A stretch of 59,083 nucleotides of DNA from a virus. Taxonomy: Duplodnaviria; Caudoviricetes. The notes beneath the pieces were generated by a model. The model made no database searches. It was given only the letters and a program-made list of their open reading frames with translations, and was not told the origin of the DNA. Location: positions 1-59,083 of IMG/VR virus record IMGVR_UViG_3300042568_000868; one strand, 5' to 3'. This document shows positions 1-59,083 of this stretch, in pieces; positions within the stretch are counted from its first letter, which is position 1, and each line of letters begins with the position of its first letter. The position numbers and the translations under genes were made by a program.

Positions 1-234
1 AGATGAGTTAGACATATCCTTTGTAACTAGATTAAGTCCATTCATCTCCTGTACATACATTTGATTTATAGTCTTACCTCTATCTATGTCTTGTTTGATG
101 AGGAAACTTCTATATTCTGTAATCCATTGCTCTATCTGAATTCTACTTAATTGTTCTGATTCAGCAATATTATTGTTTCTTGCTTCTAATAGAATATCAT
201 CTATTATTGTATTTAGTGTATGTAATTGAACCAT
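1..234 (-). CDS. crAss-like tail tubular/ring protein, N-terminal part (runs off window edge)
   Basis: Manual translation from ATG at 234: MVQLHTLNTIIDDILLEARNNNIAESEQLSRIQIEQWITEYRSFLIKQ..., open to position 1; resembles crAss-like ring protein N-termini. Confidence 0.65.
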   Translation of the reverse strand, partial: MVQLHTLNTIIDDILLEARNNNIAESEQLSRIQIEQWITEYRSFLIKQDIDRGKTINQMYVQEMNGLNLVTKDMSNSS

Positions 235-239
235 GATGA

Positions 240-752
240 TTAATTAAAGAATTTCAGTTCGCCTGTAGTAAACAATAAAGCCTCACTCTTCCTTCTGTAT
301 ATAAGCCCTGGAAGTGTTTTTCCTCCAGCCTTTGTCCATGCCATAAAGTTCTTCTCTATAGTAATATTGTCAGCTCCTGCTAATATATTTTTCAATAGAG
401 TGCTTTTCCTTAGAGCGTTTATGCCTACATTATACGAGAATGATATTAAAGCAGATATCTTATCTTCATCTATATTGCCGACTAGCTTAACTACATTTGC
501 TCTGTATTCAGCAAGAGTCTTATTTAGTGCTTCTAAAGCCTCCTCTTTTGTATGAATCTTTGCAAACTTGTATGCGGTAGTTCTAGTAGCCAAACCCTTT
601 AAAGGCTTCTTCTGAGCGTCTAGTATCAGTTCTCCATATCCTTCAGTCCAGAATCCAGCAGGGCACATCTTAGGCTGAGTTCCTATAGTTTTCAAATCTC
701 CATCGTGTAGTGACTCATAGTGAGATACTAATTGTACTAATTTATTTTCCAT
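240..752 (-). CDS. Endolysin, GH24 phage lysozyme
   Basis: Catalytic Glu region (YESLHDG), WTEGYG, ALISFSYNVG and WTKAGGKTLPGLIYRRKSE motifs typical of GH24. Confidence 0.92.
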   Translation of the reverse strand: MENKLVQLVSHYESLHDGDLKTIGTQPKMCPAGFWTEGYGELILDAQKKPLKGLATRTTAYKFAKIHTKEEALEALNKTLAEYRANVVKLVGNIDEDKISALISFSYNVGINALRKSTLLKNILAGADNITIEKNFMAWTKAGGKTLPGLIYRRKSEALLFTTGELKFFN

Positions 753-787
753 GTGTTATGTATAATCAAATATTTTGTATAAACTAA

Positions 788-1420
788 TTAGTTACCTTTT
801 ATAACCCTCATATCAGTTACCTTTATTAACTCATTACTATTTACTATAGAGTATTTAGTTACATCCTTCTTCCTATAGTCTAGATGTATTAGCCTATCTA
901 GCCACCCCTTGTAATCCTCAACATACTCCCTCGTTGAGTAAACGTATAAATATTGGGAATTGTTTATATCTAGGTTGCAATTTAGTGATCTTTTTTTAAG
1001 TTTTATTGTATATTTTGTATCTTTATTTGGATAAATAGTAGTATCTATGTTAATAGAATCAACTAATTTCACTGTATCTGGTATTTTTACATCAATATTT
1101 GACGTCAGATTGGTTGTAGATACACTAAGAACATCACCAGGCTTATTTCCTTTGATTTTAAGCGACTTTCTCACTGAATCTAACTCATGTATCAGTTTAT
1201 CATTAGAGTCTCTTAAATCGTCTATATTTAGCGTTAGAGCGTAATTATCCTTTATACGTCTCTTCATTATATTCTTATATACTTCAGCATTAGTTTCTGC
1301 TGTATACATTTTTTCTTTCATAGATACATAATTATCATATGAAGCTTTTCCAAAATAACAAAAACCGACTATCGTCAAGATGCCGGCTAATGATAATATT
1401 AATTTAAATTTGTTTAACAT
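788..1420 (-). CDS. Putative spanin-like membrane-anchored coiled-coil protein
   Basis: N-terminal TM helix plus coiled coil, located between holin and lysozyme. Confidence 0.5.
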   Translation of the reverse strand: MLNKFKLILSLAGILTIVGFCYFGKASYDNYVSMKEKMYTAETNAEVYKNIMKRRIKDNYALTLNIDDLRDSNDKLIHELDSVRKSLKIKGNKPGDVLSVSTTNLTSNIDVKIPDTVKLVDSINIDTTIYPNKDTKYTIKLKKRSLNCNLDINNSQYLYVYSTREYVEDYKGWLDRLIHLDYRKKDVTKYSIVNSNELIKVTDMRVIKGN

Positions 1421-1425
1421 AGTAG

Positions 1426-1704
1426 TTATTGTTGAACTGTTTCAGTTGGATTACTTTTAATTTTCTTAGTAACGAGCATTCCTGTTCCTAGTGTAGTCAT
1501 TGCTATTGAATTTAACAATAGATCTGAAGAGTTCTCTTTGCTTATAACTACACATACAGTTCCAGTTATGAATCCTAGACATCCAACTATACAGCAAGCA
1601 AAGCCTACTAGAGCGCTTATGGATGACTTCCCATTACTATTGTTTAGAGCTTCTACGAGAGAGAATTCTTTTACGCTCAGTTTTGATTGATTTTCTTGAC
1701 TCAT
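1426..1704 (-). CDS. Small two-TM membrane protein (holin/antiholin candidate)
   Basis: Two hydrophobic segments, within lysis cassette. Confidence 0.55.
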   Translation of the reverse strand: MSQENQSKLSVKEFSLVEALNNSNGKSSISALVGFACCIVGCLGFITGTVCVVISKENSSDLLLNSIAMTTLGTGMLVTKKIKSNPTETVQQ

Positions 1705-2200
1705 TTCTCTTTTCCTTTAATTCTATATTGATTCCAGTCTTTCTCTCCACTTCAGCAGACAGATACTTCCTTATTGCTTTTATTATTCTTAAATCTGGAT
1801 TAACTCTAGATATATGTCCTAATACGCTCCATAAATCAGCAGCGCAAAATAACGACCCAACCACTCTTGTTATATTATCAGAAGACCCAATCATATTCCT
1901 TTCTACCATTGCTACCATAAATATAGCAGACAAATACATAGCTAGTTTAAATGCTGTTTTTGATATACAGATACTGAGTATAAATCTCTTTGTTTTTACA
2001 TTTGCAACTGTAGCCCACATTAAATCTAATAGTGCAGCAGCAAGCACATAATGTATTACCTGTATCCCAGGACCAAGACATGTAGCTAGGAATGTCATTC
2101 CAAGTAAGGCCTTAGACACTGTATAATTAAATATTGAATTTATTTTTGCTATAGATGCTGGAATTATTCCGATTAGCTCTGATAAGAGAGTATTGTTCAT
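1637..2200 (-). CDS. Putative holin
   Basis: Several TM segments, D/E-L-W-S-V-L pattern, highly basic C-terminus, lysis cassette context. Confidence 0.65.
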   Translation of the reverse strand: MNNTLLSELIGIIPASIAKINSIFNYTVSKALLGMTFLATCLGPGIQVIHYVLAAALLDLMWATVANVKTKRFILSICISKTAFKLAMYLSAIFMVAMVERNMIGSSDNITRVVGSLFCAADLWSVLGHISRVNPDLRIIKAIRKYLSAEVERKTGINIELKEKRNESRKSIKTERKRILSRRSSKQ

Positions 2201-2275
2201 TTCTGTTCTATTTTTTTGAATCTGTTATTATGACAGCTATAAATGTAATAATTATAGACATTATTATTATATCCG

Positions 2276-2611
2276 CTAATTCAACCATTCTTTTATTTGT
2301 TTTTTAATTAAGTAGTAAAATCTAACTGCTACGTAGTATATGTATGATAATTCAAATTTCTTATCTTCTAATAGTTTAAGGAATATTGCGTCAGCCATAT
2401 CTCTATCTATTGGATTGAATTCGCAAAAGAAATCGTGAATCAAACATGGATAATACGTCTTATTTGTATTTATCGCACAAGTGCATCCATCCCATGTGTA
2501 TCCCGTATATATCTTTAGAAACCCATATGAGATAGATCCTTTTTTACACTGAAAATCAATACCAATTAATTCAGGTATGAATAGTTCGTAATCATTTTCT
2601 AGTGTAAACAT
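2276..2611 (-). CDS. DUF1353-like protein
   Basis: GYTWDGCT, LIHDFFC, ADAIF, YVAVR motifs. Confidence 0.7.
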   Translation of the reverse strand: MFTLENDYELFIPELIGIDFQCKKGSISYGFLKIYTGYTWDGCTCAINTNKTYYPCLIHDFFCEFNPIDRDMADAIFLKLLEDKKFELSYIYYVAVRFYYLIKKQIKEWLN

Positions 2612-2701
2612 AACTATCTATTTTTATATCTACTAAGTGCGCACTGCTCGCAATACGTATTGTAACCTATTCCTCTTTCGGAATTCTCATTAGTTGGCTT
2701 G

Positions 2702-2920
2702 TTACAGTTCTGGCAGCTCATATAATTCTAGATTAAAATGAGTTATAGCGTCTTCTTTGGTGTCGCTTTGAAAGCAGCAGCTTTCTGGGTCTCCGCAGTT
2801 ACAATTGCACTCTATTGGACAATAAAATCTTAATTCAGCTTCTAGCAAATCATATCTTTCGAGAGTAGTCTTATCTACGTATTCACCACCAGTGGCGTTT
2901 GCAAATTTCTTGTATAACAT
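2702..2920 (-). CDS. Small Cys-rich hypothetical protein
   Basis: ATG at 2920 directly after upstream gene; CPIECNCNC...CC. Confidence 0.55.
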   Translation of the reverse strand: MLYKKFANATGGEYVDKTTLERYDLLEAELRFYCPIECNCNCGDPESCCFQSDTKEDAITHFNLELYELPEL

Positions 2921-2927
2921 ATTGTTT

Positions 2928-4217
2928 TTAATTTTGAACAGTCCAACCTTTATTTGTAGCAATAGATGTATCGCAAGTTCCAGCACCAGGACATCCTGTA
3001 ATTTTAATAGCCTTGCCACTTACAGTAGGAAGTGATGTAAATAAAGCATTTAATGCAGATGCATTCATATTACAATATTGTACATCAACCTGTGGGCTTG
3101 AACCTCCGAAAGCACTTGTAGCGTTTGTCAGTATTATTCCTGTAATTGGGAGTGGAACGGTTGAGTTGCCGCCTATGCTTAATTTACTTAACTTAGCGCC
3201 GATAGTTAGTGATTGAGCTAGATTCTCACATCTATAAAATATATTTGTCCAGTTGCAATCCTGAGTTCTACTTCCCAAAAATTCAAGATTAGTAAGGTGC
3301 TTCAAATTACCACACAAATAGAACATATTTGTACAGTTAGTGTTTTTGTCATTGCCAACACCTGCTGGCAAATGCACCTCGTCTAAAGCAGTATTTGTAT
3401 CAAACATATAAGCAGTAGAGCCTGTTGAGCCCCAATCGCTTGCAGTTATATTGAACGTTCTAACCTTTCCACTATTTGATAAATAATATGTGTATGATGC
3501 AGTTGAACCTCCACTATACAGCGTATCCATTGTACCATTAATCACGCCAGTTCCATATAATGAGTATGTTCTAGATGTAGCAGAACCCATAGCAGGAAAA
3601 TTGAAATCCTCAAAACTCCCGCAATTATATGCGAAATAGTCAGAACTTGTAACGTTGCTTGCATCATAGATATTTACCTTTTTCAAAAATGGGCTTCTAA
3701 GTGGTGATACAGCAACGCCATTGCTGAACATTTGAGAGATATTAACCAATGAAGGTACATTAATTTCCGCCCATGCAACACAGCTATTTTGTTGGGTATA
3801 TTGTGCGCTTGTTTTTGCAACTTTGAAATACTTTATATCCGAACTTGCATTGTAAATGCGAACGGTGTAAGCCCAAACTTTCCACTCAGGAATCCACACA
3901 CCTAACCCGCTACCATTATTTTCTACATAAGTGTGAGATACTTGTGCGGTTAAGTTATTGCCAGCCGTTTGAGTAGTAAATGCTGTTGATACTCCACCTT
4001 CAATAACTCCATCGCCCCAATCAATAGAGTATGTTCCATCTGATGTGGTTTGAATAGCGAATCCATTTACTCCCCCATTATCAATACAGATCATCAATAT
4101 TTCACCAAGTTGAGCTTTGCCACTTATATTTGGAAAGCTATTGCCTTGATATGTTATTCCTATATTACTAATAGTTGGAACCCAGACTCCTCCTATATTT
4201 ATTTTCTGTATAGCCAT
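2928..4217 (-). CDS. Tail-associated protein with PKD-like and BspA/DUF285-like repeats (receptor-binding candidate)
   Basis: YSIDWGDG motif; repeated xxMFxxCxxL units; tail gene context. Confidence 0.6.
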   Translation of the reverse strand: MAIQKINIGGVWVPTISNIGITYQGNSFPNISGKAQLGEILMICIDNGGVNGFAIQTTSDGTYSIDWGDGVIEGGVSTAFTTQTAGNNLTAQVSHTYVENNGSGLGVWIPEWKVWAYTVRIYNASSDIKYFKVAKTSAQYTQQNSCVAWAEINVPSLVNISQMFSNGVAVSPLRSPFLKKVNIYDASNVTSSDYFAYNCGSFEDFNFPAMGSATSRTYSLYGTGVINGTMDTLYSGGSTASYTYYLSNSGKVRTFNITASDWGSTGSTAYMFDTNTALDEVHLPAGVGNDKNTNCTNMFYLCGNLKHLTNLEFLGSRTQDCNWTNIFYRCENLAQSLTIGAKLSKLSIGGNSTVPLPITGIILTNATSAFGGSSPQVDVQYCNMNASALNALFTSLPTVSGKAIKITGCPGAGTCDTSIATNKGWTVQN

Positions 4218-4218
4218 A

Positions 4219-4695
4219 TTAATTTCTATTCATTACGATTTCGTAAAATAATTCCTCGGTTGAAACCGGGCATTGTTTGTCTGTAAAATCTAATGGTATC
4301 GCCTGCAATTCTTCTATAGTTGTAGCATTTTTGATTGCTTGTATTTTTGCGTATCTCTCATCGCTTCTTTGCATAGTCCACGCAACCGCATTGGTACACT
4401 TTTCATATCCATGATTTTCAAATCCACTCCAAACTGGAGCAGGTAATACGCTATCGAAATTACTATCTATCATTGCTGTATAATTACTAGATACCATCTT
4501 GATTGCCATATCTTTCATTTCTTCCAGTGTGATCGTGCTGATTTTAATTTCGCATCTTAGAATATCTTCTATTGAAGCTCCTTCGTTATTTAAAAGAAAA
4601 TCTATTTGTTCTTCATTTAAAATAATAACGCCTTGAATATTGGACATATCAGCTTCCGTTATAGTAATTCTGTTTTTTAATATGTAGTAATTCAT
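4219..4695 (-). CDS. Tail fibre-associated hypothetical protein (chaperone-like)
   Basis: IKNATTIEELQAI pattern typical of tail fibre assembly proteins; context. Confidence 0.45.
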   Translation of the reverse strand: MNYYILKNRITITEADMSNIQGVIILNEEQIDFLLNNEGASIEDILRCEIKISTITLEEMKDMAIKMVSSNYTAMIDSNFDSVLPAPVWSGFENHGYEKCTNAVAWTMQRSDERYAKIQAIKNATTIEELQAIPLDFTDKQCPVSTEELFYEIVMNRN

Positions 4696-4702
4696 AATTT
4701 AT

Positions 4703-6091
4703 TTAAATAAATACGTTATTAATGTCATTATTGTAAGCACACCTTCCGATCGAGGCCAGTCCTATCCAATTAGAATCATTAGGTACGTTAGGAATAGGTA
4801 ATCCACTTCTTAACTTTGTTTCTGCTAAATTCCAAACCAGCCAAACCTGTGTTCCTATTTTTACTGTTGGATATACTTGCGTATCATTTCCAATGTAGCT
4901 AGCGCAAGGCGTTCCATCTGCTTGTAGTTGCTCTGAAACTGTTGCTGGGCGGACTAGACGAATCGAACAACCATATTTTACGTTTGATGGTGCAATATAT
5001 GTTTCTGCAACATTACTAAAATTTAATACTTTAACGTAATCTGTAGAAAATACATAATCTTTAATTTGAAAAAGTCCGTATGCTTTCAAATAACTAAAAC
5101 TACCATCATCTAGTCGCATTCCACCCGCTCTAATTTCCATACTAAATAAGTTGACAGCATTAGAATTAGGCGGAAGCCAATAATCACTATTAGTAGACTT
5201 CATTCTACTAAGCGGTGCAAAATTAGTCAATAGATAATTAAAATCAGCAAGTAAGGGAACGGTCCAGTCATCACTACTTGTTATACTATTGGTTCCTGAT
5301 CCTTGAGTTGCATACCAGTTATACAGATAACCATATTTCATAGTCTTCTGTACAAAGTTATACTGATAACTAGATATGAATACATTATTCATATCATTAT
5401 TATAAGCGCATCTAGCACCAAAATTTGCAGTACCCCACGTAGCATTATCTGAGATATAGGTTATATCAGTTCCACCTCTATATTTAGTCTCTGCTAAATT
5501 GCAACCAAGCCATACTTGTGTGCCAATTTTTACAGTAGGGTATTGTAGTCCATCATTACCTATATATGGATCACAGGCACTTCCATCAATTTGCAACTGT
5601 TCATTTACGGTGGCTGCACGAACCAATCTGATTGCGAGCCCCATTGATTTTCCACCAGTAGCATCACCAAATCCGCCATTAGCTCCATTGTTATATATCA
5701 TGAAGTAGTAAGTCTGTGCTGCATAATACTCCCACATACGAAATTGATATCTTAAAGAACTAAATACACCATCACCATTTTGTCTAAACCCAGATCCTCT
5801 AAAGTTTAGATTATATATATTTAAAGCTCCTACATTGCCTTCCCAATAAATAACTCCATCTTCTTTAAGCCTAGCTCCTATATTACTTTGACCACCTGCA
5901 TCATAATTAACTAATGTAGTTGTATCTCTATTTGCTACAGCTCCTTGAGGAACCGACCATCCAACGTTAGACATTGCTAGCGGAATTATACTAGCATTTC
6001 CAGTACCTTCTATCACATAGTAGTTATATAGGTATCCATATTTAACTACTGGAAGTCCTGCAGATAGACCCATGTATCTTCTTCCTACCAT
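4703..6091 (-). CDS. Protein with two tandem, circularly permuted Fib_succ_major (FISUMP)-like domains
   Basis: KYGYLYN(Y/W)Y, W.VP, G..IRLVR and YPTVKIGTQVWL..NLAETK each occur twice. Confidence 0.75.
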   Translation of the reverse strand: MVGRRYMGLSAGLPVVKYGYLYNYYVIEGTGNASIIPLAMSNVGWSVPQGAVANRDTTTLVNYDAGGQSNIGARLKEDGVIYWEGNVGALNIYNLNFRGSGFRQNGDGVFSSLRYQFRMWEYYAAQTYYFMIYNNGANGGFGDATGGKSMGLAIRLVRAATVNEQLQIDGSACDPYIGNDGLQYPTVKIGTQVWLGCNLAETKYRGGTDITYISDNATWGTANFGARCAYNNDMNNVFISSYQYNFVQKTMKYGYLYNWYATQGSGTNSITSSDDWTVPLLADFNYLLTNFAPLSRMKSTNSDYWLPPNSNAVNLFSMEIRAGGMRLDDGSFSYLKAYGLFQIKDYVFSTDYVKVLNFSNVAETYIAPSNVKYGCSIRLVRPATVSEQLQADGTPCASYIGNDTQVYPTVKIGTQVWLVWNLAETKLRSGLPIPNVPNDSNWIGLASIGRCAYNNDINNVFI

Positions 6092-7407
6092 TATTCTTGA
6101 ACCTTATACATTATTGAAACATCACAAGTAGTTGAACTAGTGAATGAATATAAATAAGACAACTCAACTCTTTTGTTCTGAGGAACATCAATTGGATCTA
6201 TTTGCATCATAAAATATGTATACGTTACAGCTCCTACAGTATTATTACCGGTAGAAGGCACGAACGTTACATCAGCAGCCTTTAAGTTCTTTATTATAAG
6301 GGCTTTATTTATATCATCATATACCGGAGGATTTGTTGGAAAATCTACCAATACCGTATTTCCACTTGCGTAATTGCTTGTATACTTAGATAATTGATTT
6401 GCTATATTTGGAGTTATTGTAGCTCCAGTCGTAGCAATGAATGACGTGTTTACTGCGGCTGATGTATCTATCCATATGCTCTCATTATACAATGGGGCTG
6501 AATCACCAATATGCACTTCATTTAAATACGTCTTAGACACTTTTTTCCAATATGATACAACTGTATCCCAAATTAAAAAGTAGTCTGCATTTAGAGGAAT
6601 AGTCTTTTCTATTGAGGTATTTACATCATGTAGTTCATTTAATTCAAAACCACTATTTGGATTTACAAATATAGCTCCATTGTTTGTACTATTCAATGCA
6701 ATACCAACTATAACACCATGATTTGGAGCTACGGGTCGTGTCATTGTCAAACCGCCTTCCGTTGTAGCGGATAGATATAGTTTAGCTCCATCAGTAAATG
6801 TAGATGTATTGAAATTGTTTACGGTGCCAAATACAGTAACGAATCCTTGATGGTTGTTGCTTATGGTTTCAGTACAAACCCCTATAACATAGCTCGTTTG
6901 CTCATTTGTGGCTATTGCTTTAGTAGCTGTTGGTCTATTGCCTTGAGCGCCACTAATGTAGACTACATCTCCATCATTTAGTTGTGATCCTGTCTTATTA
7001 ACTACACGAACATACATTTCAAGTCCATTTTGTAGTATAACTCCGTTTCCTAAAACAGTAGATAAAACTTTGTATGTCTCATCATAGTACATAGATCCAG
7101 CTATAGATGGAGTTGGCGGAGTAGATTGAAATTCTACTACATCTGGCCTTAATACTTCTTCAGCATGATCATGGGCTGATGGAGTATATGTAGATGGTTT
7201 ATTTAGTATTTGAGCCTCTCCACTAGTAGCATTCCAATCTGAATTAACTTTAACGTTTGATTTCCATATGCCATCTAAAGAGTGAGTATACTCTATTCCA
7301 GTGATATTATCATGCCATATAGTCCCAATAGAATATCCACTTGCTATATTTTCATTTATAGTAGGAGTTATATCGCTAAATACTTTTGGTTGAATTTTCT
7401 TTATCAT
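6091..7407 (-). CDS. Tail fibre protein
   Basis: SDWNATSGEAQILNKP repeat, VVYISGAQGNRP cement-like domain, tail context. Confidence 0.65.
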   Translation of the reverse strand: MIKKIQPKVFSDITPTINENIASGYSIGTIWHDNITGIEYTHSLDGIWKSNVKVNSDWNATSGEAQILNKPSTYTPSAHDHAEEVLRPDVVEFQSTPPTPSIAGSMYYDETYKVLSTVLGNGVILQNGLEMYVRVVNKTGSQLNDGDVVYISGAQGNRPTATKAIATNEQTSYVIGVCTETISNNHQGFVTVFGTVNNFNTSTFTDGAKLYLSATTEGGLTMTRPVAPNHGVIVGIALNSTNNGAIFVNPNSGFELNELHDVNTSIEKTIPLNADYFLIWDTVVSYWKKVSKTYLNEVHIGDSAPLYNESIWIDTSAAVNTSFIATTGATITPNIANQLSKYTSNYASGNTVLVDFPTNPPVYDDINKALIIKNLKAADVTFVPSTGNNTVGAVTYTYFMMQIDPIDVPQNKRVELSYLYSFTSSTTCDVSIMYKVQE

Positions 7408-7417
7408 ATTGATTTTG

Positions 7418-9319
7418 TTAGCTATTGGTCACAGTTATTACGGTATCTCCTAACTCATCCTTATAAGACACAATCTTGTTTCCATCTCTTGATACTGCTT
7501 CTACCAATAAATTAATATCTGAGGACATTTGGTCTGCAAAGTCATAAAGATAAATACCAACCATGTTGCCCTGAAATGTTACATTCTTTATCTTTACTAA
7601 GCTATGAATTGCGGATATTACTCCATTGATAGAGCAATTCTCCATATCAGTGAATTGATTATTACTGTTGAATAAAATCCCGTCACCTCCAACTGATATT
7701 ATTGAGTTGCATTTTATGTTAGATATTCCTCTTAAAGAGCAGCTATCTATATTTTTAGCAGTCACTGAAACCATACCCAGAGGAATAATATTACAATACG
7801 ATAGGTCGTTCATGTTGCATTCAGATATAAAACTCGATTCCACATTGCGGAATTGTGTAATTCTAACATTAACTATGTCTCCTGATATATTCGAACTATC
7901 AAGTATTGAAATTACACTAGAGAATATAAATCTCACATAATTACTTACTAAGTAACCAATACCAACTTTATCTATTTGGTCTATCTTATTGTACGATACA
8001 CTGTTTAGTAAAGTCGCTTGATACAATATTCCTATTTTATTGTTAAAAAACGATTCAGATATTACGCTCATTAGCATAGAATACTTCAGTTCATTGATCT
8101 CGTTATCGTGAAAATCTGAATATTTAATAATTGAATGCGATTGAGAACCTATTCTATTGTTTCTAATCAATGGCTTGTTCTCATAATCTTCTATCAACTT
8201 ATAATATATCTTGTCTGATAAAGTTGGTATATCAAATCCGTTAATATCCCAAATGTAGGTATTTGGAGTGAATTGAGTATTGATGCAATATGTATAGATA
8301 AGTAGATTAGGTTCATTTGAATTAAAATCGTTTATCACGTAATGTAGAGTTCCGTATAAATAAAATAATTGACCTTGCGTAAAGTTTGTGTTAGTAGGTA
8401 TTGAGCTGTACGATGGAATATTGCTGCTATTAATCCTGCGGAATGGGTATTTTAATTCTCTCCAGTCTCCTTGAATATCATTGTTGCGTAAAGTATCGAT
8501 TCTTCTATATATCAGACCTCTTGTAGAGTCGTTAGAGTTATCAATAGTGTAGTATACGATATCATGCGTATGTATTGGACTGTAAGCCTCTACTTTTAGT
8601 GTATTGCGAGTGGAGGCTGTTAACAATAAAGGCTCCACTGGACACACTACTTCATCGTCTTGCAGTATTCCGTAGAACAGATCTGAAGCTGATCTACCTA
8701 AAGTTACGTTTCCGTCAGAGTATGTAGTTCTGTAATCTGTAAGCAAGTATGTTTGTACAGGAACCAATAATGAATTATTTATTAAGTCTACTAACTCGTT
8801 ATATGTAACGTGTATAGACTTTCTTACCAGCTCCTCTATGTTTATATTTGAGTCTGTAATTGAACTTCCATCTATAGAGTCGAATATTGCTATGTTATTT
8901 ATCTCAGACACATTTGGTCCAAGTACTCCTTGTTCTGGAAGGTTTACAATATGACTAGCATCAACTACCTTTCCATCTGATGGTTTAATCCAATCTGGCT
9001 CGGTGTCTGGTTCCCATAGTTGAGGGGCTCCAGGAATATAGTCATCAACTTTCAAGTAAGTTAAATCAATTCTATCTCCATTAGCATCTCCAGTAGCTTT
9101 ATCTACTATACCGTTATTGTTGGCATCATAGATACTCTTCTCCATAAATGTATCAGTTAGATACTGTACATCTGGGAATAAGTTTACATATCTAGTGCCA
9201 TCCCAATACTTTATAGTAGATCCATATTGGTTTGTAGCTAGATCCATCCATAGAACATTCATAGACGGATGAGGGGCTATATCACTAACCCATATTCTTA
9301 GATAATCTCTATTTACCAT
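7418..9319 (-). CDS. Tail fibre/spike protein with probable beta-helical C-terminus
   Basis: Asn/Ile-rich repeats, VTYNELVDLI...YLLTDY domain, context. Confidence 0.55.
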   Translation of the reverse strand: MVNRDYLRIWVSDIAPHPSMNVLWMDLATNQYGSTIKYWDGTRYVNLFPDVQYLTDTFMEKSIYDANNNGIVDKATGDANGDRIDLTYLKVDDYIPGAPQLWEPDTEPDWIKPSDGKVVDASHIVNLPEQGVLGPNVSEINNIAIFDSIDGSSITDSNINIEELVRKSIHVTYNELVDLINNSLLVPVQTYLLTDYRTTYSDGNVTLGRSASDLFYGILQDDEVVCPVEPLLLTASTRNTLKVEAYSPIHTHDIVYYTIDNSNDSTRGLIYRRIDTLRNNDIQGDWRELKYPFRRINSSNIPSYSSIPTNTNFTQGQLFYLYGTLHYVINDFNSNEPNLLIYTYCINTQFTPNTYIWDINGFDIPTLSDKIYYKLIEDYENKPLIRNNRIGSQSHSIIKYSDFHDNEINELKYSMLMSVISESFFNNKIGILYQATLLNSVSYNKIDQIDKVGIGYLVSNYVRFIFSSVISILDSSNISGDIVNVRITQFRNVESSFISECNMNDLSYCNIIPLGMVSVTAKNIDSCSLRGISNIKCNSIISVGGDGILFNSNNQFTDMENCSINGVISAIHSLVKIKNVTFQGNMVGIYLYDFADQMSSDINLLVEAVSRDGNKIVSYKDELGDTVITVTNS

Positions 9320-9323
9320 AATA

Positions 9324-10412
9324 TTATACTTCTAGCCAATTATATCCATCAGAGATTAGAGATATGAAAGATCTATTTGTCATTGGATCATACTGAAATC
9401 CTCCTGGAGTGTGATTCATATCTACATAAGTAACCTCGGAATATGTGCCATTTGCAGAATTTTTCAGTATTATAGTGTCAGATCCTTGGGCTGAAATCAT
9501 ATCGCCAAGTATATTTCCAAGTCCGCCTAGCTCAAAAAAGAATTTTATTTCTCTCCCTGCGGATTCTGAAGCTAAAGGGAGTGTAAGATTCACAGTATTA
9601 TGTACAAGACCTCTAGACCTTACAGAAAAGAAATTCTCTCCCTTATTTATTGAGTAGTTTTCATATGTTGAGCAGTTAACTGAATCTATATACACTACTG
9701 GAGCAGTCCAATTTCCCCATTCAAATCCATCTGGAATTACAGGAGCAGAATGATAAAGTCTATATGCGGTAGTGCCATTTGTAAAACTAGCTGTTTGCTT
9801 ATAATCAGCTACACTACCAGGAGCTGGGTTAATATCTTCTACTAATAGATTAAATAATGTAAATCCATTTATACTCCCAGACGACAATGTAACTGCGTAA
9901 CTACCAGGAGTAGTCATTGAGTCCAAGTCTGTTATTGGTATATTTATAAATGAGTCAGATAAGAACGATTGTGGAGTTTCTACTTTTTCGAATGTTCCTT
10001 CTGGGTATATACCTGCTGGAGTTGGGCCACCTGGACCTCCACTGGCAGGATAGAATTTTAATTTTCTCCTGTATATTACATCATTATCTAGTTTAACTTC
10101 TTGTATATACTCTTGATCGAATATAACTGTATCTCCTACAGAATATGTATGTAGTTCTAATAGACTATCAGATCCAAGTACTGCTTTGTGTGCTACATCT
10201 AGATTCGCAGTTTTTAGTGTAGCAAATCTAGTTCCACCATAGAAAGCATCAAGTTCTTGGTCTGTTTCTATTGTTATGTTTCGTGATAAATTAGACGCTT
10301 TTATATATTTTGTTGTTGGCACCAAGCCATCGACAACAGGTATTATAGTAGTATCAGTAGCAAGTCCTAGCTCTGTTAGCGCGCTTATTTTTTTTCCTTT
10401 TAATTGTGCCAT
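9324..10412 (-). CDS. Putative tail/virion protein
   Basis: KKISALTEL N-terminus and LTLPLA..AGREIK C-terminal motif common in fibre proteins. Confidence 0.5.
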   Translation of the reverse strand: MAQLKGKKISALTELGLATDTTIIPVVDGLVPTTKYIKASNLSRNITIETDQELDAFYGGTRFATLKTANLDVAHKAVLGSDSLLELHTYSVGDTVIFDQEYIQEVKLDNDVIYRRKLKFYPASGGPGGPTPAGIYPEGTFEKVETPQSFLSDSFINIPITDLDSMTTPGSYAVTLSSGSINGFTLFNLLVEDINPAPGSVADYKQTASFTNGTTAYRLYHSAPVIPDGFEWGNWTAPVVYIDSVNCSTYENYSINKGENFFSVRSRGLVHNTVNLTLPLASESAGREIKFFFELGGLGNILGDMISAQGSDTIILKNSANGTYSEVTYVDMNHTPGGFQYDPMTNRSFISLISDGYNWLEV

Positions 10413-10418
10413 TGCATT

Positions 10419-10760
10419 TTATTGTTCTAATAGTATTGGTCTAGAGTCTTCTGTAAATAAAATAAATAAATCTTCTGTCAGTATTGCGTCAGGATTATAT
10501 TCTCCGGAAGACAATCCGTCTCCATAATTCTCTAGGAATGGTATATTGCTAATCATCAATCTATTTAATAGGATTTTCATATCCTTTATATCCTGTATGC
10601 TGTATGTAGATTGATTCATAAGCATATACTTAACGAGATTGTGTAAATGCAAAATAGATATGGCATCGTTTTGATCCATATCTCTATTGTTTATATTTAT
10701 TCTTATATCATTCAGAATATATAGTCCAAAATCCCTTATTGATTTATCTATATCCTTCAT
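10419..10760 (-). CDS. Hypothetical virion protein
   Basis: Tightly packed ORF in the structural operon. Confidence 0.5.
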   Translation of the reverse strand: MKDIDKSIRDFGLYILNDIRININNRDMDQNDAISILHLHNLVKYMLMNQSTYSIQDIKDMKILLNRLMISNIPFLENYGDGLSSGEYNPDAILTEDLFILFTEDSRPILLEQ

Positions 10761-10761
10761 A

Positions 10762-11319
10762 TTACATATAATAACTTGGTTGGTATATATTCTTATTGCT
10801 AGATATGTTTAACATTTTTTGATAGTAAAGCTCAGCATCTTCTATGTATCCTAACTCTGCTGAGTTTAATAGCATTTGTTCTAGGAATGCAAATGTAGTC
10901 AAAGCCTTCTCCATATCAAAATCCTCAAAGATACATTTCTTTGTAGCTATAAGATTTAATTTATATGAATAGAAAATATCTGTATTTACATAAACAATAC
11001 TAACCAAATCTGCACTAGAAATAAGAATTAATTCAAATACTCCATCAGCTGTAAATGGTTCTGAATTTGGATCGTCAGGAAGCATTGTTGTAGCATCTAT
11101 AAGTAGTTTGTATTCATCTGTTGTAGGAGCTGCTGCTAATGTAGCCGCAAGAACCACTGGATCTATTGTATAACTAGCATCAAGACCATTTGTTATTATC
11201 CTAGCTTTTATATCAACTATAGTCGTAGCGTATGGATCTGTAATAACATCATCATTATATAAATCTACATTTATAAGTCCAGATATCTTTGATACGTATA
11301 TTTTCTCTATTGTTATCAT
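10762..11319 (-). CDS. Hypothetical virion protein
   Basis: Tightly packed ORF in the structural operon. Confidence 0.5.
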   Translation of the reverse strand: MITIEKIYVSKISGLINVDLYNDDVITDPYATTIVDIKARIITNGLDASYTIDPVVLAATLAAAPTTDEYKLLIDATTMLPDDPNSEPFTADGVFELILISSADLVSIVYVNTDIFYSYKLNLIATKKCIFEDFDMEKALTTFAFLEQMLLNSAELGYIEDAELYYQKMLNISSNKNIYQPSYYM

Positions 11320-11329
11320 ATATTATTCT

Positions 11330-11368
11330 TTAAACTAAAAAAGGGCAGTCTTGATAACCGCCCCTTCT
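11330..11368 (-). terminator. Intrinsic terminator after auxiliary capsid gene
   Basis: AAGGGC...GCCCCTT stem; U-tract on the minus strand. Confidence 0.6.
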
Positions 11369-11379
11369 ATTGTTATTTA

Positions 11380-12579
11380 TTAGAGACCAGCCCAAGTTGC
11401 GATTGCATCGCGCAATACTTCTGCATCTCCAGCACCGCCAACAGTATCAATGTAAACCTCAGAAGCGAAGTCTGTAGATTTTACATATTGATTGTCTGGA
11501 CTTTGATAGTTGTTTGAAAACTCGATAACCAAAGTATCATAGTTTTTAGTCAAATCAACATTCAATTCTGGTTTGATTACAGGCCATTCAGTTCTGTATG
11601 TAATGCCTCTGTAAGCCAAAGCAGCTTGTTCTCTATCACGAACGATATATTTGTTTCCGCGACCAGGAGCGCTTTTTACAGTAGCAACTGTAGCACCTGG
11701 AACTACTTCATATACATTCGAACGTGGAGTAGTTGGATTTGTTTTGTACAAATAAACATCCATTTGAACTTGAGAATATGGAGTGATTGCTTCTTTACCT
11801 TGAGTAGAGAAACCATTGTCAACTACAGATAGAGCAGCCAAATAGATTACTCCAGCTTCAACTGTAATGTTTGCAGTTGGAACGTCTGTAGATTCGCCAC
11901 CAATCAATGTAAGTGTTTGTGTTGGATTAGCTGCATTGTGAGCTGCGATAAGTTGAGCAAGAGTGCTTACACTATCAGCAGTTAATACAACGTTAGCAGT
12001 AATACCAGCACCAGAACCAACGATTGTAGCAGCAGGACTAACACCAGCAACTGTACCAGAGAAATATGCATTATACGCAGTCACTCTGCGACCAGCGTGA
12101 GCGTTAATACGAGTGTACAATTTGTTTGCCAAAGTGATAGCAGTTTCTCCAGTTGCAGCAATAGCCTCATAAGAATGAGTGAATTGACCTGGATGCTCAT
12201 ACAAGTCGTTATAAACGATACGAGCTACATAACGATGACCAACAGTGATAGTTGCGCCAGTGATGTCAATAACAGAAGAAGCTTCTGTATTTGCAACATA
12301 TGCACAAGTTCCGTTAGGTGTAATAGATTTAATTTTATCTTTGCTAATTGGAGCAGATTTCTCGATGACTGCGTCTTGAATCAAAGTTCCAACTGATTTT
12401 ACATATCCTAATTGGATTGTAGGAATAGAAGAACTAAGACCATTGCTAGCTATGATAGTTCCGTTTGCTGGGTTAATCATTACGATATCACCAACTGTAA
12501 GAGTATTAGCGTCTGATGGGTTTTTCGCTGTAACATATGATTGTTTTCCAACGAATACTGTATTTACTTTTTGTAACAT
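11380..12579 (-). CDS. crAss-like auxiliary capsid (head decoration) protein
   Basis: GHRYVARIVYND, GQFTHSYE, VRDREQAALAYRG, PDNQYVK motifs; conserved position downstream of MCP. Confidence 0.65.
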   Translation of the reverse strand: MLQKVNTVFVGKQSYVTAKNPSDANTLTVGDIVMINPANGTIIASNGLSSSIPTIQLGYVKSVGTLIQDAVIEKSAPISKDKIKSITPNGTCAYVANTEASSVIDITGATITVGHRYVARIVYNDLYEHPGQFTHSYEAIAATGETAITLANKLYTRINAHAGRRVTAYNAYFSGTVAGVSPAATIVGSGAGITANVVLTADSVSTLAQLIAAHNAANPTQTLTLIGGESTDVPTANITVEAGVIYLAALSVVDNGFSTQGKEAITPYSQVQMDVYLYKTNPTTPRSNVYEVVPGATVATVKSAPGRGNKYIVRDREQAALAYRGITYRTEWPVIKPELNVDLTKNYDTLVIEFSNNYQSPDNQYVKSTDFASEVYIDTVGGAGDAEVLRDAIATWAGL

Positions 12580-12600
12580 AATTTTAGTTAATTTAATGAG

Positions 12601-12666
12601 CTCAGCTTAACTAGTTGTTTAGTCGCTCTACTTTCGCATTGGATTTCCACGTTGAACTAAACTGAG
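12601..12666 (-). ncRNA. Candidate structured 5' leader of auxiliary capsid gene
   Basis: CTCAG/CTGAG and TTTAGT/ACTAAA stems enclosing GTGGAAATCC and GCGAAAGT loops on the minus strand. Confidence 0.35.
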
Positions 12667-12677
12667 ATTTGTTATTG

Positions 12678-13400
12678 TTATTCGGATGTTAAAGCATTTG
12701 AGGCATAAGAGTTAATCCTTATATCTGAAATGTTTTCTAATGCAAGACTAACAGCTTCTACGACTATCTCGCTCCACGTATGGTCTGGCAATGTTGTTAT
12801 TGTACTAGTTCTACTCACTGTAGACGAATACCAATCTAATTTTTCTGGCATCTTTATGTAAGTTAATACATATTTCTGTATAGAGTAATTGCCATCCGTA
12901 TAAAGCCTTATATGGTTATTTACAAATAATCTAATTGGCTTTGCGGAATCTCCATTCAAATTATGCTCTGATAGTTTAGATTTTAATTTAGAGTCTATAT
13001 CTTCTATAGTAGACTCAATCACATCTGTTCTTAAAACCGTCTTCTGTCCATTCTTTTCTGGCCACAACTCAGACGTTGATGTTATAAATGCAGTCTCTCC
13101 TACAGCGATAAAATAATCTGATGGATAGTCAACCTCTATTGAATAATCAAAACCTTGAGTGACGTTTGATACGTCATAAGGTCTTTCCACGACTAAAGTT
13201 CTGAGATCTTCAGTTCGTTTTTGATTTTGTTGAAATCCAGTTCTATACAGGTTTCTACCAGAATATCTAGACTTTATAAATCTCTCAATAGAACTATTAA
13301 GCCAATAGTCTATTTCTTCTGGAAGAAATGATGGGTAACTAGATATTTCTGATTTATCTAATTCTATCTTAAAGTTTCTATGGAGTTCTGTTAGTGTCAT
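12678..13400 (-). CDS. crAss-like ring/connector protein
   Basis: FLPEEIDYWLN, GFQQNQKRTEDL, LTYIKMP, LPDHT motifs; position after MCP. Confidence 0.65.
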   Translation of the reverse strand: MTLTELHRNFKIELDKSEISSYPSFLPEEIDYWLNSSIERFIKSRYSGRNLYRTGFQQNQKRTEDLRTLVVERPYDVSNVTQGFDYSIEVDYPSDYFIAVGETAFITSTSELWPEKNGQKTVLRTDVIESTIEDIDSKLKSKLSEHNLNGDSAKPIRLFVNNHIRLYTDGNYSIQKYVLTYIKMPEKLDWYSSTVSRTSTITTLPDHTWSEIVVEAVSLALENISDIRINSYASNALTSE

Positions 13401-14149
13401 TTACTTTCTAGTTCATTCATGATCGCCATTCGGAGATCTTGATTGTTTTTGTTATTTAAATATGCAACCGTATCTTCTAGAGATGTTCCTATGATTTCAG
13501 TACCATAGTAGTATGCATTTTTATTTTTTCTCATTATATTCTTAGCAAGGGCTGTTTGAATGATAACTTCAGTATCTTTGCTTTTATTATCAACCCACTT
13601 AGAGAAGAATACTTCTGGATCTCTTTCTACTAGTTCGAACAATTTGCTCTCTACTAATTCAGAGGACATTGTATCTGATTTGTAACCAAGCAGTCTTAGG
13701 CATTTTCTCATATCATCAAGAGAAAGTTTATCGAACTCCTTAATTGCCTCTCTTTTCCTTTTATTAATCTTATTGCTTTCTTGAGCTTCAGAATCCTTAT
13801 TGATTATAATATATTCTGTCATAGGTTTCAAATCATTTACTCCGTTAGCAACCCTTTTATGGTTTCTCAAGAATAGATATTGAAGTTCATCCCATGGACG
13901 AGAAGTATCTAGATATGTTTCTTTTGCTGAAATTTTGATAGCAAATGTAGACCAATATTTACTAAATGGAGCTAGAGTGTCTTTTTCTAGTCCCAATGCT
14001 TTTTCAAGTCGAATGGCATCTTCTTCTGTAAGTCCAGTGTGTTTGTTGCCAGATCTTGTTAGTACTGGTGATATGTAATCAAAGCATCCTTTATACTTTA
14101 TCACGCCAGCCCATGAGTCCTTTTTTTTGTGTTTTAATACAACTTCCAT
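13397..14149 (-). CDS. Conserved crAss-like protein downstream of MCP
   Basis: TRSGNKHTGL, PWDELQYLFL motifs; synteny. Confidence 0.6.
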   Translation of the reverse strand: MEVVLKHKKKDSWAGVIKYKGCFDYISPVLTRSGNKHTGLTEEDAIRLEKALGLEKDTLAPFSKYWSTFAIKISAKETYLDTSRPWDELQYLFLRNHKRVANGVNDLKPMTEYIIINKDSEAQESNKINKRKREAIKEFDKLSLDDMRKCLRLLGYKSDTMSSELVESKLFELVERDPEVFFSKWVDNKSKDTEVIIQTALAKNIMRKNKNAYYYGTEIIGTSLEDTVAYLNNKNNQDLRMAIMNELESK

Positions 14150-14182
14150 ATTGTCATTAGTTTATTACTAGTTAATATAGTT

Positions 14183-14209
14183 ATGCGGTCCAGAACCAAC
14201 CAGACCGCA
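14183..14209 (-). terminator. Hairpin after major capsid gene
   Basis: TGCGGTC / GACCGCA inverted repeat. Confidence 0.45.
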
Positions 14210-14215
14210 CTATGA

Positions 14216-15688
14216 TTACTCTACATCAAGAATCAACTCGCCACAAGCACGTGGGTCGAGGACCATGATACCTACTTCACCTAGGAAGTGTACAGAGTAT
14301 CCGTCTTTCGCGTTAGAACGCAATGTGTTAACCGATTTAGCATATCCTGCACCTGGGGTAACAGAACCACCTGTATGCCAAATAACCATCTCTCTATCTT
14401 TGCGAGCAACCTTAACGATGTTAGATTCTCCGTCGCGCATTCCAAAGTCAAGGAATGTAAAACGATAAGATTCAGTAGGTTTACCTGTGATAGGGTGAAG
14501 AGTACGGTTGTGGATTAAATCATCATACAAAGGTAGATGTTTAACTGTCAACTCGATACCGTTAGTCATTTTGTAAGTAGTGAATTGACCACCCAATACA
14601 AGCTCTTGACCTGAACCAGTGATAAATTTGCTATCTACAACTGTAAATGCAGCAGCTTTTTCTTTAAGAACGCGGTCAAATTCACGCATTCCCATTTCGC
14701 CAGTGAAAGCAACGAATTTACGTTCGTTAGTTCCAAGCAAGTTATAAGACATGTCATACAAGAAATCTTCAAGAAGATCTGCTGTAAGTTCTGTATAATA
14801 ACGACGGTTAGCTGGTGCGATTTGTTGCAATAGACCTGCTCCAATATAAACTGGACGACCATTAGAACCCATCAAGCTAGTAGTACCATCTGCGTTTGCG
14901 TTGTATTTAGAGTATACAAGTTGACGCTCAAGACGTTTCATCCATTCGCGAGCAGCTTTCCACTCTTGGAAATCAGACCATAAGTAAGATGTTTTTCCAG
15001 ATTTAGGATCTTTCAAACCAACAGCTAGTACAGTGCTATAAGCAGAACCTGTAATATCATAAGACAAACGTACAGTAGTCAAGTGATTGTGTAGTTTGAT
15101 ATGAGTGCTGTAGTTGATGATATCAGCTTCTTCTGAGTATTCTTCGTAAGCAGAACCTAGACGAGAAACTTGACATCCTTGTTGAAGCAATTCAGCAGGA
15201 ACATAAGAAGCAGCTTGTCCATCAGCTAAGAAACAGGTATAAACCCACTCATTACCATCTTGATAAGGAGCTCCAGCTACACGTAGTTGGTATTCTTTGT
15301 TATCCAATTCGAGGATTGCACCAGGACCAAACCATTTATCTTCTAGGCTAATCATGATTGGAGTGTTACCAAGACCAGCTTGAACACCAGTAGTTACTGC
15401 AGAACCATTCCAACGAGCAGAACGGATAGTTACAGCACGGTCTGAATCAATCATAACATTCCAGCGGAATTCTCTTTGATCGATTACTTTTGTTTTACCA
15501 AGACCACCAGTCAAGAAATCTAGAGATGATGTGTATCCACCGTCTTTAGTACCAAATACATAAGAAATTATGTTTGCTACTTCGTGTGGTTTTGTAAGCA
15601 GAGCATTAGACAACATATTCTCATCAACAAGATCAGAGAACCATTTGCCTTTATACATCTGCAGGTTATTTAAAATTCCATTTTCCAT
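14216..15688 (-). CDS. Major capsid protein
   Basis: 490 aa; TerL-portal-scaffold-MCP order; crAss-type motifs (GAGLLQQI, TGEMGMREF, DGYSVHFLGEVG). Confidence 0.88.
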   Translation of the reverse strand: MENGILNNLQMYKGKWFSDLVDENMLSNALLTKPHEVANIISYVFGTKDGGYTSSLDFLTGGLGKTKVIDQREFRWNVMIDSDRAVTIRSARWNGSAVTTGVQAGLGNTPIMISLEDKWFGPGAILELDNKEYQLRVAGAPYQDGNEWVYTCFLADGQAASYVPAELLQQGCQVSRLGSAYEEYSEEADIINYSTHIKLHNHLTTVRLSYDITGSAYSTVLAVGLKDPKSGKTSYLWSDFQEWKAAREWMKRLERQLVYSKYNANADGTTSLMGSNGRPVYIGAGLLQQIAPANRRYYTELTADLLEDFLYDMSYNLLGTNERKFVAFTGEMGMREFDRVLKEKAAAFTVVDSKFITGSGQELVLGGQFTTYKMTNGIELTVKHLPLYDDLIHNRTLHPITGKPTESYRFTFLDFGMRDGESNIVKVARKDREMVIWHTGGSVTPGAGYAKSVNTLRSNAKDGYSVHFLGEVGIMVLDPRACGELILDVE

Positions 15689-15711
15689 ATATAAAACTTA
15701 GTTTTATTTGT

Positions 15712-16827
15712 TTAGTTTTTTGAGGGTTTCATTAGTTGAGATGAGGCAATATCCCATATGTTGCGTACTCCTCCATTGTTAATTGTTTGTTTAGAACCTC
15801 CAACGAATTTCGTAGATTTGAGACTATCTTTAAATTTTTCAACCGCAGATGTTTCTCCACTCTTTTTTGCCTGAGAAATTAGAGCATCGCCCTTCATTGT
15901 GAAGTAAGCGGACTCTATTAAGTTCTTTGTTGATTTAGCATAGTCCTTTTGATATTTAGTAAGACCGTCTGACTCAACTCTAAATATATATTCCATAAGC
16001 TCTTTTTTATCTTGCTTAGGAATTTTTATTCCACGAACCTCAGATGTAGATTCTATTTCCTGAACAACGCTGTTGTAAAATTTTTGTTGTTCTTGCTCAG
16101 CTTTCTCCTTAGCCATTTTTTGATTCTCCAATAGCTCTTTCTTTTCTACCTCTTTGCTCTCTTTTAAGAACTCTAAAGCATCAATAGCTTCGTCTTCTAA
16201 GATATCTGCATCTTCATACTTCTCTATCTTTCTCCTTATTTGAGTATCATTGAATCCTTTCTGAGCTAAAAACTCTTTTACGATTTCTTTTTGTGTAGCA
16301 ATATTGCTTGTATCTACATCATCATACTCGTAAGAAGACGATAAATTAAAGTAATCTTGGATGCTTCCTCCGTTTTTAACGAAGTCATCTAATTCTTTTA
16401 TTTGGTCATTTGCATATGATGGAGCGCTATTTACTTCAATAGCACTCTTCATATACTCGACTAAATCTTCTACACTCTTAGGTTTCTCGTCATCTGAGAT
16501 ATCTTCCCACCCAATAGTTTCTGCTAATGCATCGAAGAATGTTGAAACTACTGTAGAATCTTCATTGGCATCATCATTTTGTTCTTCTTCTTTGGGTTCA
16601 TCCTCAGATGGTTTCTCTTCTACTTTAGACTCTTCGTCTTTGATTGGTTCATCATTTTGGAACTCTTCTGTTGTGTCATTCTCGTCAATCAAGTCGAATG
16701 GATTTTCTTCATCAATATCAGTTCCTCCGTATACCTCCATGCCTGGTATCGCCCTAGAATTATCATTAGATCGCAATCCACCAAATACGGCATCAAAACC
16801 ACCTAGTACTTCTTTTCCTTTACTCAT
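15712..16827 (-). CDS. Putative capsid scaffolding protein
   Basis: Very acidic, coiled coil, directly upstream of MCP. Confidence 0.65.
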   Translation of the reverse strand: MSKGKEVLGGFDAVFGGLRSNDNSRAIPGMEVYGGTDIDEENPFDLIDENDTTEEFQNDEPIKDEESKVEEKPSEDEPKEEEQNDDANEDSTVVSTFFDALAETIGWEDISDDEKPKSVEDLVEYMKSAIEVNSAPSYANDQIKELDDFVKNGGSIQDYFNLSSSYEYDDVDTSNIATQKEIVKEFLAQKGFNDTQIRRKIEKYEDADILEDEAIDALEFLKESKEVEKKELLENQKMAKEKAEQEQQKFYNSVVQEIESTSEVRGIKIPKQDKKELMEYIFRVESDGLTKYQKDYAKSTKNLIESAYFTMKGDALISQAKKSGETSAVEKFKDSLKSTKFVGGSKQTINNGGVRNIWDIASSQLMKPSKN

Positions 16828-16863
16828 GATTATATTATTTAATCGAATTTATTTTTTTTGTAA

Positions 16864-16926
16864 TTAACATTTTTTACCGCCGCCTTTTTTGCCGCTTCCT
16901 TTTTTACTTCCAGATTTACAAGCCAT
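16864..16926 (-). CDS. 20-aa Lys/Gly-rich micropeptide MACKSGSKKGSGKKGGGKKC
   Basis: Manual translation; ATG 4 nt after upstream stop; too short for the ORF track. Confidence 0.55.
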   Translation of the reverse strand: MACKSGSKKGSGKKGGGKKC

Positions 16927-16930
16927 GATA

Positions 16931-17131
16931 TTAAATTTTATTTGATTTTATTTTATTATAAGCAAAACACAATTCTTTGTGGTCTTCAAATACCACCGGA
17001 CAGCCAACGCAATCCACATACGAAACCATCAACATTGGTTTACCTCCATTTTTAGCTTCGTTTTTCTTTACAGATCTCACATTGTCGAGATTAATCATCT
17101 CTCCTGGTTTAACTTCTACGAAATTACTCAT
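16931..17131 (-). CDS. Hypothetical protein
   Basis: Abuts portal stop codon. Confidence 0.6.
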   Translation of the reverse strand: MSNFVEVKPGEMINLDNVRSVKKNEAKNGGKPMLMVSYVDCVGCPVVFEDHKELCFAYNKIKSNKI

Positions 17132-17132
17132 A

Positions 17133-19664
17133 TTATTTCTCCCCTGTTGTTTTATTTTTTATTACTGTCCTGGCCTTTAGTTGTTCTCTTTCCATTGCAG
17201 CCTTATCTTTTTGTTTCTGCAAATTTATTTGGAAGTCCATCTTTTTAGATTCTAGTTCCATCTTCTTTGCTTCAATCTCTTTCTGCGTAGACAATTTTCT
17301 TTCTTCTAGATTTTTTTTAGATCTTATGTCTTCTTGCTTTATGTTTGCCTGCATTTCTTTGTCCATCATATTTGCCTGATGAATATTATTCTTTAGTGCA
17401 ATATCAGCAATCTCCATAACATCTGGAATCCCATTGTTATCAGCATCTAGATCTTCTTGGAATTTATATGCGTTAAGTTCTGCGACGTAAACCCTAGTTT
17501 GATTATCTGAATCTATTTTATATTTATCCAACTCTAGTTCAGATTGTTTCATTTGAAGCTCTTCTGCCTTAGCTTGTTGTTGAGCTTGAATCAATTGCAT
17601 TTGTCTTTGGTTCTCTTCTTCTGCAGCTTTAGATTGTTGCTCCATTCGTTTTTGTTCTATCTCAGATAGCTTGTTTGTTATGTCGTTTAGATTTTGCATA
17701 GACATTATTTGAGCTACATCTAATAGTGTAGCGCCATTCTGCATTGCTGGTTGATAAAGATTCTTTATTGCTTCTAGCAATTGAGTATCCCTAGTAGAAT
17801 CTGATACAAACAAATCAAAATCATCATTATAGAACTCATCAGATAGGTTTATAAATGCTCTAGAAGCGTCGTCAAGAATATAATGAAGGTACTTCTTATC
17901 GCTCTGTCTCCAAGCTTCTTTAGCTACGTTTAAAAGAGCTTTAAGCATATTCTTTTTGAATTGCCCATGCATCCAGAATAAAGGCTCTGTAATGTATGCA
18001 GATTGCTGTACAGACAATGATGTATTACCAACTAACTCGCTAGGTGATATCGCTCCTTCTCTTTGTTTGGAAACACCAGATATAGCTGATATCATCTCCT
18101 CAATCTTAGACATCAAATTGATGTACTGGTTGATTACGTCTGACATAGTTAAATCTAATGCAGATATCTGATTAAACTGAGCTGGTTTACCTCCTTCTCG
18201 GCCTGGTATATCCCATCCTTCTTCATATGGATTAACAAAGTTAACACCAATAGCAGATAGATAATGCATCCATTTTGCAGCATCTATATTCATTGATTTA
18301 GGGATCTGTGTTATATCCATTGTTATAACTTTACCCTTATCTCTTGATAATGCAAGTTCAAGTCTATACCATACAATTATATACATATACTGCAATGGCT
18401 TCATTATTGCAACTAGAGATTTCGATGGAGTGTTTGAATTATTGTGTATAACTCCAACATATGGAAGTTTTTGTGCATTTGGATTGTCTATGGATACAAA
18501 TTGATATTCTATTGGATTTATACCTGCATATAGGTCTGTGCCTATTCTATATCCTTCCCATATCTCAATAATCCATTTCCATTCTAGAGATACTTCAGTT
18601 CCAACCATCATATAGTCTTCGCTAACCATAGTCTCTTGTATATCCCCTACCTCATCTACATACTTAAGGAATCCAATCTTCTTGAATGATTTCCATGTTA
18701 CATGCCATAGGTTAACAGAATTACTTGAGTTAATATTCTCATCATCAATAGAAGATACTGTCTTCATATCTAGATGGACATAGTCTATCATCGGTCTATC
18801 ACTTCCGTAGTTTCCAGCATTTGGCTGGTCTGTACACATTTCTAGTAGCTTATCGAGGTCTTTCTCATCTAACTTATCATACAGTCTATCATAAGCCTCT
18901 GTATATGATGTACGCATCTTTCTGCAAGCCCAGTCACCATCCTCTATGAATTCTAAGTCTGGAGATTGATCGTGAGCAAAGTATTTGGGATTAACCCTTT
19001 CTGCGATTGGATTGCCATTCTGTATACCAACATAACCTACCTCCTTGCCTGATATCAAGCCGTCTTTCCAGGCTTTTACAAATTCGTGTTGAAGATTTAG
19101 TTTTTCCTTTAAATAAGCAAGAGCTCTAGATGCTACATGCTCACCCATATCTTTGTAATCTTGAGTGATATATTTTGATATAGATTCAGGCTCCATGATT
19201 TCTCCTGATTCTAGTTTAGCTTGAAAATCTGCAGCCGCTTCTTCGTCTAGTTCTGCCATTGCAGATGCCATTAGATAATCAGTTATCATTAACTTCATCT
19301 TCTCCTGTATCTCTGAAGATGCATCGTCGCTGGTTCTAACTACTTTATGATTGAAAGGACGTTTAGTCTCCTCGCCTATTAATAGGTCTATCTTTTCTTT
19401 TATGATGTTCATATTTTGAGGAGATGCAGGGAACCCATCGTCTTGATTAAATGGATTGGTAACATATAACAAGTCCTCTTTATCTATGATTCCATTGTAT
19501 AGATTATAGTTAATCTGCATCTCATCTGCATCAGTCCTCTCCGTTGGAGAATGTGATATTTCCGACATACCAATTATATAATCAACACATCTTTCTCTCC
19601 ATTCTTTATTCTTCTTTTTTAATGGAAGTTTCTGAGCTGGGAATATAGTTGTTGTTTCTTTCAT
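17133..19664 (-). CDS. Portal protein
   Basis: 843 aa directly after TerL; FPAQKLP N-terminus, WEGYRIG, GVSKQREG motifs, coiled-coil C-terminus. Confidence 0.88.
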   Translation of the reverse strand: MKETTTIFPAQKLPLKKKNKEWRERCVDYIIGMSEISHSPTERTDADEMQINYNLYNGIIDKEDLLYVTNPFNQDDGFPASPQNMNIIKEKIDLLIGEETKRPFNHKVVRTSDDASSEIQEKMKLMITDYLMASAMAELDEEAAADFQAKLESGEIMEPESISKYITQDYKDMGEHVASRALAYLKEKLNLQHEFVKAWKDGLISGKEVGYVGIQNGNPIAERVNPKYFAHDQSPDLEFIEDGDWACRKMRTSYTEAYDRLYDKLDEKDLDKLLEMCTDQPNAGNYGSDRPMIDYVHLDMKTVSSIDDENINSSNSVNLWHVTWKSFKKIGFLKYVDEVGDIQETMVSEDYMMVGTEVSLEWKWIIEIWEGYRIGTDLYAGINPIEYQFVSIDNPNAQKLPYVGVIHNNSNTPSKSLVAIMKPLQYMYIIVWYRLELALSRDKGKVITMDITQIPKSMNIDAAKWMHYLSAIGVNFVNPYEEGWDIPGREGGKPAQFNQISALDLTMSDVINQYINLMSKIEEMISAISGVSKQREGAISPSELVGNTSLSVQQSAYITEPLFWMHGQFKKNMLKALLNVAKEAWRQSDKKYLHYILDDASRAFINLSDEFYNDDFDLFVSDSTRDTQLLEAIKNLYQPAMQNGATLLDVAQIMSMQNLNDITNKLSEIEQKRMEQQSKAAEEENQRQMQLIQAQQQAKAEELQMKQSELELDKYKIDSDNQTRVYVAELNAYKFQEDLDADNNGIPDVMEIADIALKNNIHQANMMDKEMQANIKQEDIRSKKNLEERKLSTQKEIEAKKMELESKKMDFQINLQKQKDKAAMEREQLKARTVIKNKTTGEK

Positions 19665-19728
19665 TTATATTATTTTTATATTTCGAAATATATAATACAT
19701 AGTCCTATGATCATTCGGATATATGTAT

Positions 19729-21774
19729 CTAAAAGTTTAAATCTACGACACTAGATCCAGATTTAAACCAAGTTGAACCAAATAGAGGCTTGTCGAATAA
19801 ATCCTTCTTCTTTTCTTCCTCTACTTTATTCTTTACAGTCATGTTATATAGTTGTTCCCTATATATCATACAACATTGTAACGCTCGAACTCTATCGAAG
19901 TTTCCTTTGTCGTTATATCTTATTAATTCTTCTAATAGCGGTTCAGATAATATCCTTTCTACATTTTTGCATCCAGGAGCAAATTCATCATTTAACCAAT
20001 CCTTTATAAGTATCTCGGAGTAAGCAATGATGCCTTTGGTCATGTGAATTCCTTTTCTCCTTTGCACCTTAGAGTTTCCTATGATATCACTAATAATATC
20101 AGGCTGATCTGCTAGTAGATAATCTTTGTGTTTGTTGGCGAAGTATGTAAATAGACCTTTCTTTTCATTCTCGTACAGCAATCTTGCATTGTAGTATAAT
20201 AGTAGTTTCATTACATTCTCGTAGTACTCATCTGCCGAATCTGGTCTTCCTGTATACTCAGCAACTATTATATCGTAATACTCTTCAAATCCTTGGAATC
20301 TCTTGTATATTATAGTTGACCCTAGAGATGTAGAGTTTGCGGCCTTATCAAAGTCATATGGGTCATTCCCACCAATATATAGACCGACTGGAGTATCTTT
20401 AGCTGGATGCTCCCATATAACTATAGAACCTGTCTGATCGTCGTCTTTGCCTAATGGATATTTAGTTATATCGCCTCTCTTTTTAACATTCCAAACCAGC
20501 TCTCCATTAACCCAGTTTAAATCACCCACTTGTTTATGATTTTGAAGGGCCTTATTCGTACGAATTCTAGCAAGCTGGGCCATTAGTTCTTTTTTAGGAA
20601 AGATGTTACCAGTGAGCTCCAAACAAGCCTCCTGAGGTGTTATAGGCTGTTCACTTATATATCTATCTATAGAACGTGCATCTGTAGCATTCTTAACTAC
20701 ATCCTCTCTTAATGACAGTACATAATCTTTAGCTTTCTCTGTGTATGTATTGCCATCATCATCCATGTATAATCTAGTACCATCATCATCTCTTACATCT
20801 AGATTAGTGTACTGAGGAATGAAGAATCCGCATTTATTTCCATGAGCGTTTTCATCCCATATATTATCTAATGGTAGGCAGTTATATCCATCTGGAGCAT
20901 AGAATAATTCACGCAAGCCTGTAAAGTCTTCTCCATCAGAACCTCCGGTTCCAAACACAATCATTAATCCATGAGCGATACCATCCTGCTCTACAGAAGG
21001 TCTAGCAATTTGCCATAACTCTAAAAGGTTAGGAAACTTACCTCCTTCTTCTAGTACAATTAAGGCTCCGCTTTTTCCACGAATTTTGTTAACGTCATTC
21101 TTAGTCGTAACGCCTATTATCTCAGATTTATATCCAACTTCTACTTTATTACCTGCATCATCAGTAGTAACTACAGAGGCACGTCTATGCATCTTTGTAT
21201 CTACCTTTTGACGCTTCTTAGCCCATGGTGTATTTTCATCAATAAAGTCCATATACTCCCATGCTTTTGTAATGATACCATCCTTTACAAGGAACTCATT
21301 CTCTGCAGCAAAAGCAAATGATTTAGACTCTGGTATGAAGTAATAATTCCTACACATCATGGATCCGTTTTTAAAACTATAGCCTTTCCTTCGTGATTTC
21401 AGAACAGCTAGATGCTTCCCTTTGTCTTGAGCTTCCTGTACAGCACAAAAGAAATAGTAGTCATAATCATAGAAGTCTGGGAACTCTCTAACCTTCTCCC
21501 TTTTCTGTATGATATTGCCATTTCTATCTTTAACTTCTTTAGTTACAATACGAAGGATAGGGCAGTAGTTTAGATAGAAGTAATTGAAACCACTAATCCA
21601 ATCTCCGTCCTCAGCTGTATATCCATTAAGGCATCTATCAGTCTCTTCATCCCAAAATGCTAGGTACTCACTAGTTCCACTTGGTAATAAACAGTAAACC
21701 CCGTGCTTCTTGAAATGAAGCGCAGGCGCCTGGAATTTTGAAGAGTTAACTATCTTTTTTGAGAAATCTATCAT
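19729..21774 (-). CDS. terL: Terminase large subunit
   Basis: Walker A variant LKSRRKGYS, Walker B IVLEEGG, FGTGG coupling motif, nuclease motifs GGNDPYD, YENE, GNFDRV. Confidence 0.93.
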   Translation of the reverse strand: MIDFSKKIVNSSKFQAPALHFKKHGVYCLLPSGTSEYLAFWDEETDRCLNGYTAEDGDWISGFNYFYLNYCPILRIVTKEVKDRNGNIIQKREKVREFPDFYDYDYYFFCAVQEAQDKGKHLAVLKSRRKGYSFKNGSMMCRNYYFIPESKSFAFAAENEFLVKDGIITKAWEYMDFIDENTPWAKKRQKVDTKMHRRASVVTTDDAGNKVEVGYKSEIIGVTTKNDVNKIRGKSGALIVLEEGGKFPNLLELWQIARPSVEQDGIAHGLMIVFGTGGSDGEDFTGLRELFYAPDGYNCLPLDNIWDENAHGNKCGFFIPQYTNLDVRDDDGTRLYMDDDGNTYTEKAKDYVLSLREDVVKNATDARSIDRYISEQPITPQEACLELTGNIFPKKELMAQLARIRTNKALQNHKQVGDLNWVNGELVWNVKKRGDITKYPLGKDDDQTGSIVIWEHPAKDTPVGLYIGGNDPYDFDKAANSTSLGSTIIYKRFQGFEEYYDIIVAEYTGRPDSADEYYENVMKLLLYYNARLLYENEKKGLFTYFANKHKDYLLADQPDIISDIIGNSKVQRRKGIHMTKGIIAYSEILIKDWLNDEFAPGCKNVERILSEPLLEELIRYNDKGNFDRVRALQCCMIYREQLYNMTVKNKVEEEKKKDLFDKPLFGSTWFKSGSSVVDLNF

Positions 21775-22538
21775 CCTTTGCTCTTTTTATATTTTTTACC
21801 CTTATTCATTTTCCCAGCAGAACTTCTCTTTCTAAATAAATCAGTATCTCTTTTCCCTGATAATACATAATTGATTTTTAACTCCAATTCTTCTTTAGTG
21901 AATGAAAAAATATATCTTTTGTTTGATATAAATCTTCCATTTTGGTTGTTGCAAATGTAAGATATACTTCTAGAATCTACAAAAGTTTTCCTACTCATCT
22001 CTGATATGCTTTCTGCTGTATAGTTTGTTTTATTTAAAATATCAAAGCCGAAAACATATTTTCTTGCTTCAATAGCTACTTTTGGAATTCTATTTTTTGA
22101 TGAAAGTTTCATCTTTTCTATAGTATCTTTTGTGTGTTTAAACCCAAGTCTGCCGCTATCACCTCCAGGAGTTGAATTATATCCATTCTTATATGAATCA
22201 TAAATTTCAATATACATGCATTCAATAATGTTCAATTCTTTTGAAATAGACTCTTTACTTCTATCTTGTATATTTATTGCACATAATATACTGCATGTAA
22301 AATTATCTATTCCATATTTTGATATCGCAATGTATAGTTTTAGCTTACTACTTCCTTTGTTTATTGTTCTATTATGATGAAGCAATCTATTTCTTATATC
22401 TACAGACTGTCCTATATAAACTCTTCCGTTTATTTGATTTTCTATTTTGTATATACCGCAATTCCCTCTAGCAATCGCTTCTGGATTACTTAGAGGGAAT
22501 TTATCTGAGTTTACGACCTTTTTATTAAAGTCTATCAT
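21771..22538 (-). CDS. Free-standing GIY-YIG homing endonuclease with NUMOD3-like region
   Basis: CGIYKIEN...VYIGQS...R, GYNSTPGG, GFKHTKDTIEKM. Confidence 0.9.
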   Translation of the reverse strand: MIDFNKKVVNSDKFPLSNPEAIARGNCGIYKIENQINGRVYIGQSVDIRNRLLHHNRTINKGSSKLKLYIAISKYGIDNFTCSILCAINIQDRSKESISKELNIIECMYIEIYDSYKNGYNSTPGGDSGRLGFKHTKDTIEKMKLSSKNRIPKVAIEARKYVFGFDILNKTNYTAESISEMSRKTFVDSRSISYICNNQNGRFISNKRYIFSFTKEELELKINYVLSGKRDTDLFRKRSSAGKMNKGKKYKKSKG

Positions 22539-22543
22539 AAGTA

Positions 22544-22822
22544 TTACTTATTTAACCATGCAATAAATTTGCGGAATAAAGATTTAATTTTAGATTCTTT
22601 AACAACTACTGATGCGCGAAACTCATCAATTTGTTTTGTAAGTTCTAGTGGGCTAACAGTCTCTTCTGCAAACTTTACTAGCGTGGTTTCTTTTAGTTGT
22701 AGTTTCTTTTTGTTTTTACGTCTAGCGTTATGAGATTTCTTTTCTACGATAGTTGAAACTTCTTTTTCTGGTGTCAATGCTACTGGTTGAGCAGGCTCCA
22801 CTTTATTTGCTTTTTTGTTCAT
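22544..22822 (-). CDS. Basic hypothetical protein
   Basis: ORF directly downstream of a promoter-like motif. Confidence 0.55.
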   Translation of the reverse strand: MNKKANKVEPAQPVALTPEKEVSTIVEKKSHNARRKNKKKLQLKETTLVKFAEETVSPLELTKQIDEFRASVVVKESKIKSLFRKFIAWLNK

Positions 22823-22840
22823 TTTAATTAAATTGAATGT

Positions 22841-22874
22841 TTATCTATAAAACGTTATCACTGTTTATTTTGTT
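22841..22874 (-). promoter_or_regulatory. Putative ECF-type late promoter (AAC-N17-CGTT)
   Basis: Minus strand AAC-AAAATAAACAGTGATAA-CGTT-TTATAGATA; one of five similar sites. Confidence 0.55.
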
Positions 22875-23320
22875 TGTTCCTGTGTTTTGTCTTTTACAAC
22901 AATGTATACACCAGGATTAGTTTTATCTACTGAATAGTATTTACCATCAATAACATGTGCATATGGTATTATGTAGTCCATATTATCATCAGGTATAATC
23001 TCAAATGCCACCATTAAATCCATCACTATTTGACATATATTTATGAAGTCAAACTTAGCTTTTGTATCTCTAACAAAGTGTAATCCAACCTCACATGGAT
23101 ATGTTACATCTGCAAATAATTCCTTTAACTCCTTCACAGGAAACATTAGTGGAATTGTTTTGTATAAAGTAACTTCTTTCCTTCCTGATGAGTAATGCTG
23201 GATTCCGTGGGCTCTAAGGAATTTCCCTACAGTCTTTGAGTGGAATACTCCTGTACTTGTGGCAACCTTACTATTCTTTGATGATGGAATTTGACCATCT
23301 AGAAACACTACTTTACTCAT
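22865..23320 (-). CDS. RusA-like Holliday junction resolvase
   Basis: IPSSKNS, DFINxxQIVMD, IIPDDN acidic motifs. Confidence 0.7.
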   Translation of the reverse strand: MSKVVFLDGQIPSSKNSKVATSTGVFHSKTVGKFLRAHGIQHYSSGRKEVTLYKTIPLMFPVKELKELFADVTYPCEVGLHFVRDTKAKFDFINICQIVMDLMVAFEIIPDDNMDYIIPYAHVIDGKYYSVDKTNPGVYIVVKDKTQEQTK

Positions 23321-23471
23321 CGTCATCCTCCTCCTCTACTTCATATTTAAATGGCGGCTTAGGTCCGCTCCCTACTTCATAATCCATTATCATATCCATA
23401 GCAGCATGACTAGAGATAAAAGAATCATTTATCATTAAGTCGTCTATATCAAACCATATGTGCTTGCTCAT
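23313..23471 (-). CDS. 52-aa acidic hypothetical protein
   Basis: Manual translation MSKHIWFDIDD...EEEDDDE; ATGA overlap with upstream stop. Confidence 0.6.
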   Translation of the reverse strand: MSKHIWFDIDDLMINDSFISSHAAMDMIMDYEVGSGPKPPFKYEVEEEDDDE

Positions 23472-23998
23472 CGTCTATTTGGTAATTCGTACATTCCTAT
23501 ATCTCCACCACCCCTAACTCTACTAGATTCAATCTCATCACGCTTAACTTGTTTCTCAAGTGTATCTATTGATTTGATTGCTTTCTCTAGCATTCCTGCT
23601 ACAGCAAGAGTATCCTTTGCCATTCGCATATCCATTCCATGATCATCTTTAGAATTCATATACTTACTCATTGCTTCTAGTCTATTTCTAAAGCCTCTAA
23701 GTAGTTTTAAATTCAATGTATCTAGAAACTCTATGTATTCTTTTTCAGCCTCTATAGTTAGTTCGTTGGGAGTCCAGTCTTTGTTGAATAGTTTAAGTTT
23801 AAGTTTCTCTGCTCTCTCTTCCTCATACATAGCCTTCACATATGGACTATCTGGATGGTTTTTAAGCACTATATATGTTATATAGTCTCTAGCTATAGAC
23901 TTATCCTTTTCAGACTCCCAGATAGCCCTAAAACAAGGAATTGCTAGGGCTTCTGTATGTATAGTAACTTTATCTCCTTGTAAATCAAATAGTTTCAT
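23468..23998 (-). CDS. Conserved crAss-like hypothetical protein
   Basis: Helical ORF in packaging region with SRVRGG C-terminus; function not assignable. Confidence 0.6.
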   Translation of the reverse strand: MKLFDLQGDKVTIHTEALAIPCFRAIWESEKDKSIARDYITYIVLKNHPDSPYVKAMYEEERAEKLKLKLFNKDWTPNELTIEAEKEYIEFLDTLNLKLLRGFRNRLEAMSKYMNSKDDHGMDMRMAKDTLAVAGMLEKAIKSIDTLEKQVKRDEIESSRVRGGGDIGMYELPNRR

Positions 23999-24422
23999 TT
24001 GATGCTTCTTCTTTTGGTTCCTCTGTATCTTCTTCCTCTACTGACTCCTCGAATATAATATCTAATTTCTCAGACTTAACAATGTCTAATTTGCAGAATA
24101 TATCATTAGGTTCATATATATTCGGAATAGAATCTGTATTGGTTTTAAACTCAACCATAAGTTCGCTATCGTCATTACTATATACAATTGGTGTAGATAT
24201 TGTCAATGCAAGAGATTTAATACTAGCATCTTCTATCTGCGATATAATTCCAATATATCCAGTTGGTATAATCACTGCCATTCCTGTTTTGTAAACCAAA
24301 ACTAGTCTGCCGTCTTTACCTATCTTTGTTCCTATTTCAATAGCCTTGAATTTCAATGAATTATGTTCATTTACTATTGGACTTTCAGCTTTCTTGTTTA
24401 ATTGTTTTACTATAATATTCAT
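23985..24422 (-). CDS. dUTPase-fold protein, catalytic motifs degenerate
   Basis: YKTGMAVIIPTGYIG scaffold present; canonical motifs 1-5 altered or absent. Confidence 0.6.
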   Translation of the reverse strand: MNIIVKQLNKKAESPIVNEHNSLKFKAIEIGTKIGKDGRLVLVYKTGMAVIIPTGYIGIISQIEDASIKSLALTISTPIVYSNDDSELMVEFKTNTDSIPNIYEPNDIFCKLDIVKSEKLDIIFEESVEEEDTEEPKEEASNETI

Positions 24423-24424
24423 GG

Positions 24425-24688
24425 TTATTTATTTATCTTTATTGCTTGTATATGTTCTTTCCAGAATTCAACTACATGTCTTAGATTAGATTCTTTATTA
24501 TAAAGCCACCATTTAGGATATTTATAATCAAGACAGATATCAATAGCCTCCTCTTCTGATTCAGCTTCTATATTTCCATAATCTTCTATTGTAGGATTCT
24601 CCATTCCATTCATCATCAAATAGAATCTACATGCGTAAATATTACTTCTTTTTGATTCGCTTATCTCTGTATGTGATGATTGTTCCAT
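24425..24688 (-). CDS. Hypothetical protein
   Basis: ORF in operon; IEAESEEEAI motif. Confidence 0.5.
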   Translation of the reverse strand: MEQSSHTEISESKRSNIYACRFYLMMNGMENPTIEDYGNIEAESEEEAIDICLDYKYPKWWLYNKESNLRHVVEFWKEHIQAIKINK

Positions 24689-24848
24689 TTACATCTTCGG
24701 TTTTGCTTTCGATTACAAGATACTTGTCTCTTTCTTTTCTATTAGCATAGACTTTCTTCATGTGTTCTGCTGAGTTTGCTAGTACAATATCAGAGAACTC
24801 TTTAATAGATAATTCTTTCTGTAATCTAGAGAATTCAAACATATCCAT
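24642..24848 (-). CDS. Hypothetical protein
   Basis: ORF in operon. Confidence 0.45.
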   Translation of the reverse strand: MDMFEFSRLQKELSIKEFSDIVLANSAEHMKKVYANRKERDKYLVIESKTEDVNGTIITYRDKRIKKK

Positions 24849-24849
24849 A

Positions 24850-25152
24850 TTATTTCTTTTTTAAGTTTTTTGTATGCCACAATAATGCTATTGCGTTCCA
24901 TGCTACTTGAGCTAAGTGATAACATCCAGTTTCTTCGTCAATTAAGTTTCCTTTTCTGTACTCAACTAGATGTCTTAACAAAGCTGCATAGTATCTATTA
25001 TCATAATCATCTAGCCATTGCCATTTGTTTGGTCCATACTTATTTGCACCTGCTGTATAAACCTTAACTATATCCTCTATCTCTTCCATGGGAAGTAGTT
25101 CCCACATTAGTTTTCCATCTATACGATCATTCTTGACTGGCTTCATTATCAT
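24850..25152 (-). CDS. dATP/dGTP diphosphohydrolase-domain (DUF5664-like) protein
   Basis: GK..WELLP, GANKYG..W, AALLRHL, DEETG..HLA..AWN. Confidence 0.8.
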   Translation of the reverse strand: MIMKPVKNDRIDGKLMWELLPMEEIEDIVKVYTAGANKYGPNKWQWLDDYDNRYYAALLRHLVEYRKGNLIDEETGCYHLAQVAWNAIALLWHTKNLKKK

Positions 25153-25579
25153 TCTTTTTAAATACAATAATCATTGAAGGGAATGGTGCAGAAGATTTGC
25201 TTCCACTAAACTTAAGTCTGCCTTTTATAAACTTAATAGAGCAATCAGGATTAGTATATATATAATCGTGAAACCATTTTGTGTCGACTCTAGCAGGTAG
25301 TAGCATGACGATCGTGCAATCTGCAGAGCATTCTTTGCTCGCTTTATAAACCCAATCAGAAATTTCTCTACCATAGGGAGGATTACACCAGCATACATTT
25401 TCTTGCCACGTTTGAGCAAGTCCGTTTTGTTTAACATTAAAATATTTATTTACTTTCTTATTTGTAGTATCTGCACAAACATCTAATGTAAAATTGTATA
25501 TAGAATTCAATTCGTCAAATAAATCTTGCGGTGTAGACCAGTGATTAGTTCCTGTACTGAACATTAAATCTGTATTCAT
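25127..25579 (-). CDS. Phage DNA N6-adenine methyltransferase
   Basis: WSTPQ, FTLDVCA, WCNPPYG, LLPARVDT, GRLKF, APFPS. Confidence 0.9.
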   Translation of the reverse strand: MNTDLMFSTGTNHWSTPQDLFDELNSIYNFTLDVCADTTNKKVNKYFNVKQNGLAQTWQENVCWCNPPYGREISDWVYKASKECSADCTIVMLLPARVDTKWFHDYIYTNPDCSIKFIKGRLKFSGSKSSAPFPSMIIVFKKNDNEASQE

Positions 25580-25580
25580 A

Positions 25581-26216
25581 TTACGATAGGTATTGTGCTT
25601 TCAAATCATCAAAAATTAACTCTATAGAATCACTCATCTTCTTTAATAGTTCTAATGCTAAGTATCGCATATCTGGATGAGCAGCAGGAGAACATCTAAG
25701 TTTAAAGAAATGTCTCCATTCTCTGAGGTTAGCTTTCATACATATTTCAGTCTTAAGTGAATTAGGTAAGATTGCTCTAGCTTGTTGTGGAGTGAATCCT
25801 TTCTTTAATGCCATAAAATAAGCTGTTTCTATCGCTTCTAAGGCATTATAATAGTCTGCCCCTACTATACCTGCATCGTCATCGAGAACGTTGCTTATAA
25901 AGGTTAATTCGTTGCCAAACTTATCTTTACTATAGTTGCAATACCTAGTAGATTCTTGTGCATATGAAGCCACTCTATGTCTCACTATCTCATGACTAAC
26001 GCCTCTATCACATATAAACTTCACTGTAACATCATGGAACTCTAGCATTGCTTCGTGATTAGATTCTATTAGTCTCTTTACCAATTTCTTTGCACTATCT
26101 TCTGTAATCAAATCCTCTGATTTGTAACAAGTTCTAGCTGCTAGTTCTATTGATTTTAGTACATCATCACTATTAATCTCGCTTAAGATATTCACGGTCG
26201 CCTTTATTACCTGCAT
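25581..26216 (-). CDS. thyX: FAD-dependent thymidylate synthase
   Basis: ThyX signature RHRVASYAQESTRY; AARTCY; ARAILP; HFFKLR. Confidence 0.93.
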   Translation of the reverse strand: MQVIKATVNILSEINSDDVLKSIELAARTCYKSEDLITEDSAKKLVKRLIESNHEAMLEFHDVTVKFICDRGVSHEIVRHRVASYAQESTRYCNYSKDKFGNELTFISNVLDDDAGIVGADYYNALEAIETAYFMALKKGFTPQQARAILPNSLKTEICMKANLREWRHFFKLRCSPAAHPDMRYLALELLKKMSDSIELIFDDLKAQYLS

Positions 26217-26412
26217 ACTTCTTTCCTTTAAATCGTTTTTTAAGTCTTATTTTAAATAGATAAGCAAACATTAAATCCTTTTCATCATATATGTCAGATA
26301 TTCTCCTTGATGCAAATATAAATGGATGATTACAAATAGTAGATATTATTGCTTTATGTATATTGTATTTCTTTGATAATTCTGAATATATTTCTGTATT
26401 CTTAGTTATCAT
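26173..26412 (-). CDS. HU/IHF-like small DNA-binding protein
   Basis: Helix-helix then LMFAYLFKIRLK beta arm; basic. Confidence 0.5.
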   Translation of the reverse strand: MITKNTEIYSELSKKYNIHKAIISTICNHPFIFASRRISDIYDEKDLMFAYLFKIRLKKRFKGKKYAGNKGDREYLKRD

Positions 26413-26549
26413 GTTACAATAGGATTATGGTTATGCTTTTCCTTTTGTATAACATGTCTGTAAAACAGAAACTACTTTTTCCCCATGTTTCAAACCCGCA
26501 ATCATTTGCTTTTTTGAACCTACTTGTTTTACTTTCTTTCTTGCTGAAC

Positions 26550-26924
26550 TTAGTCATTTTCCTTTAATTTTAATAACATTGTTATCTGTATAGTCTTATT
26601 CCCTATTACAATAGGTATTAGAGCTTTGTTTATTGATAGTAAACCATCTTGGTCATTCATCATTAGTTTGTTGCTCTTGAATGTTTGTATGTATCTACAG
26701 AGATTATCCTTGGTTATATTCTCTTTCTCCATTACAATCTTTCTGTTTTCAGTTGAGTCTATCGCCTTTTTAGGTTTCTTATTCTTTGTTGACTCTAGAT
26801 GTATGGTAAGAAAGGTAGAGAGTATTGATAACTCTCTATCAGTCAAACCTAATAACCCATTAAGACTACGAAGGAACTCTATACTAAGTTTCTCTGATGG
26901 TATAGTCTTGATTAGTTTATTCAT
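26550..26924 (-). CDS. Putative winged-helix protein
   Basis: LTDRELSIL and NITKDNLCRYIQTFK helix-turn-helix-like pattern. Confidence 0.5.
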   Translation of the reverse strand: MNKLIKTIPSEKLSIEFLRSLNGLLGLTDRELSILSTFLTIHLESTKNKKPKKAIDSTENRKIVMEKENITKDNLCRYIQTFKSNKLMMNDQDGLLSINKALIPIVIGNKTIQITMLLKLKEND

Positions 26925-27385
26925 TACGCTGTAATTTTGTTAATAAAATCAATTAGATTGTGGTATACTGTAATAGCTTCATCAGCATCTGCAATTAGTT
27001 CTCCTTCATATCTGCCTTTAAGGATATCGGCTTCCACTTCTTCCATTTTAGCTTCAAACTCAGCGCGTTTACGTTTAAGTTTTCCAGTGAGGTCACTTAG
27101 CTTCTTTTCTGCAGCTTCTTTCTTTTCTATTAAGTCATCGACAACATCATATAGAGATACAATCTCTTTTTGAGGTTCGGCCTTAGGTTCGATATCTTTA
27201 ACTACACCAAGACCAATCAATTCCTGTATTAAAGAATGTGATATGCTGGTAGTTACTCTATCCTCTCTAGATGATGAGATAAACTCTTCTGTATGTAGCC
27301 ATTCTGTATCTCCATGTTGAGATGTGAATACTGTACCTTTTTGAATATTACCAAAGTTATCTAGAAATTCTACTTCTTTTCCCAT
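26924..27385 (-). CDS. Hypothetical coiled-coil protein
   Basis: ORF downstream of promoter-like motif. Confidence 0.55.
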   Translation of the reverse strand: MGKEVEFLDNFGNIQKGTVFTSQHGDTEWLHTEEFISSSREDRVTTSISHSLIQELIGLGVVKDIEPKAEPQKEIVSLYDVVDDLIEKKEAAEKKLSDLTGKLKRKRAEFEAKMEEVEADILKGRYEGELIADADEAITVYHNLIDFINKITA

Positions 27386-27410
27386 AATATATTATTATTA
27401 ATAAATTGTT

Positions 27411-27445
27411 TCTATATACATAACGTGTAAACTATGAAAGTTGTT
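27411..27445 (-). promoter_or_regulatory. Putative ECF-type late promoter (AAC-N17-CGTT)
   Basis: Minus strand AAC-AACTTTCATAGTTTACA-CGTT-ATGTATATAG. Confidence 0.55.
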
Positions 27446-27532
27446 GTACGTAATTCGCAAATATATGTATAAAAAAATAGAGCTTACTATTTCTAGTAAA
27501 CCCTATTAAAACAATTAAAACAATTTAATATC

Positions 27533-27994
27533 TTATTCGACAAACAACATATTCATAGCCTCGACAGCATACTTATCTGCTAGTATATTATTAGCATTAT
27601 CAGCATGACCTTTAACCCAAATAACTTCAACATTAACTTCTTTAAGTAAGTCAGATACAAGCCTCCATTGGTCTGTATTTGCCTTATTCGCATATCCTTT
27701 AGCATGCCACTTCTTTAACCACCCGCAGGTCAAAGGATTAGAAACGTATTTAGAATCTGTATAAATAGTAATATCTTTTATACCATGTTCTTTTGCGAAT
27801 CTAAGGGCTGTAATAAAGGCTTGTAATTCCATTCTATTGTTAGTAGTATCAGGACTATTCCCTTGTAGTATCGCAGATTGCTTTCCTCCAATTAATTTCC
27901 CTTCACATTCAATAACAACACTATATCCTCCTGGGCCAGGGTTTCCGGAGCAAGCTCCATCCACCCATGCTTCCCATTTGTTTTTCTTATCCAT
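27533..27994 (-). CDS. rnhA: Ribonuclease HI
   Basis: DGACSGNPGPGG, TTNNRMEL, YTDSKY, WVKGHA..N..AD. Confidence 0.95.
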   Translation of the reverse strand: MDKKNKWEAWVDGACSGNPGPGGYSVVIECEGKLIGGKQSAILQGNSPDTTNNRMELQAFITALRFAKEHGIKDITIYTDSKYVSNPLTCGWLKKWHAKGYANKANTDQWRLVSDLLKEVNVEVIWVKGHADNANNILADKYAVEAMNMLFVE

Positions 27995-27999
27995 ATGGA

Positions 28000-28455
28000 T
28001 TATTTCTTTGTAATAGCAACTACATCGAATGGTTCAACCAACGCTGAGTCTTTAAACAAATCAAAATCCATTGAGCGTTTATTTGGGAATACAATAGTAT
28101 CACCAACATTTAATTCAACAGCTCCATTCAATCCAGCTACTTTGACTGTAGCAGGTACAGATAAAACAATACCGCGTCTAAATGTAGATTCAGTTTCTAC
28201 TTCGGTTTTAACCATCTCTAGTATATCATCTCCATTCTCGTCCTTCTCACCAGTTGGTTGAGGGGCAGTCAACGGCTTAAGAACCATCTGAATTTCTAAA
28301 GGTTTTACTAGTATATATCTTGTGAAATCATATTTAATTCCTTCAGATACAATATTGGCTAGAGTTTCATCACTAACGTTTTCAATCTTGTGATAAGATT
28401 GCTCTTCTTGAGAAACTTCTATTGCAGGTGCATCACATACTTCTAATTCATCCAT
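28000..28455 (-). CDS. GroES/Cpn10-like protein
   Basis: YILVKP, GIVLSV, LNVGDTIVF, DVVA pattern. Confidence 0.6.
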   Translation of the reverse strand: MDELEVCDAPAIEVSQEEQSYHKIENVSDETLANIVSEGIKYDFTRYILVKPLEIQMVLKPLTAPQPTGEKDENGDDILEMVKTEVETESTFRRGIVLSVPATVKVAGLNGAVELNVGDTIVFPNKRSMDFDLFKDSALVEPFDVVAITKK

Positions 28456-28480
28456 CTTTAACTATATTTAATTATTAATA

Positions 28481-28513
28481 CTATATATATAACGTATATA
28501 AATACTATTTGTT
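28481..28513 (-). promoter_or_regulatory. Putative ECF-type late promoter (AAC-N16-CGTT)
   Basis: Minus strand AAC-AAATAGTATTTATATA-CGTT-ATATATATAG, about 35 nt upstream of first late gene. Confidence 0.55.
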
Positions 28514-28534
28514 GTTGTTAATTCTAAGATATTT

Positions 28535-28820
28535 CAAGCCCCTATAAGGCTTTTTATTTCCCTCTTCGACTTCATTATTTACTTCAGAATCACCGTTCGT
28601 CAGATTTCTCCTACACCTTCAGGCTTTATCCCAGTCTCCCCTCGTTATTCACTCCTAGACTTACGTCATTTAGTGAAGCGCCCCTGATTCCTTATAAAAT
28701 AACTTTTGACATCTCATTTAAAGCTCACTACTATTTGTAGGTTTAGTAAACGAGGACGTCCCTGTACTTATCGTTTCGCATATCTTCGAGGGAGGTCGAT
28801 GTCTTGAGTGACACTGTCAT
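28535..28820 (-). ncRNA. Candidate late non-coding RNA
   Basis: Begins just after promoter-like motif, no ORF of 60 aa or more, raised GC, several stems, ends at a hairpin. Confidence 0.35.
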
Positions 28821-28850
28821 ATATACTAACGAGAGTAAGTTTAAATTGTT
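28818..28850 (-). promoter_or_regulatory. Putative ECF-type late promoter (AAC-N16-CGTT)
   Basis: Minus strand AAC-AATTTAAACTTACTCT-CGTT-AGTATATA. Confidence 0.45.
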
Positions 28851-28929
28851 CAGTCCAAATGTAACTTTTTTTCAAAATTTTTTATATTTTAGTGGAAATA
28901 TATAATTTTTTGGTAAAATTTTTTAGGCA

Positions 28930-29060
28930 TATTATGTATCTGAACACACAGAGGTAGAATTTTTTAGTAAAATTTTTTATAAATAATATATGCGAATGCT
29001 CAGAGGAATAATTTTTTTTAATATTTTTTGTTGATATTATATATCTGAATACTCAGAGGT
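28930..29060. repeat. Three imperfect ~26-bp direct repeats with ~52-bp period at the strand switch
   Basis: TATTATGTATCTGAACACACAGAGG / ATAATATATGCGAATGCTCAGAGG / TATTATATATCTGAATACTCAGAGG separated by T-tracts. Confidence 0.7.
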
Positions 29061-29210
29061 GTCAAATACCCAACCCCCGGGGCTCGAGTTCATCGTCCAA
29101 TACCCCCACGTCAGTGCAAAGAACACACTCATATCAGGATCAAATACCCAATTGCCACTGTATTTGGCTGCATGATATAATTTAATATTAACCTAAAACC
29201 AAAGACCATT

Positions 29211-29711
29211 ATGAGTGCATTCAAATTTATTGTTGATAGTATCGAATTGAATACTATCAAAAAACGTGGTAGCGACTTCGACGGCCACACTCAAGTAGTA
29301 TTCTTTTTGACTACTACCAATCTCAAAGACACCAAACGTTACAGACAATCTATCGTGCTTGCTCCAGAGCAAACTAATCAGATTGAGATGTTCGAGAAAA
29401 TGGCTTCAACAGGTGACTTTAAGTTGCTTCAACAAACTGTTGACTCATTGAAGTATGAGGTTGTTGAGGTGCAGTTACCTAAGTATTATCTACTTGACAA
29501 GAAAACAAAGGAAATTCGTACTCGTGAGGACGGTTCTCCTATGATTGCAAGTAGTATGAAGGTATTGATTGAAACCTATACCTGTAAGAATGATGATATG
29601 ATTATTGCTACAGCTACTAAGGAAGCTAATGCAATTGTTAATCGTACTTGTAAATGGGTTGAGGAGGTTGCTCCTAGCAAAACTAATGGACAATCATCTG
29701 ATGATGAGTAA
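29211..29711 (+). CDS. Hypothetical protein (first plus-strand gene)
   Basis: 166-aa ORF followed by terminator. Confidence 0.7.
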   Translation: MSAFKFIVDSIELNTIKKRGSDFDGHTQVVFFLTTTNLKDTKRYRQSIVLAPEQTNQIEMFEKMASTGDFKLLQQTVDSLKYEVVEVQLPKYYLLDKKTKEIRTREDGSPMIASSMKVLIETYTCKNDDMIIATATKEANAIVNRTCKWVEEVAPSKTNGQSSDDE

Positions 29712-29718
29712 CATGTAT

Positions 29719-29753
29719 AAGCATTGAGCCTTCGGGCTCTTTGCTTTTCTTTT
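29719..29753 (+). terminator. Intrinsic terminator
   Basis: AAGCATTGAGCC-TTCG-GGCTCTTTGCTT followed by T-tract. Confidence 0.8.
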
Positions 29754-30065
29754 GCTAAAGGGATTAGTACCGTCTACATAACTTTGCACGTAATTAATTA
29801 GTACCGTCTCTAGCCTTGCTGATAGGTAAAAGGCCAATTGCAGCTGCAGGCACATACCTAATCAGGCTTACAGTATTAGAATACGTTGGGTACACACTAA
29901 TCTATACAGAAATATGATTGGTTTACAGTTAAATCACGTGTTTTGTATAGATAATATTATGGTTGAGTAGAGGTTGTTTGGGGACTATCCTTATGTTCCC
30001 CTTTTAACCACTTTCTAACTATACCCAAACATCACACCATTCTAGCATTATATGGCCTAAACGCA

Positions 30066-30150
30066 TTTTAAGGCCTTCTAAGGCATTATTACCCTTATAG
30101 AGTTAAGTGTGTAGTGTAGATTGACATTAATGCCTTAAATCGCCTTAAAA
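30066..30150. repeat. Imperfect 23-bp inverted repeat
   Basis: TTTTAAGGCCTTCTAAGGCATTA ... TAATGCCTTAAATCGCCTTAAAA. Confidence 0.6.
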
Positions 30151-30283
30151 TAACAAAAACTTAATAACTTTCCAAGTCATCGAGGACACCAGTTTCTATG
30201 CTAACTAAAGGACGACTACGGCCGATTCATGGGTAACATAGTTTTAGGTGTAAGATGCAAATAATTATTAATCAATAACAATT

Positions 30284-30535
30284 ATGAACAGAATTAAACT
30301 ATTAGTAGCATTAATACTATTAATAACCTTTGCTATTAGTGCAAAGACAATATTTCCATCTGAGTATGTAGTTGAATATGATGTTCTTTATAAGAATAAA
30401 GTAATATCTACCAACAATATATTCATTGCTGAGAATCCAATCAGGAATAAAATGTACAATAGAGTTAAGCATATAGCTAAGCTTAAATACAATAAACCTG
30501 TAGATATTCATATAAATAAAATGGGCTACCAATAA
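30284..30535 (+). CDS. Small protein with signal peptide
   Basis: Hydrophobic N-terminus ending AISA. Confidence 0.6.
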   Translation: MNRIKLLVALILLITFAISAKTIFPSEYVVEYDVLYKNKVISTNNIFIAENPIRNKMYNRVKHIAKLKYNKPVDIHINKMGYQ

Positions 30536-30550
30536 CTAAATCAATTAATT

Positions 30551-30823
30551 ATGGCAAAGACTATAGTATTTAAGAAGGAATTTGAGGTGTTGCTCAAGAA
30601 ACATAAGGTTAAGACCAGATTTGTGAAAGAACTACGCAGGTATTGCAATGAAAATCAATCGCATACTGGCATACTATCTAAACGTGTTAAAGACCTAAAT
30701 AATAAAGAAAACTTTTATTTCTTCATTGCAGGAGCTTTTGTATGGAACACAGAAGGCGGTATATCTAATTTTGAAAATAGTTCATTTTGGTATAAAATAG
30801 CTGTATCTAATACAAATGGCTAA
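30551..30823 (+). CDS. Hypothetical protein, paralogue 1 of tandem trio
   Basis: MAKTI.FK.EFE..LK..K.KT.FV.ELRRYC shared with next ORF. Confidence 0.7.
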   Translation: MAKTIVFKKEFEVLLKKHKVKTRFVKELRRYCNENQSHTGILSKRVKDLNNKENFYFFIAGAFVWNTEGGISNFENSSFWYKIAVSNTNG

Positions 30824-31076
30824 GACTATATACTTTAAACCAGAGTTTGAGAAGAAGCTCAAGGAGCTTAAAATCAAAACAAAGTTTGTCAATGAACTGC
30901 GTAGGTATTGCAAGGCTACTAATAAGCACTTCATAAACAGAGCTGAATTGATAAATAAGAATCAAAGGTTCTATAGATTTCTGTTTGATGGATTCCCGTG
31001 GCATACTACTAAAGATGGATATCCTTATTGGTCAGCAATGTTTAATAAATCTTATGAATTATGGGACAAACCGTAA
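30816..31076 (+). CDS. Hypothetical protein, paralogue 2
   Basis: Similar to 30551..30823; F.W...G..YW. Confidence 0.7.
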   Translation: MAKTIYFKPEFEKKLKELKIKTKFVNELRRYCKATNKHFINRAELINKNQRFYRFLFDGFPWHTTKDGYPYWSAMFNKSYELWDKP

Positions 31077-31336
31077 TCAACCTGCCAGAAAGACACGATA
31101 TACAGCTAAAAAAGCTTCGTGTCAAAACAAAGTTCATTGAAGAGTTTAAGGCTCAAAACAAAAGAGATTACACGACACAAGAAGAAATAGATGATATTCT
31201 TAGTAGACACACAAGCATACGTGCTCTTTTAATGGTATCATTTTCGTGGTTTAACTCCATATATGGATTAAAATACTGGAAAGACATTTACAAAAAAGCA
31301 AAAGCAATGGAATGCGGTTCATTGCCTGATAACTAA
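31061..31336 (+). CDS. Hypothetical protein, paralogue 3
   Basis: LKKLRVKTKFI and FSW...GLKYW. Confidence 0.65.
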   Translation: MGQTVINLPERHDIQLKKLRVKTKFIEEFKAQNKRDYTTQEEIDDILSRHTSIRALLMVSFSWFNSIYGLKYWKDIYKKAKAMECGSLPDN

Positions 31337-31337
31337 G

Positions 31338-31504
31338 CATAGGATGACAGCCTTGGGTGAGTGCCCCTTAATCAGTCATAAAAACATAGGATAATAACCT
31401 TTGGTGAAATGCCATTAATAATTGATTAGATAAAACATGAGTTGATGACTCCGGGTGAAATGCCCCAATAAAATCAGATGAAAACTGTAGCGGTGAAATG
31501 CCGT
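31338..31504 (+). ncRNA. Array of four twin-hairpin elements
   Basis: Each unit: 3-bp stem with 7-nt loop then GG-TGAAATG-CC hairpin; compensatory stem changes among units. Confidence 0.6.
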
Positions 31505-31542
31505 ATTTACGAATGAAACGAGAGTTATCATTTGGGACTAAT

Positions 31543-31580
31543 ATGGGAGATGTGTTTTGCGGCATGTCTCCCATTGTTTT
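31543..31580 (+). terminator. Terminator-like hairpin after the array
   Basis: ATGGGAGATGTG...CATGTCTCCCAT followed by TGTTTT. Confidence 0.55.
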
Positions 31581-31600
31581 ATCTACTAACAAATATAGTT

Positions 31601-31870
31601 ATGGAAAAAGATAAACCAACAGAATACAATCCTACACAACAAGAGATTGAAGACTTTATTATCCATAAAAATGGGTATTCAAAGAAAGAAGAAAGATTGG
31701 GTGTGGGTAGAAATATCAATGATAAAACAAGAGGTAAACTCATCCACAGAGAAGGGAAAAGAGAAGAAGTCTTGTATGAGAATAAGCCTTGGGCTCTATT
31801 GCAGTCATTGAAAAAGGGGTTAATTAAACAAGGTTATAAAAGTTCTAATCTAATAATAACATATGTTTAA
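31601..31870 (+). CDS. Hypothetical protein
   Basis: ATG at 31601 after A-rich leader. Confidence 0.55.
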   Translation: MEKDKPTEYNPTQQEIEDFIIHKNGYSKKEERLGVGRNINDKTRGKLIHREGKREEVLYENKPWALLQSLKKGLIKQGYKSSNLIITYV

Positions 31871-32147
31871 AGATAAGAAATTCTCAAAGGAATCAGTTAT
31901 ATACACATTAATAGTAATACTAGTGTCTATATTGATTGGTTTAGCTATTGGATTGCAGAGCAACAAAGTTGGTAATCCAAAGGTCTATTATATGACCTAC
32001 GATGTTTATGCTGATTCTATTTATGAAGATGTTTGTACAGGTGTAAAAGCAAATTCATATCAAGAAGCCAGAGAAAAGATTCTCAAGATTGAGAAAATGA
32101 GATTAAATGCTGATTCTATTATTGAGAAGAAGATAATGGAAGAATAG
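31863..32147 (+). CDS. Small single-TM protein
   Basis: N-terminal hydrophobic helix. Confidence 0.6.
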   Translation: MFKDKKFSKESVIYTLIVILVSILIGLAIGLQSNKVGNPKVYYMTYDVYADSIYEDVCTGVKANSYQEAREKILKIEKMRLNADSIIEKKIMEE

Positions 32148-32152
32148 TATAA

Positions 32153-32223
32153 GGCCCTGTCGTCTATGGGTAGGACGCCACACTTTCAGCGTGGAAAACG
32201 AAGTTCGAGTCTTCGTGGGGCTA
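32153..32223 (+). tRNA. tRNA-Glu(TTC)
   Basis: Cloverleaf: GGCCCTG/TGGGGCT acceptor, D arm, CT-TTC-AG loop, CGAAG-TTCGAGT-CTTCG T arm; several G-U pairs and one anticodon-stem mismatch. Confidence 0.8.
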
Positions 32224-32234
32224 CAATAAAACAA

Positions 32235-33220
32235 AAATACTCTAAGATTGCCGCGCGGGCTACAAATGAGCAAGAACAATATTTGCAAGAGTATTTACTG
32301 TTTTTAGCAGGACATGTAGTGGTGTGAAACCACTTTTTCACTATGTCTTGCTTTTTAAATAAACCAATCTCAGATTGAAGCAACAGATAATCTAAGGACG
32401 TAAAAAATTCTGAGAATAGCCTCTTCGTAATGAATGTAGCTCAGGGAGACGATTATCGACCTAATGCAGTAGGTCAGTTTGTTAGATGTAGTAAAATCCA
32501 GTGAAAAACAGCGGTATTTATAATCCGAAATTAATAAGTATTACTCCACTACAAGGACTGAGATTGGTTTTAAATACAGTCGGAAAACATTGACACGACT
32601 TTAAATGAGAATACTAACCCTGAATACAGGGTGATTGAAATCAAGATAAACGTAGCTGCCGCGAAAGCAATCTGTAGAAATACACAGTCATAAATTACGA
32701 ATTCTTCAATGGGGCCAGAATGAGAGAGTTCGGGCATTTCAATCGGAGTAATCCTAGATGTGTTGTTTCCTTGAGAAAGGAATGATTGAATATATGGAAG
32801 CAGGACTACCTATATCAACACAAATGAGTTCTCAGCAAAGATGATTAATCCAACGGAGGAAAGCATAGTAATATGTGAAGGACACTCAAAAGGGATGCAG
32901 ATAACCAAAGTCTTAGAAAGGTCTGTAATCATCGTGACCCTATTATCTTATTAGTTTGTGCCTATAAAAACAAGGCTGTATAACTGTTCTAATAGGATAT
33001 TAGGGTGCTAAAAACAAATATATAATAATTGATGCATCTAAGGGGTCTCCGATGTAATATTCGGGGGCAAGTCTAACCCAAAGCCTCTCATTATTGTATT
33101 AATATCTATATTTTATATCAAACGGCAAGGAATCGGGTCCGATATAAATTACTCATCCATATATAAAGTATAGATACAACAGTGATAGGGTTGCATACCA
33201 TAAGAACTGCACCCTATCCA
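32235..33220 (+). ncRNA. Cluster of structured non-coding domains (~1 kb)
   Basis: No credible ORF; successive domains each closed by long stems, e.g. 32361-32373/32558-32570 (13 bp perfect). Confidence 0.6.
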
Positions 33221-33229
33221 TTTTAACAG

Positions 33230-33301
33230 GTCACCTACTTCAGTTGATGATAGCCAATTGAAGCCACGGAAGAAAGGAGTTCGAATCTCTAAGGTGGCAC
33301 A
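33230..33301 (+). ncRNA. tRNA-like element without anticodon arm
   Basis: GTCACCT/AGGTGGC acceptor + ACA, GGAG-TTCGAAT-CTCT T arm, one long hairpin replacing D and anticodon arms. Confidence 0.55.
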
Positions 33302-33349
33302 AACATTTTTATTCTAATCAATTGTTTAACACTCAAAATTATCAAAATT

Positions 33350-33613
33350 ATGGGAACAAGTACCTTTACATCGTTTTTGCTACAATTCAAGTTTGCTCCG
33401 AATGCAAATGTAGCTAAATTATTGAAATCTGGAACCGCAACAGATGCTGAACTCGCTCAGGCAGTGAAAACTACCAAGCAGTACAAAGAAAACAAAGACC
33501 TTCAAACTCAAGTAGCAGTGGTTATTGCCAAAGCAACAGAACCAGTTGAAGTGAAAAAAGTTGCAGAACAACCAAAGTCTACGTCCACCCGTGCTGGTGA
33601 GCCAAGACGTTAA
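33350..33613 (+). CDS. Hypothetical Ala/Lys-rich protein
   Basis: ORF with A-rich leader, followed by hairpin. Confidence 0.6.
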   Translation: MGTSTFTSFLLQFKFAPNANVAKLLKSGTATDAELAQAVKTTKQYKENKDLQTQVAVVIAKATEPVEVKKVAEQPKSTSTRAGEPRR

Positions 33614-33696
33614 TTGTTAAAACAGAAATAAAAAGAAATGCATCCTTTCTATTAGATTGGGTGTGTTTCTTTGTTAATTAATCAATAATTAATAAA

Positions 33697-34938
33697 ATGA
33701 CAAATTGGGAAAAATCATGCGTTGAAGCACTAGTAGCTAGTCCAGCAGCATTCGCTTTATTTAAAGCTAAACAAAAGAATAAAAAGCATGTTGACCAATA
33801 CTTGAATAAAGTGTGGCCATACAAGATAGAAAAAGAATTCAAAAGTGGAGATGACAACAGAAATATTATCCCTAAATTTAAAGCTGCAACATCATGTCTT
33901 GCGGAAGGAAGGATAGGAGAGTATGTAATATATCTTAAACCAAGAATCAGAAAAGAACAATTAATATCAATAATAAATAGGGCAAAAAAAATAACTCCGC
34001 CAAAAGTGGAGATACATAATGCCTCATTTAAAATCATACTTCACTCAAACATTGGTGACACAGAGGCATTTAATGTATACGCATTCAAAGATGAATGTCC
34101 TATGACGTCAATGGAGTATAGAATATCGAGATTGGATGGTGAATTTGTTGAAAAAATAGTATTCTCAACAAATAGAATGTATGATTCTAGCTTAACTCAT
34201 CAAGAAATAAGCAAAAGAATAAAGCCAGTTCTTAGTCATTTCCTTAATCAATTTAGTGCAAGCTCATTATCTGGTCGCTGTAACTACAAAAGGGAATACA
34301 AAGGTCAAAATGTTGGCATTGAGATAGAGTACGATGGACAATGGCAAAAGTATTTGCATAGACATCTAAACAAATCTAAAAATGCAATAAGCTTTAATTC
34401 TGGGTTAGATGGTGGAGAACAAAACCTTAAAGGTGACAAATACCACCTAATACCGAGACTAAGAGAAAATAGACTGAGAATAAACGGGTCAAGAGGTCTT
34501 AATGCTTTATATACGTTATTAATCAGTATGAAGAATGATGGATGTACAATGACTAATAAGTCAGGAATGCATTATCATATTGATTTGACTAAAAAGAAAG
34601 GAGCCGAAGATGATTCTAATTATTCATCAAAAGTGGATGAAATTAGAAAGGATTTGTATGATTTGGCAAAGAAAGACTGGGAAACAATAAGTGCAATAAG
34701 AAATATATTTGAATTAGACTATATTGATCCATCTCACTTTGTTAGAGAAATAAAGTATCCAACAGAGTTCCGTACAATGGAATGGAGAATGGGAAGTCAA
34801 TCATTAAACTTCACCAAAATAACAATTCAAATACTATTTTCAATTCACATGTCAAATGCAGTATTTTCAAAAGAAAAAAAGATTGATATTGAATATGTAA
34901 AATTCCTATCGTCTTTAATAACTAAAATTAATCTCTAA
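33697..34938 (+). CDS. Putative amidoligase (glutamine synthetase-like COOH-NH2 ligase fold)
   Basis: VGIEIEY, SGMHYHID, TMEWR motifs. Confidence 0.7.
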   Translation: MTNWEKSCVEALVASPAAFALFKAKQKNKKHVDQYLNKVWPYKIEKEFKSGDDNRNIIPKFKAATSCLAEGRIGEYVIYLKPRIRKEQLISIINRAKKITPPKVEIHNASFKIILHSNIGDTEAFNVYAFKDECPMTSMEYRISRLDGEFVEKIVFSTNRMYDSSLTHQEISKRIKPVLSHFLNQFSASSLSGRCNYKREYKGQNVGIEIEYDGQWQKYLHRHLNKSKNAISFNSGLDGGEQNLKGDKYHLIPRLRENRLRINGSRGLNALYTLLISMKNDGCTMTNKSGMHYHIDLTKKKGAEDDSNYSSKVDEIRKDLYDLAKKDWETISAIRNIFELDYIDPSHFVREIKYPTEFRTMEWRMGSQSLNFTKITIQILFSIHMSNAVFSKEKKIDIEYVKFLSSLITKINL

Positions 34939-35340
34939 ATATAAAACAACTGAATTTCTTAATCTGTGCGTAAAACAATGCGATTTGTTTCGATGGAAAG
35001 ACGAGGTGCGGTTAGATTCTATTGCAAAAAGCCGAGATGGTATCAAAGGCAAAAGTACTTAGTAAGAATAATATATATGAGAGTGTTATTCTGTCGGGGT
35101 TTACCAGACTACCGGAAAAGTCAATATTGGTACAGATATGTAGCCAATCTGATTGTGATATTAGCAATCAACTTTTATATGAATGTACAATAGTATAAGA
35201 GAGAGATTAATTTTAAACCTGATGGCTGGAGCGAAACCAGATAGGGAATCATGGCAAACCATGGGAGTCAGTAAGCTTAGAAGAAACGAAGCCTCGTAAT
35301 GTTATGCGAGTATAGCGTGGGGTGGTTCCACGACTGACAA
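34923..35340 (+). ncRNA. Structured non-coding domains
   Basis: 14-bp perfect stem 34923-34936/35202-35215 enclosing several hairpins; further hairpins to 35340. Confidence 0.45.
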
Positions 35341-35368
35341 CAATTATTTATTATTAATTTAACAATCA

Positions 35369-35686
35369 ATGTTTATGAATTTAAAAAATCCTATTGAAAG
35401 ACTTGGTGTAATTATTCTTGTTTTTGCTGCAATATTCTCCCTTGCAGGAATCGGATATGGCCTTATCGAAGAATCACGAAAAGAACATGTCAAGCCAGAA
35501 ACAAAAGATGTACGTAATAATACATTCAAATACGTATTCAAAGATGAAACATATTGTGAAGTATTTGTAATTGCATCTGATTTGCCTGAAGATTCTGTAG
35601 AGAGTATAGTCCGCAAACTATATCCAGATGAATCTGAGATTAAATTAATAAACAAAATTGAAGTGCCAACTACTTCAGTGGAATAA
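35369..35686 (+). CDS. Small single-TM protein
   Basis: N-terminal hydrophobic helix. Confidence 0.6.
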   Translation: MFMNLKNPIERLGVIILVFAAIFSLAGIGYGLIEESRKEHVKPETKDVRNNTFKYVFKDETYCEVFVIASDLPEDSVESIVRKLYPDESEIKLINKIEVPTTSVE

Positions 35687-35749
35687 GTAGCTATGCTTGT
35701 CTGTGTCAGACATAATAGTAGGCTCGGAGTATGCCTCGAATACTCCTGT

Positions 35750-35802
35750 GATATCATAGTTCGGCCTCCACGTGGCGATATTGGATTAAAACTAATGAAC
35801 TA
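35750..35802 (+). ncRNA. Minimal HDV-like (theta-type) self-cleaving ribozyme
   Basis: P1 GATATC/GATATT (G-U at cleavage site), P2 TAGTTCG/TGAACTA, P3 GCC/GGC, L3 TCCACGT, GG for P1.1, J4/2 CTAA; no P4. Confidence 0.75.
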
Positions 35803-35806
35803 AACC

Positions 35807-35883
35807 TGTCAAGATAGCTTAACCTAAAGCGCTATCAACTCATGTTGAGGATAGAGATTGTGGATGATACCCACACTTGGCGC
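35807..35883 (+). ncRNA. Degenerate tRNA-like cloverleaf
   Basis: TGTCAAG/CTTGGCG acceptor, D-like arm, CTATC/GATAG arm with oversized loop containing CAT, TGTGG-ATGATAC-CCACA in place of T arm. Confidence 0.5.
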
Positions 35884-35910
35884 AATTAAACATTTATTAA
35901 TCAATAATTT

Positions 35911-36021
35911 ATGGGAAAAACAGTAAAAAAAGGAATTCTAGAGAATGAATTCAGAAAATCTGAGAAGTCATCAGACAAGAAATTGAAAATGAAACCATTC
36001 GATAAAAAAGAAAGGGTGTAA
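35911..36021 (+). CDS. 36-aa basic microprotein MGKTVKK...KMKPFDKKERV
   Basis: Manual translation; A-rich leader; abuts next gene. Confidence 0.55.
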   Translation: MGKTVKKGILENEFRKSEKSSDKKLKMKPFDKKERV

Positions 36022-36023
36022 TT

Positions 36024-36422
36024 ATGATGAATCCAGAAATAAAGGAAATATGCATCTTGTGTACTAAGAGTATATCAGATGGAAGAATTGGAGATTTCTT
36101 TGAAAGTGTAGGAGCTGGCAGGACTCGTAATGGATCTATACTTGGCCATTATTATTTTGTAGATAGGGGTATAATTAACTCATCTCGAATAAAACCAAAA
36201 GGAAAGAAGTTAATCAATCCATGGGTTAAACCGCGAAAAAAGTTCCCTAGAGAAATGATGGTATCGAATGATAATGAAAATTGGATAAAAATCGAAGTCA
36301 CAGGTAAAATTAAAGCAGAATTTGGATACATAAGTAATTATATGTACCCCGGCAGTTATGCTGGCTGGAGATATTATGCTGGCTGGAGATATGCTAAAGA
36401 AATTGAAATCAAAACAATTTAA
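36024..36422 (+). CDS. Hypothetical protein (paralogue of next gene)
   Basis: KFPREMMVS.D...W...YPGS..GW.YAKEI shared C-terminal domain. Confidence 0.7.
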   Translation: MMNPEIKEICILCTKSISDGRIGDFFESVGAGRTRNGSILGHYYFVDRGIINSSRIKPKGKKLINPWVKPRKKFPREMMVSNDNENWIKIEVTGKIKAEFGYISNYMYPGSYAGWRYYAGWRYAKEIEIKTI

Positions 36423-36433
36423 AATCATTCAGT

Positions 36434-36856
36434 ATGGAATGGACGAAAGAAAGCCTTAAAAAGTCATACGTTATATGCAAAAACGTAAAACAAGCTCAAA
36501 AAGCTGTTGAGATATACGAAGCTGCTGGCTATGAATTCTGGGGTCGTGTTGAAAAAGATATGCTTGTTATAGGTTCTGTTGGGATATTTGAAAATAGATC
36601 AATTCCTATTTCAGTGAGCACAATGAATCTTTACAAAAATGATAAAAGATTTACAAAAATCCCAAATAGCAGAATGTTTCCTCGTCGTAAATTTCCACGT
36701 GAAATGATGGTGTCGGATGATGAAATCAATTGGCGTAAAAGAATGGTAATAGCAAAAGCAAATGACGAATACATCTACATAACAAAAAGATTCAAGCTAG
36801 AATCCTATCCTGGCAGCTTTGTAGGATGGAAATACGCAAAAGAGATTGACCAATAG
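36434..36856 (+). CDS. Hypothetical protein (paralogue of previous gene)
   Basis: Same C-terminal domain. Confidence 0.7.
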   Translation: MEWTKESLKKSYVICKNVKQAQKAVEIYEAAGYEFWGRVEKDMLVIGSVGIFENRSIPISVSTMNLYKNDKRFTKIPNSRMFPRRKFPREMMVSDDEINWRKRMVIAKANDEYIYITKRFKLESYPGSFVGWKYAKEIDQ

Positions 36857-36958
36857 GTCGATTGGTGGAGCTGCCCAAACAGCAAAACGTGGGAGTCAGG
36901 CCTCTCTAGAGAAGCATACTTGGCTCCCCTTTTTTCAAATTAATCAATAATAAGAAAG

Positions 36959-37378
36959 ATGAAGACAGGAAAACTCACTAATGCTCAGTATCAAAAACTG
37001 AAAAGACATTTCTCCAAAACCAATGGATTTGAGTGGTCTATGGATGATTTTATTAAATCAACTGTAATATCTATACCACATGGATTTGTCGTGCTTGATA
37101 TATATGATGAAGTTGAAGAGCTACCTAGATTTGGAAACTTAACATTCATATATGTTGATGAGAAATACAGAGGACAAGGTATTGGTGCTAAACTGTATAG
37201 AAAAACTATAGAATATTTCAAATCAGAGAGCCTTTCTGAATTTTATCTTACTATAGCATACAACAATCCTAAATCACTTGCTTTAGCTTTTAAGTTCAAG
37301 GCAGATGTGTATGAATTCTGTACATATTTTTCAAACGGAATGCCTGGGTATAACATAAAAATCAAAACTAATCAGTAG
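36959..37378 (+). CDS. GNAT family acetyltransferase
   Basis: Acetyl-CoA motif A: IYVDEKYRGQGIGAKL; NPKS. Confidence 0.85.
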   Translation: MKTGKLTNAQYQKLKRHFSKTNGFEWSMDDFIKSTVISIPHGFVVLDIYDEVEELPRFGNLTFIYVDEKYRGQGIGAKLYRKTIEYFKSESLSEFYLTIAYNNPKSLALAFKFKADVYEFCTYFSNGMPGYNIKIKTNQ

Positions 37379-37383
37379 TAGAG

Positions 37384-37866
37384 ATGAAAAAGGAACAAGA
37401 AGAGATATGTATGTCTCTTATTTATGCTGCAACAAAAAAAACTGAAGTATATAATAGTATGAATGAGCTATTCAAAGGATTAGATCAGAAAATACTAAGA
37501 GAATTCGTATCCGCAAATTGGGATTCTCACTATAAAATTCAAGTTATCTCACTTGCAAATAAGACTTATCAAGAGAAATTCAAGATAGTCGATGGATTGC
37601 TCCGTAAAAAAGAAAATGGAGAAATCAAAAGAATTAAAATACATTTAATAAAATCAATCGAAAGTAAGATTCCGTTAGATGTATATGACAAAATTATTGG
37701 TCCGAAATTAAGCAGAAGAGAGCTTCTGAGAGGAACTGAAGTTGAGTTAGTAAAGTTTAGTTCTGATAGAATTAAATTAGAAGTAAAATCTCCTTCAGAT
37801 TTCTATGTGCATAATTTCACCATATGGGATTTAAACGACAGAAAAGGAATTTCAATAGTAATTTAG
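37384..37866 (+). CDS. Hypothetical protein
   Basis: ORF in operon. Confidence 0.6.
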   Translation: MKKEQEEICMSLIYAATKKTEVYNSMNELFKGLDQKILREFVSANWDSHYKIQVISLANKTYQEKFKIVDGLLRKKENGEIKRIKIHLIKSIESKIPLDVYDKIIGPKLSRRELLRGTEVELVKFSSDRIKLEVKSPSDFYVHNFTIWDLNDRKGISIVI

Positions 37867-37869
37867 CTT

Positions 37870-38265
37870 ATGAAAAATATAGTAAAATTAATAGTGCTAA
37901 TACTTTTTATGTGTGTACCGCAAACATACGCAGAAAAGAATATCAAGCTATACAAGGCTTTTGAGTTTAAAGACATGGAGAACTGTGAATATATTCCTGA
38001 ATTCAAACAATGCAATCTGCTGCTTGAATATGATGTAGGGAATCATACATTCACGACATATTTGTCGAAACACAATATAGTAATAAGTAATTTCACTCAC
38101 ATTCGCTCATACAAGAAAAATGATATAACCTATTCAGATTATTATGGTGATTTGCCAGATGGGCAAAAACAATTCATAACATTTGCTCGGGTGGAAGATT
38201 CGCGGAACAAATATATAATATTATTTGATAACGATTGTTCGAATATCATATTGAGAGTAGAATAA
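37870..38265 (+). CDS. Secreted hypothetical protein
   Basis: Signal peptide-like N-terminus. Confidence 0.6.
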   Translation: MKNIVKLIVLILFMCVPQTYAEKNIKLYKAFEFKDMENCEYIPEFKQCNLLLEYDVGNHTFTTYLSKHNIVISNFTHIRSYKKNDITYSDYYGDLPDGQKQFITFARVEDSRNKYIILFDNDCSNIILRVE

Positions 38266-38333
38266 CATACGGCCCGTTAGGCTGTTTCATGGACGAACAA
38301 GACCGGGCTAGCATCATGCCCGCACCTCCACCA
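38266..38333 (+). ncRNA. ssrA: Permuted tmRNA, acceptor (3') piece
   Basis: GAC-CGGGC-loop-GCCCG T arm then CACCTCC-A-CCA; complementary to GGGGGTG at 38419. Confidence 0.75.
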
Positions 38334-38337
38334 AAAC

Positions 38338-38410
38338 TACTATTTAGCTCAGTTGGTAGAGCATCCGCAGTAGGGGAGTGTCACCAGTTCGAATCTGGTA
38401 ATGGTAGCCA
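38338..38410 (+). tRNA. tRNA-like gene with shortened anticodon arm, in tmRNA intervening segment
   Basis: TACTATT/AATGGTA acceptor + GCCA, canonical D arm (GCTCAGTTGGTAGAGC) and T arm (ACCAG-TTCGAAT-CTGGT); anticodon arm only 14 nt, lacks U33. Confidence 0.7.
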
Positions 38411-38418
38411 CGCAATAA

Positions 38419-38577
38419 GGGGGTGAACAGAATTGATTGGCGTCAGGAGTGATTCAGATAGGACTGTGTACAACGATAAATGGCAACATTATCACAATCA
38501 GAAACTACGTAGGTCAAGTAGCCTAAAAGTTTCGCCCCAGTACGGTTTGCCGTGGCCTTCGATGAGCGCTGGGGACC
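38419..38577 (+). ncRNA. ssrA: Permuted tmRNA, coding (5') piece with tag (A)GNIITIRNYVGQVA
   Basis: GGGGGTGAACAGAATTGA 5' end; resume context ATAAAT-GGC at 38482; stop at 38524-38526; closing CCCCAG/CTGGGG hairpin. Confidence 0.75.
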
Positions 38578-38597
38578 TAATTTTAATCAGTAAAATT

Positions 38598-38951
38598 ATG
38601 ATACAAGTAATTTTAGCATTGTCAATAATTCACATATTAACCGCAATAATGTGTGCTATACTATTGACAGACATTGATGAATATGTATATTTAAATCTGA
38701 GAGATCAGAAAAATACATTTGGAACTCAAATTAGACTATCAAAGGAACTAGTTAGAAAAACATTTGGATTAAAGAGATTAACATATACATCATTCATTCC
38801 AATAATAAACATCATAGTATTGTATAAATCATTTAAATTTATATTCTCTATGCATAATCGTATGGAGATAGCAAGAGATATTGTTTCAGTTGGAAAGTCT
38901 CCATTGTCAAATTTTGTTAGAAAAATAAAGAAAACATGCAAAGCATTGTAA
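38598..38951 (+). CDS. Membrane protein
   Basis: ATG at 38598; two hydrophobic segments, FIPIINII motif; upstream extension in the ORF track overlaps tmRNA. Confidence 0.6.
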   Translation: MIQVILALSIIHILTAIMCAILLTDIDEYVYLNLRDQKNTFGTQIRLSKELVRKTFGLKRLTYTSFIPIINIIVLYKSFKFIFSMHNRMEIARDIVSVGKSPLSNFVRKIKKTCKAL

Positions 38952-39397
38952 CTTTAAAATGGTTTGATAGAGAAGTTCTATGTGAATTGATTAAAAGTCA
39001 AGGCAATACAACTATCATAAGAACAAACGAGAAAATAGACGAAAAGAAATGCATGTTTAATTGGGTTCCATCATCAATCTATCAAAAGAGAATAGAAGGA
39101 TTCCAATGTTACAAAGTGATTCCAGTAGTCTTTGAATCAAATATATCTAGTCCTGCTCAGGAAGAGATAGATTGGATTAAAAACAAAGTACTAACAACTA
39201 ATTCTGAATCAATATCAGACATGACTATGTTAGTAAATCTATCTATATTTGAATCTAAATTAAATAAGAAGCTTCACAGCTACTTTGTAAAGAAAATCAT
39301 ATTCGATACCGCAAACGAATTGAAAGAATTAATTGCAGAACAAAATAGAAAGAGAGAAGAATTAATAGAGTTTCAACTAAATCAATTACCTTTTTAA
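38936..39397 (+). CDS. Hypothetical protein
   Basis: ORF in operon, ends QLPF. Confidence 0.6.
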   Translation: MQSIVTLKWFDREVLCELIKSQGNTTIIRTNEKIDEKKCMFNWVPSSIYQKRIEGFQCYKVIPVVFESNISSPAQEEIDWIKNKVLTTNSESISDMTMLVNLSIFESKLNKKLHSYFVKKIIFDTANELKELIAEQNRKREELIEFQLNQLPF

Positions 39398-39398
39398 G

Positions 39399-39725
39399 AT
39401 GAATTGGAATTTAGACTGGGAAAGAGACAATAAATACAAGAGAATGAGACTTGCTAAAGCCTTATCTCCATCTTGTATCCCATTGAGTTACAATGAACTA
39501 GTATTAACTACTAGAAAGAAGAATCCTTGCGAATACATGTTGAATGCTGTTAAGTGTATCAAAAAACGCTTAAGTATTTCATATGGATTGACAAAAGATT
39601 CCTTCTTAGAGCTTATGACATCAAGCTACTTTAAGGTAGAAGACTATCAAATCGAGCTAAAAAAGGCAGGAGATTTAGATAGTGGATGGTGTTTCATGAT
39701 AAGAGGGTATTATTTAACACCTTAG
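39399..39725 (+). CDS. Hypothetical protein
   Basis: ORF in operon. Confidence 0.6.
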   Translation: MNWNLDWERDNKYKRMRLAKALSPSCIPLSYNELVLTTRKKNPCEYMLNAVKCIKKRLSISYGLTKDSFLELMTSSYFKVEDYQIELKKAGDLDSGWCFMIRGYYLTP

Positions 39726-39730
39726 AATAA

Positions 39731-39877
39731 ATGAAAGTTTGTAAAGAACAGTCTAGTTGGTTTTGCTCCGGACCATACTGTAAGACTTGCCTTTTTGGAG
39801 TATTGGATTCAAGTAATAATTCTAAAATAATTATTGATGAAGAAGAAGAATATCGCCTTAGTGACGCGCAACACTAG
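39731..39877 (+). CDS. 48-aa four-Cys microprotein
   Basis: Manual translation MKVCKEQSSWFCSGPYCKTCLF...EEEE. Confidence 0.5.
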   Translation: MKVCKEQSSWFCSGPYCKTCLFGVLDSSNNSKIIIDEEEEYRLSDAQH

Positions 39878-39973
39878 ATTTATTATCGTCAAATGGCGGA
39901 TGGAAGAACGATAAGCCATAGATTCTTGGTTGAGTCTATGGTAACAAAGCTATCTAACCTTAATATACATAAT

Positions 39974-40519
39974 ATGAATGTAAAAGAAGAAGTAGAGAAG
40001 GCTAAAAATGGGTCAGAAAAGGCCTTTACTAATCTGTATAATGAATTCCAAAAGGTAATTTATGTAGCGATATACAATATAGTAAAAAACAAAGAAGTCG
40101 CAGAAGACTTAACATCTGAGACATTTATAAAGATTTACAAAAACTTACACAAATACACAAAAGACTTTTCATTTGTTATGTGGGCTAAAACAATTGCAAA
40201 TCATCATGCTATTGATTATATACGTAGCGGTAAGAATCAATACAACACTCAATCACTTGACGATGAGATGGCAAATGTTATAGAGATTTCTGATTATACA
40301 GATCCTGAAACAAGCCTTATAAACAAAGAGATGGCATTACTAGAAAACGATGCCATTAAGTCATTAACCAAAAGAGAGTATGAAATAGTAAAATTAAGAG
40401 AAGAAGAAATTCCATACTCCAAAATAGCGGAGGAACTTGGAGTTAGCATAGGGACTGTAAAGAGTTCTATTCACAATTATCGTAAAAAAATTAAAAAATA
40501 CATAACCAAAAAAGAATGA
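39974..40519 (+). CDS. ECF-type sigma-70 factor
   Basis: Region 2 (AEDLTSETF, WAKTIANHHAIDYIR) and region 4 (IAEELGVSIGTVKS), no region 3. Confidence 0.92.
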   Translation: MNVKEEVEKAKNGSEKAFTNLYNEFQKVIYVAIYNIVKNKEVAEDLTSETFIKIYKNLHKYTKDFSFVMWAKTIANHHAIDYIRSGKNQYNTQSLDDEMANVIEISDYTDPETSLINKEMALLENDAIKSLTKREYEIVKLREEEIPYSKIAEELGVSIGTVKSSIHNYRKKIKKYITKKE

Positions 40520-40523
40520 GTAT

Positions 40524-40922
40524 ATGAAAAAGACAAATCAATTGTCCTCTAGCATTATCAGATTTTTGCTTGAGACGTTTCTTGTTGTTTTATTGGGTGT
40601 GTTTGTTGGAGGAATCCAAGCTACAAATAGCTTAACTGTAATTCGTTCTGAATCCGGAATTTCTTGTGCCAATCACATAGAAAAAGGAACGAAAATTGAA
40701 ACAGTTAAGAAAACTGTAGTTTCTTCAACTAAAGATTGTGTTTGTAATAAAGATGTGTATACACAAGTGTCTCGCAAAAGCCTTGTGATGAATACACTTA
40801 CTTTGTCTAAAATTACAAATAACAATCTTGCTAGCAAATCGACATTGCCGGCAACACCCACTGTTCTAACTGAAAGAGCTCACAGTCCTCCAAGGAGTGA
40901 CAACATAGTTAATACTAGTTAA
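40524..40922 (+). CDS. Membrane-anchored hypothetical protein
   Basis: N-terminal TM helix; directly after sigma. Confidence 0.55.
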   Translation: MKKTNQLSSSIIRFLLETFLVVLLGVFVGGIQATNSLTVIRSESGISCANHIEKGTKIETVKKTVVSSTKDCVCNKDVYTQVSRKSLVMNTLTLSKITNNNLASKSTLPATPTVLTERAHSPPRSDNIVNTS

Positions 40923-40996
40923 GTTAAAATAAAAAAACAAAGAAGAAAAAAGAGAAAGTTAGATTTATCAAAAATTTAAAAAAAGGAGGAATTTAT

Positions 40997-41857
40997 ATGA
41001 ATCTTCAAATGAACATGGATCATATGTTCAAATACCGTGAAATCCTTGTAGCAAAATCAGAGCTTGCAAGGCAGTGTGGAAACCAAAGACAGCTAAATGC
41101 TCTATTGAAGAGTATTACCGCAATAGATGTTATGTTGGAATCCGCTTTAATGGCAACAGTTGATAAATGCATGCCTGAGATTAAGTTTAATCTTGATATG
41201 TTTGATTCAACCAGTTTGCAGTTCTTAATGCCGAATGTGAATATCGCATTATTACCAAAAGACACACAAGTAACCCTAAAATTTGATAGCGAAGATGAAA
41301 CTCTACCCAATGGAGACGAAAAGGCATCTACCGTATCAATCATCGAAGGATTATTGAAAAGCAACTTTACCTCAAATATAGAAACTGCAGTAAATCTGTA
41401 TATTGAGAAAATTGATGCAAGTGCGTCGTTAGCCGAAGCATGGTTATCCATCGTAGCTTTATTTCCCGAAAGAGAAGTATTTAAAGTTTGGCACAATTAT
41501 CTAACATCCATTTTCCGTACGCAAGGACCAATAGTTGCATTTGCATCAGCAAAGAAGCATCTTAAACAATGGGATGATTTAGAAGTAGCCAAGTTTATTG
41601 GAAAGCTAATTGAAGATCGCATTGCAACAGAGCCGTATTCTATTGCCAACGAGCTTCAAAATGCCATGAACCCTACTCAAGCCCAAATCTATGGGTATAT
41701 TGAGGACAAAAAGATTTCTTCTTTGATTGACAAAATGAATCTTGAAAACATTAAATCAAAACAAGAATTCGTCCATCGGGTGGTAGCCTATTGCAATCCT
41801 TCCAAAAGAGAGCAAATAGAAAAGCGCCGGAAGAATTATGTAGAGAAAGGTTATTAA
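40997..41857 (+). CDS. Hypothetical protein
   Basis: 286-aa ORF. Confidence 0.65.
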   Translation: MNLQMNMDHMFKYREILVAKSELARQCGNQRQLNALLKSITAIDVMLESALMATVDKCMPEIKFNLDMFDSTSLQFLMPNVNIALLPKDTQVTLKFDSEDETLPNGDEKASTVSIIEGLLKSNFTSNIETAVNLYIEKIDASASLAEAWLSIVALFPEREVFKVWHNYLTSIFRTQGPIVAFASAKKHLKQWDDLEVAKFIGKLIEDRIATEPYSIANELQNAMNPTQAQIYGYIEDKKISSLIDKMNLENIKSKQEFVHRVVAYCNPSKREQIEKRRKNYVEKGY

Positions 41858-41875
41858 CTATAAATTGAGTGCAAA

Positions 41876-42274
41876 ATGAAAAATATAGTTAAATTTATCT
41901 GGATCCTCTCTATGTTTTGTTTAGGGATGTTTTTCCACACACACGACTTAGTGTCTGTCGAGAACATAAAATACAAAGCGATTTCTACATCTGAGTTAAT
42001 CAACAAAGATGTTCAATGTGTTTCTGACTTACTTAAAGTAAGCAAGGGATATCCTGAAACCACTAAAGCAATTAAACCTGCTCTAGTAAAATGTAAAGAG
42101 ATAAAAACTATTAAATCATCGAACAAGGAACTTGCCGCTACGAGAACCTCTGAGAACACGTTTAATAGAACATCTGAATCTGGAATAGCAACGTCGTTAG
42201 ATGAGCCTGGCTCCAGTGGAATACTTCATATTGATTATACAAAGAATCCTATCGAAGTTGTTTTTACATTTTAA
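41876..42274 (+). CDS. Hypothetical protein with signal/TM segment
   Basis: Hydrophobic N-terminus. Confidence 0.55.
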   Translation: MKNIVKFIWILSMFCLGMFFHTHDLVSVENIKYKAISTSELINKDVQCVSDLLKVSKGYPETTKAIKPALVKCKEIKTIKSSNKELAATRTSENTFNRTSESGIATSLDEPGSSGILHIDYTKNPIEVVFTF

Positions 42275-42286
42275 ATAAAGAAAGTT

Positions 42287-42661
42287 ATGGATAAAGTAAA
42301 AATTGAAATTGCAAGATTAGTTTCTTGCAGAGTAAGAAGGCTCAAGGAAGCATTAATGGAAACAAGGGAATTGCGTTATGTCAAATTATATGGCAGTGAA
42401 AGATACGAATTCAACTTAAGAGAACTCCAAGAAAAGCTCGAGTTTGATATTTTAACATATCAGACAAGAATCAAAAAAAGTCTTTGTTCATTAACTGGAT
42501 ATTCCAGTAAAACAGATCTCGAGATAGAATATTTATCAAAAGAAGATCTTAAATCAGAAACTTTAGATATCTCTAAATTGCAAGATGGGAGTCGCCTCTT
42601 GAATTTGAAAACAGGAGAAATATCTACACAGAGAGCTAGAAATCTGTCTAATCCAAATTAG
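42287..42661 (+). CDS. Hypothetical protein
   Basis: 124-aa ORF. Confidence 0.6.
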   Translation: MDKVKIEIARLVSCRVRRLKEALMETRELRYVKLYGSERYEFNLRELQEKLEFDILTYQTRIKKSLCSLTGYSSKTDLEIEYLSKEDLKSETLDISKLQDGSRLLNLKTGEISTQRARNLSNPN

Positions 42662-44320
42662 CTATACAGATACCTTTTAAAACAGAAAAGGGGTATGTAT
42701 ATAGAGTTAGTTAACATGTATAATCTTTTAATTAGTATATGCTGGCTTGATGATGGATCAATTAAATTTGCCAGATACTAAAAGCGATTGGGAGCTATCG
42801 CTATACAAAATGCTCAAAAATGTAGGTGATACGTGGTTGCAGCCTAGACCGAAAGGGAATATCGTCAAGCAACAACAAGGTGTTTAAGCTTCACTATAGA
42901 AGAAGTAGAATCTATGTCTTAGCTTTTGAACTAAGCAGGAGATTAAGGCGAAGGCCGACATGTTTTTAGACATTCACGCAATATCAATGAGAAGCGGAAA
43001 GGTGTGTCCCTTTCAGAATGTAATAGTATGCTTCACAAGCAGACCATGCACATGGGAAAAAAGTGCAGAATAAATCAGTTCAATTTGAGTTTATTCACAA
43101 TATATTAAATTAGGCGGAAGAATAAACAGGTTTGAAAGAAAACCCCGGCCAGAAGACGACGGTATTTATATGGAAACATGTAAACGAGATTGATCTATTT
43201 AATATAAAATCGCTGCAAAAGTTATATGGTGAAACATTTAATCTAAGCACAATAGGCGATATAATTCAGCTCTCAAGTCTTGGCTTAATTTGGGTTCGAT
43301 TCCCAATATACCTTTAGGTTAAAAGATGCAGACATTCGTCGTTTCGAGATGTTAGACGAAGTAAAATAAGGAACATCCAGGCATCGCTGTGTTGTAGTGG
43401 CCTAAAACTACTGATGGACATTCTAGTAATAAAAGCTAGAGAACCTGAGAATCGGGGTATAACGATAGTCTTAACCCTAAACCAACGTCCCTTAATTCAC
43501 TATTCGACGAGACAGAAATGTGATATATCAGATACTATCCTACCGGCGATAAAACGTATCGCTTTAGCATAAAAGTAGTGTATTACTGTCTATAATATGC
43601 GAAAAGAACTGAAACAGTTCAATGCTTCTCAATAGTGGAAGGTCAACCACTCAAAAACCTTATTTAGAGGTCCCCTAATGAGCGCAAGTGATGATTAGGT
43701 ACTCTACTCCAATAAACAAATTCTAGACCCTTAGCGGGGCGCTAAATGCGTCGAAACTAAGCCTACATTAGCTCGATCAAGTGATTACTAATGCGGTACA
43801 CAAGCTAGATTACAAAACTCAACCCAGGTGTAAGCCCTGGCATAGGAACTTCAGAAAACTATCTCCTCATTAGAGACAGGAATTGATACAAAGTTCGTTG
43901 TTTTACCAAAGTTTTATCTTTTTTCCAAACAAAAAAGTATATGCAAAAACATATGTCTCTTTAATTCTATTTCAATATATTGCTATTAGTGTATTTGAAT
44001 CGAAGTTATGACTCGACAGTTGTTCGATAGATTGTAAAGATAATAATGTGATAGAGCCACATATTACTTGGACAATATATGTTTTAGCATCCCAATTATA
44101 TAAATATGGACTGCATTGGCGTAAACCCAAATCGTTATCGTAAATAACGTGTCTATTTAAAAACAACAGAATTCTTTAAATGTAAGACGATAGTTAAGTT
44201 AACCCCGCATGGTGAACATTACGTCCTGTTAAAAGAAAGTATAGTAAAAAGATTTACTGTACGTAGACGCTCAAAAAATTCTACAATAAGTTTTATCGTA
44301 AGAGTTTAGTAGACTACAAA
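42662..44320 (+). ncRNA. Candidate large structured non-coding RNA (~1.7-kb gene-free tract)
   Basis: Many local hairpins, nested long-range complementarities and an internal T-arm; strand inferred from loop motifs and flanking genes. Confidence 0.55.
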
Positions 44321-44365
44321 AAGAGAAAATAAAATAGTTTTTTAATCAATAAAAAATATAAAGTT

Positions 44366-44836
44366 ATGAGCAAAAATAAAATGAAAAATTTCCAAGGTTT
44401 ATTTGGAGGCGCAATTCACTCTATCGTAAGTACTTCAGTTGACGCAGGATACCGGGCTAAGTCCGATGAAGAAAAAATCAATGTACAAGCTAAATTGTAC
44501 ACAGTAAAAACTGTAAACGTAAACAGCTTGAAGCTTGCAAAAGCAGAAGGTGGTGTTGACGTTGTTATCGTTAACGGAGGCGAAGAAGGCCTAACTTTAC
44601 CATGTACCCATGAATTTGTTACCAAAGCCGATCAAGTTGCCACATCTACTGATGGTGTAACTGGAAAATGGTTTGGAGAATATGCCGTTTGTGCAGATTT
44701 CTGCAATGCAATGAATGGAGCTGAAAAAGCTCGACTAGAAAAGATCATGAAAGATCTTCAAGGACAAATCGGCTGTTTGACTGATGTAATTTCTGCAAAC
44801 AACCAAAAACGCGAAGTATATAACTTCGAAGACTAA
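44366..44836 (+). CDS. Hypothetical protein
   Basis: 156-aa ORF with A-rich leader. Confidence 0.7.
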   Translation: MSKNKMKNFQGLFGGAIHSIVSTSVDAGYRAKSDEEKINVQAKLYTVKTVNVNSLKLAKAEGGVDVVIVNGGEEGLTLPCTHEFVTKADQVATSTDGVTGKWFGEYAVCADFCNAMNGAEKARLEKIMKDLQGQIGCLTDVISANNQKREVYNFED

Positions 44837-44844
44837 TACTTGCC

Positions 44845-45387
44845 ATGAGAGTAAAATTGGATCGGTACGACAAGTTGAGACTAGCCGAGCTAGTTGACTC
44901 TTGTCTTACCATAACCAACGACTACACAATTAGTAGTAGTGGTGAAGTAGATTACTCTGAACAAGGTCTGGTAATGAGAGTCATAAAAGGCGTGGAAGCG
45001 TCTAAAATGGATTTCCTTACAGTAGTACATAATGTATCCGAATCAATCATGGGTAGAGTTAATTTAAATGATTACTCTAAATTCCTATGTGGTAAAGCAC
45101 TTGGAATTTTGATTGATACAAATAACAGACCAGAAGTAATCAAATGTCTTTATGCAGCCTTTCTGCTTAAGGACAATCTGCTTGCAACACCAAATGGACG
45201 TGGAAATGCCAGCCAAGGTCCACTAAAAATAGATAAAATAGAAAAGGTGACTAGAACGGAAATCGTACCGGCAAAATTTGAAAAGATTCCTACTAGTAAT
45301 GACCTTGCTCGAAATTTATCTAAAGATGTTGCAAATATCTTGAACAACGAACTCGAAAGAGGCTCTATTATCGTAATTAATGAATAA
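44845..45387 (+). CDS. Hypothetical protein
   Basis: 180-aa ORF. Confidence 0.65.
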   Translation: MRVKLDRYDKLRLAELVDSCLTITNDYTISSSGEVDYSEQGLVMRVIKGVEASKMDFLTVVHNVSESIMGRVNLNDYSKFLCGKALGILIDTNNRPEVIKCLYAAFLLKDNLLATPNGRGNASQGPLKIDKIEKVTRTEIVPAKFEKIPTSNDLARNLSKDVANILNNELERGSIIVINE

Positions 45388-45610
45388 AAGCATAAATCAA
45401 TAATATATTTTATTTAATCTAGAGAATTCAGCTAGAGTAACATCCTAATTGATATTTGTGTATAGTTGGAGTAACATCGTAATACTATATACATGTCGAA
45501 ATATCAGGCTATGTTTTCTTGAAATTGAATTTTAAATATATTATTGGTTGAAAAAAAAATATTAATATAGGAGAGGGGTAACACCCTTTCCTATATCTAA
45601 TAATATGTAA

Positions 45611-45645
45611 ATGGTTATTGTAGGTTCGATTCCTACTATCATACA
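45611..45645 (+). ncRNA. tRNA minihelix-like element
   Basis: GTAGG-TTCGATT-CCTAC T arm flanked by ATGGT/ATCAT stem and ACA. Confidence 0.4.
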
Positions 45646-45710
45646 CGGGAAGATTAAGATTTCTGGTTGAACAATTAAAAAAAGTATCAATCTTAAATAA
45701 TAATCAATAT

Positions 45711-46187
45711 ATGCAAAACATTTTTAACAAACTTACAGTAAAAAAGAATTTCACTCCAACACAATTGATCGAAAAACGCGAATCTCTAATTGAAGATATC
45801 AAACGCGAATGGAAACGAATCCTATCTTTCAATGTAGTTACCAACGGTACAAAACAAGTGTTTGACTTGAAAGCTGTATATAAACAAATTAAATCATTTG
45901 AAGCTGATTTAATCGACATTAAAGTATCTATCCAGGCTGTGAATATGGGATTAACCTCTCTATCTCAAATGCCTAAAGAAAGCTCCTATCCATCAATCTT
46001 CATCTTATCTCAATTGAAAGAGCATAAGTTGAAATTGCAAAAAATTCCTACAAAAAAAGAGGAAGGAGAATCAGTAGTTTTCACTCGAAAATTCATTGAT
46101 GAAGAAGTAGGAAAAATTGACGCACAAATCAAGAAAATTGAAAAAGAACTTGCAGATTACAATTCAGAAATCGTTTTTACAGTCTAA
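45711..46187 (+). CDS. Hypothetical coiled-coil protein
   Basis: 158-aa helical ORF. Confidence 0.65.
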   Translation: MQNIFNKLTVKKNFTPTQLIEKRESLIEDIKREWKRILSFNVVTNGTKQVFDLKAVYKQIKSFEADLIDIKVSIQAVNMGLTSLSQMPKESSYPSIFILSQLKEHKLKLQKIPTKKEEGESVVFTRKFIDEEVGKIDAQIKKIEKELADYNSEIVFTV

Positions 46188-46190
46188 CGT

Positions 46191-46913
46191 ATGGTTATAT
46201 TATTAGAAAACAAAGTTTTACCATGGGAATGTGAAGTTCTCACGTATAAATTGCACGAGAAATTAACAAACTCGATTATATTCGTAAATGCCCAGATGCC
46301 ATTATTTGATTTGGTATGTAAAGACAGACGAGACAGCTCCAAACGAGTTATTCAAAACAAGCTGCGAGGTGATTCATTTTGTGATTACGTTACAGATGAA
46401 GAACTCAAAGAAAAAGGCGTATCTGTTGCAAGAGAACGAATATACGAGCAACTTACTCGACGAATGAACGAATATGGATTCTATGACGATCTTGAGACTA
46501 ATAGTGTAACATCTAAAAGCCCAATATTCATAGTGTCTAATCTTGACGACAAACTAAAGAATGAATTCACTGACTCATTTAGTAATACATACATACTTAA
46601 TAAGGAGGAAGGGAAATACACTATTGAGAGTTTTCTTGAAAGTAGTGATATTCTTTCATGTTTAAGTGGGATGCTAAATGAAGGGACTGAGGTTATTCAA
46701 AATGAAGATGACTTGCTGGCCTTTATTGAAGAAAAGAAGGCAGAAAAAGCCAAGTTAGATGCAAATAAGTCTTTAATCGAAGACGAAGAGCATCAAAACT
46801 TATCAGAGCATCTTGACAGACTGGCGCATACAGAGATTTTTGATTTCGGACTTGCAGAGCCGCCAACTGATAGAGCTGTTGATTTTCAAGAGCTCGTAAT
46901 GAATGCTGCATAA
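46191..46913 (+). CDS. Hypothetical protein
   Basis: 240-aa acidic ORF. Confidence 0.65.
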   Translation: MVILLENKVLPWECEVLTYKLHEKLTNSIIFVNAQMPLFDLVCKDRRDSSKRVIQNKLRGDSFCDYVTDEELKEKGVSVARERIYEQLTRRMNEYGFYDDLETNSVTSKSPIFIVSNLDDKLKNEFTDSFSNTYILNKEEGKYTIESFLESSDILSCLSGMLNEGTEVIQNEDDLLAFIEEKKAEKAKLDANKSLIEDEEHQNLSEHLDRLAHTEIFDFGLAEPPTDRAVDFQELVMNAA

Positions 46914-46926
46914 AAACAAAAAAAAA

Positions 46927-46984
46927 TAGGAATGATGGTGAAGTCGCTTAATAGCGAACTGGGTTCAATCCCCAGATTCTAACA
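46927..46984 (+). ncRNA. Truncated tRNA-like element
   Basis: GGAAT/ATTCT stem, TCGC-TTAATA-GCGA hairpin, CTGGG-TTCAATC-CCCAG T arm. Confidence 0.45.
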
Positions 46985-47045
46985 AAACAAATCCTTTCAG
47001 ATAATATCACATAGAAATTTTTAAACTTTAAAGTAATAAAAACCT

Positions 47046-47606
47046 ATGCTGATAGAATTGGATTTAGATGAGGCGAAACGCCTTAAACTAACAATTAATC
47101 AGTTTTTATTGATTAAACTACTAATAGACAAGATCGATATCAAATCGTTGCTGGATGTTATCCCCATCAGCGAGAATGACGTTAGTATTTTAATTGAAAA
47201 AGATGTATTGACAAAAGAGTCTCTTGGCAGAGATATAAACAAAGTCGAACTAAGCGAAAGAATACTCGGAGAGATAAATCAAAGAGACTATTTTATGGAA
47301 TTTTATAACCTATATCCTATATCAGTTACAAGAACTGACAATAGGAAGGACTACTTAAGATCTGACATGTCTAGATGTAGAAGGTATTATGAAAAGGAAA
47401 TAGGAAATAGCTTAGCAAAACATGAACATATGATGAATTGTCTTAGATTCGAAACAGAGTTGAGAAGAAGAGAAAATTCAATGGGGTTCATGAAACGAAT
47501 GAGCAAATGGCTTATGTCTGAAGAATGGCTAATATACAATGATGCTATGCAAGAAAACTCAGGCAAGAAAGAAGAAAGATATCAGTATGGAACAGACATC
47601 GAGTAA
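47046..47606 (+). CDS. Putative replication protein upstream of helicase
   Basis: FMEFYNLYP, M..WL...W motifs; overlaps helicase start. Confidence 0.55.
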   Translation: MLIELDLDEAKRLKLTINQFLLIKLLIDKIDIKSLLDVIPISENDVSILIEKDVLTKESLGRDINKVELSERILGEINQRDYFMEFYNLYPISVTRTDNRKDYLRSDMSRCRRYYEKEIGNSLAKHEHMMNCLRFETELRRRENSMGFMKRMSKWLMSEEWLIYNDAMQENSGKKEERYQYGTDIE

Positions 47607-48564
47607 ACTTTTAAAATATAAGCACATATCATCTGCCACGAATGAAATAATAGAATACATAAAAGATCGTAGAACAGGAAGCGTTAAATCACTTAGAACT
47701 AGGTGGTTTAAATTCAATAAACTCTGTATGGGTGGAATTGAACCTAATGCAATATATTCTGTAGCTGGAATATCTGGCAGTGGGAAGTCTTCCTTTGTAA
47801 ACGCACTTGAAACTGACTTGATTGATTTAAATCGAGACGAAAAGACTATAGTATTAAGTTTCTCATTTGAGATGCTTAGTTCTAAACAAGTCGGACGAAA
47901 ATTATCTTATAAATTGAAAAAAACTACATCAGAATTATACTCTGCTTCAGATAATGGAGCTTTGTCTGATACTGACCTTGAAAGAGTCGAAGAAGCTGGC
48001 ACTTCTATAAAGGATTACCCTGTGTATTATGTTGATACACCTGGTACTGTTCCTCAGATTGCTGCTACTATCGAATTCTTTCAAAATACAATAGCCAAAG
48101 GGAAATGGCTTGTAGTTATCATTGACCATACATTATTAATTAATGGTAGTGGCAGTGAAAGAGAAATTATCGTAGATCTCGAAAAAGTATTAATAGGAGC
48201 CAAAAAGGTCGGAAAGACTTCTATAATACAAATATCTCAGATGAATAGAAATATCGAAGCATCAGAGAGGATGAATAATCCAACGCTTCATTATCCACAA
48301 AGAGGTGATTTATCAGCATCAGATGCTGTATTTCAAGCTAGTGACTACGTCTTGGTTATACACAGACCAGAAGTGTTAGGACTAATGTCCTATGGATATA
48401 ATAATCTTCCCGTAAAAGATTGCATTTATATGCACTTTTTGAAAAACCGAGAAGGAGTTCTTAAAGTACTTAAGTTTACAAACGACTTAAAATACAATAA
48501 TATAAAAGAATTCGATGATGAAGCAAAAAAAGATGACCAACAAAAACAATTAGAATTTGATTAA
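47587..48564 (+). CDS. DnaB-like (SF4) replicative helicase
   Basis: Walker A AGISGSGKS, FSFEM, IIDH, SQMNR, QASD, KNREG. Confidence 0.92.
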   Translation: MEQTSSKLLKYKHISSATNEIIEYIKDRRTGSVKSLRTRWFKFNKLCMGGIEPNAIYSVAGISGSGKSSFVNALETDLIDLNRDEKTIVLSFSFEMLSSKQVGRKLSYKLKKTTSELYSASDNGALSDTDLERVEEAGTSIKDYPVYYVDTPGTVPQIAATIEFFQNTIAKGKWLVVIIDHTLLINGSGSEREIIVDLEKVLIGAKKVGKTSIIQISQMNRNIEASERMNNPTLHYPQRGDLSASDAVFQASDYVLVIHRPEVLGLMSYGYNNLPVKDCIYMHFLKNREGVLKVLKFTNDLKYNNIKEFDDEAKKDDQQKQLEFD

Positions 48565-48581
48565 TTTAACACGACAACATT

Positions 48582-49127
48582 ATGGATAACAACGCATTTG
48601 TAGTAGAATTACCTTCTTTGACTCAAGATAAAAACGGTTTTTACAAAAAAGGTTTGATGGACCTAGTTATCAATAAATACCCTTGGCTAACAGTAGCTGG
48701 TATTGATGACCCAACTCGCCTTAAATCTGGTCGCGAACTACGTGGAGTAGAATACGCTGGTGCCGGTAATGTAATTACATTTGGCACAGCCAAAAGTCAT
48801 GATGTAAACTGGATTCAACGTCCTGATTACGCTCGTGAAAAAGGCTACAACCCTGTTTATAACTTGTTAAAAGATTGGAATACAATCACAAGCAAACTTC
48901 ATACATTTGCTATGGCAAAGAAACCTGTAGCTAAACCTACATGTGGATGCTACTACACTTCAGGCAACAGCTTTTTCGTTGATGGTCAAAAAGTTGAAAT
49001 CTTTGATAATTTTATCAAGATTGGATATAACATTATCCCTCGCAACTTGACCTCTCGCGAATTGTATGCCTACACCCCAGCTACGATTAAGCAAATTGAG
49101 ACAGTAATCGTTTATTTGTCTCGATAA
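48582..49127 (+). CDS. Hypothetical protein
   Basis: 181-aa ORF. Confidence 0.65.
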   Translation: MDNNAFVVELPSLTQDKNGFYKKGLMDLVINKYPWLTVAGIDDPTRLKSGRELRGVEYAGAGNVITFGTAKSHDVNWIQRPDYAREKGYNPVYNLLKDWNTITSKLHTFAMAKKPVAKPTCGCYYTSGNSFFVDGQKVEIFDNFIKIGYNIIPRNLTSRELYAYTPATIKQIETVIVYLSR

Positions 49128-49214
49128 TATAAATTGATGCGAATCAATCAAATATTTTCAAATAGTATCACATAATTTCAGATTTATATTTCGTGTCTTA
49201 AAATCAGATAAGAT

Positions 49215-49820
49215 ATGATAAATTTACCTACAATCAAAACTAAACCTAAATTATCTAATCCAAAATTCTTAGTCTACTTTGGTAAACCAAAATCAGGTAA
49301 AAGCACTATAGCATCTATGCTAGAAGGCAACCTGATTATAGACTTAGAAAATGGATATGATTATTTAGAGGCTTTGGTAGTTAATGCCTCATCAGTTGAC
49401 GATCTAAGAGATATAGCAGTAGCGATATCTGAAAAAAACAAAGAACTTGGAACGTACGCTTACAAATATATAACCATAGATAATGCGACAAAACTTGAAG
49501 AAATGACACTTTCTTTGGCTTTAAAACTTTATCAAGAAACTCCAATGGGCAAGCTGTATAACGGAGACGTTAGAAAACTTCCTAATGGTGCTGGATATTT
49601 GTATATGAGAGAGGCCTTATTTAAGGTTTTAGACATGTTTAAGACACTAACTCCTCATTTGATATTGATATGTCACACTAAAGACAAATTAATAAATAAA
49701 GAGGGTAAAGAATTAGGTGAAATGTCTATAGATTTAACAGGGCAAGCAGCTAGACTAGTAGCAGCTGATGCAGATGCAATAGCATATGTATACAGACGAA
49801 AGAACCAAACCATCATGAAT
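49215..49820 (+). CDS. AAA_24-like ATPase, exon 1
   Basis: Walker A GKPKSGKS, IIDLE, ITIDN, LICH; 202 codons to the splice site. Confidence 0.85.
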
Positions 49821-49905
49821 TTGAAAAAGTTCCTTTATACAGCGATGTATATCGAAAAATTCTTTTAATTGCTGGAACATCTAAAAATAATATGCATAAA
49901 AACAT

Positions 49906-49936
49906 AACCTTTATTAAAGTTTTACGTTTTATATAT
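49906..49936 (+). promoter_or_regulatory. Putative ECF-type late promoter inside intron
   Basis: AAC-CTTTATTAAAGTTTTA-CGTT-TTATATA upstream of endonuclease ORF. Confidence 0.5.
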
Positions 49937-49962
49937 TATTAATGACAATCAGCAGCCAAGTT

Positions 49963-50712
49963 ATGGAAGATATTTTTATAAAAGTTGAAAAAACAAGGAA
50001 AACAATAATTGGAAAAAATGGTAAAAATGAGTATAGGTACTATCTAAAGTTGAAGTGCAGAACATGTGGGTTCGAGAAAGAATCTCATGCCACAGAGAGA
50101 GATTCGCTTAAAAAATCTTGCAAAAACTGTGAAAAGAATAAGAACAGAAAATCATTTATAGATTATGAAAATAAAATATATAAAGTTCTAGATTATTCCC
50201 ACACAAGCAAAGATGGAAAGCGTATATTTTTTAAAATAAAGTGCAAACTTTGTGGACATGAACATGTATGTAGAAAAGACCAAATTAAAGAAGTAAAAAG
50301 CTTTTGTGCATTTTGCAGAACAAATACAAAAACACCTACACTAAAAGCTCCTTCTAATGTTTATTATTGCCAATATAGATATGGAGCTAAATCAAGAGGA
50401 TTAAACTTTGAGTTAACAATAGATGAATTTGAAAAAATAATACATAAAAATTGTTACTTCTGTAATGCTAAACCAATTCCAATAAGATCATTGAAAACAT
50501 ACAACAGATGCAAGCATGATATATATGTAAATGGTATTGATAGATTAAATCCAGAGAAAGGATATGTTATCTCAAATATTGTTGCATGCTGTCAGATGTG
50601 TAATAGGATGAAAATGAAAATGAATGAACCTAGTTTTTTAAATAAAATAAAAGAAATATACGAACATTCCATAAAAGGTTCAACGACTATCCCGAAGGGG
50701 AGTACACTATAA
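49963..50712 (+). CDS. Intron-encoded His-Me finger (HNH-like) homing endonuclease
   Basis: Multiple CxxC; NGIDRLNPEKGY...N...CCQMCNRMK. Confidence 0.85.
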   Translation: MEDIFIKVEKTRKTIIGKNGKNEYRYYLKLKCRTCGFEKESHATERDSLKKSCKNCEKNKNRKSFIDYENKIYKVLDYSHTSKDGKRIFFKIKCKLCGHEHVCRKDQIKEVKSFCAFCRTNTKTPTLKAPSNVYYCQYRYGAKSRGLNFELTIDEFEKIIHKNCYFCNAKPIPIRSLKTYNRCKHDIYVNGIDRLNPEKGYVISNIVACCQMCNRMKMKMNEPSFLNKIKEIYEHSIKGSTTIPKGSTL

Positions 50713-50834
50713 GTATATGATAGTGGAAAAGGAGAAACTCTCACTGAGAGTATGATATAGTCTAATCTGCATAGAAATATGCAGCAGTTCATAAGAGAAC
50801 GTATATGATCTTACGAATCATATAGAATAAAATG

Positions 50835-50969
50835 TTTAATGGTGGTGAAGATTTAATCGTAGAAGCTAGACAAGCGCATCTCAGAGGTCAAGAAATAGTA
50901 GTAGCAGAGTCTGATGAAGACAACAATATTACTGCATTCTGGGATAAGATATACCTGCCTGAAGCATAA
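50835..50969 (+). CDS. AAA_24-like ATPase, exon 2
   Basis: FNGGEDLIVEARQAHLRG...WDKIYLPEA in frame with exon 1 (246 aa spliced). Confidence 0.85.
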   Translation, partial: FNGGEDLIVEARQAHLRGQEIVVAESDEDNNITAFWDKIYLPEA

Positions 50970-50989
50970 ACATTAAAAAGGAATATAAT

Positions 50990-51571
50990 ATGAAATTTTC
51001 AACAAGTGATGCATTTAATGTAGAGAAAAAAGATGTTGCATTTCTAGATTCAGGAATACATGAAGATGTATTGATGACTGGAATTAGAAAAGAAAAATCT
51101 CAAAATGGAAATCTATTTATAGAGTTTGCATTTGCTAAAGACGGTAAGCGTCTTACTCACACAGAATTTGAGCCTACTAAAAGCCCAAACCAAAGTGATG
51201 ATGAATTCAATTCAAAGATAAATAATCAAGTGGCTAGAGTATTACAGATAATGTCTGTATTCTATCCTAAAGATGTTTTGTCTGGATTTGAAGGAGATTC
51301 TTTCGACCAATTCGCAACATGGGTTAAGTCGTTATTAGACGCAGCAGACAAAACAAAGTTACTTAGAGTAAAAGCTGTTTATTCAGCTAATGGATATGTT
51401 GGTTTACCAAAGTATTCTGCATATACATTCATAGAAAGTATGGATATTGCAAAAGAAAACTCTAAAATAGCTAAGCTAGGTATTGATGTATTCGATAGAC
51501 CAAACATCGGAGACAAAGAACAAGATACCAAATCTGCAGCTTCAACATTTGGAGCTAGTGCGCCATTTTGA
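50990..51571 (+). CDS. Putative single-stranded DNA-binding protein
   Basis: OB-fold-like N-terminus, C-terminal PF, between ATPase and primase. Confidence 0.55.
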   Translation: MKFSTSDAFNVEKKDVAFLDSGIHEDVLMTGIRKEKSQNGNLFIEFAFAKDGKRLTHTEFEPTKSPNQSDDEFNSKINNQVARVLQIMSVFYPKDVLSGFEGDSFDQFATWVKSLLDAADKTKLLRVKAVYSANGYVGLPKYSAYTFIESMDIAKENSKIAKLGIDVFDRPNIGDKEQDTKSAASTFGASAPF

Positions 51572-51590
51572 TAAATAAATTCCTTACAAT

Positions 51591-52571
51591 ATGTATAATA
51601 CTAGTAAAGTATTAGCAGGTAGGGATAGACAACCAAAAGTATCCGATATAGTAAAGTCAATCCCAAGCGATGACATATGGAAATGCTATATCGGAGACTT
51701 TAGGGTTGGTAAAGTCTATAACTCTCCATTGAGAGAGGATAAGACGCCATCCTTTGGGCTGTTTAGAAGCCATTCAGATGGAGCTTTGTTATATAAAGAT
51801 CTTGCAACAGGAGCATCTGGTAATATATTTTCTTTCATAAAGGAGTATAAAAAACTATCTACAATGAAAGAGGTTTATGATGATATATTAAGCAATCTAA
51901 ATAAAGGCAGCATATCTATATCTGATAATAAGGATGTATATAAGAAGTCTAGAGGTATAAATATTTCTGTAAAAAGGAAACATTTTGAATCTCACGATAT
52001 ATTGCTCTGGAAACAGTTCAATATAGATTTAGATATACTTAAAAAATTCAAAGTAAATGCAATTACAAATTATATAGTTGATAATAAAATATTGGCTACA
52101 TATAGTGATGACAATCCAATGTACTCTTACAAAGTATTTGATAAATTTAAAATATATCGACCACTTGCCCCAAAGACAAATAAGTGGAGAGGAAATTTAT
52201 CTAATTTGGATATACAAGGTTTTGAGCAGCTACCTAAAAATGGTGGTTTGCTTTTTATAACAAAATCATTAAAAGATGTCATGACTCTAGACTCTTTAGG
52301 ATATGCAGCAATAGCGCCAGCTAGTGAAACAAGCATAATACCTGACGTTGTCATAAAGAATGTAAAATCAAGATTTAAAAGGATTATTATATTCTATGAT
52401 AGAGATATGACAGGAATGACTTTTACAAGAAAAATAGTCAACAAATACCGATTCGAATTTGCATTTATAAATAAAAAATATAAATGTAAAGACATAAGCG
52501 ACTTCGTTAAAAAATACGGAGTGGAAGACACAAAGAAATTACTATTAAAAATAACAAAAGGGCAGCTCTAA
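51591..52571 (+). CDS. DNA primase (TOPRIM)
   Basis: SPLREDKTPSF, KIYRP, ITKSLKDVM, FYDRD..G, KDISD. Confidence 0.88.
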   Translation: MYNTSKVLAGRDRQPKVSDIVKSIPSDDIWKCYIGDFRVGKVYNSPLREDKTPSFGLFRSHSDGALLYKDLATGASGNIFSFIKEYKKLSTMKEVYDDILSNLNKGSISISDNKDVYKKSRGINISVKRKHFESHDILLWKQFNIDLDILKKFKVNAITNYIVDNKILATYSDDNPMYSYKVFDKFKIYRPLAPKTNKWRGNLSNLDIQGFEQLPKNGGLLFITKSLKDVMTLDSLGYAAIAPASETSIIPDVVIKNVKSRFKRIIIFYDRDMTGMTFTRKIVNKYRFEFAFINKKYKCKDISDFVKKYGVEDTKKLLLKITKGQL

Positions 52572-52628
52572 CTGGAAGAGATCTTAATAAGATTGTAGGT
52601 CGATCTGCACTGCTAACTAATAACAAGG

Positions 52629-53537
52629 ATGAAATTTATTGTAAAGAAAATAAGACAATATTCCGAAGAGGCTGATTTAAGTCTTTTAAAGGGAATGAAC
52701 AAGCAATTGTTTATTACAAAGCAAGAGAATGGGATTCCTTGTATAATAATAAATGGGCTTGTTTGCGATTCAAGTGGTACGCCATTCAAAAATACAAATC
52801 TTCAAAGCGAATTTGAATTTATCGCAAAACGATTTATGGGCTGTAAAACAATAATACTAGGAACTATCAAAATTGCAGATAGGAGTAGTTATTCTTGTAT
52901 GTCAGATTACACAGAGTCGAGATTGAAGATAATGGAAGTGGTTAATTCTACTTCAGAAAGATACAAAAAAGGATATCTAGAGATTGTAATTGAAAATGGA
53001 GTTTCTGAATTTAATTCAAACATGCCATATAGAACTATGCATGGTATGATTTCAGGAATAATAAAATCAATACAATATGCTGGAGTCGACTATCTAAACT
53101 CACAAAAAATAAAGATGGTTCCTGTAATAGAGGTGAATAGCAATGATGAGGCTTCTATTAGAAGCATCATAAAATCTAACTCTATTATTTTTAAGAATAC
53201 TTTAATAATAGACCCAGATTCTGTATATTATAATGAAGATGGAGATTATACTAAGCAATTAGTATCATTCAATCTCAATAAGCTTGGTTCTTACAAAATC
53301 AAGAAGATATACAAACAAGACCTTGGAGAACTATCTGGATTTGTAGAGTTGATGACAGAAATGATATCATCTTTAGACGTAGAAGTATCTAAAGGAAAAA
53401 TATTGCGAGTAGACATGACTGGAATTGATGAATTCAGAAGGTGTGTTCTACTAAAATCAATAACAGATGGAAACATAAAAGAAATATATCTTTATGGTTT
53501 TTCTGAAAATAAAAAAACAAATTTAAACCTACCATAA
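52629..53537 (+). CDS. Hypothetical protein resembling an inactivated ATP-dependent DNA ligase
   Basis: By-eye spacing match to ligase motifs with catalytic residues replaced. Confidence 0.45.
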   Translation: MKFIVKKIRQYSEEADLSLLKGMNKQLFITKQENGIPCIIINGLVCDSSGTPFKNTNLQSEFEFIAKRFMGCKTIILGTIKIADRSSYSCMSDYTESRLKIMEVVNSTSERYKKGYLEIVIENGVSEFNSNMPYRTMHGMISGIIKSIQYAGVDYLNSQKIKMVPVIEVNSNDEASIRSIIKSNSIIFKNTLIIDPDSVYYNEDGDYTKQLVSFNLNKLGSYKIKKIYKQDLGELSGFVELMTEMISSLDVEVSKGKILRVDMTGIDEFRRCVLLKSITDGNIKEIYLYGFSENKKTNLNLP

Positions 53538-53538
53538 T

Positions 53539-56181
53539 ATGACACTTATCAAAAGCGAAAATACGAAAATAGATTTAGGATCTGCTTCGTTTGGAGGACC
53601 AGAAGCTGCTTCATTGATGGAGTCTATAGGTGCAATATCTCCTGATAGATTCATCGCGGCTATAGAAAAGTATAGTAACTTTGGAATCATCCAATCTATA
53701 AAAGCAGCAACAAGCACTGTCCTAAATAAAATTGAGATTGAAAAATACTTTAAAAACGATTCTAATAAATCAGTTAGAATATGCATGCATAGAAGCTTAG
53801 TTGAATTGATTAAGCAATCTGCAGACAGCAAGATTAAAAGTAGACTTTCAGAAATAAATGAAAAGTTATCTCTGAAATCAGACATGGTTGCATTGGTCAA
53901 AAACCAATATGTAATTAAAAATAACTTTAATTTTTTTAATTTAAATATAGGCGACGATGCTACGACAATAACCTATTCAACTAGGAAATTCATAGAAGAA
54001 AGAATATGGTTAATAGTCCTATATGATTTTATGAACACAGTGATTTACTGGCCTGATGAAGCTCCAGATGGAAAGAGAATTGAATTTTCAAATATCAGAG
54101 CCTTGATTAGAATATACTTTACTAAGAAGGTAAGTCAGCATCACAATAATCCTTTATATAGAGATATAGAGATTTTAAGTACTACACATAGACCGTACAA
54201 GCGTTTTGGATATGGTTGCCTTGTTCCAGGAGCTAGACCATACATGCCATCTGTAATTAATGGACTTTCATTAATGACAACGCTTTCTAGAACATCAGGA
54301 ATGAGTATCTCTTGTCCTAAAATGTTCTCGTCAATACTAAATGCGTATGAGCATGATTTAGCAAAATTAAATTCAATATCTAAAGTAGAAAAGAAACTAC
54401 ACATCAATCAGGTTAGTGGTTTCGAGTCAATAAAGAATGTAAGAGTTCCTTTAAATGACTTTATCCCAGAAGAAGATGTTGAAGCTGCTAGTGCGTCATT
54501 TTCAAAGATAAATGAGTTCATAGAGTCATTTGCAAACAATGTAAAGAAATATGAATTGTCTCTAAACGCAAATAAATGTAGCGAAGTAAAAGAAGTCAAA
54601 GGATATGATATTGTTAAATTATATCATATATCTTCGTATAAAGAATCTACATTTGAGATGCCACTTAAACAAACTGAAGGAATAAATGGATCGACTGGAA
54701 AGGTATATAATGGATGGAAGGTTGATGAGAATGCGAAAGCAGGAACTCTATTTACATCTTGTATGCGAAATTCAGGTTCAATCGCAAGAATAGCATTCTA
54801 CGCTAAAAATAGTGACTTTATATCAATGTTGGCAGTAACAAATAAAGCTGGTAATAAGATATCTGGCCGAGCCATAGTGTGGGAAGACCAATCTACAGGA
54901 TTTAAGTATGTAGATAGAATTTTCTACAAAGAAGAATCAGACTTGAATAAGATTGTTGCACATGTGGAAAATACTCCTAATATGTTTAACATTCATTTAA
55001 ATCAGGGTTCTAGATTTTCGTCTAGAAAGAATGGAGGAGAAGTGTGTTTTAAATTAGATAAATTGATTTACGACACACACATGCCATATCTAGATTCTGT
55101 TTGTTTTTATTTTGACAAAAAAGAGCAAGTTCCAGTATTAATGTCTAGAAACTGTAGAGAGTCGTCTACAGGTAGAAAGCTTGAGTATTTAAGTGTTGGA
55201 ATATACGACTCAGAAACAGATTCTTCTAAAGATAGCTTGAATACGAAAGGGGAAACAGCTAGATGTTCCATATGTCGAATGAATATGGGAGGAAAGAAGT
55301 CTATACGCATATCAGTCCATGGAGATACTAATCAGGTATGCGAAAAATGCTTGAAATTAGATTCAACAGGAGAACTATATGTTAGTAAGCGATATCTGAA
55401 ATGGTTTCTGTCTAAATCAGATTCTACTAGTAATTTTGTTAATCGCGTATATCATTGGAACGATGAATCTAAGCTACTTGTCGAAGATCGTTATTTTAGA
55501 AAATTTGACGAATTGAAAAAAGTAGAAAAAGGTGGAGATTACTTAGCAACTTATTTTGCATTTATAAACAAATTTACCTCACGAGGATATGATTATGTTT
55601 TAAATTTAAAATACGATAAAAGTCGTAATAAGTTTATGCCTGTCGAAGATGTCAGAAATAATCTTATGGGTAAAGATACTGATATTTACTATGATTCAAC
55701 TAATCTAAATCTCATTGAAGTGAGTGGCGAGCCAGTTCTTGTAGATAAGAATATGTCGAAAGAATCAGAAAAGTATCTAGATGCTATTAAGAAGATCGTA
55801 GAGATTAGAAGATATCATAGGAAAATACCATTTGAAAAGTGGACAACCAACACAACCAACAAATTAAAACTAAATACATGTTTTGCGAAGTGGTGTGATG
55901 CTAGATTTTTGAATGGAAGTTACTCTCCTGATAAGATTGGTAGTCTTACTAAAGAAACTATTGATAACGTTTTAAGTTATTTTATACGATGCAGTATCAC
56001 TGATTACGAAAACATAGAGGCGTTTAATGTGAAGTTGGAAGAGTTAAATGAACTATTACGTACATTAAACAGATTGCTTTCACAAAAAACAATATCTAAT
56101 TACATATCTAGTTCAAACGCAGATGCTAGAATTTTGAAATATTTATCACTTAATCAAAGCGGATGGAAAAAAGCCTGTTAA
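53539..56181 (+). CDS. Large hypothetical protein (SCM / GRAIVW / DRIFY / PYLD domain)
   Basis: 880-aa ORF with these motifs plus CxxC pair; overlaps peptidase start. Confidence 0.65.
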   Translation: MTLIKSENTKIDLGSASFGGPEAASLMESIGAISPDRFIAAIEKYSNFGIIQSIKAATSTVLNKIEIEKYFKNDSNKSVRICMHRSLVELIKQSADSKIKSRLSEINEKLSLKSDMVALVKNQYVIKNNFNFFNLNIGDDATTITYSTRKFIEERIWLIVLYDFMNTVIYWPDEAPDGKRIEFSNIRALIRIYFTKKVSQHHNNPLYRDIEILSTTHRPYKRFGYGCLVPGARPYMPSVINGLSLMTTLSRTSGMSISCPKMFSSILNAYEHDLAKLNSISKVEKKLHINQVSGFESIKNVRVPLNDFIPEEDVEAASASFSKINEFIESFANNVKKYELSLNANKCSEVKEVKGYDIVKLYHISSYKESTFEMPLKQTEGINGSTGKVYNGWKVDENAKAGTLFTSCMRNSGSIARIAFYAKNSDFISMLAVTNKAGNKISGRAIVWEDQSTGFKYVDRIFYKEESDLNKIVAHVENTPNMFNIHLNQGSRFSSRKNGGEVCFKLDKLIYDTHMPYLDSVCFYFDKKEQVPVLMSRNCRESSTGRKLEYLSVGIYDSETDSSKDSLNTKGETARCSICRMNMGGKKSIRISVHGDTNQVCEKCLKLDSTGELYVSKRYLKWFLSKSDSTSNFVNRVYHWNDESKLLVEDRYFRKFDELKKVEKGGDYLATYFAFINKFTSRGYDYVLNLKYDKSRNKFMPVEDVRNNLMGKDTDIYYDSTNLNLIEVSGEPVLVDKNMSKESEKYLDAIKKIVEIRRYHRKIPFEKWTTNTTNKLKLNTCFAKWCDARFLNGSYSPDKIGSLTKETIDNVLSYFIRCSITDYENIEAFNVKLEELNELLRTLNRLLSQKTISNYISSSNADARILKYLSLNQSGWKKAC

Positions 56182-57383
56182 TAAAACTGGTGGAAATCCA
56201 ATCCTCTTCCACCGAAGACAAAGAAATAAATGAATTTATACACAAATACCTCTTAGGAATTAAAGGAGTATCTGTAGAAATAGATACATTTGGCAATATT
56301 TACGCAACTAAAGGGAATGGCGAAAATGGATTTAAATCTATAGTATGTCATACAGATACGGTTCATTCTATAGAAGAAGATCGTATCGTTGTTGAAGTAA
56401 ACAATACATTGGTTGCGTTTGCAAAAGACAAGACTAGAACTCAAAACTCCTCAAAAATTAAACAGGTTGGAACTGGAGGAGATGATAGATGTGGAATCTA
56501 CACATGTTTAAAAGCATTAAAAGATTTCAATGATATTAAGGCAGTATTCTTCAGGTTTGAAGAGTCTGGCTGTAGAGGTTCTAGAGCATCGAATTTATCT
56601 TTCTTTGATGATTGTAATTTTATATTGCAATGCGATAGGAAGGGAAGTTCAGACTTTATAACTCATTCAAATGGTCTTAAAATAACCAGTGACGAGTTTA
56701 TTTCTGATTCAAAAGATATACTAGGAAAATATAATTATAGCACAGCAATTGGTATAGCTACTGATGTTGGAGCGTTACGAGGTATGGGATTAGAGATATC
56801 TACATCTAATATATCTTGTGGTTATTATGACCCTCATAGAAATATCGAGACAATAGACTTGATAGATTTAGAGAACTGCTATAATTTAGTTTCTGAGTTA
56901 TTTAACGAATTAGGAACAAAAAAATATGTATTCAAGAAAGAGCCAGTGGTAACTTCTACGTACATAAGTAGACCAAAATCAAGATTTACATTCGAAAGAA
57001 CAAGTAACTACTTTAAGGATCTTGCAACTTCATCCAATGAGGTTGAAAATGATTCTAGCTCCATGTTTTCTAATATACCTAATACTAAACTATACACTAT
57101 GCTTAAGTATGACAATATACTTATGGATAAGTGCGAATGTAGTGTTTGTGGTAGCAAAGATTCAATATTAATGAATACCATTTCTGGCTCATTATATTGT
57201 GTTGAAACTAATATGTGTGGTCTAATTATAGATTCTGACGCATATAAACGCTGTATAGTAGAAGATAAAGGAACATCTTATTGTTTAGATAAGATACAAG
57301 GATTTTGGATTAAAGATTGTGATGCCTACTGGGATGAACAATTAAACACATATAGATTGATAGACGAGAATTTAGTTTATTAG
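56163..57383 (+). CDS. M20/M28-family metallopeptidase
   Basis: HTDTVH, GGDDRCG, EESG, DRKG, GYYDPH. Confidence 0.85.
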   Translation: MEKSLLIKLVEIQSSSTEDKEINEFIHKYLLGIKGVSVEIDTFGNIYATKGNGENGFKSIVCHTDTVHSIEEDRIVVEVNNTLVAFAKDKTRTQNSSKIKQVGTGGDDRCGIYTCLKALKDFNDIKAVFFRFEESGCRGSRASNLSFFDDCNFILQCDRKGSSDFITHSNGLKITSDEFISDSKDILGKYNYSTAIGIATDVGALRGMGLEISTSNISCGYYDPHRNIETIDLIDLENCYNLVSELFNELGTKKYVFKKEPVVTSTYISRPKSRFTFERTSNYFKDLATSSNEVENDSSSMFSNIPNTKLYTMLKYDNILMDKCECSVCGSKDSILMNTISGSLYCVETNMCGLIIDSDAYKRCIVEDKGTSYCLDKIQGFWIKDCDAYWDEQLNTYRLIDENLVY

Positions 57384-57437
57384 TCTAAAAATAATACCTC
57401 ATGATCGGGGGGTATGTTAATATTAGATCATGCAATT

Positions 57438-57662
57438 AAAAGAAGATAGGAATAATACTAGAACGAAGTAGACCTCTAAGTATATTTGACCGCATAAAGA
57501 TTAACATAGCAATGCTATGAATATCCGGTAAGCCCGATAATGAAGAAAGTGCAAACGCTTCAAAATCCCATACAAAGCCCTCTTATTTATTGATACTATA
57601 TGCATGTTGTGTATAGACATCTTTACTTAGGCCAGCCAACTAGTGGGAACCTATCTTCTTTT
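57438..57662 (+). ncRNA. Candidate ~225-nt structured RNA
   Basis: 13-bp perfect closing stem AAAAGAAGATAGG/CCTATCTTCTTTT enclosing several hairpins. Confidence 0.45.
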
Positions 57663-57681
57663 TTTTTAAACCAAACCAATT

Positions 57682-58680
57682 ATGAAGATAGAAATACCAT
57701 ATTATTTAGATTCAAGTAGAATATCTAATAGTGCATTAGGCTGGTTCAAAAAATCACCAAAATACTATAGAGATAGACTTGATGGAAAAATACCTGGAGA
57801 ATCTTCTAAAGCCATGGAAAATGGTACAGCAGTACATATGTATATCTTACAGCCAGAAGAATTTAAGAAGGAATACAAGGTTTTAAACTTTGAATCACCT
57901 TCATCGCCTAATCAAAAGAAGTTTTGTTTAGATTACATAAATTCAAAGGCCACTACAGCCAAATTAAAGGCCTTAGAGGCATTTAAAAGTAATTATAGTG
58001 CAACTGGTAAGAAAGATGATGAAATGGCCTTAAAAGGGCTAGAAATAGCCTTAAAGCTTAAGGACTACATCAAATGGATTAGATACTCAAATGGAAATGT
58101 AAAAACATTAACATGGTCAGAATTGAATTCTCTAAAACTTATAAAAGAATCAGTTCTTTTGCATAAAAAGGCAAAGGAATTATTGTTAACTAACGATAAC
58201 TCTGAATCAAAAGTAAGCTTTAGTGAGTTTCATATAAATTGGGAATTTGTAACAGAGAACAAAATAAAACTGAATTGCAAATCTCTTATAGATAGAATAA
58301 AAATAGATCATGAAGCAAAGACTGTATATCTAATAGATATAAAGACTACAGGATCTATAAGTGATTTTAAGAAATCATTCAATGAGTATGACTATGGAAG
58401 GCAGATGGCTTTCTATTGGTATGCTATATGCTGGTACTTTGATAACGTATCAAAGATAGATATATCTGAATACAAACAAAGCACATATATAGTTGCTATA
58501 GAATCCAGAAACAAAGAAGTAAAAGTTCTTGAAGTTCCAGAATCTATATTAATTGAAAAATCTAAAGAGATAAAAAACATAATATCTCAAATAGAATGGC
58601 ACGAAAAACATAATTTATGGGAATTCTCTAAAGAATACTATGAGAATGACGGAGTAGAAACATCATTATATGAAGTATAA
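57682..58680 (+). CDS. PD-(D/E)XK exonuclease (RecE/DUF3799-like)
   Basis: ISNS, GTAVH, KSLID, IDIKTT, YDYGRQMAFY. Confidence 0.85.
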   Translation: MKIEIPYYLDSSRISNSALGWFKKSPKYYRDRLDGKIPGESSKAMENGTAVHMYILQPEEFKKEYKVLNFESPSSPNQKKFCLDYINSKATTAKLKALEAFKSNYSATGKKDDEMALKGLEIALKLKDYIKWIRYSNGNVKTLTWSELNSLKLIKESVLLHKKAKELLLTNDNSESKVSFSEFHINWEFVTENKIKLNCKSLIDRIKIDHEAKTVYLIDIKTTGSISDFKKSFNEYDYGRQMAFYWYAICWYFDNVSKIDISEYKQSTYIVAIESRNKEVKVLEVPESILIEKSKEIKNIISQIEWHEKHNLWEFSKEYYENDGVETSLYEV

Positions 58681-59083
58681 TAATAACGCAACAAACACTG
58701 CAATATATCTATTACCGTCTGTATTACTACATACTTTAGATTATTACGGTATAAGAGAAGCCGACTTAGATAAGGTAAGTGTTATGAATTATGATATAAA
58801 TAAGCCTCACTTAGATAAACATCTATTTATAATGATAGAAGTATCATTATTTAAGAATCTAAGAATATACGCATTTCAAAGAGAACGTAATTTCGAAAGA
58901 TATTATTTTTCTAGAATAGCGGATAAGGATTATATCATATTCGTATTTAAAATTATAGATGGACTGTATTTTAAGGATACAAACATATATGAAAGTGTAT
59001 GTTTAGGCAATGTCCAATTGCTACCATTTACATACAAGAAATTTATATGTTCTTATTGGGACGTATCATTTAAATTTGATAAT
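58670..59083 (+). CDS. Hypothetical protein, partial (runs off window edge)
   Basis: Manual translation MKYNNNATNTAIYLLP...DINKPHLDKHLF, open to the end. Confidence 0.6.
   Translation, partial: MKYNNNATNTAIYLLPSVLLHTLDYYGIREADLDKVSVMNYDINKPHLDKHLFIMIEVSLFKNLRIYAFQRERNFERYYFSRIADKDYIIFVFKIIDGLYFKDTNIYESVCLGNVQLLPFTYKKFICSYWDVSFKFDN

Follow-up and report, generated by a model that had tools for sequence, protein, structure and literature searches.

A family of large folded phage RNAs and its member in a structured, non-coding interval beside a phage tRNA-Glu gene

Few natural RNAs combine large size with extensive conserved structure, and past cases have been ribozymes, ribonucleoprotein cores and, lately, RNA-only cages. 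Smaller stable RNAs are made by phage T4, whose RNAC and RNAD (~120-140 nt, much smaller than the RNAs described here) belong to the T4 tRNA gene cluster and are matured along with the tRNAs. Also called stable RNA species 1 and 2, both are phage-encoded late RNAs whose function is still unknown, as portrayed in the passages of PMC9697503 that deal with them. The closest described systems are GOLLD (RF02032) and ROOL (RF03087), which, according to the parts of bioRxiv 10.1101/2024.12.08.627333 devoted to them, are large, elaborately folded, abundant RNAs of phages and prophages, commonly encoded close to tRNA islands; they are of unknown function and do without any obligatory protein partner. 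IMG/VR has also been mined for structured RNAs by Fremin et al. (PMC10690425), who list 10,006 candidates, tRNA-like ones included.

Here we describe a structured interval in a 59,083-nt stretch of phage DNA (the window; IMG/VR record IMGVR_UViG_3300042568_000868) and show that its largest component, the RNA at 32577-33014, belongs to a family of large folded phage RNAs that is both widespread and uncatalogued. The family resembles GOLLD in being conserved towards its 3' end and more variable towards its 5' end (the GOLLD layout being that outlined in sections of bioRxiv 10.1101/2024.12.08.627333). It differs from both GOLLD and ROOL in sequence and secondary structure, in length (227-520 nt, with a median of 344 among parsed loci, versus ~580 nt for ROOL and >800 nt for GOLLD), and in its occurrence as found so far, limited to contigs of uncultured aquatic phages and a crAss-like phage of Cellulophaga.

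At E≤10 the GOLLD model matched nothing in the 59-kb contig, and cmscan found no match to it either. The ROOL model likewise gave none at E≤10, a search that is weak when taken alone because the control genomes were negative too; no ROOL match appears in the cmscan of the RNA. No Rfam 15 family matched the large RNA in a permissive scan of 32560-33020, and such scans of seven other family members returned nothing credible. A description of the family was not found in the literature searched: the main text of Fremin et al., which draws on the same source and the same type of comparative method, mentions no large tRNA- or tmRNA-associated RNA, while its supplementary candidate lists may hold pieces of the family (PMC10690425).

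The interval downstream of tRNA-Glu

The first-pass annotation of the window had pictured about 1.1 kb without a credible gene, composed of consecutive self-closed domains on the plus strand and bracketed by tRNA-Glu and a tRNA mimic. This picture was borne out. Across 32225-33349 the longest ORF, among those of ≥30 aa, does not exceed 65 aa and none is conserved; every stem that had been listed was found again by complementarity check, by reading or by folding; and the mimic proved to be a conserved tRNA-like element. The parts outside the large RNA and this element are:

32153-32224, + strand: tRNA-Glu (anticodon UUC), called by ARAGORN; the 5' bracket of the island
32225-32356, + strand: module 1, two hairpins
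32235-43/32288-96, + strand: hairpin a of module 1 (9 nt, 100% complementary)
32306-15/32343-52, + strand: hairpin b of module 1 (AGCAGGACAT/ATGTCTTGCT, read from the sequence and folded), with an inner hairpin at 32318-34 and a U run at 32352-56
32361-32570, + strand: module 2, a domain of ~210 nt
32361-73/32558-70, + strand: perfect 13-bp closing stem of module 2 (13 nt, 100% complementary)
33015-33229, + strand: module 4, three hairpins at ~33020-33099, 33103-33176 and 33184-33218
33103-18/33161-76, + strand: stem in module 4 (16 nt, 94% complementary)
33184-91/33211-18, + strand: stem in module 4 (8 nt, 100% complementary)

When folding energies were compared with those of dinucleotide shuffles, 32225-32356 gave a z of -4.0 and 33015-33230 a z of -3.1 (1 of 200 shuffles equally stable in each case), and the large-RNA segment 32574-33016 gave -2.5 (0 of 100). 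The module 2 domain is ordinary by energy alone, since 32355-32576 reached only z -1.4, with 21 of 200 shuffles equally stable. The plus-strand preference that had been read from G-U pairs is upheld by the family helices, which are rich in such pairs (20 UG and 7 GU of 70 at one P2 pair), and all 96 of the 96 tRNA or tmRNA genes within 3 kb of family members share the strand of the RNA.

With the Rfam tRNA model, tRNA-Glu scores 44.2 bits against a cut-off of 29. A cmscan of the whole window at gathering cut-offs, which had been suggested as a check, yielded two tRNAs as its only matches; a permissive Rfam scan of 31900-33700 returned nothing credible, and neither ARAGORN nor Rfam found a tmRNA (RF00023/RF04321) in the window. 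PHROGs and Pfam gave no matches for the window's neighbouring ORFs.

Conservation of the domains, which the first-pass annotation had made its test, holds for the large RNA, modules 1 and 2 and the tRNA-like element; for module 4 no relatives were found. The block formed by tRNA-Glu and module 1 is identical to locus L192 at 182 of 218 positions (83%); as read from the alignment, module 1 is ~90% and the tRNA ~75% identical. Hairpin a carries one compensatory pair, and hairpin b is kept in L192 through compensatory changes, with three changed-but-kept pairs. Module 2 matches L192 over 143 nt at 80% identity, plus its 3' closing strand, and in two pairs of the closing stem both partners differ (C-G replaced by U-A each time). 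In exact-pattern scans of IMG/VR, a 24-mer of module 1 and a 21-mer of module 2 occurred in L192 and L193 only; these two are identical there, and the conservation of modules 1 and 2 thus extends to one other lineage, besides which blastn of 32225-32576 against the gathered loci gave only chance-level matches. A MITE was considered as the origin of the 13-bp inverted repeat and rejected: there are no further copies in the window, nor in IMG/VR beyond L192/L193, and the stem covaries. For module 4, blastn gave only chance-level matches in 1.66 Mb of gathered loci and no relatives in 50,697 phage records, among which the sole match of the interval was the phi14:2 core of the large RNA.

Syntenic relatives were few in a protein-anchored search (one viral locus and two metagenome loci), and modules have been gained and lost independently among them. 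In L101 only ~115 nt separate tRNA-Glu from the tRNA-like element; L192 holds modules 1 and 2 plus an ORF and lacks the large RNA (a 138-aa ORF lies between the two modules); and in L100 ORFs occupy the place of the modules. Phage tRNA islands can therefore carry several independent structured-RNA modules, as well as tRNA look-alikes that are overlooked in standard annotation or wrongly entered as tiny ORFs.

The large RNA and its family

In the large RNA, H1, P2-P7 and a loop-to-strand pseudoknot are arranged around a nearly invariant strand:

32577-33014, + strand: large structured RNA, ~437 nt, matched by family models R1 and R2
32579-99, + strand: H1 hairpin with conserved loop AAACAUUGA, present in the minimum-energy fold
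32600-13, + strand: J1/2
32614-16/32755-57, + strand: outer pairs of P2
32617-32 and 32633-41/32736-44, + strand: hairpin and stem (9 nt, 100% complementary) of a window-specific insertion of ~138 nt enclosed by P2
32745-54, + strand: conserved AGUAAU-loop hairpin enclosed by P2
32759-65/32816-22, + strand: P3, a long-range helix
32766-83, + strand: P4, with loop UUGAGAAA
32784-32815, + strand: P5, a variable hairpin
32816-38, + strand: nearly invariant strand, AAUGAGUUCUCAGCAAG
32771-77 with 32829-35, + strand: pseudoknot formed by the P4 loop
32840-47/32926-33, + strand: P6 (8 nt, 100% complementary)
32934-37, + strand: GUGA
32938-54/32989-33005, + strand: P7, with A and AA bulges
end at ~33014, + strand: tail UGCUAAA

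Three of the stems previously listed as separate domains fall within this molecule: the TGAGAA/TTCTCA domain is P4 with the pseudoknot, GATGATTA/TAATCATC is P6 and 32937-54/32989-33006 is P7. They are joined by P3 and matched by the models as a unit, and the claim that the eight domains are separate small RNAs therefore does not stand. The minimum-energy fold of 32574-33016 gives back H1, P3, P4, P5, P6 and P7. Neither model had the window sequence in its seed alignment. R2, the 5' core (the AGUAAU loop of P2, P3 and the P4 loop), matches 32729-32849 with 79.9 bits; R1, the 3' module (invariant strand, P6, GUGA, P7 and UGCUAA tail), matches 32816-33014 with 66.4 bits (E 9.5e-16), its single match at E≤1 in the whole 59-kb window. 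H1 with its conserved loop lies upstream of J1/2, as in the family. A loop-loop contact of H1 (CAUUG) with P2 (UAAUG) was considered and rejected: the P2 loop variants AGAGAU, UGAAAG and UGUGAG are unmatched by changes in H1.

The family is abundant in viral metagenomes, where two pattern scans of IMG/VR detected it in over 150 contig stretches; its core is nearly invariant whichever genes neighbour it, and it is without an Rfam match. At least 96 IMG/VR stretches contain an exact 23-mer from the core, and at least 120 contain a second, independent 15-mer anchor. Core and 3' motifs could be parsed in 145 loci, 128 of which also have the H1 motif, and R1 recovers 63 and R2 61 of the 91 loci added later. 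In the 5' core (70 sequences) 93.7% of cells are paired (shuffles, 77.9%; slid controls, 38-48%), and 18 of 23 pairs show changes on both sides; P3 alone is 99.8% paired, and all seven of its pairs covary. In the 3' module (42 sequences) the corresponding values are 89.5% and 11 of 20 pairs, a pairing level reached by 0 of 500 shuffles. Across 72 model-aligned matches, 94.9% of cells are paired. The pseudoknot is 94-96% paired, with both-side changes in just 2 of its 7 pairs, in one sequence each.

Contigs bearing the RNA range from 13 kb to 373 kb, and some loci have a tandem second copy. As far as searched, the family appears restricted to phages: the 23-mer occurs in just three MAG contigs among genomes of 185,579 species, and in a sample of 151 genomes from one class R1 matched two, the seed MAG and, weakly at 28 bits, one other. 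When 892 flanking ORFs from 123 loci were clustered, no consistent protein neighbour emerged, the best cluster being present at 18 of the 123 loci. Among 123 distinct members, 51 have a tRNA or tmRNA within 3 kb and only 27 within 500 nt, so that tRNA-linked processing is not a general maturation route for the family. Of 108 members, 8 carry a T-loop motif in the 60 nt that precede the RNA (~0.9% expected).

The only cultured carrier found is the crAss-like Cellulophaga phage phi14:2; all others are uncultured aquatic phage contigs. Its copy (L001 ~2800-3253, equivalent to KC821624 ~2909-3362) sits between g004 (2194-2904) and g006 (4602-4901). For this intergenic space, the pertinent part of Drobysheva et al. 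(bioRxiv 10.1101/2020.03.07.982082) describes high, early and stable rightward transcription and two lncRNAs; it reports transcription alone and, in that part, names no structure, family or relatives. Because its coordinates fall within the transcribed space, the phi14:2 family member is very probably one of the two lncRNAs. The other is probably an unannotated tmRNA, for which we find a candidate at L001 3922-4393, equivalent to KC821624 ~4031-4502 and ~670 nt from the large RNA (46 bits against a cut-off of 47). As far as the cited portions of these accounts go, the phi14:2 lncRNAs are early and persistent, whereas T4 RNAC and RNAD are late, and the phi14:2 locus ranks among the most highly transcribed. 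A family member at such a locus in a cultured phage makes the two unexplained lncRNAs directly testable.

The tRNA-like element at the 3' end

The tRNA mimic of the first-pass annotation is real, and it is conserved in seven contigs (L100/L195, L101, L102, L192, L193 and L194), in six of which tRNA-Glu(UUC) lies upstream. It consists of:

33230-33299, + strand: tRNA-like element, D arm absent
33230-36/33292-98, + strand: acceptor
33239-46/33255-62, + strand: long hairpin with conserved 8-nt loop AUGAUAGC
13 nt, + strand: linker, including GG
33276-79/33287-90, + strand: T arm, loop UUCGAAU
33299, + strand: discriminator A; CCA is not encoded

The long hairpin is paired in 85.7% of cells, with 5 of 7 pairs changed on both sides, and relatives have either AUGAUAGC or AUGAGAGC as its loop. 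In the T arm, whose loop UUCGAAU is invariant, 91.7% of stem cells are paired. As read from the alignment, the acceptor (6-7 bp) covaries: GUCACCU/AGGUGGC, GCCAAC/GUUGGC and GCCACU/AGUGGC. The element thus has the acceptor and canonical T loop of a tRNA and lacks the D arm and 7-nt anticodon loop. ARAGORN makes no tRNA call at 33230-33299, and the Rfam tRNA model has no match there (E≤10) or in L101 and L102 (E≤1). A possible second tRNA-like element after the mimic in L102 and L192 was set aside: Rfam sees neither a tmRNA nor a tRNA.

A comparable arrangement is known from mascRNA of MALAT1, a tRNA-like 3'-end processing signal. By analogy with mascRNA and viral tRNA-like structures, which likewise combine an acceptor with a canonical T loop without being decoding tRNAs, acceptor and T arm may in principle suffice for recognition by RNase P and RNase Z, separating an upstream stable RNA from downstream sequence. 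The phage element differs from mascRNA in lacking a D arm, in its conserved 8-nt loop and in its position ~50 nt upstream of an ORF (87 aa, 33350-33613).

Transcription and alternative explanations

In four of four lake-water RNA libraries, assembled contigs cover 32244-32969 piecewise, taking in modules 1 and 2 (32244-32591) and the large-RNA part 32589-32969; such contigs are blind to single transcripts, strand, level and ends, and DNA carry-over is possible. Within 30500-35500, parts without contig cover (for example 33005-33338 and 33673-34841) are uninformative either way.

The contigs over modules 1 and 2 are compatible with the original interpretation of the interval as a polycistronic operon that encodes about eight independent small RNAs, released singly by tRNA-punctuation processing, as are the independent comings and goings of modules among relatives, the tRNA and tRNA-like element flanking the island and the two modules that out-fold their shuffles most clearly (z -4.0 and -3.1). 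Yet three of the domains are helices of a single RNA, tied together by the covarying P3 and recognised as a whole by both models, module 2 is of ordinary stability (z -1.4), and the punctuation itself is missing: ARAGORN and the permissive Rfam scan find no tRNA-like structure between the modules. We regard such an operon as rather unlikely. It is more doubtful still that the large RNA acts in cis, as a leader of adjacent tRNA or tmRNA genes or a scaffold for their processing. A tmRNA begins 13-92 nt past the RNA in L006, L014, L065, L094 and L184, and tRNAs begin 4-60 nt past it in L075, L077, L103, L122 and L171; the nearby genes are all on the same strand, and the flanks are enriched in T-loop motifs. 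However, ARAGORN calls neither a tRNA nor a tmRNA within 3 kb of 72 of the 123 members (by default it misses insert-bearing tRNAs that are evident by eye), the next tRNA-like element is ~215 nt away in the window and the tmRNA of phi14:2 ~670 nt away, and the core stays nearly invariant regardless of its neighbours.

About equally improbable is a mobile or selfish element or ribozyme (intron-like, homing-associated or self-processing) spreading among phage tRNA islands. The patchy occurrence of the RNA in syntenic loci (present in the window, absent from L100, L101, L102 and L192), the span of its carrier contigs, its tandem second copies, its large, invariant junction and pseudoknot core, and the homing endonuclease genes near some loci, such as an HNH ORF that lies within the split tRNA-Glu gene of L100, would all suit such an element. 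Against this, the Rfam intron and ribozyme models (group I, group II and small self-cleaving) had no match at E≤10 over the RNA, and a 12.8-bit match to group-II-D1D4-1 (RF01998), the only one for that model and elsewhere in the window, was discarded. The RNA lies between genes and not within one, and therefore has no exons to rejoin; no endonuclease or other protein consistently accompanies it; and cleavage or splice junctions were not seen in the RNA contigs, which are weak evidence here. That the region instead encodes small proteins, with incidental hairpins, is hardly credible. ORFs do exist at 32841-32954 (+ strand, 37 aa), 32570-32737 (- strand, 55 aa) and 32810-32932 (- strand, 40 aa), and GenBank KC821624 formerly annotated three tiny minus-strand ORFs over the phi14:2 copy; but RefSeq deleted those three on 15 June 2020, transcription of phi14:2 runs rightward, antiparallel to them, in the published passages on this locus, and family members vary by hairpin-sized insertions and compensatory pairs, not by codon-like substitution.

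The explanation that we favour, with confidence somewhat above even for all of it together, mechanism included, is that the interval forms a plus-strand mosaic of stable-RNA genes, an island in the DNA of a crAss-like lake phage. The island would be transcribed rightward together with the adjacent plus-strand genes, and host tRNA-maturation enzymes would cut at tRNA-Glu and at the tRNA-like element, RNase P generating 5' ends and RNase Z-type enzymes 3' ends, thereby freeing the block of RNA from the downstream message. The large RNA would then build up as a stable trans-acting molecule. Its invariant junction and pseudoknot core might bind a conserved partner, most likely one from the world of translation and tRNA; alternatively, the RNA might self-assemble, as GOLLD and ROOL do.

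More tentatively, and with doubt prevailing, the family may constitute a further class of large ornate phage RNA beside GOLLD and ROOL: one of aquatic phages including Crassvirales, expressed early and at a very high level with no dedicated protein, which would act through RNA-only assembly or through a ribozyme-like core engaging the host translation and tRNA machinery, with the D-arm-less element as a phage counterpart of the mascRNA type. For testing this class, phi14:2 on Cellulophaga baltica is an existing cultured system.

The end of module 1 looks terminator-like because the U run at 32352-56 comes after hairpin b. The inner hairpin with its T-rich tail appears in a listing of terminator-like structures, and the full stem is then followed by UUUUU. 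Judging from its sequence and conservation, this hairpin with its U run (32306-56) could split the island into separate transcription units; one assembled RNA-library contig (record 1 of run X4) spans hairpin b, covering 32250-32591.

A single large RNA in the gene-free interval

Every ORF between the tRNA-Glu gene and an 87-aa ORF is ≤65 aa and unconserved, in agreement with the first-pass annotation, which saw no credible gene there. The stems that it named are all present in the sequence (hairpin b from sequence reading and folding). Compared with dinucleotide-shuffled sequences, folding is more stable in three of the four sub-intervals (z = -4.0, -3.1 and -2.5); the domain closed by a 13-bp stem (module 2) reaches only z = -1.4.

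Features of the interval (window positions, + strand)
32153-32224: tRNA-Glu(UUC), 5' bracket of the interval
32225-32356: module 1
32361-32570: module 2, with its 13-bp closing stem
32577-33014: large structured RNA, ~437 nt
33015-33229: module 4, three hairpins
33230-33299: tRNA-like element without a D arm (the mimic)
33350-33613: 87-aa ORF, first gene 3' of the interval

The proposal that these stems constitute an operon of many small RNAs found partial support. Three of the supposedly separate beads, TGAGAA/TTCTCA, GATGATTA/TAATCATC and 32937-54/32989-33006, are the P4/pseudoknot, P6 and P7 of one large RNA, which is the interval's centrepiece. A blastn search of phage genomes gave a sole match, between window 32737-32838 and Cellulophaga phage phi14:2, in which blocks of identity are split by a hairpin bearing compensatory changes. 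An exact 23-mer from this core occurs in 96 IMG/VR stretches among the matches listed, on contigs of 13 to 373 kb, and a common architecture was derived by reading the flanks of these stretches.

Architecture of the large RNA, 5' to 3'
H1: hairpin with a conserved loop (32579-99 in the window)
Optional inserted stem: between H1 and J1/2
J1/2: between the inserted stem and P2
P2: hairpin with an AGUAAU loop; extra hairpins inserted in some members, the window included
P3: long-range helix enclosing P4 and P5
P4: hairpin with loop UUGAGAAA, inside P3
P5: variable hairpin, inside P3
Single strand after P3: nearly invariant
P6: variable, followed by GUGA
P7: long and bulged, followed by the tail UGCUAA

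A second scan, anchored on P7 and independent of the 23-mer, returned at least 120 stretches; some are chance hits in coding DNA, and many are variants with P3 changed on both strands (e.g. ACGUGAG/CUCACGU and CAUGCAG/CUGCAUG). Overall, 145 loci parse among the matches listed (227-520 nt, median 344).

In the 3' module (42 sequences), 89.5% of cells are paired and 11 of 20 pairs show changes on both sides; none of 500 shuffles attains this level, and slid controls give 35-47%. The 5' core (70 sequences) is 93.7% paired, with shuffles at 77.9% and slid controls at 38-48%; both-side changes occur in 18 of 23 pairs, and P3 is paired in 99.8% of cells; among model-aligned matches (n = 72), 94.9% of cells are paired. 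The window, which contributed to neither covariance model, is matched at 32729-32849 (5' core, model R2, 79.9 bits) and 32816-33014 (3' module, model R1, 66.4 bits); taken with H1, these matches place the RNA at ~32577-33014. Sequence comparison also suggests that the P4 loop pairs with the invariant strand as a pseudoknot (94-96% paired); this is plausible and not proven because just two both-side changes occur, one of them in locus L131 (loop UUGAAAAA, partner UUUUCA).

Two 5'-core matches each were present in L105, L106, L109, L137, L143, L146, L151, L180 and L189, usually one canonical copy and, within a few hundred bases of it, one divergent copy, the latter with P3 replaced (e.g. by AAUGG/CCAUU) and P5 missing. 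Contig G002 carries two 3'-module matches 8 kb apart. In the window, an 11-nt segment of module 2 (32537-47) shows 91% complementarity with the AGUAAU hairpin of P2 (32745-55), and 8 nt of module 4's last hairpin (33209-16) are complementary to the conserved 3' terminus of the large RNA (33001-08); this could reflect chance or pairing between modules.

Novelty, expression and genomic setting

The large RNA belongs to a family of large, structured phage RNAs that is new and widespread and has one expressed member in a cultured phage. A comparison with Rfam 15, which the first-pass annotation had suggested as a check, found no family matching it; a GOLLD model search was negative, and a ROOL model search gave no match, as did its control. 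The core 23-mer occurs in just three MAG contigs across the searched genomes of 185,579 species, a search of 151 genomes drawn from a single class with model R1 recovered only its seed MAG and a further match of 28 bits, and of the 50,697 phage records (cultured or deposited) phi14:2 alone carries the RNA.

The phi14:2 copy (~2800-3253 of locus L001, KC821624 ~2909-3362) lies between g004 and g006, where RefSeq deleted eight tiny ORFs in 2020. A preprint on the phi14:2 transcriptome reports rightward transcription of the g004-g005 and g005-g006 junctions above most coding genes, beginning at the earliest time sampled and not declining afterwards (bioRxiv 10.1101/2020.03.07.982082). The second published phi14:2 long non-coding RNA is probably an unannotated tmRNA. 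A tmRNA lies at L001 3922-4393 (KC821624 ~4031-4502; ARAGORN tag GSSVQKLAMVA; Rfam score 46 bits, cut-off 47, E = 4.6e-16) and is annotated in neither record.

Assembled contigs from four of four lake-water RNA libraries cover window 32244-32969 piecewise, a measure of presence in the libraries and not of ends, strand or level. Two lake-water DNA runs contain nearly the whole window and may be where it came from; other lake-water runs contain parts. The window (an IMG/VR contig of 59 kb, 57% complete by CheckV) matches crAss-type PHROGs in its portal and terminase, its large terminase shares 61-69% identity with crAss-like phage terminases, and its genes run on the - strand to ~28.5 kb and on the + strand beyond. 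A second ORF-poor gap of ~430 nt (34939-35368), 3' of a 413-aa gene, had no Rfam match at E≤5; contigs from three of four RNA libraries cover 34944-35264.

A tRNA or tmRNA lies within 3 kb of 51 of 123 distinct members, and 96 of 96 such genes share the RNA's strand; in ten members one starts ≤100 nt downstream. Both flanks are enriched in T-loop motifs, and no neighbouring protein family is consistent among the family loci. Phage tRNA islands seem to contain further unannotated RNA modules. A tmRNA also lies 3' of the large RNA in L006, L014, L022, L057, L065, L094 and L184. Immediately upstream of H1, at least two further recurrent hairpin-like elements are conserved in differing phage subsets (e.g. 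L006, L028, L030, L055, L065, L070; L014, L018, L039, L056, L058, L094, L095). Several upstream tRNAs have long insertions missed by default ARAGORN (e.g. L060).

The tRNA-like element and exchange of modules

The tRNA mimic noted at the interval's end proved to be a conserved element, present on seven contigs in six distinct versions. Its acceptor, of 6-7 bp (5 bp in L194, the most divergent version), covaries, as does its long hairpin, which has a constant 8-nt loop, AUGAKAGC. All versions have a GG-containing linker and an invariant T loop, and lack a D arm and an encoded CCA; ARAGORN and the Rfam tRNA model rejected the element as a tRNA. U/G variation at the would-be anticodon position argues against a role in decoding. 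The mimic may instead be a signal for processing or recognition by tRNA enzymes. Every mimic is followed by the 87-aa ORF or by a second odd tRNA-like element. The latter, directly 3' in L102 (~3250-3560) and L192 (~10040-10350), has an 8-bp acceptor and a 5-bp T arm, its ends ~250-300 nt apart, and was called tRNA or tmRNA by neither ARAGORN nor Rfam.

The mimic pattern also led to the interval's closest relative, L192/L193, ordered tRNA-Glu, module 1 homologue, 138-aa ORF, module 2 homologue and mimic; searches with R1 and R2 found no large RNA there. Module 1 is ~90% identical and tRNA-Glu ~75% (read from the alignment, 182/218 overall), and both module 1 hairpins have pairs that are changed yet still paired. 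Module 2 is 80% identical, and its 13-bp closing stem contains two compensatory pairs. Module 4 had no relatives among the fetched loci. The tRNA-Glu and mimic are separated by only ~115 nt in L101 and ~230 nt in L102; in L100 the tRNA-Glu is interrupted by an HNH gene and two ORFs are present. These differing contents therefore identify the tRNA-Glu-to-mimic interval as a module-swapping hot spot.

L101 also has a weak permuted tmRNA match at 3839-4103 (RF04321, 39.5 bits, below the cut-off of 47), ~1.8 kb downstream of its 413-aa gene homologue. In L100 (1867-2544) the tRNA-Glu is apparently split into a 5' part that corresponds to window 32153-77 and a 3' part (2515-2544) that corresponds to window 32198-32227; the ~620 nt between them include a 156-aa HNH endonuclease ORF (PF01844, 29.3 bits). 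ARAGORN places a tRNA-Glu of 91 nt at 1867-1957, and the split may represent an intron or the insertion of a homing endonuclease into a phage tRNA gene.

Follow-up and report, generated by a model that had tools for sequence, protein, structure and literature searches.

The window analyzed here, a 59,083-nt stretch of DNA from a lake-water crAss-like phage, contains a circularly permuted tmRNA gene at 38266-38526, on the plus strand like all the RNA features described below. The acceptor piece (38266..38333) is followed by an 85-nt intervening segment and then by the coding piece, which runs through the tag stop (38419..38526). All elements described for this locus in an initial annotation are in place, and its main claim, that of a two-piece tmRNA whose 3' end lies upstream of its 5' end, is upheld by the sequence, by a covariance model match and by homology to a family of phage tmRNAs. 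The acceptor piece was delineated from the sequence, from the alignment to the Rfam family RF04321 (tmRNA_permuted), from a match to R1, a covariance model derived from 13 relatives and not including the window, from a table of segments compared with 16 relatives, and from a check of the base pairs. Within this piece, a TTAGG motif (38277-38281) precedes the 3' strands of helix 2 (CTG, 38282-84; TCA, 38287-89; GACG, 38292-95; CAA, 38298-300), the T arm (38304-38322), the 3' strand of the acceptor stem (CACCTCC, 38323-38329), a discriminator A (38330), and an encoded CCA (38331-38333). The T stem pairs CGGGC (38304-38308) with GCCCG (38318-38322). In the sequence that follows, four nucleotides (AAAC, 38334-38337) separate this CCA from the 5' end of a 73-nt, CCA-ending, tRNA-shaped element (38338-38410; ARAGORN, Rfam tRNA model, and fold), and eight more (CGCAATAA, 38411-38418) separate the CCA of that element from G1 of the coding piece. 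The coding piece opens with the 5' strand of the acceptor stem (GGGGGTG, 38419-38425) and comprises the D-loop analogue AACAGAATTGAT (38426-38437), the 5' strands of helix 2 (TTG, 38437-39; CGTC, 38441-44; TGA, 38450-52; CAG, 38455-57), an ATAGG motif (38458-38462), and the tag frame. The resume codon GGC, at 38482, is preceded by ATAAAT, and translation of 38482-38526 yields the tag GNIITIRNYVGQVA (38482-38523) and its TAA stop (38524-38526).

Downstream of the stop, a branched hairpin (CCCCAG...CTGGGG) and the U-rich stretch behind it (38535..38574) likely represent the 3' end of the coding piece or of the transcript, although the fold lends this weak support, with a z-score of only -0.22. 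In L095, the nearest relative, TTTT follows a comparable hairpin. A scan for promoter and terminator consensus sequences yielded nothing above shuffled sequences and did not call the hairpin at 38535-38574. Comparison of the flanking ORFs with PHROGs and Pfam identified an acetyltransferase-like protein (36959-37378) and a sigma-factor-like protein (39893-40519) and gave no function for the others. The sequence of the locus recurs in contigs from four other lake-water metagenome runs, belonging to four studies and selected with two possible source runs left out. Three of these contigs are letter-identical to the window (over 38267-38469, 38315-38472, and 38382-38532), and the fourth, covering 38150-38405, differs at two positions, both upstream of the RNA. 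Because the same sequence was found in all four runs, an assembly error can be ruled out.

The two pieces pair at all seven positions of the acceptor stem (GGGGGTG/CACCTCC), including a G3-U70 pair formed by G 38421 and T 38327. G3-U70 and a discriminator A are identity elements for AlaRS. Helix 2 likewise forms between the pieces, through TTG/CAA, CGTC/GACG, TGA/TCA, and CAG/CTG, and 22 of the 24 base pairs of the R1 model are standard pairs in the window. The tag frame is intact in its resume codon, its ATAAAT context, and its stop and is similar to that of L095. A search by eye for pseudoknots around the tag revealed, in three relatives (L083, L084, and L098), a pairing between the 5' end of the acceptor piece and the bases that follow ATAGG; no such pairing was seen in the window, whose sub-clade offers two distinct sequences, that of the window and the L095 type.

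The gene is poorly visible to general tools. ARAGORN makes no tmRNA call in the window, and RF04321 matches 38281-38526 over the full length of the model with 37.6 bits, under the gathering score of 47 (E of 5e-6 on 601 nt and 1.2e-7 on the whole record). Sub-threshold matches to RF04321 were also obtained in 6 of 14 ordinary control genomes, so that this match alone is weak. R1, in contrast, matches 38271-38465 with 41.6 bits (E of 5.8e-6), its sole match in the window at E<=1. The verification proposed in the initial annotation, by ARAGORN and Infernal, therefore succeeded with the relatives-only model and failed with ARAGORN and at the Rfam threshold. As the copy in the window is missed by both of the latter, such variants escape standard annotation. 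A distant blastn search of 38230-38600 against the phage collection gave no match, and a search for related loci with the neighboring 286-aa protein gave no relative. A 15-base motif scan of viral contigs returned 82 stretches of chance-like appearance, two of which (L160 and L186), read singly, are of the L095 type, and a 26-base gapped pattern run against viral and metagenome contigs retrieved only copies of the L095 type, L160 and L194, neither of which differs from L095 in the stretch compared. Neither of these two scans of viral and metagenome contigs found a second tmRNA of the window type.

A permuted tmRNA is carried by a whole lineage of crAss-like phages. Among 50 related crAss-like whole phage records, 22 pass the RF04321 gathering score and 30 match R1 at E<=0.001, and of 25 loci in relatives, 22 receive a permuted tmRNA call from ARAGORN. 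The tags of these relatives all start with GN, their frames beginning GGC AAY after an A/T-rich hexamer; in most, DY or NY stands close to the end and A is the last residue, and the tag of the nearest relative is GNNTIQINNYVGLMSA. The 17 distinct sequences contain seven distinct acceptor stems, all of which pair 7/7 and keep G3-U70. In a 21-row alignment fitted to the model, 93.7% of the cells are paired, compared with 36-55% when the partners are slid; compensatory changes occur in 21 of the 24 pairs, a number reached by none of 500 shuffles, and all 12 pairs of helices 1 and 2 of the model have changed on both sides. The window itself is identical to L095 at 58 of 97 positions over the model columns, yet it keeps the 22 standard pairs. 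Six pairs differ from L095 in both bases and still pair; the T stem accounts for three of them, helix 2 for two, and the acceptor stem for one. The two loci are syntenic: over 159 aa, the ORF adjoining the L095 tmRNA shares 32% identity with the product of 37384-37866 in the window. Thus, the features that the initial annotation had read from the window, namely, the 7-bp acceptor stem with G3-U70 and discriminator A, a helix 2 formed across the pieces, and the ATAAAT-GGC resume context with a tag and stop, are not only present but covary (the two helices) or are conserved (the tag frame and its context) in the related crAss-like phages. Both the covariation check and the test set beforehand, conservation of the acceptor pairing and of the tag frame in related phages, came out in favor of the gene. 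A coincidental pairing of segments around a short ORF, for which the sub-threshold RF04321 score and the matches in control genomes could be invoked, has a negligible probability given an independent match to R1 at the same place (E of about 5e-6), syntenic homologous tmRNAs in relatives, and covariation; the R1 match, the covariation, and the pair check in the window effectively refute it.

Almost the whole 85-nt intervening segment is tRNA-shaped, as had been noticed initially, but the CCA-ending body described there is not that of a normal tRNA. The element reaches 46.3 bits with the Rfam tRNA model (RF00005), whose gathering score is 29, and folds as a cloverleaf with perfect acceptor, D, and T arms, comprising an intact 7-bp acceptor stem, a canonical T arm (TTCGAAT), a discriminator G, an encoded CCA, and intact tertiary-contact bases. 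Only 20 nt, however, lie between the D stem and the T stem, and the anticodon arm is 3 nt short, with 14 nt instead of 17; in the Rfam alignment, the element has 8 nt where the model has 11. In the minimum-energy fold, this arm has a 4-nt loop, AGUA, on a 5-bp stem that contains a G-G mismatch, and a 5-bp anticodon stem with a 7-nt loop containing U33 and an anticodon is absent. A canonical homologue in a contig from another organism has 3 more nt in this arm. Among bacterial tRNAs that share a 24-mer with the element (the D arm and the first strand of the anticodon stem), the 12 commonest arm variants, which account for 103 of 121 matches, are all of the 5+7+5 form; the tRNAs with this 24-mer belong to several isotypes (Val, Thr, Ala, Lys, Ile, and Phe) and point to no single parent of the element. 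A scan of IMG/VR viral contigs with the anticodon region of the element gave no hits and hence no second copy. ARAGORN labels the element tRNA-Tyr (gta), a label that was rejected as unreliable given two mismatches in five pairs and an A, not a U, before the anticodon.

A tRNA gene nested in a tmRNA gene and working in decoding, as a tRNA-Tyr (GUA) or as a decoder with an unusual loop, is very unlikely. It would agree with the ARAGORN label, the Rfam tRNA score, the encoded CCA, the intact tertiary-contact positions, and the canonical tRNA-His that occupies the tmRNA spacer of one relative (L100). However, the arm has 14 nt where 17 are needed, the ARAGORN version of it is mispaired and lacks the U before the anticodon, the minimum-energy loop has 4 nt, the related bacterial tRNAs mostly have standard arms, and the arm has no second copy in IMG/VR. 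With its anticodon arm collapsed to a 4-nt loop, the element most likely does not decode, and our reading is that it serves as a processing handle or is a relic.

The window tmRNA departs from its family in the elbow. The loop on the 5-bp T stem has 9 nt (TAGCATCAT), lacks TTCGA, and has a C-G closing pair; the D-loop analogue contains CAGAATTGAT where relatives have TGG(A/T)TTTGAC, with GG reduced to one G. A canonical T arm (5 bp with a 7-nt loop of the TTCGANN type) and a GG-containing D-loop analogue are thus missing from the window tmRNA, whereas both the T loop and the D-loop analogue are canonical in all 16 distinct relatives examined. Both partners of the elbow contact familiar from tRNA and tmRNA are therefore altered, so that use of the RNA by RNase P, SmpB, or the ribosome could be impaired and its tmRNA activity is uncertain. 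If this elbow is active, it widens the range of possible shapes of the tRNA-like domain. The initial annotation did not remark on either the T loop or the D-loop analogue. The 9-nt loop was also considered as an intron scar, and no supporting evidence was found: the window has no Intron_gpI match at the gathering score, and its T arm is contiguous. In three relatives (L218, L219, and L222), a group I intron interrupts the T loop; within the lineage, a T-loop intron of this group comes with an HNH endonuclease.

In the nearest clade (capsid identity of 84-89%), a tmRNA was found in only one (G001) of the eight records searched (G001-G007 and G050), which makes it accessory in this clade; the complete record G004 has none. 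This distribution, the divergent elbow set against 16 canonical relatives, the sub-threshold Rfam score, the lack of an ARAGORN call, and the shortened tRNA-like arm would all suit a decaying relic, in which loss of the canonical T loop and the D-loop contact from the tmRNA, and of the anticodon loop from the tRNA, has left neither RNA functional. Such decay is nevertheless unlikely. At about 60% identity to L095, the window preserves 22 of 24 pairs, and three of its six double compensatory changes fall in the very T stem that bears the odd loop. Moreover, the tag frame is unbroken, keeps its resume context and stop, and resembles that of L095, both CCA ends are encoded, and the acceptor, D, and T arms of the tRNA-like element are perfect.

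With its altered tRNA-like domain, the RNA could also be a competitor of host tmRNA for SmpB, AlaRS, or ribosomes, a decoy or inhibitor that does not complete trans-translation. A divergent elbow combined with a retained acceptor stem and G3-U70 would fit this role, and a tag-less tmRNA-like RNA of mycobacteriophage DS6A is described in PMC11915505 as inhibiting endogenous tmRNA in E. coli. A pure decoy, however, would need neither the tag frame nor the resume context, both of which are conserved with relatives, and we regard this role as highly improbable.

Taken as a whole, 38266-38574 is probably a structurally maintained permuted tmRNA of a family common in crAss-like phages (Crassvirales, Suoliviridae-like), with a tRNA-derived and most likely nondecoding spacer, that would undergo two-piece processing, charging, and tagging. 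The whole region would be transcribed as one precursor, which RNase P would cut just before the tRNA-like element (38337/38338) and just before G1 of the tmRNA (38418/38419). The 4-nt and 8-nt trailers left behind the two encoded CCA ends would be trimmed by exonucleases, and one precursor would in this way give rise to three RNAs, as the initial annotation had proposed. The two tmRNA pieces would be held together by the 7-bp acceptor stem and helix 2, and host AlaRS may charge the RNA through G3-U70 and A73. With host SmpB, the charged RNA would enter stalled ribosomes and add Ala plus GNIITIRNYVGQVA, so that the phage would retag stalled proteins with its own peptide. No SmpB is encoded in the window, a record estimated to be 57% complete. 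Phage tmRNAs are rarely studied, and they raise the question of what a lytic phage gains from a ribosome-rescue RNA of its own and which tag it adds.

Genes of this type are known from other phages, and the one in the window is an unusual variant. RF04321, merged from RF01849, RF01850, and RF01851, covers the two-piece tmRNA of Alphaproteobacteria, some Betaproteobacteria, and Cyanobacteria, which is described in PMC11915505. These bacterial RNAs share with the window the gene order, a tRNA-like domain formed by two strands, G3-U70, and a tag ORF with a resume codon and stop; the window differs in being phage-borne, in its sub-threshold score, 9-nt T loop, and altered D-loop analogue, and in its tRNA-shaped spacer. 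Two-piece tmRNAs have been published for the Methylophilales phage Melnitz and for pelagimyophages (PMC9004378). As in the window, a permuted ssrA is carried there by lytic aquatic phages, and no SmpB of the phage itself is reported or found; those genes are, however, of the alphaproteobacterial type and detected by ARAGORN, some with a glutamine riboswitch (PMC9004378), whereas the window belongs to Crassvirales, has no ARAGORN call, and carries a tRNA-like element in the spacer. To the same phage tmRNA family as the window belong tmRNAs annotated in RefSeq Crassvirales, in cr50_1 (Cohcovirus hiberniae, NC_055868.1, 39374-39869), cr10_1, and cr125_1. The NC_055868.1 locus (L225) scores 60.3 bits with RF04321 and has a tRNA after the coding piece. 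These three are gut phages with canonical T loops, whereas the window comes from a lake-water relative, diverges in the elbow, and has a tRNA-like spacer; its capsid identity to the three is about 74-77%. A literature search found no paper discussing permuted tmRNA in crAss-like phages, and the terms SsrA and transfer-messenger are absent from the text of Yutin 2021.

The initial annotation knew of no described tRNA-in-spacer arrangement, but a published precedent exists. An intact, high-scoring tRNA-Ala lies inside the intervening sequence of the permuted tmRNA of GCA-2688965 sp002688965.2, where it is termed "a unique feature" (PMC11915505), and the tRNA-His of L100 is a further case. As in the window, the tRNA gene of GCA-2688965 lies between the acceptor and coding pieces; it is described as intact, whereas the window element has no usable anticodon loop. 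This case, reported in 2025, comes from a nominally archaeal MAG.

Modules of this kind recur around the crAss-like tmRNA genes. A tRNA match directly follows the coding piece in 12 of 17 loci, and the tRNA-like element after the coding piece is given an irregular 2-base anticodon by ARAGORN in 12 of 25 loci; in L098, an acceptor/T-arm minihelix takes this place. One tentative reading, possible but doubtful, is that tRNA-shaped modules with crippled or missing anticodon arms serve this lineage as processing punctuation, kept for their shape, with RNase P setting the 3' ends of the tmRNA pieces, and that the elbow in the window is a working alternative. The module would then sit in the spacer in the window and directly after the coding piece in most relatives, with the L098 minihelix as a further form. 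If the modules are processing handles, they would constitute a compact natural case of tRNA punctuation on a split functional RNA. The spacer of another relative (L106/L217) has 433 nt and contains a 100-aa ORF; the spacer thus tolerates any insert, and a tRNA located there need not function. With tRNA or tRNA-like inserts, a spacer ORF, a T-loop intron, and RAGATH neighbors, the tmRNA gene of this lineage is a hot spot for RNA-level tinkering; the RAGATH RNAs are found next to the tmRNA gene within the crAss-like lineage.

The locus lies in a 59,083-bp IMG/VR record (estimated completeness, 57%) with PHROG family matches for portal, large terminase and major head proteins. The capsid protein is 70 to 77% identical to those of crAss-like phages from the human gut, among them cr118_1 and cr50_1, the latter being Cohcovirus hiberniae (Crassvirales, Suoliviridae). 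The elements of the RNA follow immediately 3' of the stop codon of the ORF at 37870-38265. The upstream, acceptor piece contains a TTAGG motif (38277-38281), strands complementary to the downstream piece, and a T-arm hairpin (38304-38322; 5 bp, CGGGC/GCCCG, with a 9-nt loop), and ends at 38333 with CACCTCC-A-CCA. The sequence AAAC separates this CCA from a 73-nt tRNA-shaped element with its own CCA terminus (38338-38410), and CGCAATAA lies between that terminus and GGGGGTG (38419-38425). The coding piece continues with a D-loop-like stretch, the strands that complete helix 2, an ATAGG motif (38458-38462) and a tag ORF, GNIITIRNYVGQVA-stop, opened by ATAAAT-GGC (38482-38526). A hairpin at 38535-38574 and a U-rich stretch come next. 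Each element described in the initial annotation can be read in the sequence, and the two-piece tmRNA layout is thereby confirmed. Contigs of four other lake-water runs, from four studies, are identical to the window across the RNA, so that the oddities of this copy are real sequence. About 1.4 kb downstream, a 208-aa ORF (39893-40519) matches a PHROG family of RNA polymerase sigma factors (phrog_1740, E = 8.8e-26).

ARAGORN reported two tRNAs and no tmRNA in the window, and Rfam at gathering thresholds returned the same two tRNAs only. With relaxed thresholds, RF04321, the Rfam permuted-tmRNA model, aligned end to end at 38281-38526, treating the tRNA-like element as a single long insertion; its score of 37.6 bits is below the gathering score of 47 (E = 5e-6 for the 601 nt searched and 1.2e-7 for the whole record). 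Because 6 of 14 ordinary control genomes also gave sub-threshold matches, this match alone is not decisive, and relatives were therefore examined. A covariance model, R1, built from 13 relatives with the window excluded, matched 38271-38465 at 41.6 bits (E = 5.8e-6, by a rough calibration), with no further match in the window at E ≤ 1. 

Among 443 capsid relatives in IMG/VR, the best 80 were kept, and the whole records behind 50 loci were searched. RF04321 exceeded its gathering score in 22 of these 50 records and matched at E ≤ 0.01 in 18 of the 23 records that were at least 90% complete. A permuted tmRNA was called by ARAGORN at 22 of 25 loci of relatives, with tags including GNTFVTDYTALGAA, GNNFVTDYTTLGAA, GNTMFVTDYSCVA, GNYSFVTDYSCVA, GNYSFVTDYSYVA, GNFYVTDYTRIAA and GNNVNFFDYTLKVA. 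In the nearest relative, locus L095 (record G001, capsid 89% identical), the tag is GNNTIQINNYVGLMSA, and the locus is syntenic with the window: the ORF adjoining the L095 tmRNA shares 32% identity over 159 aa with window positions 37384-37866.

Base pairing is preserved across this family. An anchored comparison of 17 distinct sequences yielded seven acceptor-stem variants (CAGCTCC/GGGGCTG, TACCTCC/GGGGGTA, CAGGTCC/GGGCTTG, ATGCTCC/GGGGCAT, ATTCTCC/GGGGAAT, ATCCTCC/GGGGGAT and, in the window, CACCTCC/GGGGGTG), all paired at 7 of 7 positions, with G1-C, G2-C and G3-U invariant. In a 21-row alignment that is model-fitted, and so biased towards the model, 93.7% of cells hold standard pairs compared with 36 to 55% for slid partners, 21 of 24 pairs changed on both sides, and none of 500 shuffles reached the observed values. 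Independently, RNAalifold recovered the same four helices from five short-spacer relatives, with compensatory pairs at 15 of 24. The window and L095 are identical at only 58 of 97 model columns, yet 22 of 24 pairs are kept in the window, six of them differing from L095 on both sides. The pairing between the two pieces proposed in the initial annotation is thus borne out among related crAss-like phages. Together, the R1 match, the homologues in relatives and the covariation support identification of the locus as a tmRNA gene that is permuted and has a tRNA-shaped element in its spacer. The tmRNA gene is accessory within the nearest clade (records G001 to G007 and G050; loci L002 to L005, L007, L016, L020 and L023; capsids 84 to 89% identical), where only G001 carries one; the complete, terminally repeated G004 gave no R1 match and only 19.9 bits with RF04321.

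The window tmRNA has a noncanonical elbow, the contact between the T loop and the D-loop analogue. In all 16 distinct relatives the T loop is a 7-nt TTCGANN closed by G-C and the D-loop analogue is TGG(A/T)TTTGAC; in the window these are TAGCATCAT, closed by C-G, and CAGAATTGAT, so that both partners of the contact are altered. These changes explain why ARAGORN missed the gene and Rfam scored it low, and are the main reason to doubt that the window tmRNA is fully active. CCA is encoded in the window by both the tmRNA (38331-38333) and the spacer element (38408-38410), as it is in a high-depth bacterial tRNA-like contig from the same lakes, whereas the tmRNAs of relatives read A-C-N-N and the window tRNA-Glu (32153-32224) lacks an encoded CCA. 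This difference hints that the CCA-tRNA block may have been acquired from bacteria.

The spacer element departs from a normal tRNA. It folds into a cloverleaf with acceptor, D and T arms, but the predicted anticodon arm is 14 nt, its stem containing a G-G mismatch and its loop only 4 nt. In the Rfam tRNA alignment, 8 nt stand against 11 in the model, and a matching high-depth contig from another organism has 3 additional nucleotides exactly within this arm. The 24-nt D-arm-plus-stem segment has 121 bacterial matches; the 12 commonest arm sequences cover 103 of these, all with 5+7+5 arms and of Val, Thr, Ala, Lys, Ile, Phe and other isotypes. Given this shortening, the ARAGORN label of Tyr (gta) is unreliable, and the element is probably not a decoder.

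It is plausible that one locus gives three functional RNAs and retags stalled proteins. A single transcript would start upstream of 38266 and extend to the hairpin at 38535-38574; RNase P would cleave at the 5' ends of the tRNA-like element and of the coding piece (G1), and trimming of the short trailers AAAC and CGCAATAA would leave each encoded CCA as a 3' end. Pairing in the acceptor stem and helix 2 would keep the two tmRNA pieces together, host AlaRS would alanylate the product via G3-U70, and stalled proteins would receive the phage peptide tag. Because no SmpB gene was found in the window (57% complete by estimate), SmpB is proposed to be supplied by the host.

Permuted tmRNA genes and the RF04321 model are described in PMC11915505, and two-piece forms have been published from phages: ARAGORN suggested this form for 53 of 133 unique phage tmRNAs, mostly from marine or aquatic phages (PMC9004378). 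For a tRNA within the spacer, PMC11915505 provides one precedent, an intact tRNA-Ala in the intervening sequence of a permuted tmRNA, "a unique feature." The window element differs in its 4-nt anticodon loop, and the arrangement is a variant of known permuted tmRNA genes rather than a new class. RefSeq annotates "transfer-messenger RNA, SsrA" in the Crassvirales genomes cr50_1, cr10_1 and cr125_1. No literature discussing Crassvirales tmRNAs was found in a search made mainly via search results: SsrA, transfer-messenger and tmRNA are all absent from the text of PMC7886860, and PMC6235969, PMC12291355 and PMC13503771 mention tmRNA only as a method, count or reference.

The spacer is a permissive site, its length (17 to 433 nt) and contents (ORF or tRNA) varying among relatives. 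In the first set of relatives it is 17 to 216 nt long, and it reaches 433 nt in L106/L217 (record G016; region 1531-1990 of the locus), where a 38-aa ORF followed by a 100-aa ORF separates intact acceptor and coding pieces, the latter with tag GNTMFVTDYSCVA. A similar small ORF also begins within the L222 spacer. Only L100, among 17 relatives scanned with Rfam, has a spacer tRNA, a canonical tRNA-His (63.1 bits). Directly 3' of the coding piece, tRNA matches occur at 12 of 17 loci (e.g., L087, 1755-1826, and L085, 1397-1466 on the minus strand); ARAGORN assigns this element a two-base "tt" anticodon in a 6-nt loop at 12 of 25 loci and Lys (ttt) at 5 of 25. By eye, L098 retains only an acceptor-plus-T-arm minihelix there; in the window and in L095 this position is taken instead by a hairpin and a U-rich tail. 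Modules shaped like tRNAs but irregular in their anticodon loops thus recur next to tmRNA pieces.

Five gut-type relatives (L218, region ∼792-1566, and L219 to L222; records G022, G042, G015, G039 and G045) carry a T-loop insert of ∼700 nt. The acceptor piece is interrupted after GAGGGTTCGAT and resumes at TCCCTCCAGCTCCAC. The insert matched the Rfam Group I intron in all three loci scanned (L218, L219 and L222; 66.9 to 69.3 bits, gathering score 50) and carries, on the opposite strand, a 169-aa HNH endonuclease ORF (Pfam HNH, E = 3.4e-13). With a Group I intron-like insert in its T loop, this tmRNA is both permuted and intron-bearing; in the form table of PMC11915505 these are separate classes, none combined. 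The window has no RAGATH match at Rfam gathering thresholds. RAGATH-22 lies ∼400 to 900 nt upstream of the tmRNA at 10 of 17 loci (L082, L085, L087, L090, L096, L097, L102, L103, L108 and L225; 120.5 to 194.6 bits) and RAGATH-9 ∼20 nt upstream at 3 of 17 (L098, L100 and L101; ∼155 bits); one or the other also precedes the tmRNA at L217 to L222.

What the first reader, a model, noticed from the sequence alone, without database searches (positions are those of the whole stretch)
42662..44320. 1.7-kb gene-free tract with nested long-range pairing: candidate giant ncRNA
Seen: in an otherwise tightly packed genome this tract has no credible ORF. It has many hairpins (e.g. GAACT-GAAAC-AGTTC, GCGATA..TATCGC, TTCGTC..GACGAA, CCAGG..CCTGG) and nested long-range complements: 42819-26/43762-69 (8 bp), 42988-95/43624-31 (8 bp), 43101-10/43197-206 (10 bp). 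There is an internal T-arm TTGGG-TTCGATT-CCCAA at 43290-43306. Established: GOLLD and ROOL are large structured RNAs often found in phages near tRNAs. Inference: a structured RNA of about 1 kb or more, possibly a new class. Individual 8-bp matches can arise by chance in AT-rich DNA.
Basis: partly seen in the sequence, partly recalled or inferred. Interest (0 to 1): 0.8.

Follow-up and report, generated by a model that had tools for sequence, protein, structure and literature searches.

The report
Large structured RNA in crAss-like phage
The 1.7-kb gene-free stretch of this lake-water crAss-like phage carries conserved, base-paired RNA elements that related phages keep at the same place in their genomes, so it most likely encodes a large non-coding RNA of a kind that matches no catalogued RNA family.

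Summary
The tract 42662-44365 is truly ORF-free under every single stop-codon reassignment. Local folding energy is no better than shuffles, the 8-10-bp long-range complements occur at chance frequency and are not kept in relatives, and the "T-arm" is not a tRNA. Comparative evidence nevertheless supports the idea. The window is a crAss-like phage. 43 of 57 related loci of at least 12 kb have a 1.0-2.2-kb ORF-free tract at the same syntenic place. Twelve distinct tracts of the window's own clade share colinear islands with compensatory base changes. Four models built without the window each hit the 59-kb window exactly once, on the + strand and in colinear order: 42782-42821 (E 8e-7), 43632-43660 (E 0.04), 43841-43904 (E 1.7e-10) and 44113-44154 (E 3.6e-5). 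The last element is a double hairpin that recurs in human-gut Suoliviridae tracts, whose 470-nt core has 22 covarying pairs. No Rfam 15 family matches, and my literature searches found no description. Transcript ends, unity of the RNA and function are not shown. Best reading: a new class of large structured phage RNA, comparable in kind to GOLLD and ROOL.

The parts
42662..44365 (+). Whole ORF-free tract between the 124-aa and 156-aa genes. It is the syntenic equivalent of the 1.0-2.3-kb tracts in related crAss-like phages.
42782..42821 (+). Block A: hairpin 42784-42788/42797-42801, whose loop (42792-42795) pairs with 42812-42815 as a pseudoknot, followed by an A-rich single strand.
   Evidence: An HMM built from 7 relatives without the window hits here only, E 8.1e-7. 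Pair counts: 97.2% of cells paired against 24-54% when slid, and 6 cells changed on both sides.
43290..43306 (+).
   Evidence: Rfam tRNA 21.6 bits, below the threshold of 29. ARAGORN calls none at default. Similar TTCGA-loop hairpins with different stems occur in tracts L004, L062, L066, L070 and L077, and by eye in L194. No formal covariation test was made.
43606..43620 (+). Hairpin GAACTG-AAA-CAGTTC. It aligns with a hairpin of different sequence (AGCC..GGCT) in relatives.
   Evidence: Alignment printed, read by eye. No separate count was made.
43632..43660 (+). Block D (island 1): hairpin AGTGG..CCACT plus an A-run. It is the most conserved sequence island of the clade.
   Evidence: The pattern scan of viral contigs gave 14 loci, 10 of them in syntenic tracts. 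An HMM built without the window hits here only, E 0.039.
43841..43904 (+). Block E: nested helices 43846-43850/43892-43896 and 43851-43854/43883-43886, and an inner hairpin 43859-43865/43873-43880.
   Evidence: Covariance model R1, built from 10 relatives without the window, gives one hit in the window: 56.6 bits, E 1.7e-10, all 15 pairs standard. Pair counts: 89.0% paired against 76.4% in shuffles (0 of 500 reach it), and 23 cells changed on both sides against 8.0.
44113..44154 (+). Block F: double hairpin (44116-44119/44127-44130 and 44132-44138/44144-44150, with a loop containing GUAA). It is the only element shared with the human-gut lineages.
   Evidence: Model R2, built from 15 relatives without the window, gives one hit in the window: 34.4 bits, E 3.6e-5. 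In 80 loci it gives 40 hits, all on the + strand and one per locus.
44155..44365 (+). AT-rich spacer (GC about 0.28-0.31) carrying the motif TTAATCAATAA at 44342-44352, just before the 156-aa gene. It is probably the start region of the next transcription unit and not part of the RNA.
   Evidence: This is inference.
42287..42661 (+). Upstream flanking gene (124 aa), conserved next to the tract in the clade. Function unknown.
44366..44836 (+). Downstream flanking gene (156 aa). Its fold is shared with uncharacterised proteins of seven crAss-like phages, including a 185-aa protein of cr115_1. Function unknown.

Best explanation
The tract encodes, on the + strand, a large structured non-coding RNA. 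Its conserved structured elements span at least 42782-44154, about 1.4 kb. It belongs to a family that Suoliviridae-like crAss phages keep at one syntenic place, between the sigma-factor gene cluster and the replication genes. The RNA is built of short, strongly conserved hairpin, pseudoknot and GNRA-loop modules separated by fast-evolving variable stretches, as in other large ornate RNAs. Shown: synteny, sequence islands, compensatory base changes, strand specificity, and absence of coding potential and of any catalogued RNA family. Inferred: that the modules belong to one transcript, made together with or after the upstream early/middle genes and ending before the promoter-like motif at 44342. 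Also inferred: that it acts in trans as a folded scaffold during infection, an RNA-only or RNA-protein assembly of the kind seen for GOLLD and ROOL, and is not a leader of the next gene.
For: The Crassvirus capsid Pfam family scores 700 bits. The nearest annotated records are Suoliviridae. 43 of 57 related loci of at least 12 kb have an ORF-free tract of at least 1,000 nt upstream of the helicase, with gene order kept. Twelve distinct tracts of the window's clade measure 1472-2305 nt, with a longest ATG ORF of 52-70 aa. Colinear islands link the window to them. Four models built without the window each hit it once, + strand only, in colinear order. Covariation is seen in block E, block F, block A with its pseudoknot, and in 21 helices of an RNAalifold run on the 12-sequence alignment. 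In the gut lineage a 470-nt core is as conserved as the replication genes (84.7% against 82%) while neighbouring genes are at 68-70%. That core has 111 predicted pairs, 98.9% paired, and 104 cells changed on both sides against 29.4 in shuffles (0 of 500 reach it). It also has eight invariant G-U/U-G pairs, which would be A-C mismatches on the other strand. None of the 13 small ORFs of the tract has a tblastn match in 251 related loci.
Against: Local MFE is no better than shuffles. Only about 300-400 of the 1704 nt are anchored to conserved blocks. The stretch 42830-43560 has almost no detectable relatives. Blocks A, D and E are confined to the window's clade. The link to the gut lineages rests on synteny and one 42-nt motif, whose second hairpin I first collected with a regex that required pairing. 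That motif lies near the 3' end of the tract in the window's clade but in the 5' part in the gut lineages. It is weak or absent in the cr125_1/cr115_1 group. No transcript, ends, promoter or terminator is shown. The RNAalifold structures were derived from the same alignments on which the pairs were counted. The sequences are related, so the shuffle controls overstate significance.
Confidence: 0.6

Rival explanations
1. The tract is not one giant RNA. It is a string of separate small structured RNAs and cis-regulatory elements (terminators, processing sites, a leader or attenuator of the downstream operon) lying in a long intergenic region.
For: Conserved blocks are short (30-65 nt) and separated by poorly conserved stretches. 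No supported long-range helix joins distant blocks in the window. The double hairpin lies about 210 nt before the 156-aa gene in the window, and within roughly 175-420 nt of the end of the tract in the other clade members where it was found.
Against: In the gut lineages the same double hairpin lies more than 600 nt from the next gene. There it sits in a 470-nt core with nested long-range helices, for example alignment columns 22-25 with 490-493 and 36-43 with 341-348. A promoter-like motif shared with other operon-start genes sits between the last block and the start codon. Tract length of 1.5-2.3 kb is maintained across the clade.
Confidence: 0.22
2. The tract is a cis-acting DNA element: a replication origin, packaging site or promoter cluster.
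For: It lies about 3 kb upstream of the helicase gene. The 3' 450 nt are AT-rich.
Against: There are no iterons or repeats in the tract. Helices keep G-U pairs and all model hits are on one strand, which fits RNA and not DNA hairpins. The divergent junction with 52-nt tandem repeats at 28904-29060 is a better origin candidate.
Confidence: 0.05
3. The tract is decayed or unrecognised coding sequence: pseudogenes, tiny proteins or recoded genes.
For: Phage early regions often hold very small genes. Thirteen ORFs of 30-64 aa exist in the tract.
Against: No stop reassignment opens it. None of the 13 ORFs has a tblastn match in 251 related loci totalling 3.2 Mb. The gut-lineage core has 3-20 stops in every frame. 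Substitutions are compensatory in helices.
Confidence: 0.04
4. The tract is a tRNA-derived element (pseudo-tRNA, tRNA-like structure or tmRNA piece) or a self-splicing intron.
For: The T-arm-like hairpin, with a 6-of-7 acceptor-like pairing, scores 21.6 bits against Rfam tRNA. Relaxed ARAGORN proposes intron-bearing tRNA and tmRNA models. tRNA genes, and tmRNA genes in cr125_1 and cr115_1, lie nearby.
Against: The tRNA match is below Rfam's threshold, and nothing is called at default settings. The relaxed ARAGORN calls are mutually overlapping and of low quality. No group I or II intron model matches up to E = 10. The flanking ORFs are complete genes with their own stop and start. This could explain about 95 nt at most, as a relic inside the variable region.
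Confidence: 0.04

Closest known systems
[quoted passage not shown]
   Same: It is a large, ornate, non-coding RNA of unknown function carried by phages. It is found in lake-water sequence and often sits near tRNA genes (size, phage and tRNA association are recalled; the name and the cryo-EM multimers are from the listing and abstract of bioRxiv 10.1101/2024.12.08.627333). Here the DNA also comes from lake-water metagenomes, tRNA genes lie in the same gene block, and the RNA has conserved modules between variable stretches.
   Different: There is no match to any Rfam model, GOLLD's included, at gathering score or at E up to 10. The tract is longer (1.4-2.2 kb). The host phage group differs (crAss-like). 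Multimer formation is untested.
ROOL RNA (Rumen-Originating, Ornate, Large)
   Same: It is a large structured RNA of unknown function linked to phage or prophage DNA and tRNAs, found by comparative analysis of intergenic regions (Weinberg et al. 2017, PMC5737381; listing and abstract only; details recalled). Some relatives of this tract come from contigs named like rumen or gut metagenomes.
   Different: There is no Rfam match, no shared motif found, and a different size.
tRNA / tmRNA T-arm
   Same: The hairpin 43290-43306 has a T-loop-like heptaloop and a 5-bp stem, and an acceptor-like pairing is possible.
   Different: It scores below the Rfam tRNA threshold and ARAGORN makes no call at default. 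Relatives keep a hairpin there, or a TTCGA-loop hairpin elsewhere in the tract, but no cloverleaf. It is most simply a T-loop module of a larger fold, or a tRNA relic.
Group I introns of crAss-like phages
   Same: They are structured RNA inside crAss-like genomes (their presence in crAss-like genes is recalled from Yutin et al. 2021; I searched that paper only for six other terms). A split helicase match in L166/L167 may be one.
   Different: The tract lies between two complete genes, not inside one. No intron model matches up to E = 10.

Membership tests
GOLLD (Rfam) | Match to the family covariance model at or above its gathering score | tested here: not met
   cmscan of the whole window at gathering score gave only two tRNAs. 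42400-44500 at E up to 10 gave no GOLLD row. Relatives' tracts gave none either.
ROOL (Rfam) | Match to the family covariance model at or above its gathering score | tested here: not met
   Same searches.
GOLLD / ROOL as a kind | Homo-oligomeric RNA-only assembly | not testable with these tools
   This needs cryo-EM or native gels.
tRNA | Cloverleaf scoring at or above 29 bits (Rfam RF00005), or an ARAGORN call at default settings | tested here: not met
   21.6 bits, E 0.22, at 43220-43314. ARAGORN at default finds only tRNA-Glu and tRNA-Tyr elsewhere in the window.
Group I / group II intron | Match to an intron model, and insertion within a gene with exon continuity | tested here: not met
   No such row up to E = 10. 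The flanks are separate complete ORFs.
DGR template repeat | A near-copy (variable repeat) elsewhere in the genome | tested here: not met
   No repeat of any part of the tract longer than a 28-nt, 75% chance-level match in the 59-kb window. The record is only 57% complete, and a reverse transcriptase was not searched for.
crAss-like syntenic large RNA (family proposed here) | ORF-free tract of 1-2.3 kb between homologues of the 124-aa and 156-aa genes, upstream of the helicase module | tested here: met
crAss-like syntenic large RNA (family proposed here) | Block E nested-helix element (model R1) | tested here: met
   56.6 bits, E 1.7e-10, with a model built without the window. It is confined to the window's clade.
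crAss-like syntenic large RNA (family proposed here) | Double hairpin with a GUAA-containing loop (model R2), on the + strand, once per genome | tested here: met
   34.4 bits, E 3.6e-5, in the window. 40 of 80 loci have one + strand hit. There is one strong hit in each of three 86-94-kb genomes.
crAss-like syntenic large RNA (family proposed here) | A discrete, abundant transcript | tested here: inconclusive
   5 of 21 short contigs (depth about 2) from 3 of 4 lake metatranscriptome runs fall in the tract, in proportion to its length. DNA carry-over is not excluded.

The most novel reading that the evidence does not exclude
A previously uncatalogued class of giant ornate RNA (1.4-2.2 kb) is a conserved core component of Suoliviridae-like crAss phages, from lakes to the human gut. 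It folds into a compact tertiary structure (GNRA loops, T-loop, pseudoknot). It works in trans during infection as an RNA-only or RNA-protein machine, such as a nanocage-like scaffold, a ribozyme, or a decoy for a host translation or defence factor. Its modules have been rearranged between lineages: the signature double hairpin sits in the 5' part of the tract in gut phages and in the 3' part in the lake clade.
Probability: 0.35. Interest if true: 0.85.

Novelty: new variant of a known kind. Interest (0 to 1): 0.75.

Why it matters
crAss-like phages are among the most abundant viruses of the human gut and are widespread in the environment. Their early regions are almost entirely unannotated. 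A 1.4-2.2-kb structured RNA held at one genomic position across many genera would be one of the largest bacterial or phage non-coding RNAs outside rRNA. In the gut lineage its core is as conserved as the replication genes. It would add a new class beside GOLLD, ROOL and OLE, whose functions are a long-standing open question. Hundreds of natural sequence variants exist in public metagenomes, so its structure can be tested directly by covariation analysis and cryo-EM. RefSeq records of cr125_1 and cr115_1 leave the region largely or wholly unannotated.

Tried and rejected
Similarity searches.
- Nucleotide searches of the tract against INPHARED phages found no match.
- blastn and nhmmer against the first 80 related loci found none.
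- tblastn of the flanking proteins against INPHARED found none.
- Close-relative scans with the two flanking proteins found none.
- Relatives were reached only through the helicase and a conserved-island pattern.
- An HMM of the whole gut-lineage tract, and one of its 470-nt core, found nothing in the window, L002 or L004.
- Model R1 found nothing in 26 loci of other lineages.
- HMMs of blocks A and D found nothing outside the window's clade.

Features looked for and not found.
- Alternative genetic codes do not open the tract.
- Repeats, iterons, tandem repeats and a DGR-like copy are absent.
- Sigma-70-like promoter sites number 9 against 10.5 expected. Of the 5 terminator-like sites, all are on the minus strand, 3 lie within the tract and none is conserved.
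- A Bacteroidota -7 promoter consensus (a recalled motif) is not conserved in the tracts.
- Relaxed ARAGORN gave only overlapping low-quality tRNA and tmRNA proposals.
- Pfam and PHROGs gave nothing for the flanking genes, apart from one weak PHROG of unknown function for the second downstream gene.

Flanking proteins.
- AlphaFold models of the 156-aa and 124-aa proteins (pLDDT 79.9 and 90.8) had no PDB match at E of 0.001 or better.
- The viral library returned only uncharacterised crAss-like proteins.
- The neighbours therefore give no clue to function.

RNA runs.
- Four lake-water metatranscriptome runs, held only as contigs, were laid on 39000-48000.
- 5 of 21 short pieces (depth about 2) lie in the tract: 43038-43188, 43127-43277, 43230-43380, 43544-43761 and 43645-43930. 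The rest lie in flanking genes.
- This shows neither transcription, strand, ends nor level. The runs had been picked for holding words of this stretch. Parts without cover are not interpreted.

Rows left out of the counts.
- L199 was left out of the block E alignments A2 and A4 because it aligned poorly.
- L165, L166 and L194 were left out of block F (A3, A7) because they had no regex match.
- L002, L004 and L199 were left out of A5.
- L002, L004, L193 and L199 were left out of A6.
- Near-identical duplicates (L167, L171, L173, L174 and others) were left out throughout.

Literature.
- Searches found no description of a non-coding RNA or long non-coding region in crAss-like phages.
- Passages read in PMC9226505, PMC8145447 and PMC12386605 were unrelated.
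- Six search terms had no relevant occurrence in PMC7886860: five did not occur, and 'RNA gene' occurred only in the reference list.
- Supplements were not seen and could hold annotations that I missed.
Full report
What the window is. The window is a whole 59,083-nt IMG/VR virus record, estimated 57% complete. Genes run leftward up to about 28.4 kb and rightward from about 29.2 kb. The 490-aa product of 14216-15688 matches the Crassvirus major capsid family at 700 bits. 39893-40519 encodes a sigma-factor-like protein. 47539-48564 encodes a DnaB-type helicase. Two tRNA genes (Glu, Tyr) lie at 32153 and 38338. The DNA is held by lake-water metagenomes. Four lake-water metatranscriptome runs that I laid carry contigs, most of them at least 99% identical to the window.

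Checking the observation. The tract 42662-44365 is the largest ORF-free stretch of the window. Reading any one stop codon as sense does not open it. The quoted complements and the T-arm-like hairpin are literally present. They carry no weight, for four reasons.
- Exact complementary 8-mers number 40 against 36.1 +/- 7.9 in 200 dinucleotide shuffles. Complementary 10-mers number 1 against 2.6.
- In my alignment of 11 relatives the three proposed long-range helices keep 0-5 of 8 or 10 pairs.
- MFE z-scores of 200-nt windows average about -0.5 on the + strand, no better than the neighbouring coding windows.
- The tRNA-like match at 43220-43314 scores 21.6 bits against a threshold of 29.

Synteny. 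The helicase retrieved 80 related viral loci and 80 metagenome loci. Of the 57 viral loci of at least 12 kb, 43 have a tract of at least 1,000 nt free of ORFs of 70 aa or more, several kb upstream of the helicase. Gene order around it is kept. Two RefSeq Suoliviridae genomes, cr125_1 and cr115_1, have about 1.85 kb and 2.2 kb without a CDS at that place. The tracts of 47 loci fall into one nucleotide-similarity group of 38, one of 6, and three singletons. The window is a further singleton.

Linking the window to relatives. Pairwise low-stringency blastn showed short colinear islands between the window, L002 and L004. An 18-nt degenerate pattern from one island found 14 places in IMG/VR. Ten of them lie in syntenic tracts of crAss-like contigs whose helicase is 74-75% identical to the window's. 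Four are elsewhere and look like chance. A further helicase scan added more. The result is 12 distinct tracts of 1472-2305 nt, each between homologues of the 124-aa and 156-aa genes (p156 was not detected in L166) and each with a longest ATG ORF of 52-70 aa. An E-INS-i alignment shows conserved blocks in the same order in all of them.

Tests that leave the window out. Four models were built from relatives only, and each hits the 59-kb window once, on the + strand. An HMM of block A hits 42782-42821 at E 8.1e-7, and an HMM of block D hits 43632-43660 at E 0.039. Covariance model R1 of block E hits 43841-43904 at 56.6 bits and E 1.7e-10, with all 15 pairs standard. Covariance model R2 of block F hits 44113-44154 at 34.4 bits and E 3.6e-5. 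The hits are colinear with the blocks in the relatives.

Covariation.
- Block E, 11 sequences (L199 left out): 89.0% of cells paired against 76.4% in shuffles (0 of 500 reach it). 23 cells are changed on both sides against 8.0. Sliding the partners gives 26-47%.
- Block A hairpin plus loop pseudoknot, 8 sequences: 97.2% paired against 24-54% when slid, with 6 cells changed on both sides.
- Block F, 16 sequences from all lineages: 89.6% paired, with 36 cells changed on both sides against 10.8. The second hairpin was collected with a regex that demanded five pairs, so its 100% pairing is by construction. The first hairpin (76.6% paired, all four pairs covarying) was not selected that way.
- The regex motif occurs at the hairpin-2 site once per tract in 44 of 59 tract sequences (L164 and L165 also have an unrelated second match). 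By my own arithmetic, not a call, about 0.01-0.03 would be expected per 2 kb.
- RNAalifold on the 12-sequence alignment gives 21 helices. All have at least one pair changed on both sides, and nine are fully or nearly fully paired in the window.

The gut lineage. In the 38-member group a 470-nt core is 84.7% identical between subgroups. The replication genes are at 82%, and the neighbouring early genes are at 68-70% or undetectable. All six frames of the core carry 3-20 stops. RNAalifold predicts 111 pairs, 22 of them with changes on both sides. Pairing is 98.9%, with 104 doubly changed cells against 29.4 in shuffles (0 of 500 reach it) and 32-46% when slid. One stem carries a 50-nt insertion in L007. 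Eight pairs are invariant G-U or U-G, which fits RNA read from the + strand. R2 finds 40 hits in 80 loci (1.25 Mb, both strands). All are on the + strand, one per locus, at the syntenic place. It finds one strong hit in each of three 86-94-kb genomes. In cr125_1 the hit is weak, and in cr115_1 the best hit is elsewhere.

Limits. Only about a fifth of the window's tract is anchored to conserved blocks. 42830-43560 is essentially lineage-specific, apart from two weak islands and a hairpin that aligns with the T-loop-like hairpin. Blocks A, D and E are confined to the window's clade. Homology with the gut RNAs therefore rests on synteny, the 42-nt double hairpin, and a structural match of the downstream protein to a 185-aa cr115_1 protein. 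That length equals the gene just after the tract, but I did not verify identity. The double hairpin sits near the 3' end of the tract in the window's clade and in the 5' part in the gut lineages. This points to rearranged modules, or to a mobile module. The sequences are related, and the structures were partly derived from the same alignments, so the shuffle controls are generous.

Transcript. No promoter or terminator is established. The motif TTAATCAATAA occurs exactly five times on the + strand. Four copies lie 16-24 nt before the start of a gene that follows an intergenic gap, and one of these is at 44342, before the 156-aa gene. With up to one mismatch the motif occurs 17 times against 8.4 expected, a count that 0 of 100 shuffles reach. 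I read it as the start region of a new transcription unit. If so, the structured elements would lie outside that gene's leader. This is inference. The metatranscriptome contigs are uninformative.

Known families. cmscan against all 4227 Rfam 15 families gave nothing in the tract at gathering score. Up to E = 10 it gave only the weak tRNA match and chance-level rows. The same holds for relatives' tracts. The tract is therefore not a member of GOLLD, ROOL, OLE, tmRNA, RNase P, an intron or any other catalogued family, as far as covariance models can see.

Mechanism. The most likely reading (0.6) is a large trans-acting structured RNA of the early/middle region, a new class of the same kind as GOLLD and ROOL. 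The conserved GNRA-type loops, the T-loop-like hairpin and the pseudoknot are the sort of modules that build compact tertiary folds. I favour a scaffold, assembly or decoy role, but nothing here tests function. The main rival (0.22) is a set of separate small RNAs and cis-regulatory elements. A DNA element, decayed genes, and a tRNA or intron relic are each unlikely.

Novelty. My eight literature searches and the passages I read found no description of this RNA. Supplements were closed.

Noticed in passing
window 28904-29060: Three copies of a 52-nt tandem repeat (74% matches) lie in the 755-nt gap where leftward structural genes and rightward early genes diverge. It is a candidate origin or promoter region.
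   Followed up: no
window 30268, 33678, 35897, 36940, 44342 (+ strand): The exact 11-mer TTAATCAATAA occurs five times on the + strand. Four copies lie 16-24 nt before the start codon of a gene that follows an intergenic gap. With up to one mismatch it occurs 17 times against 8.4 expected. It is also kept before the L002 homologue of the 156-aa gene. It may be a phage promoter or start-region motif.
   Followed up: partly
window 32384-33349: A second ORF-poor tract of 966 nt lies just downstream of tRNA-Glu. It was not examined for structure or conservation.
   Followed up: no
L166 6906-7769 and 8628-8759; L167 4758-5621 and 6480-6611: The helicase homologue is split into two tblastn pieces about 860 nt apart in two related contigs. 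This suggests an intron or intein insertion.
   Followed up: no
L082 260-709 and 1060-1251; L083 96-457 and 985-1170: RefSeq annotates a tmRNA gene and a ribosomal-protein-like gene a few kb upstream of the ORF-free tract in cr125_1 and cr115_1, with tRNA-Leu two genes downstream. Translation-related genes therefore cluster around the tract.
   Followed up: no
tracts of L062, L066, L070, L077 (tract coordinates 530/570, 247/284, 252/290, 510/547): In these lineages a TTCGA-loop (T-loop-like) hairpin follows the signature double hairpin by 37-40 nt. In the window the T-loop-like hairpin (43290) lies about 840 nt upstream of the double hairpin (44132). The modules seem to be rearranged between lineages.
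   Followed up: partly
window 44366-44836: The predicted fold of the 156-aa protein (beta-sheet domain plus a long C-terminal helix) matches uncharacterised proteins of seven crAss-like phages at E 7e-7 to 1.5e-5, and nothing in the PDB. It is a conserved crAss-specific protein family next to the RNA.
   Followed up: partly
window 42665-42702: A long imperfect hairpin (ATACAGATACCTTTT...AAAAGGGGTATGTAT) starts 3 nt after the stop codon of the 124-aa gene. Relatives have different conserved hairpins at the same spot. It may be a terminator or processing site marking the 5' side of the RNA.
   Followed up: no
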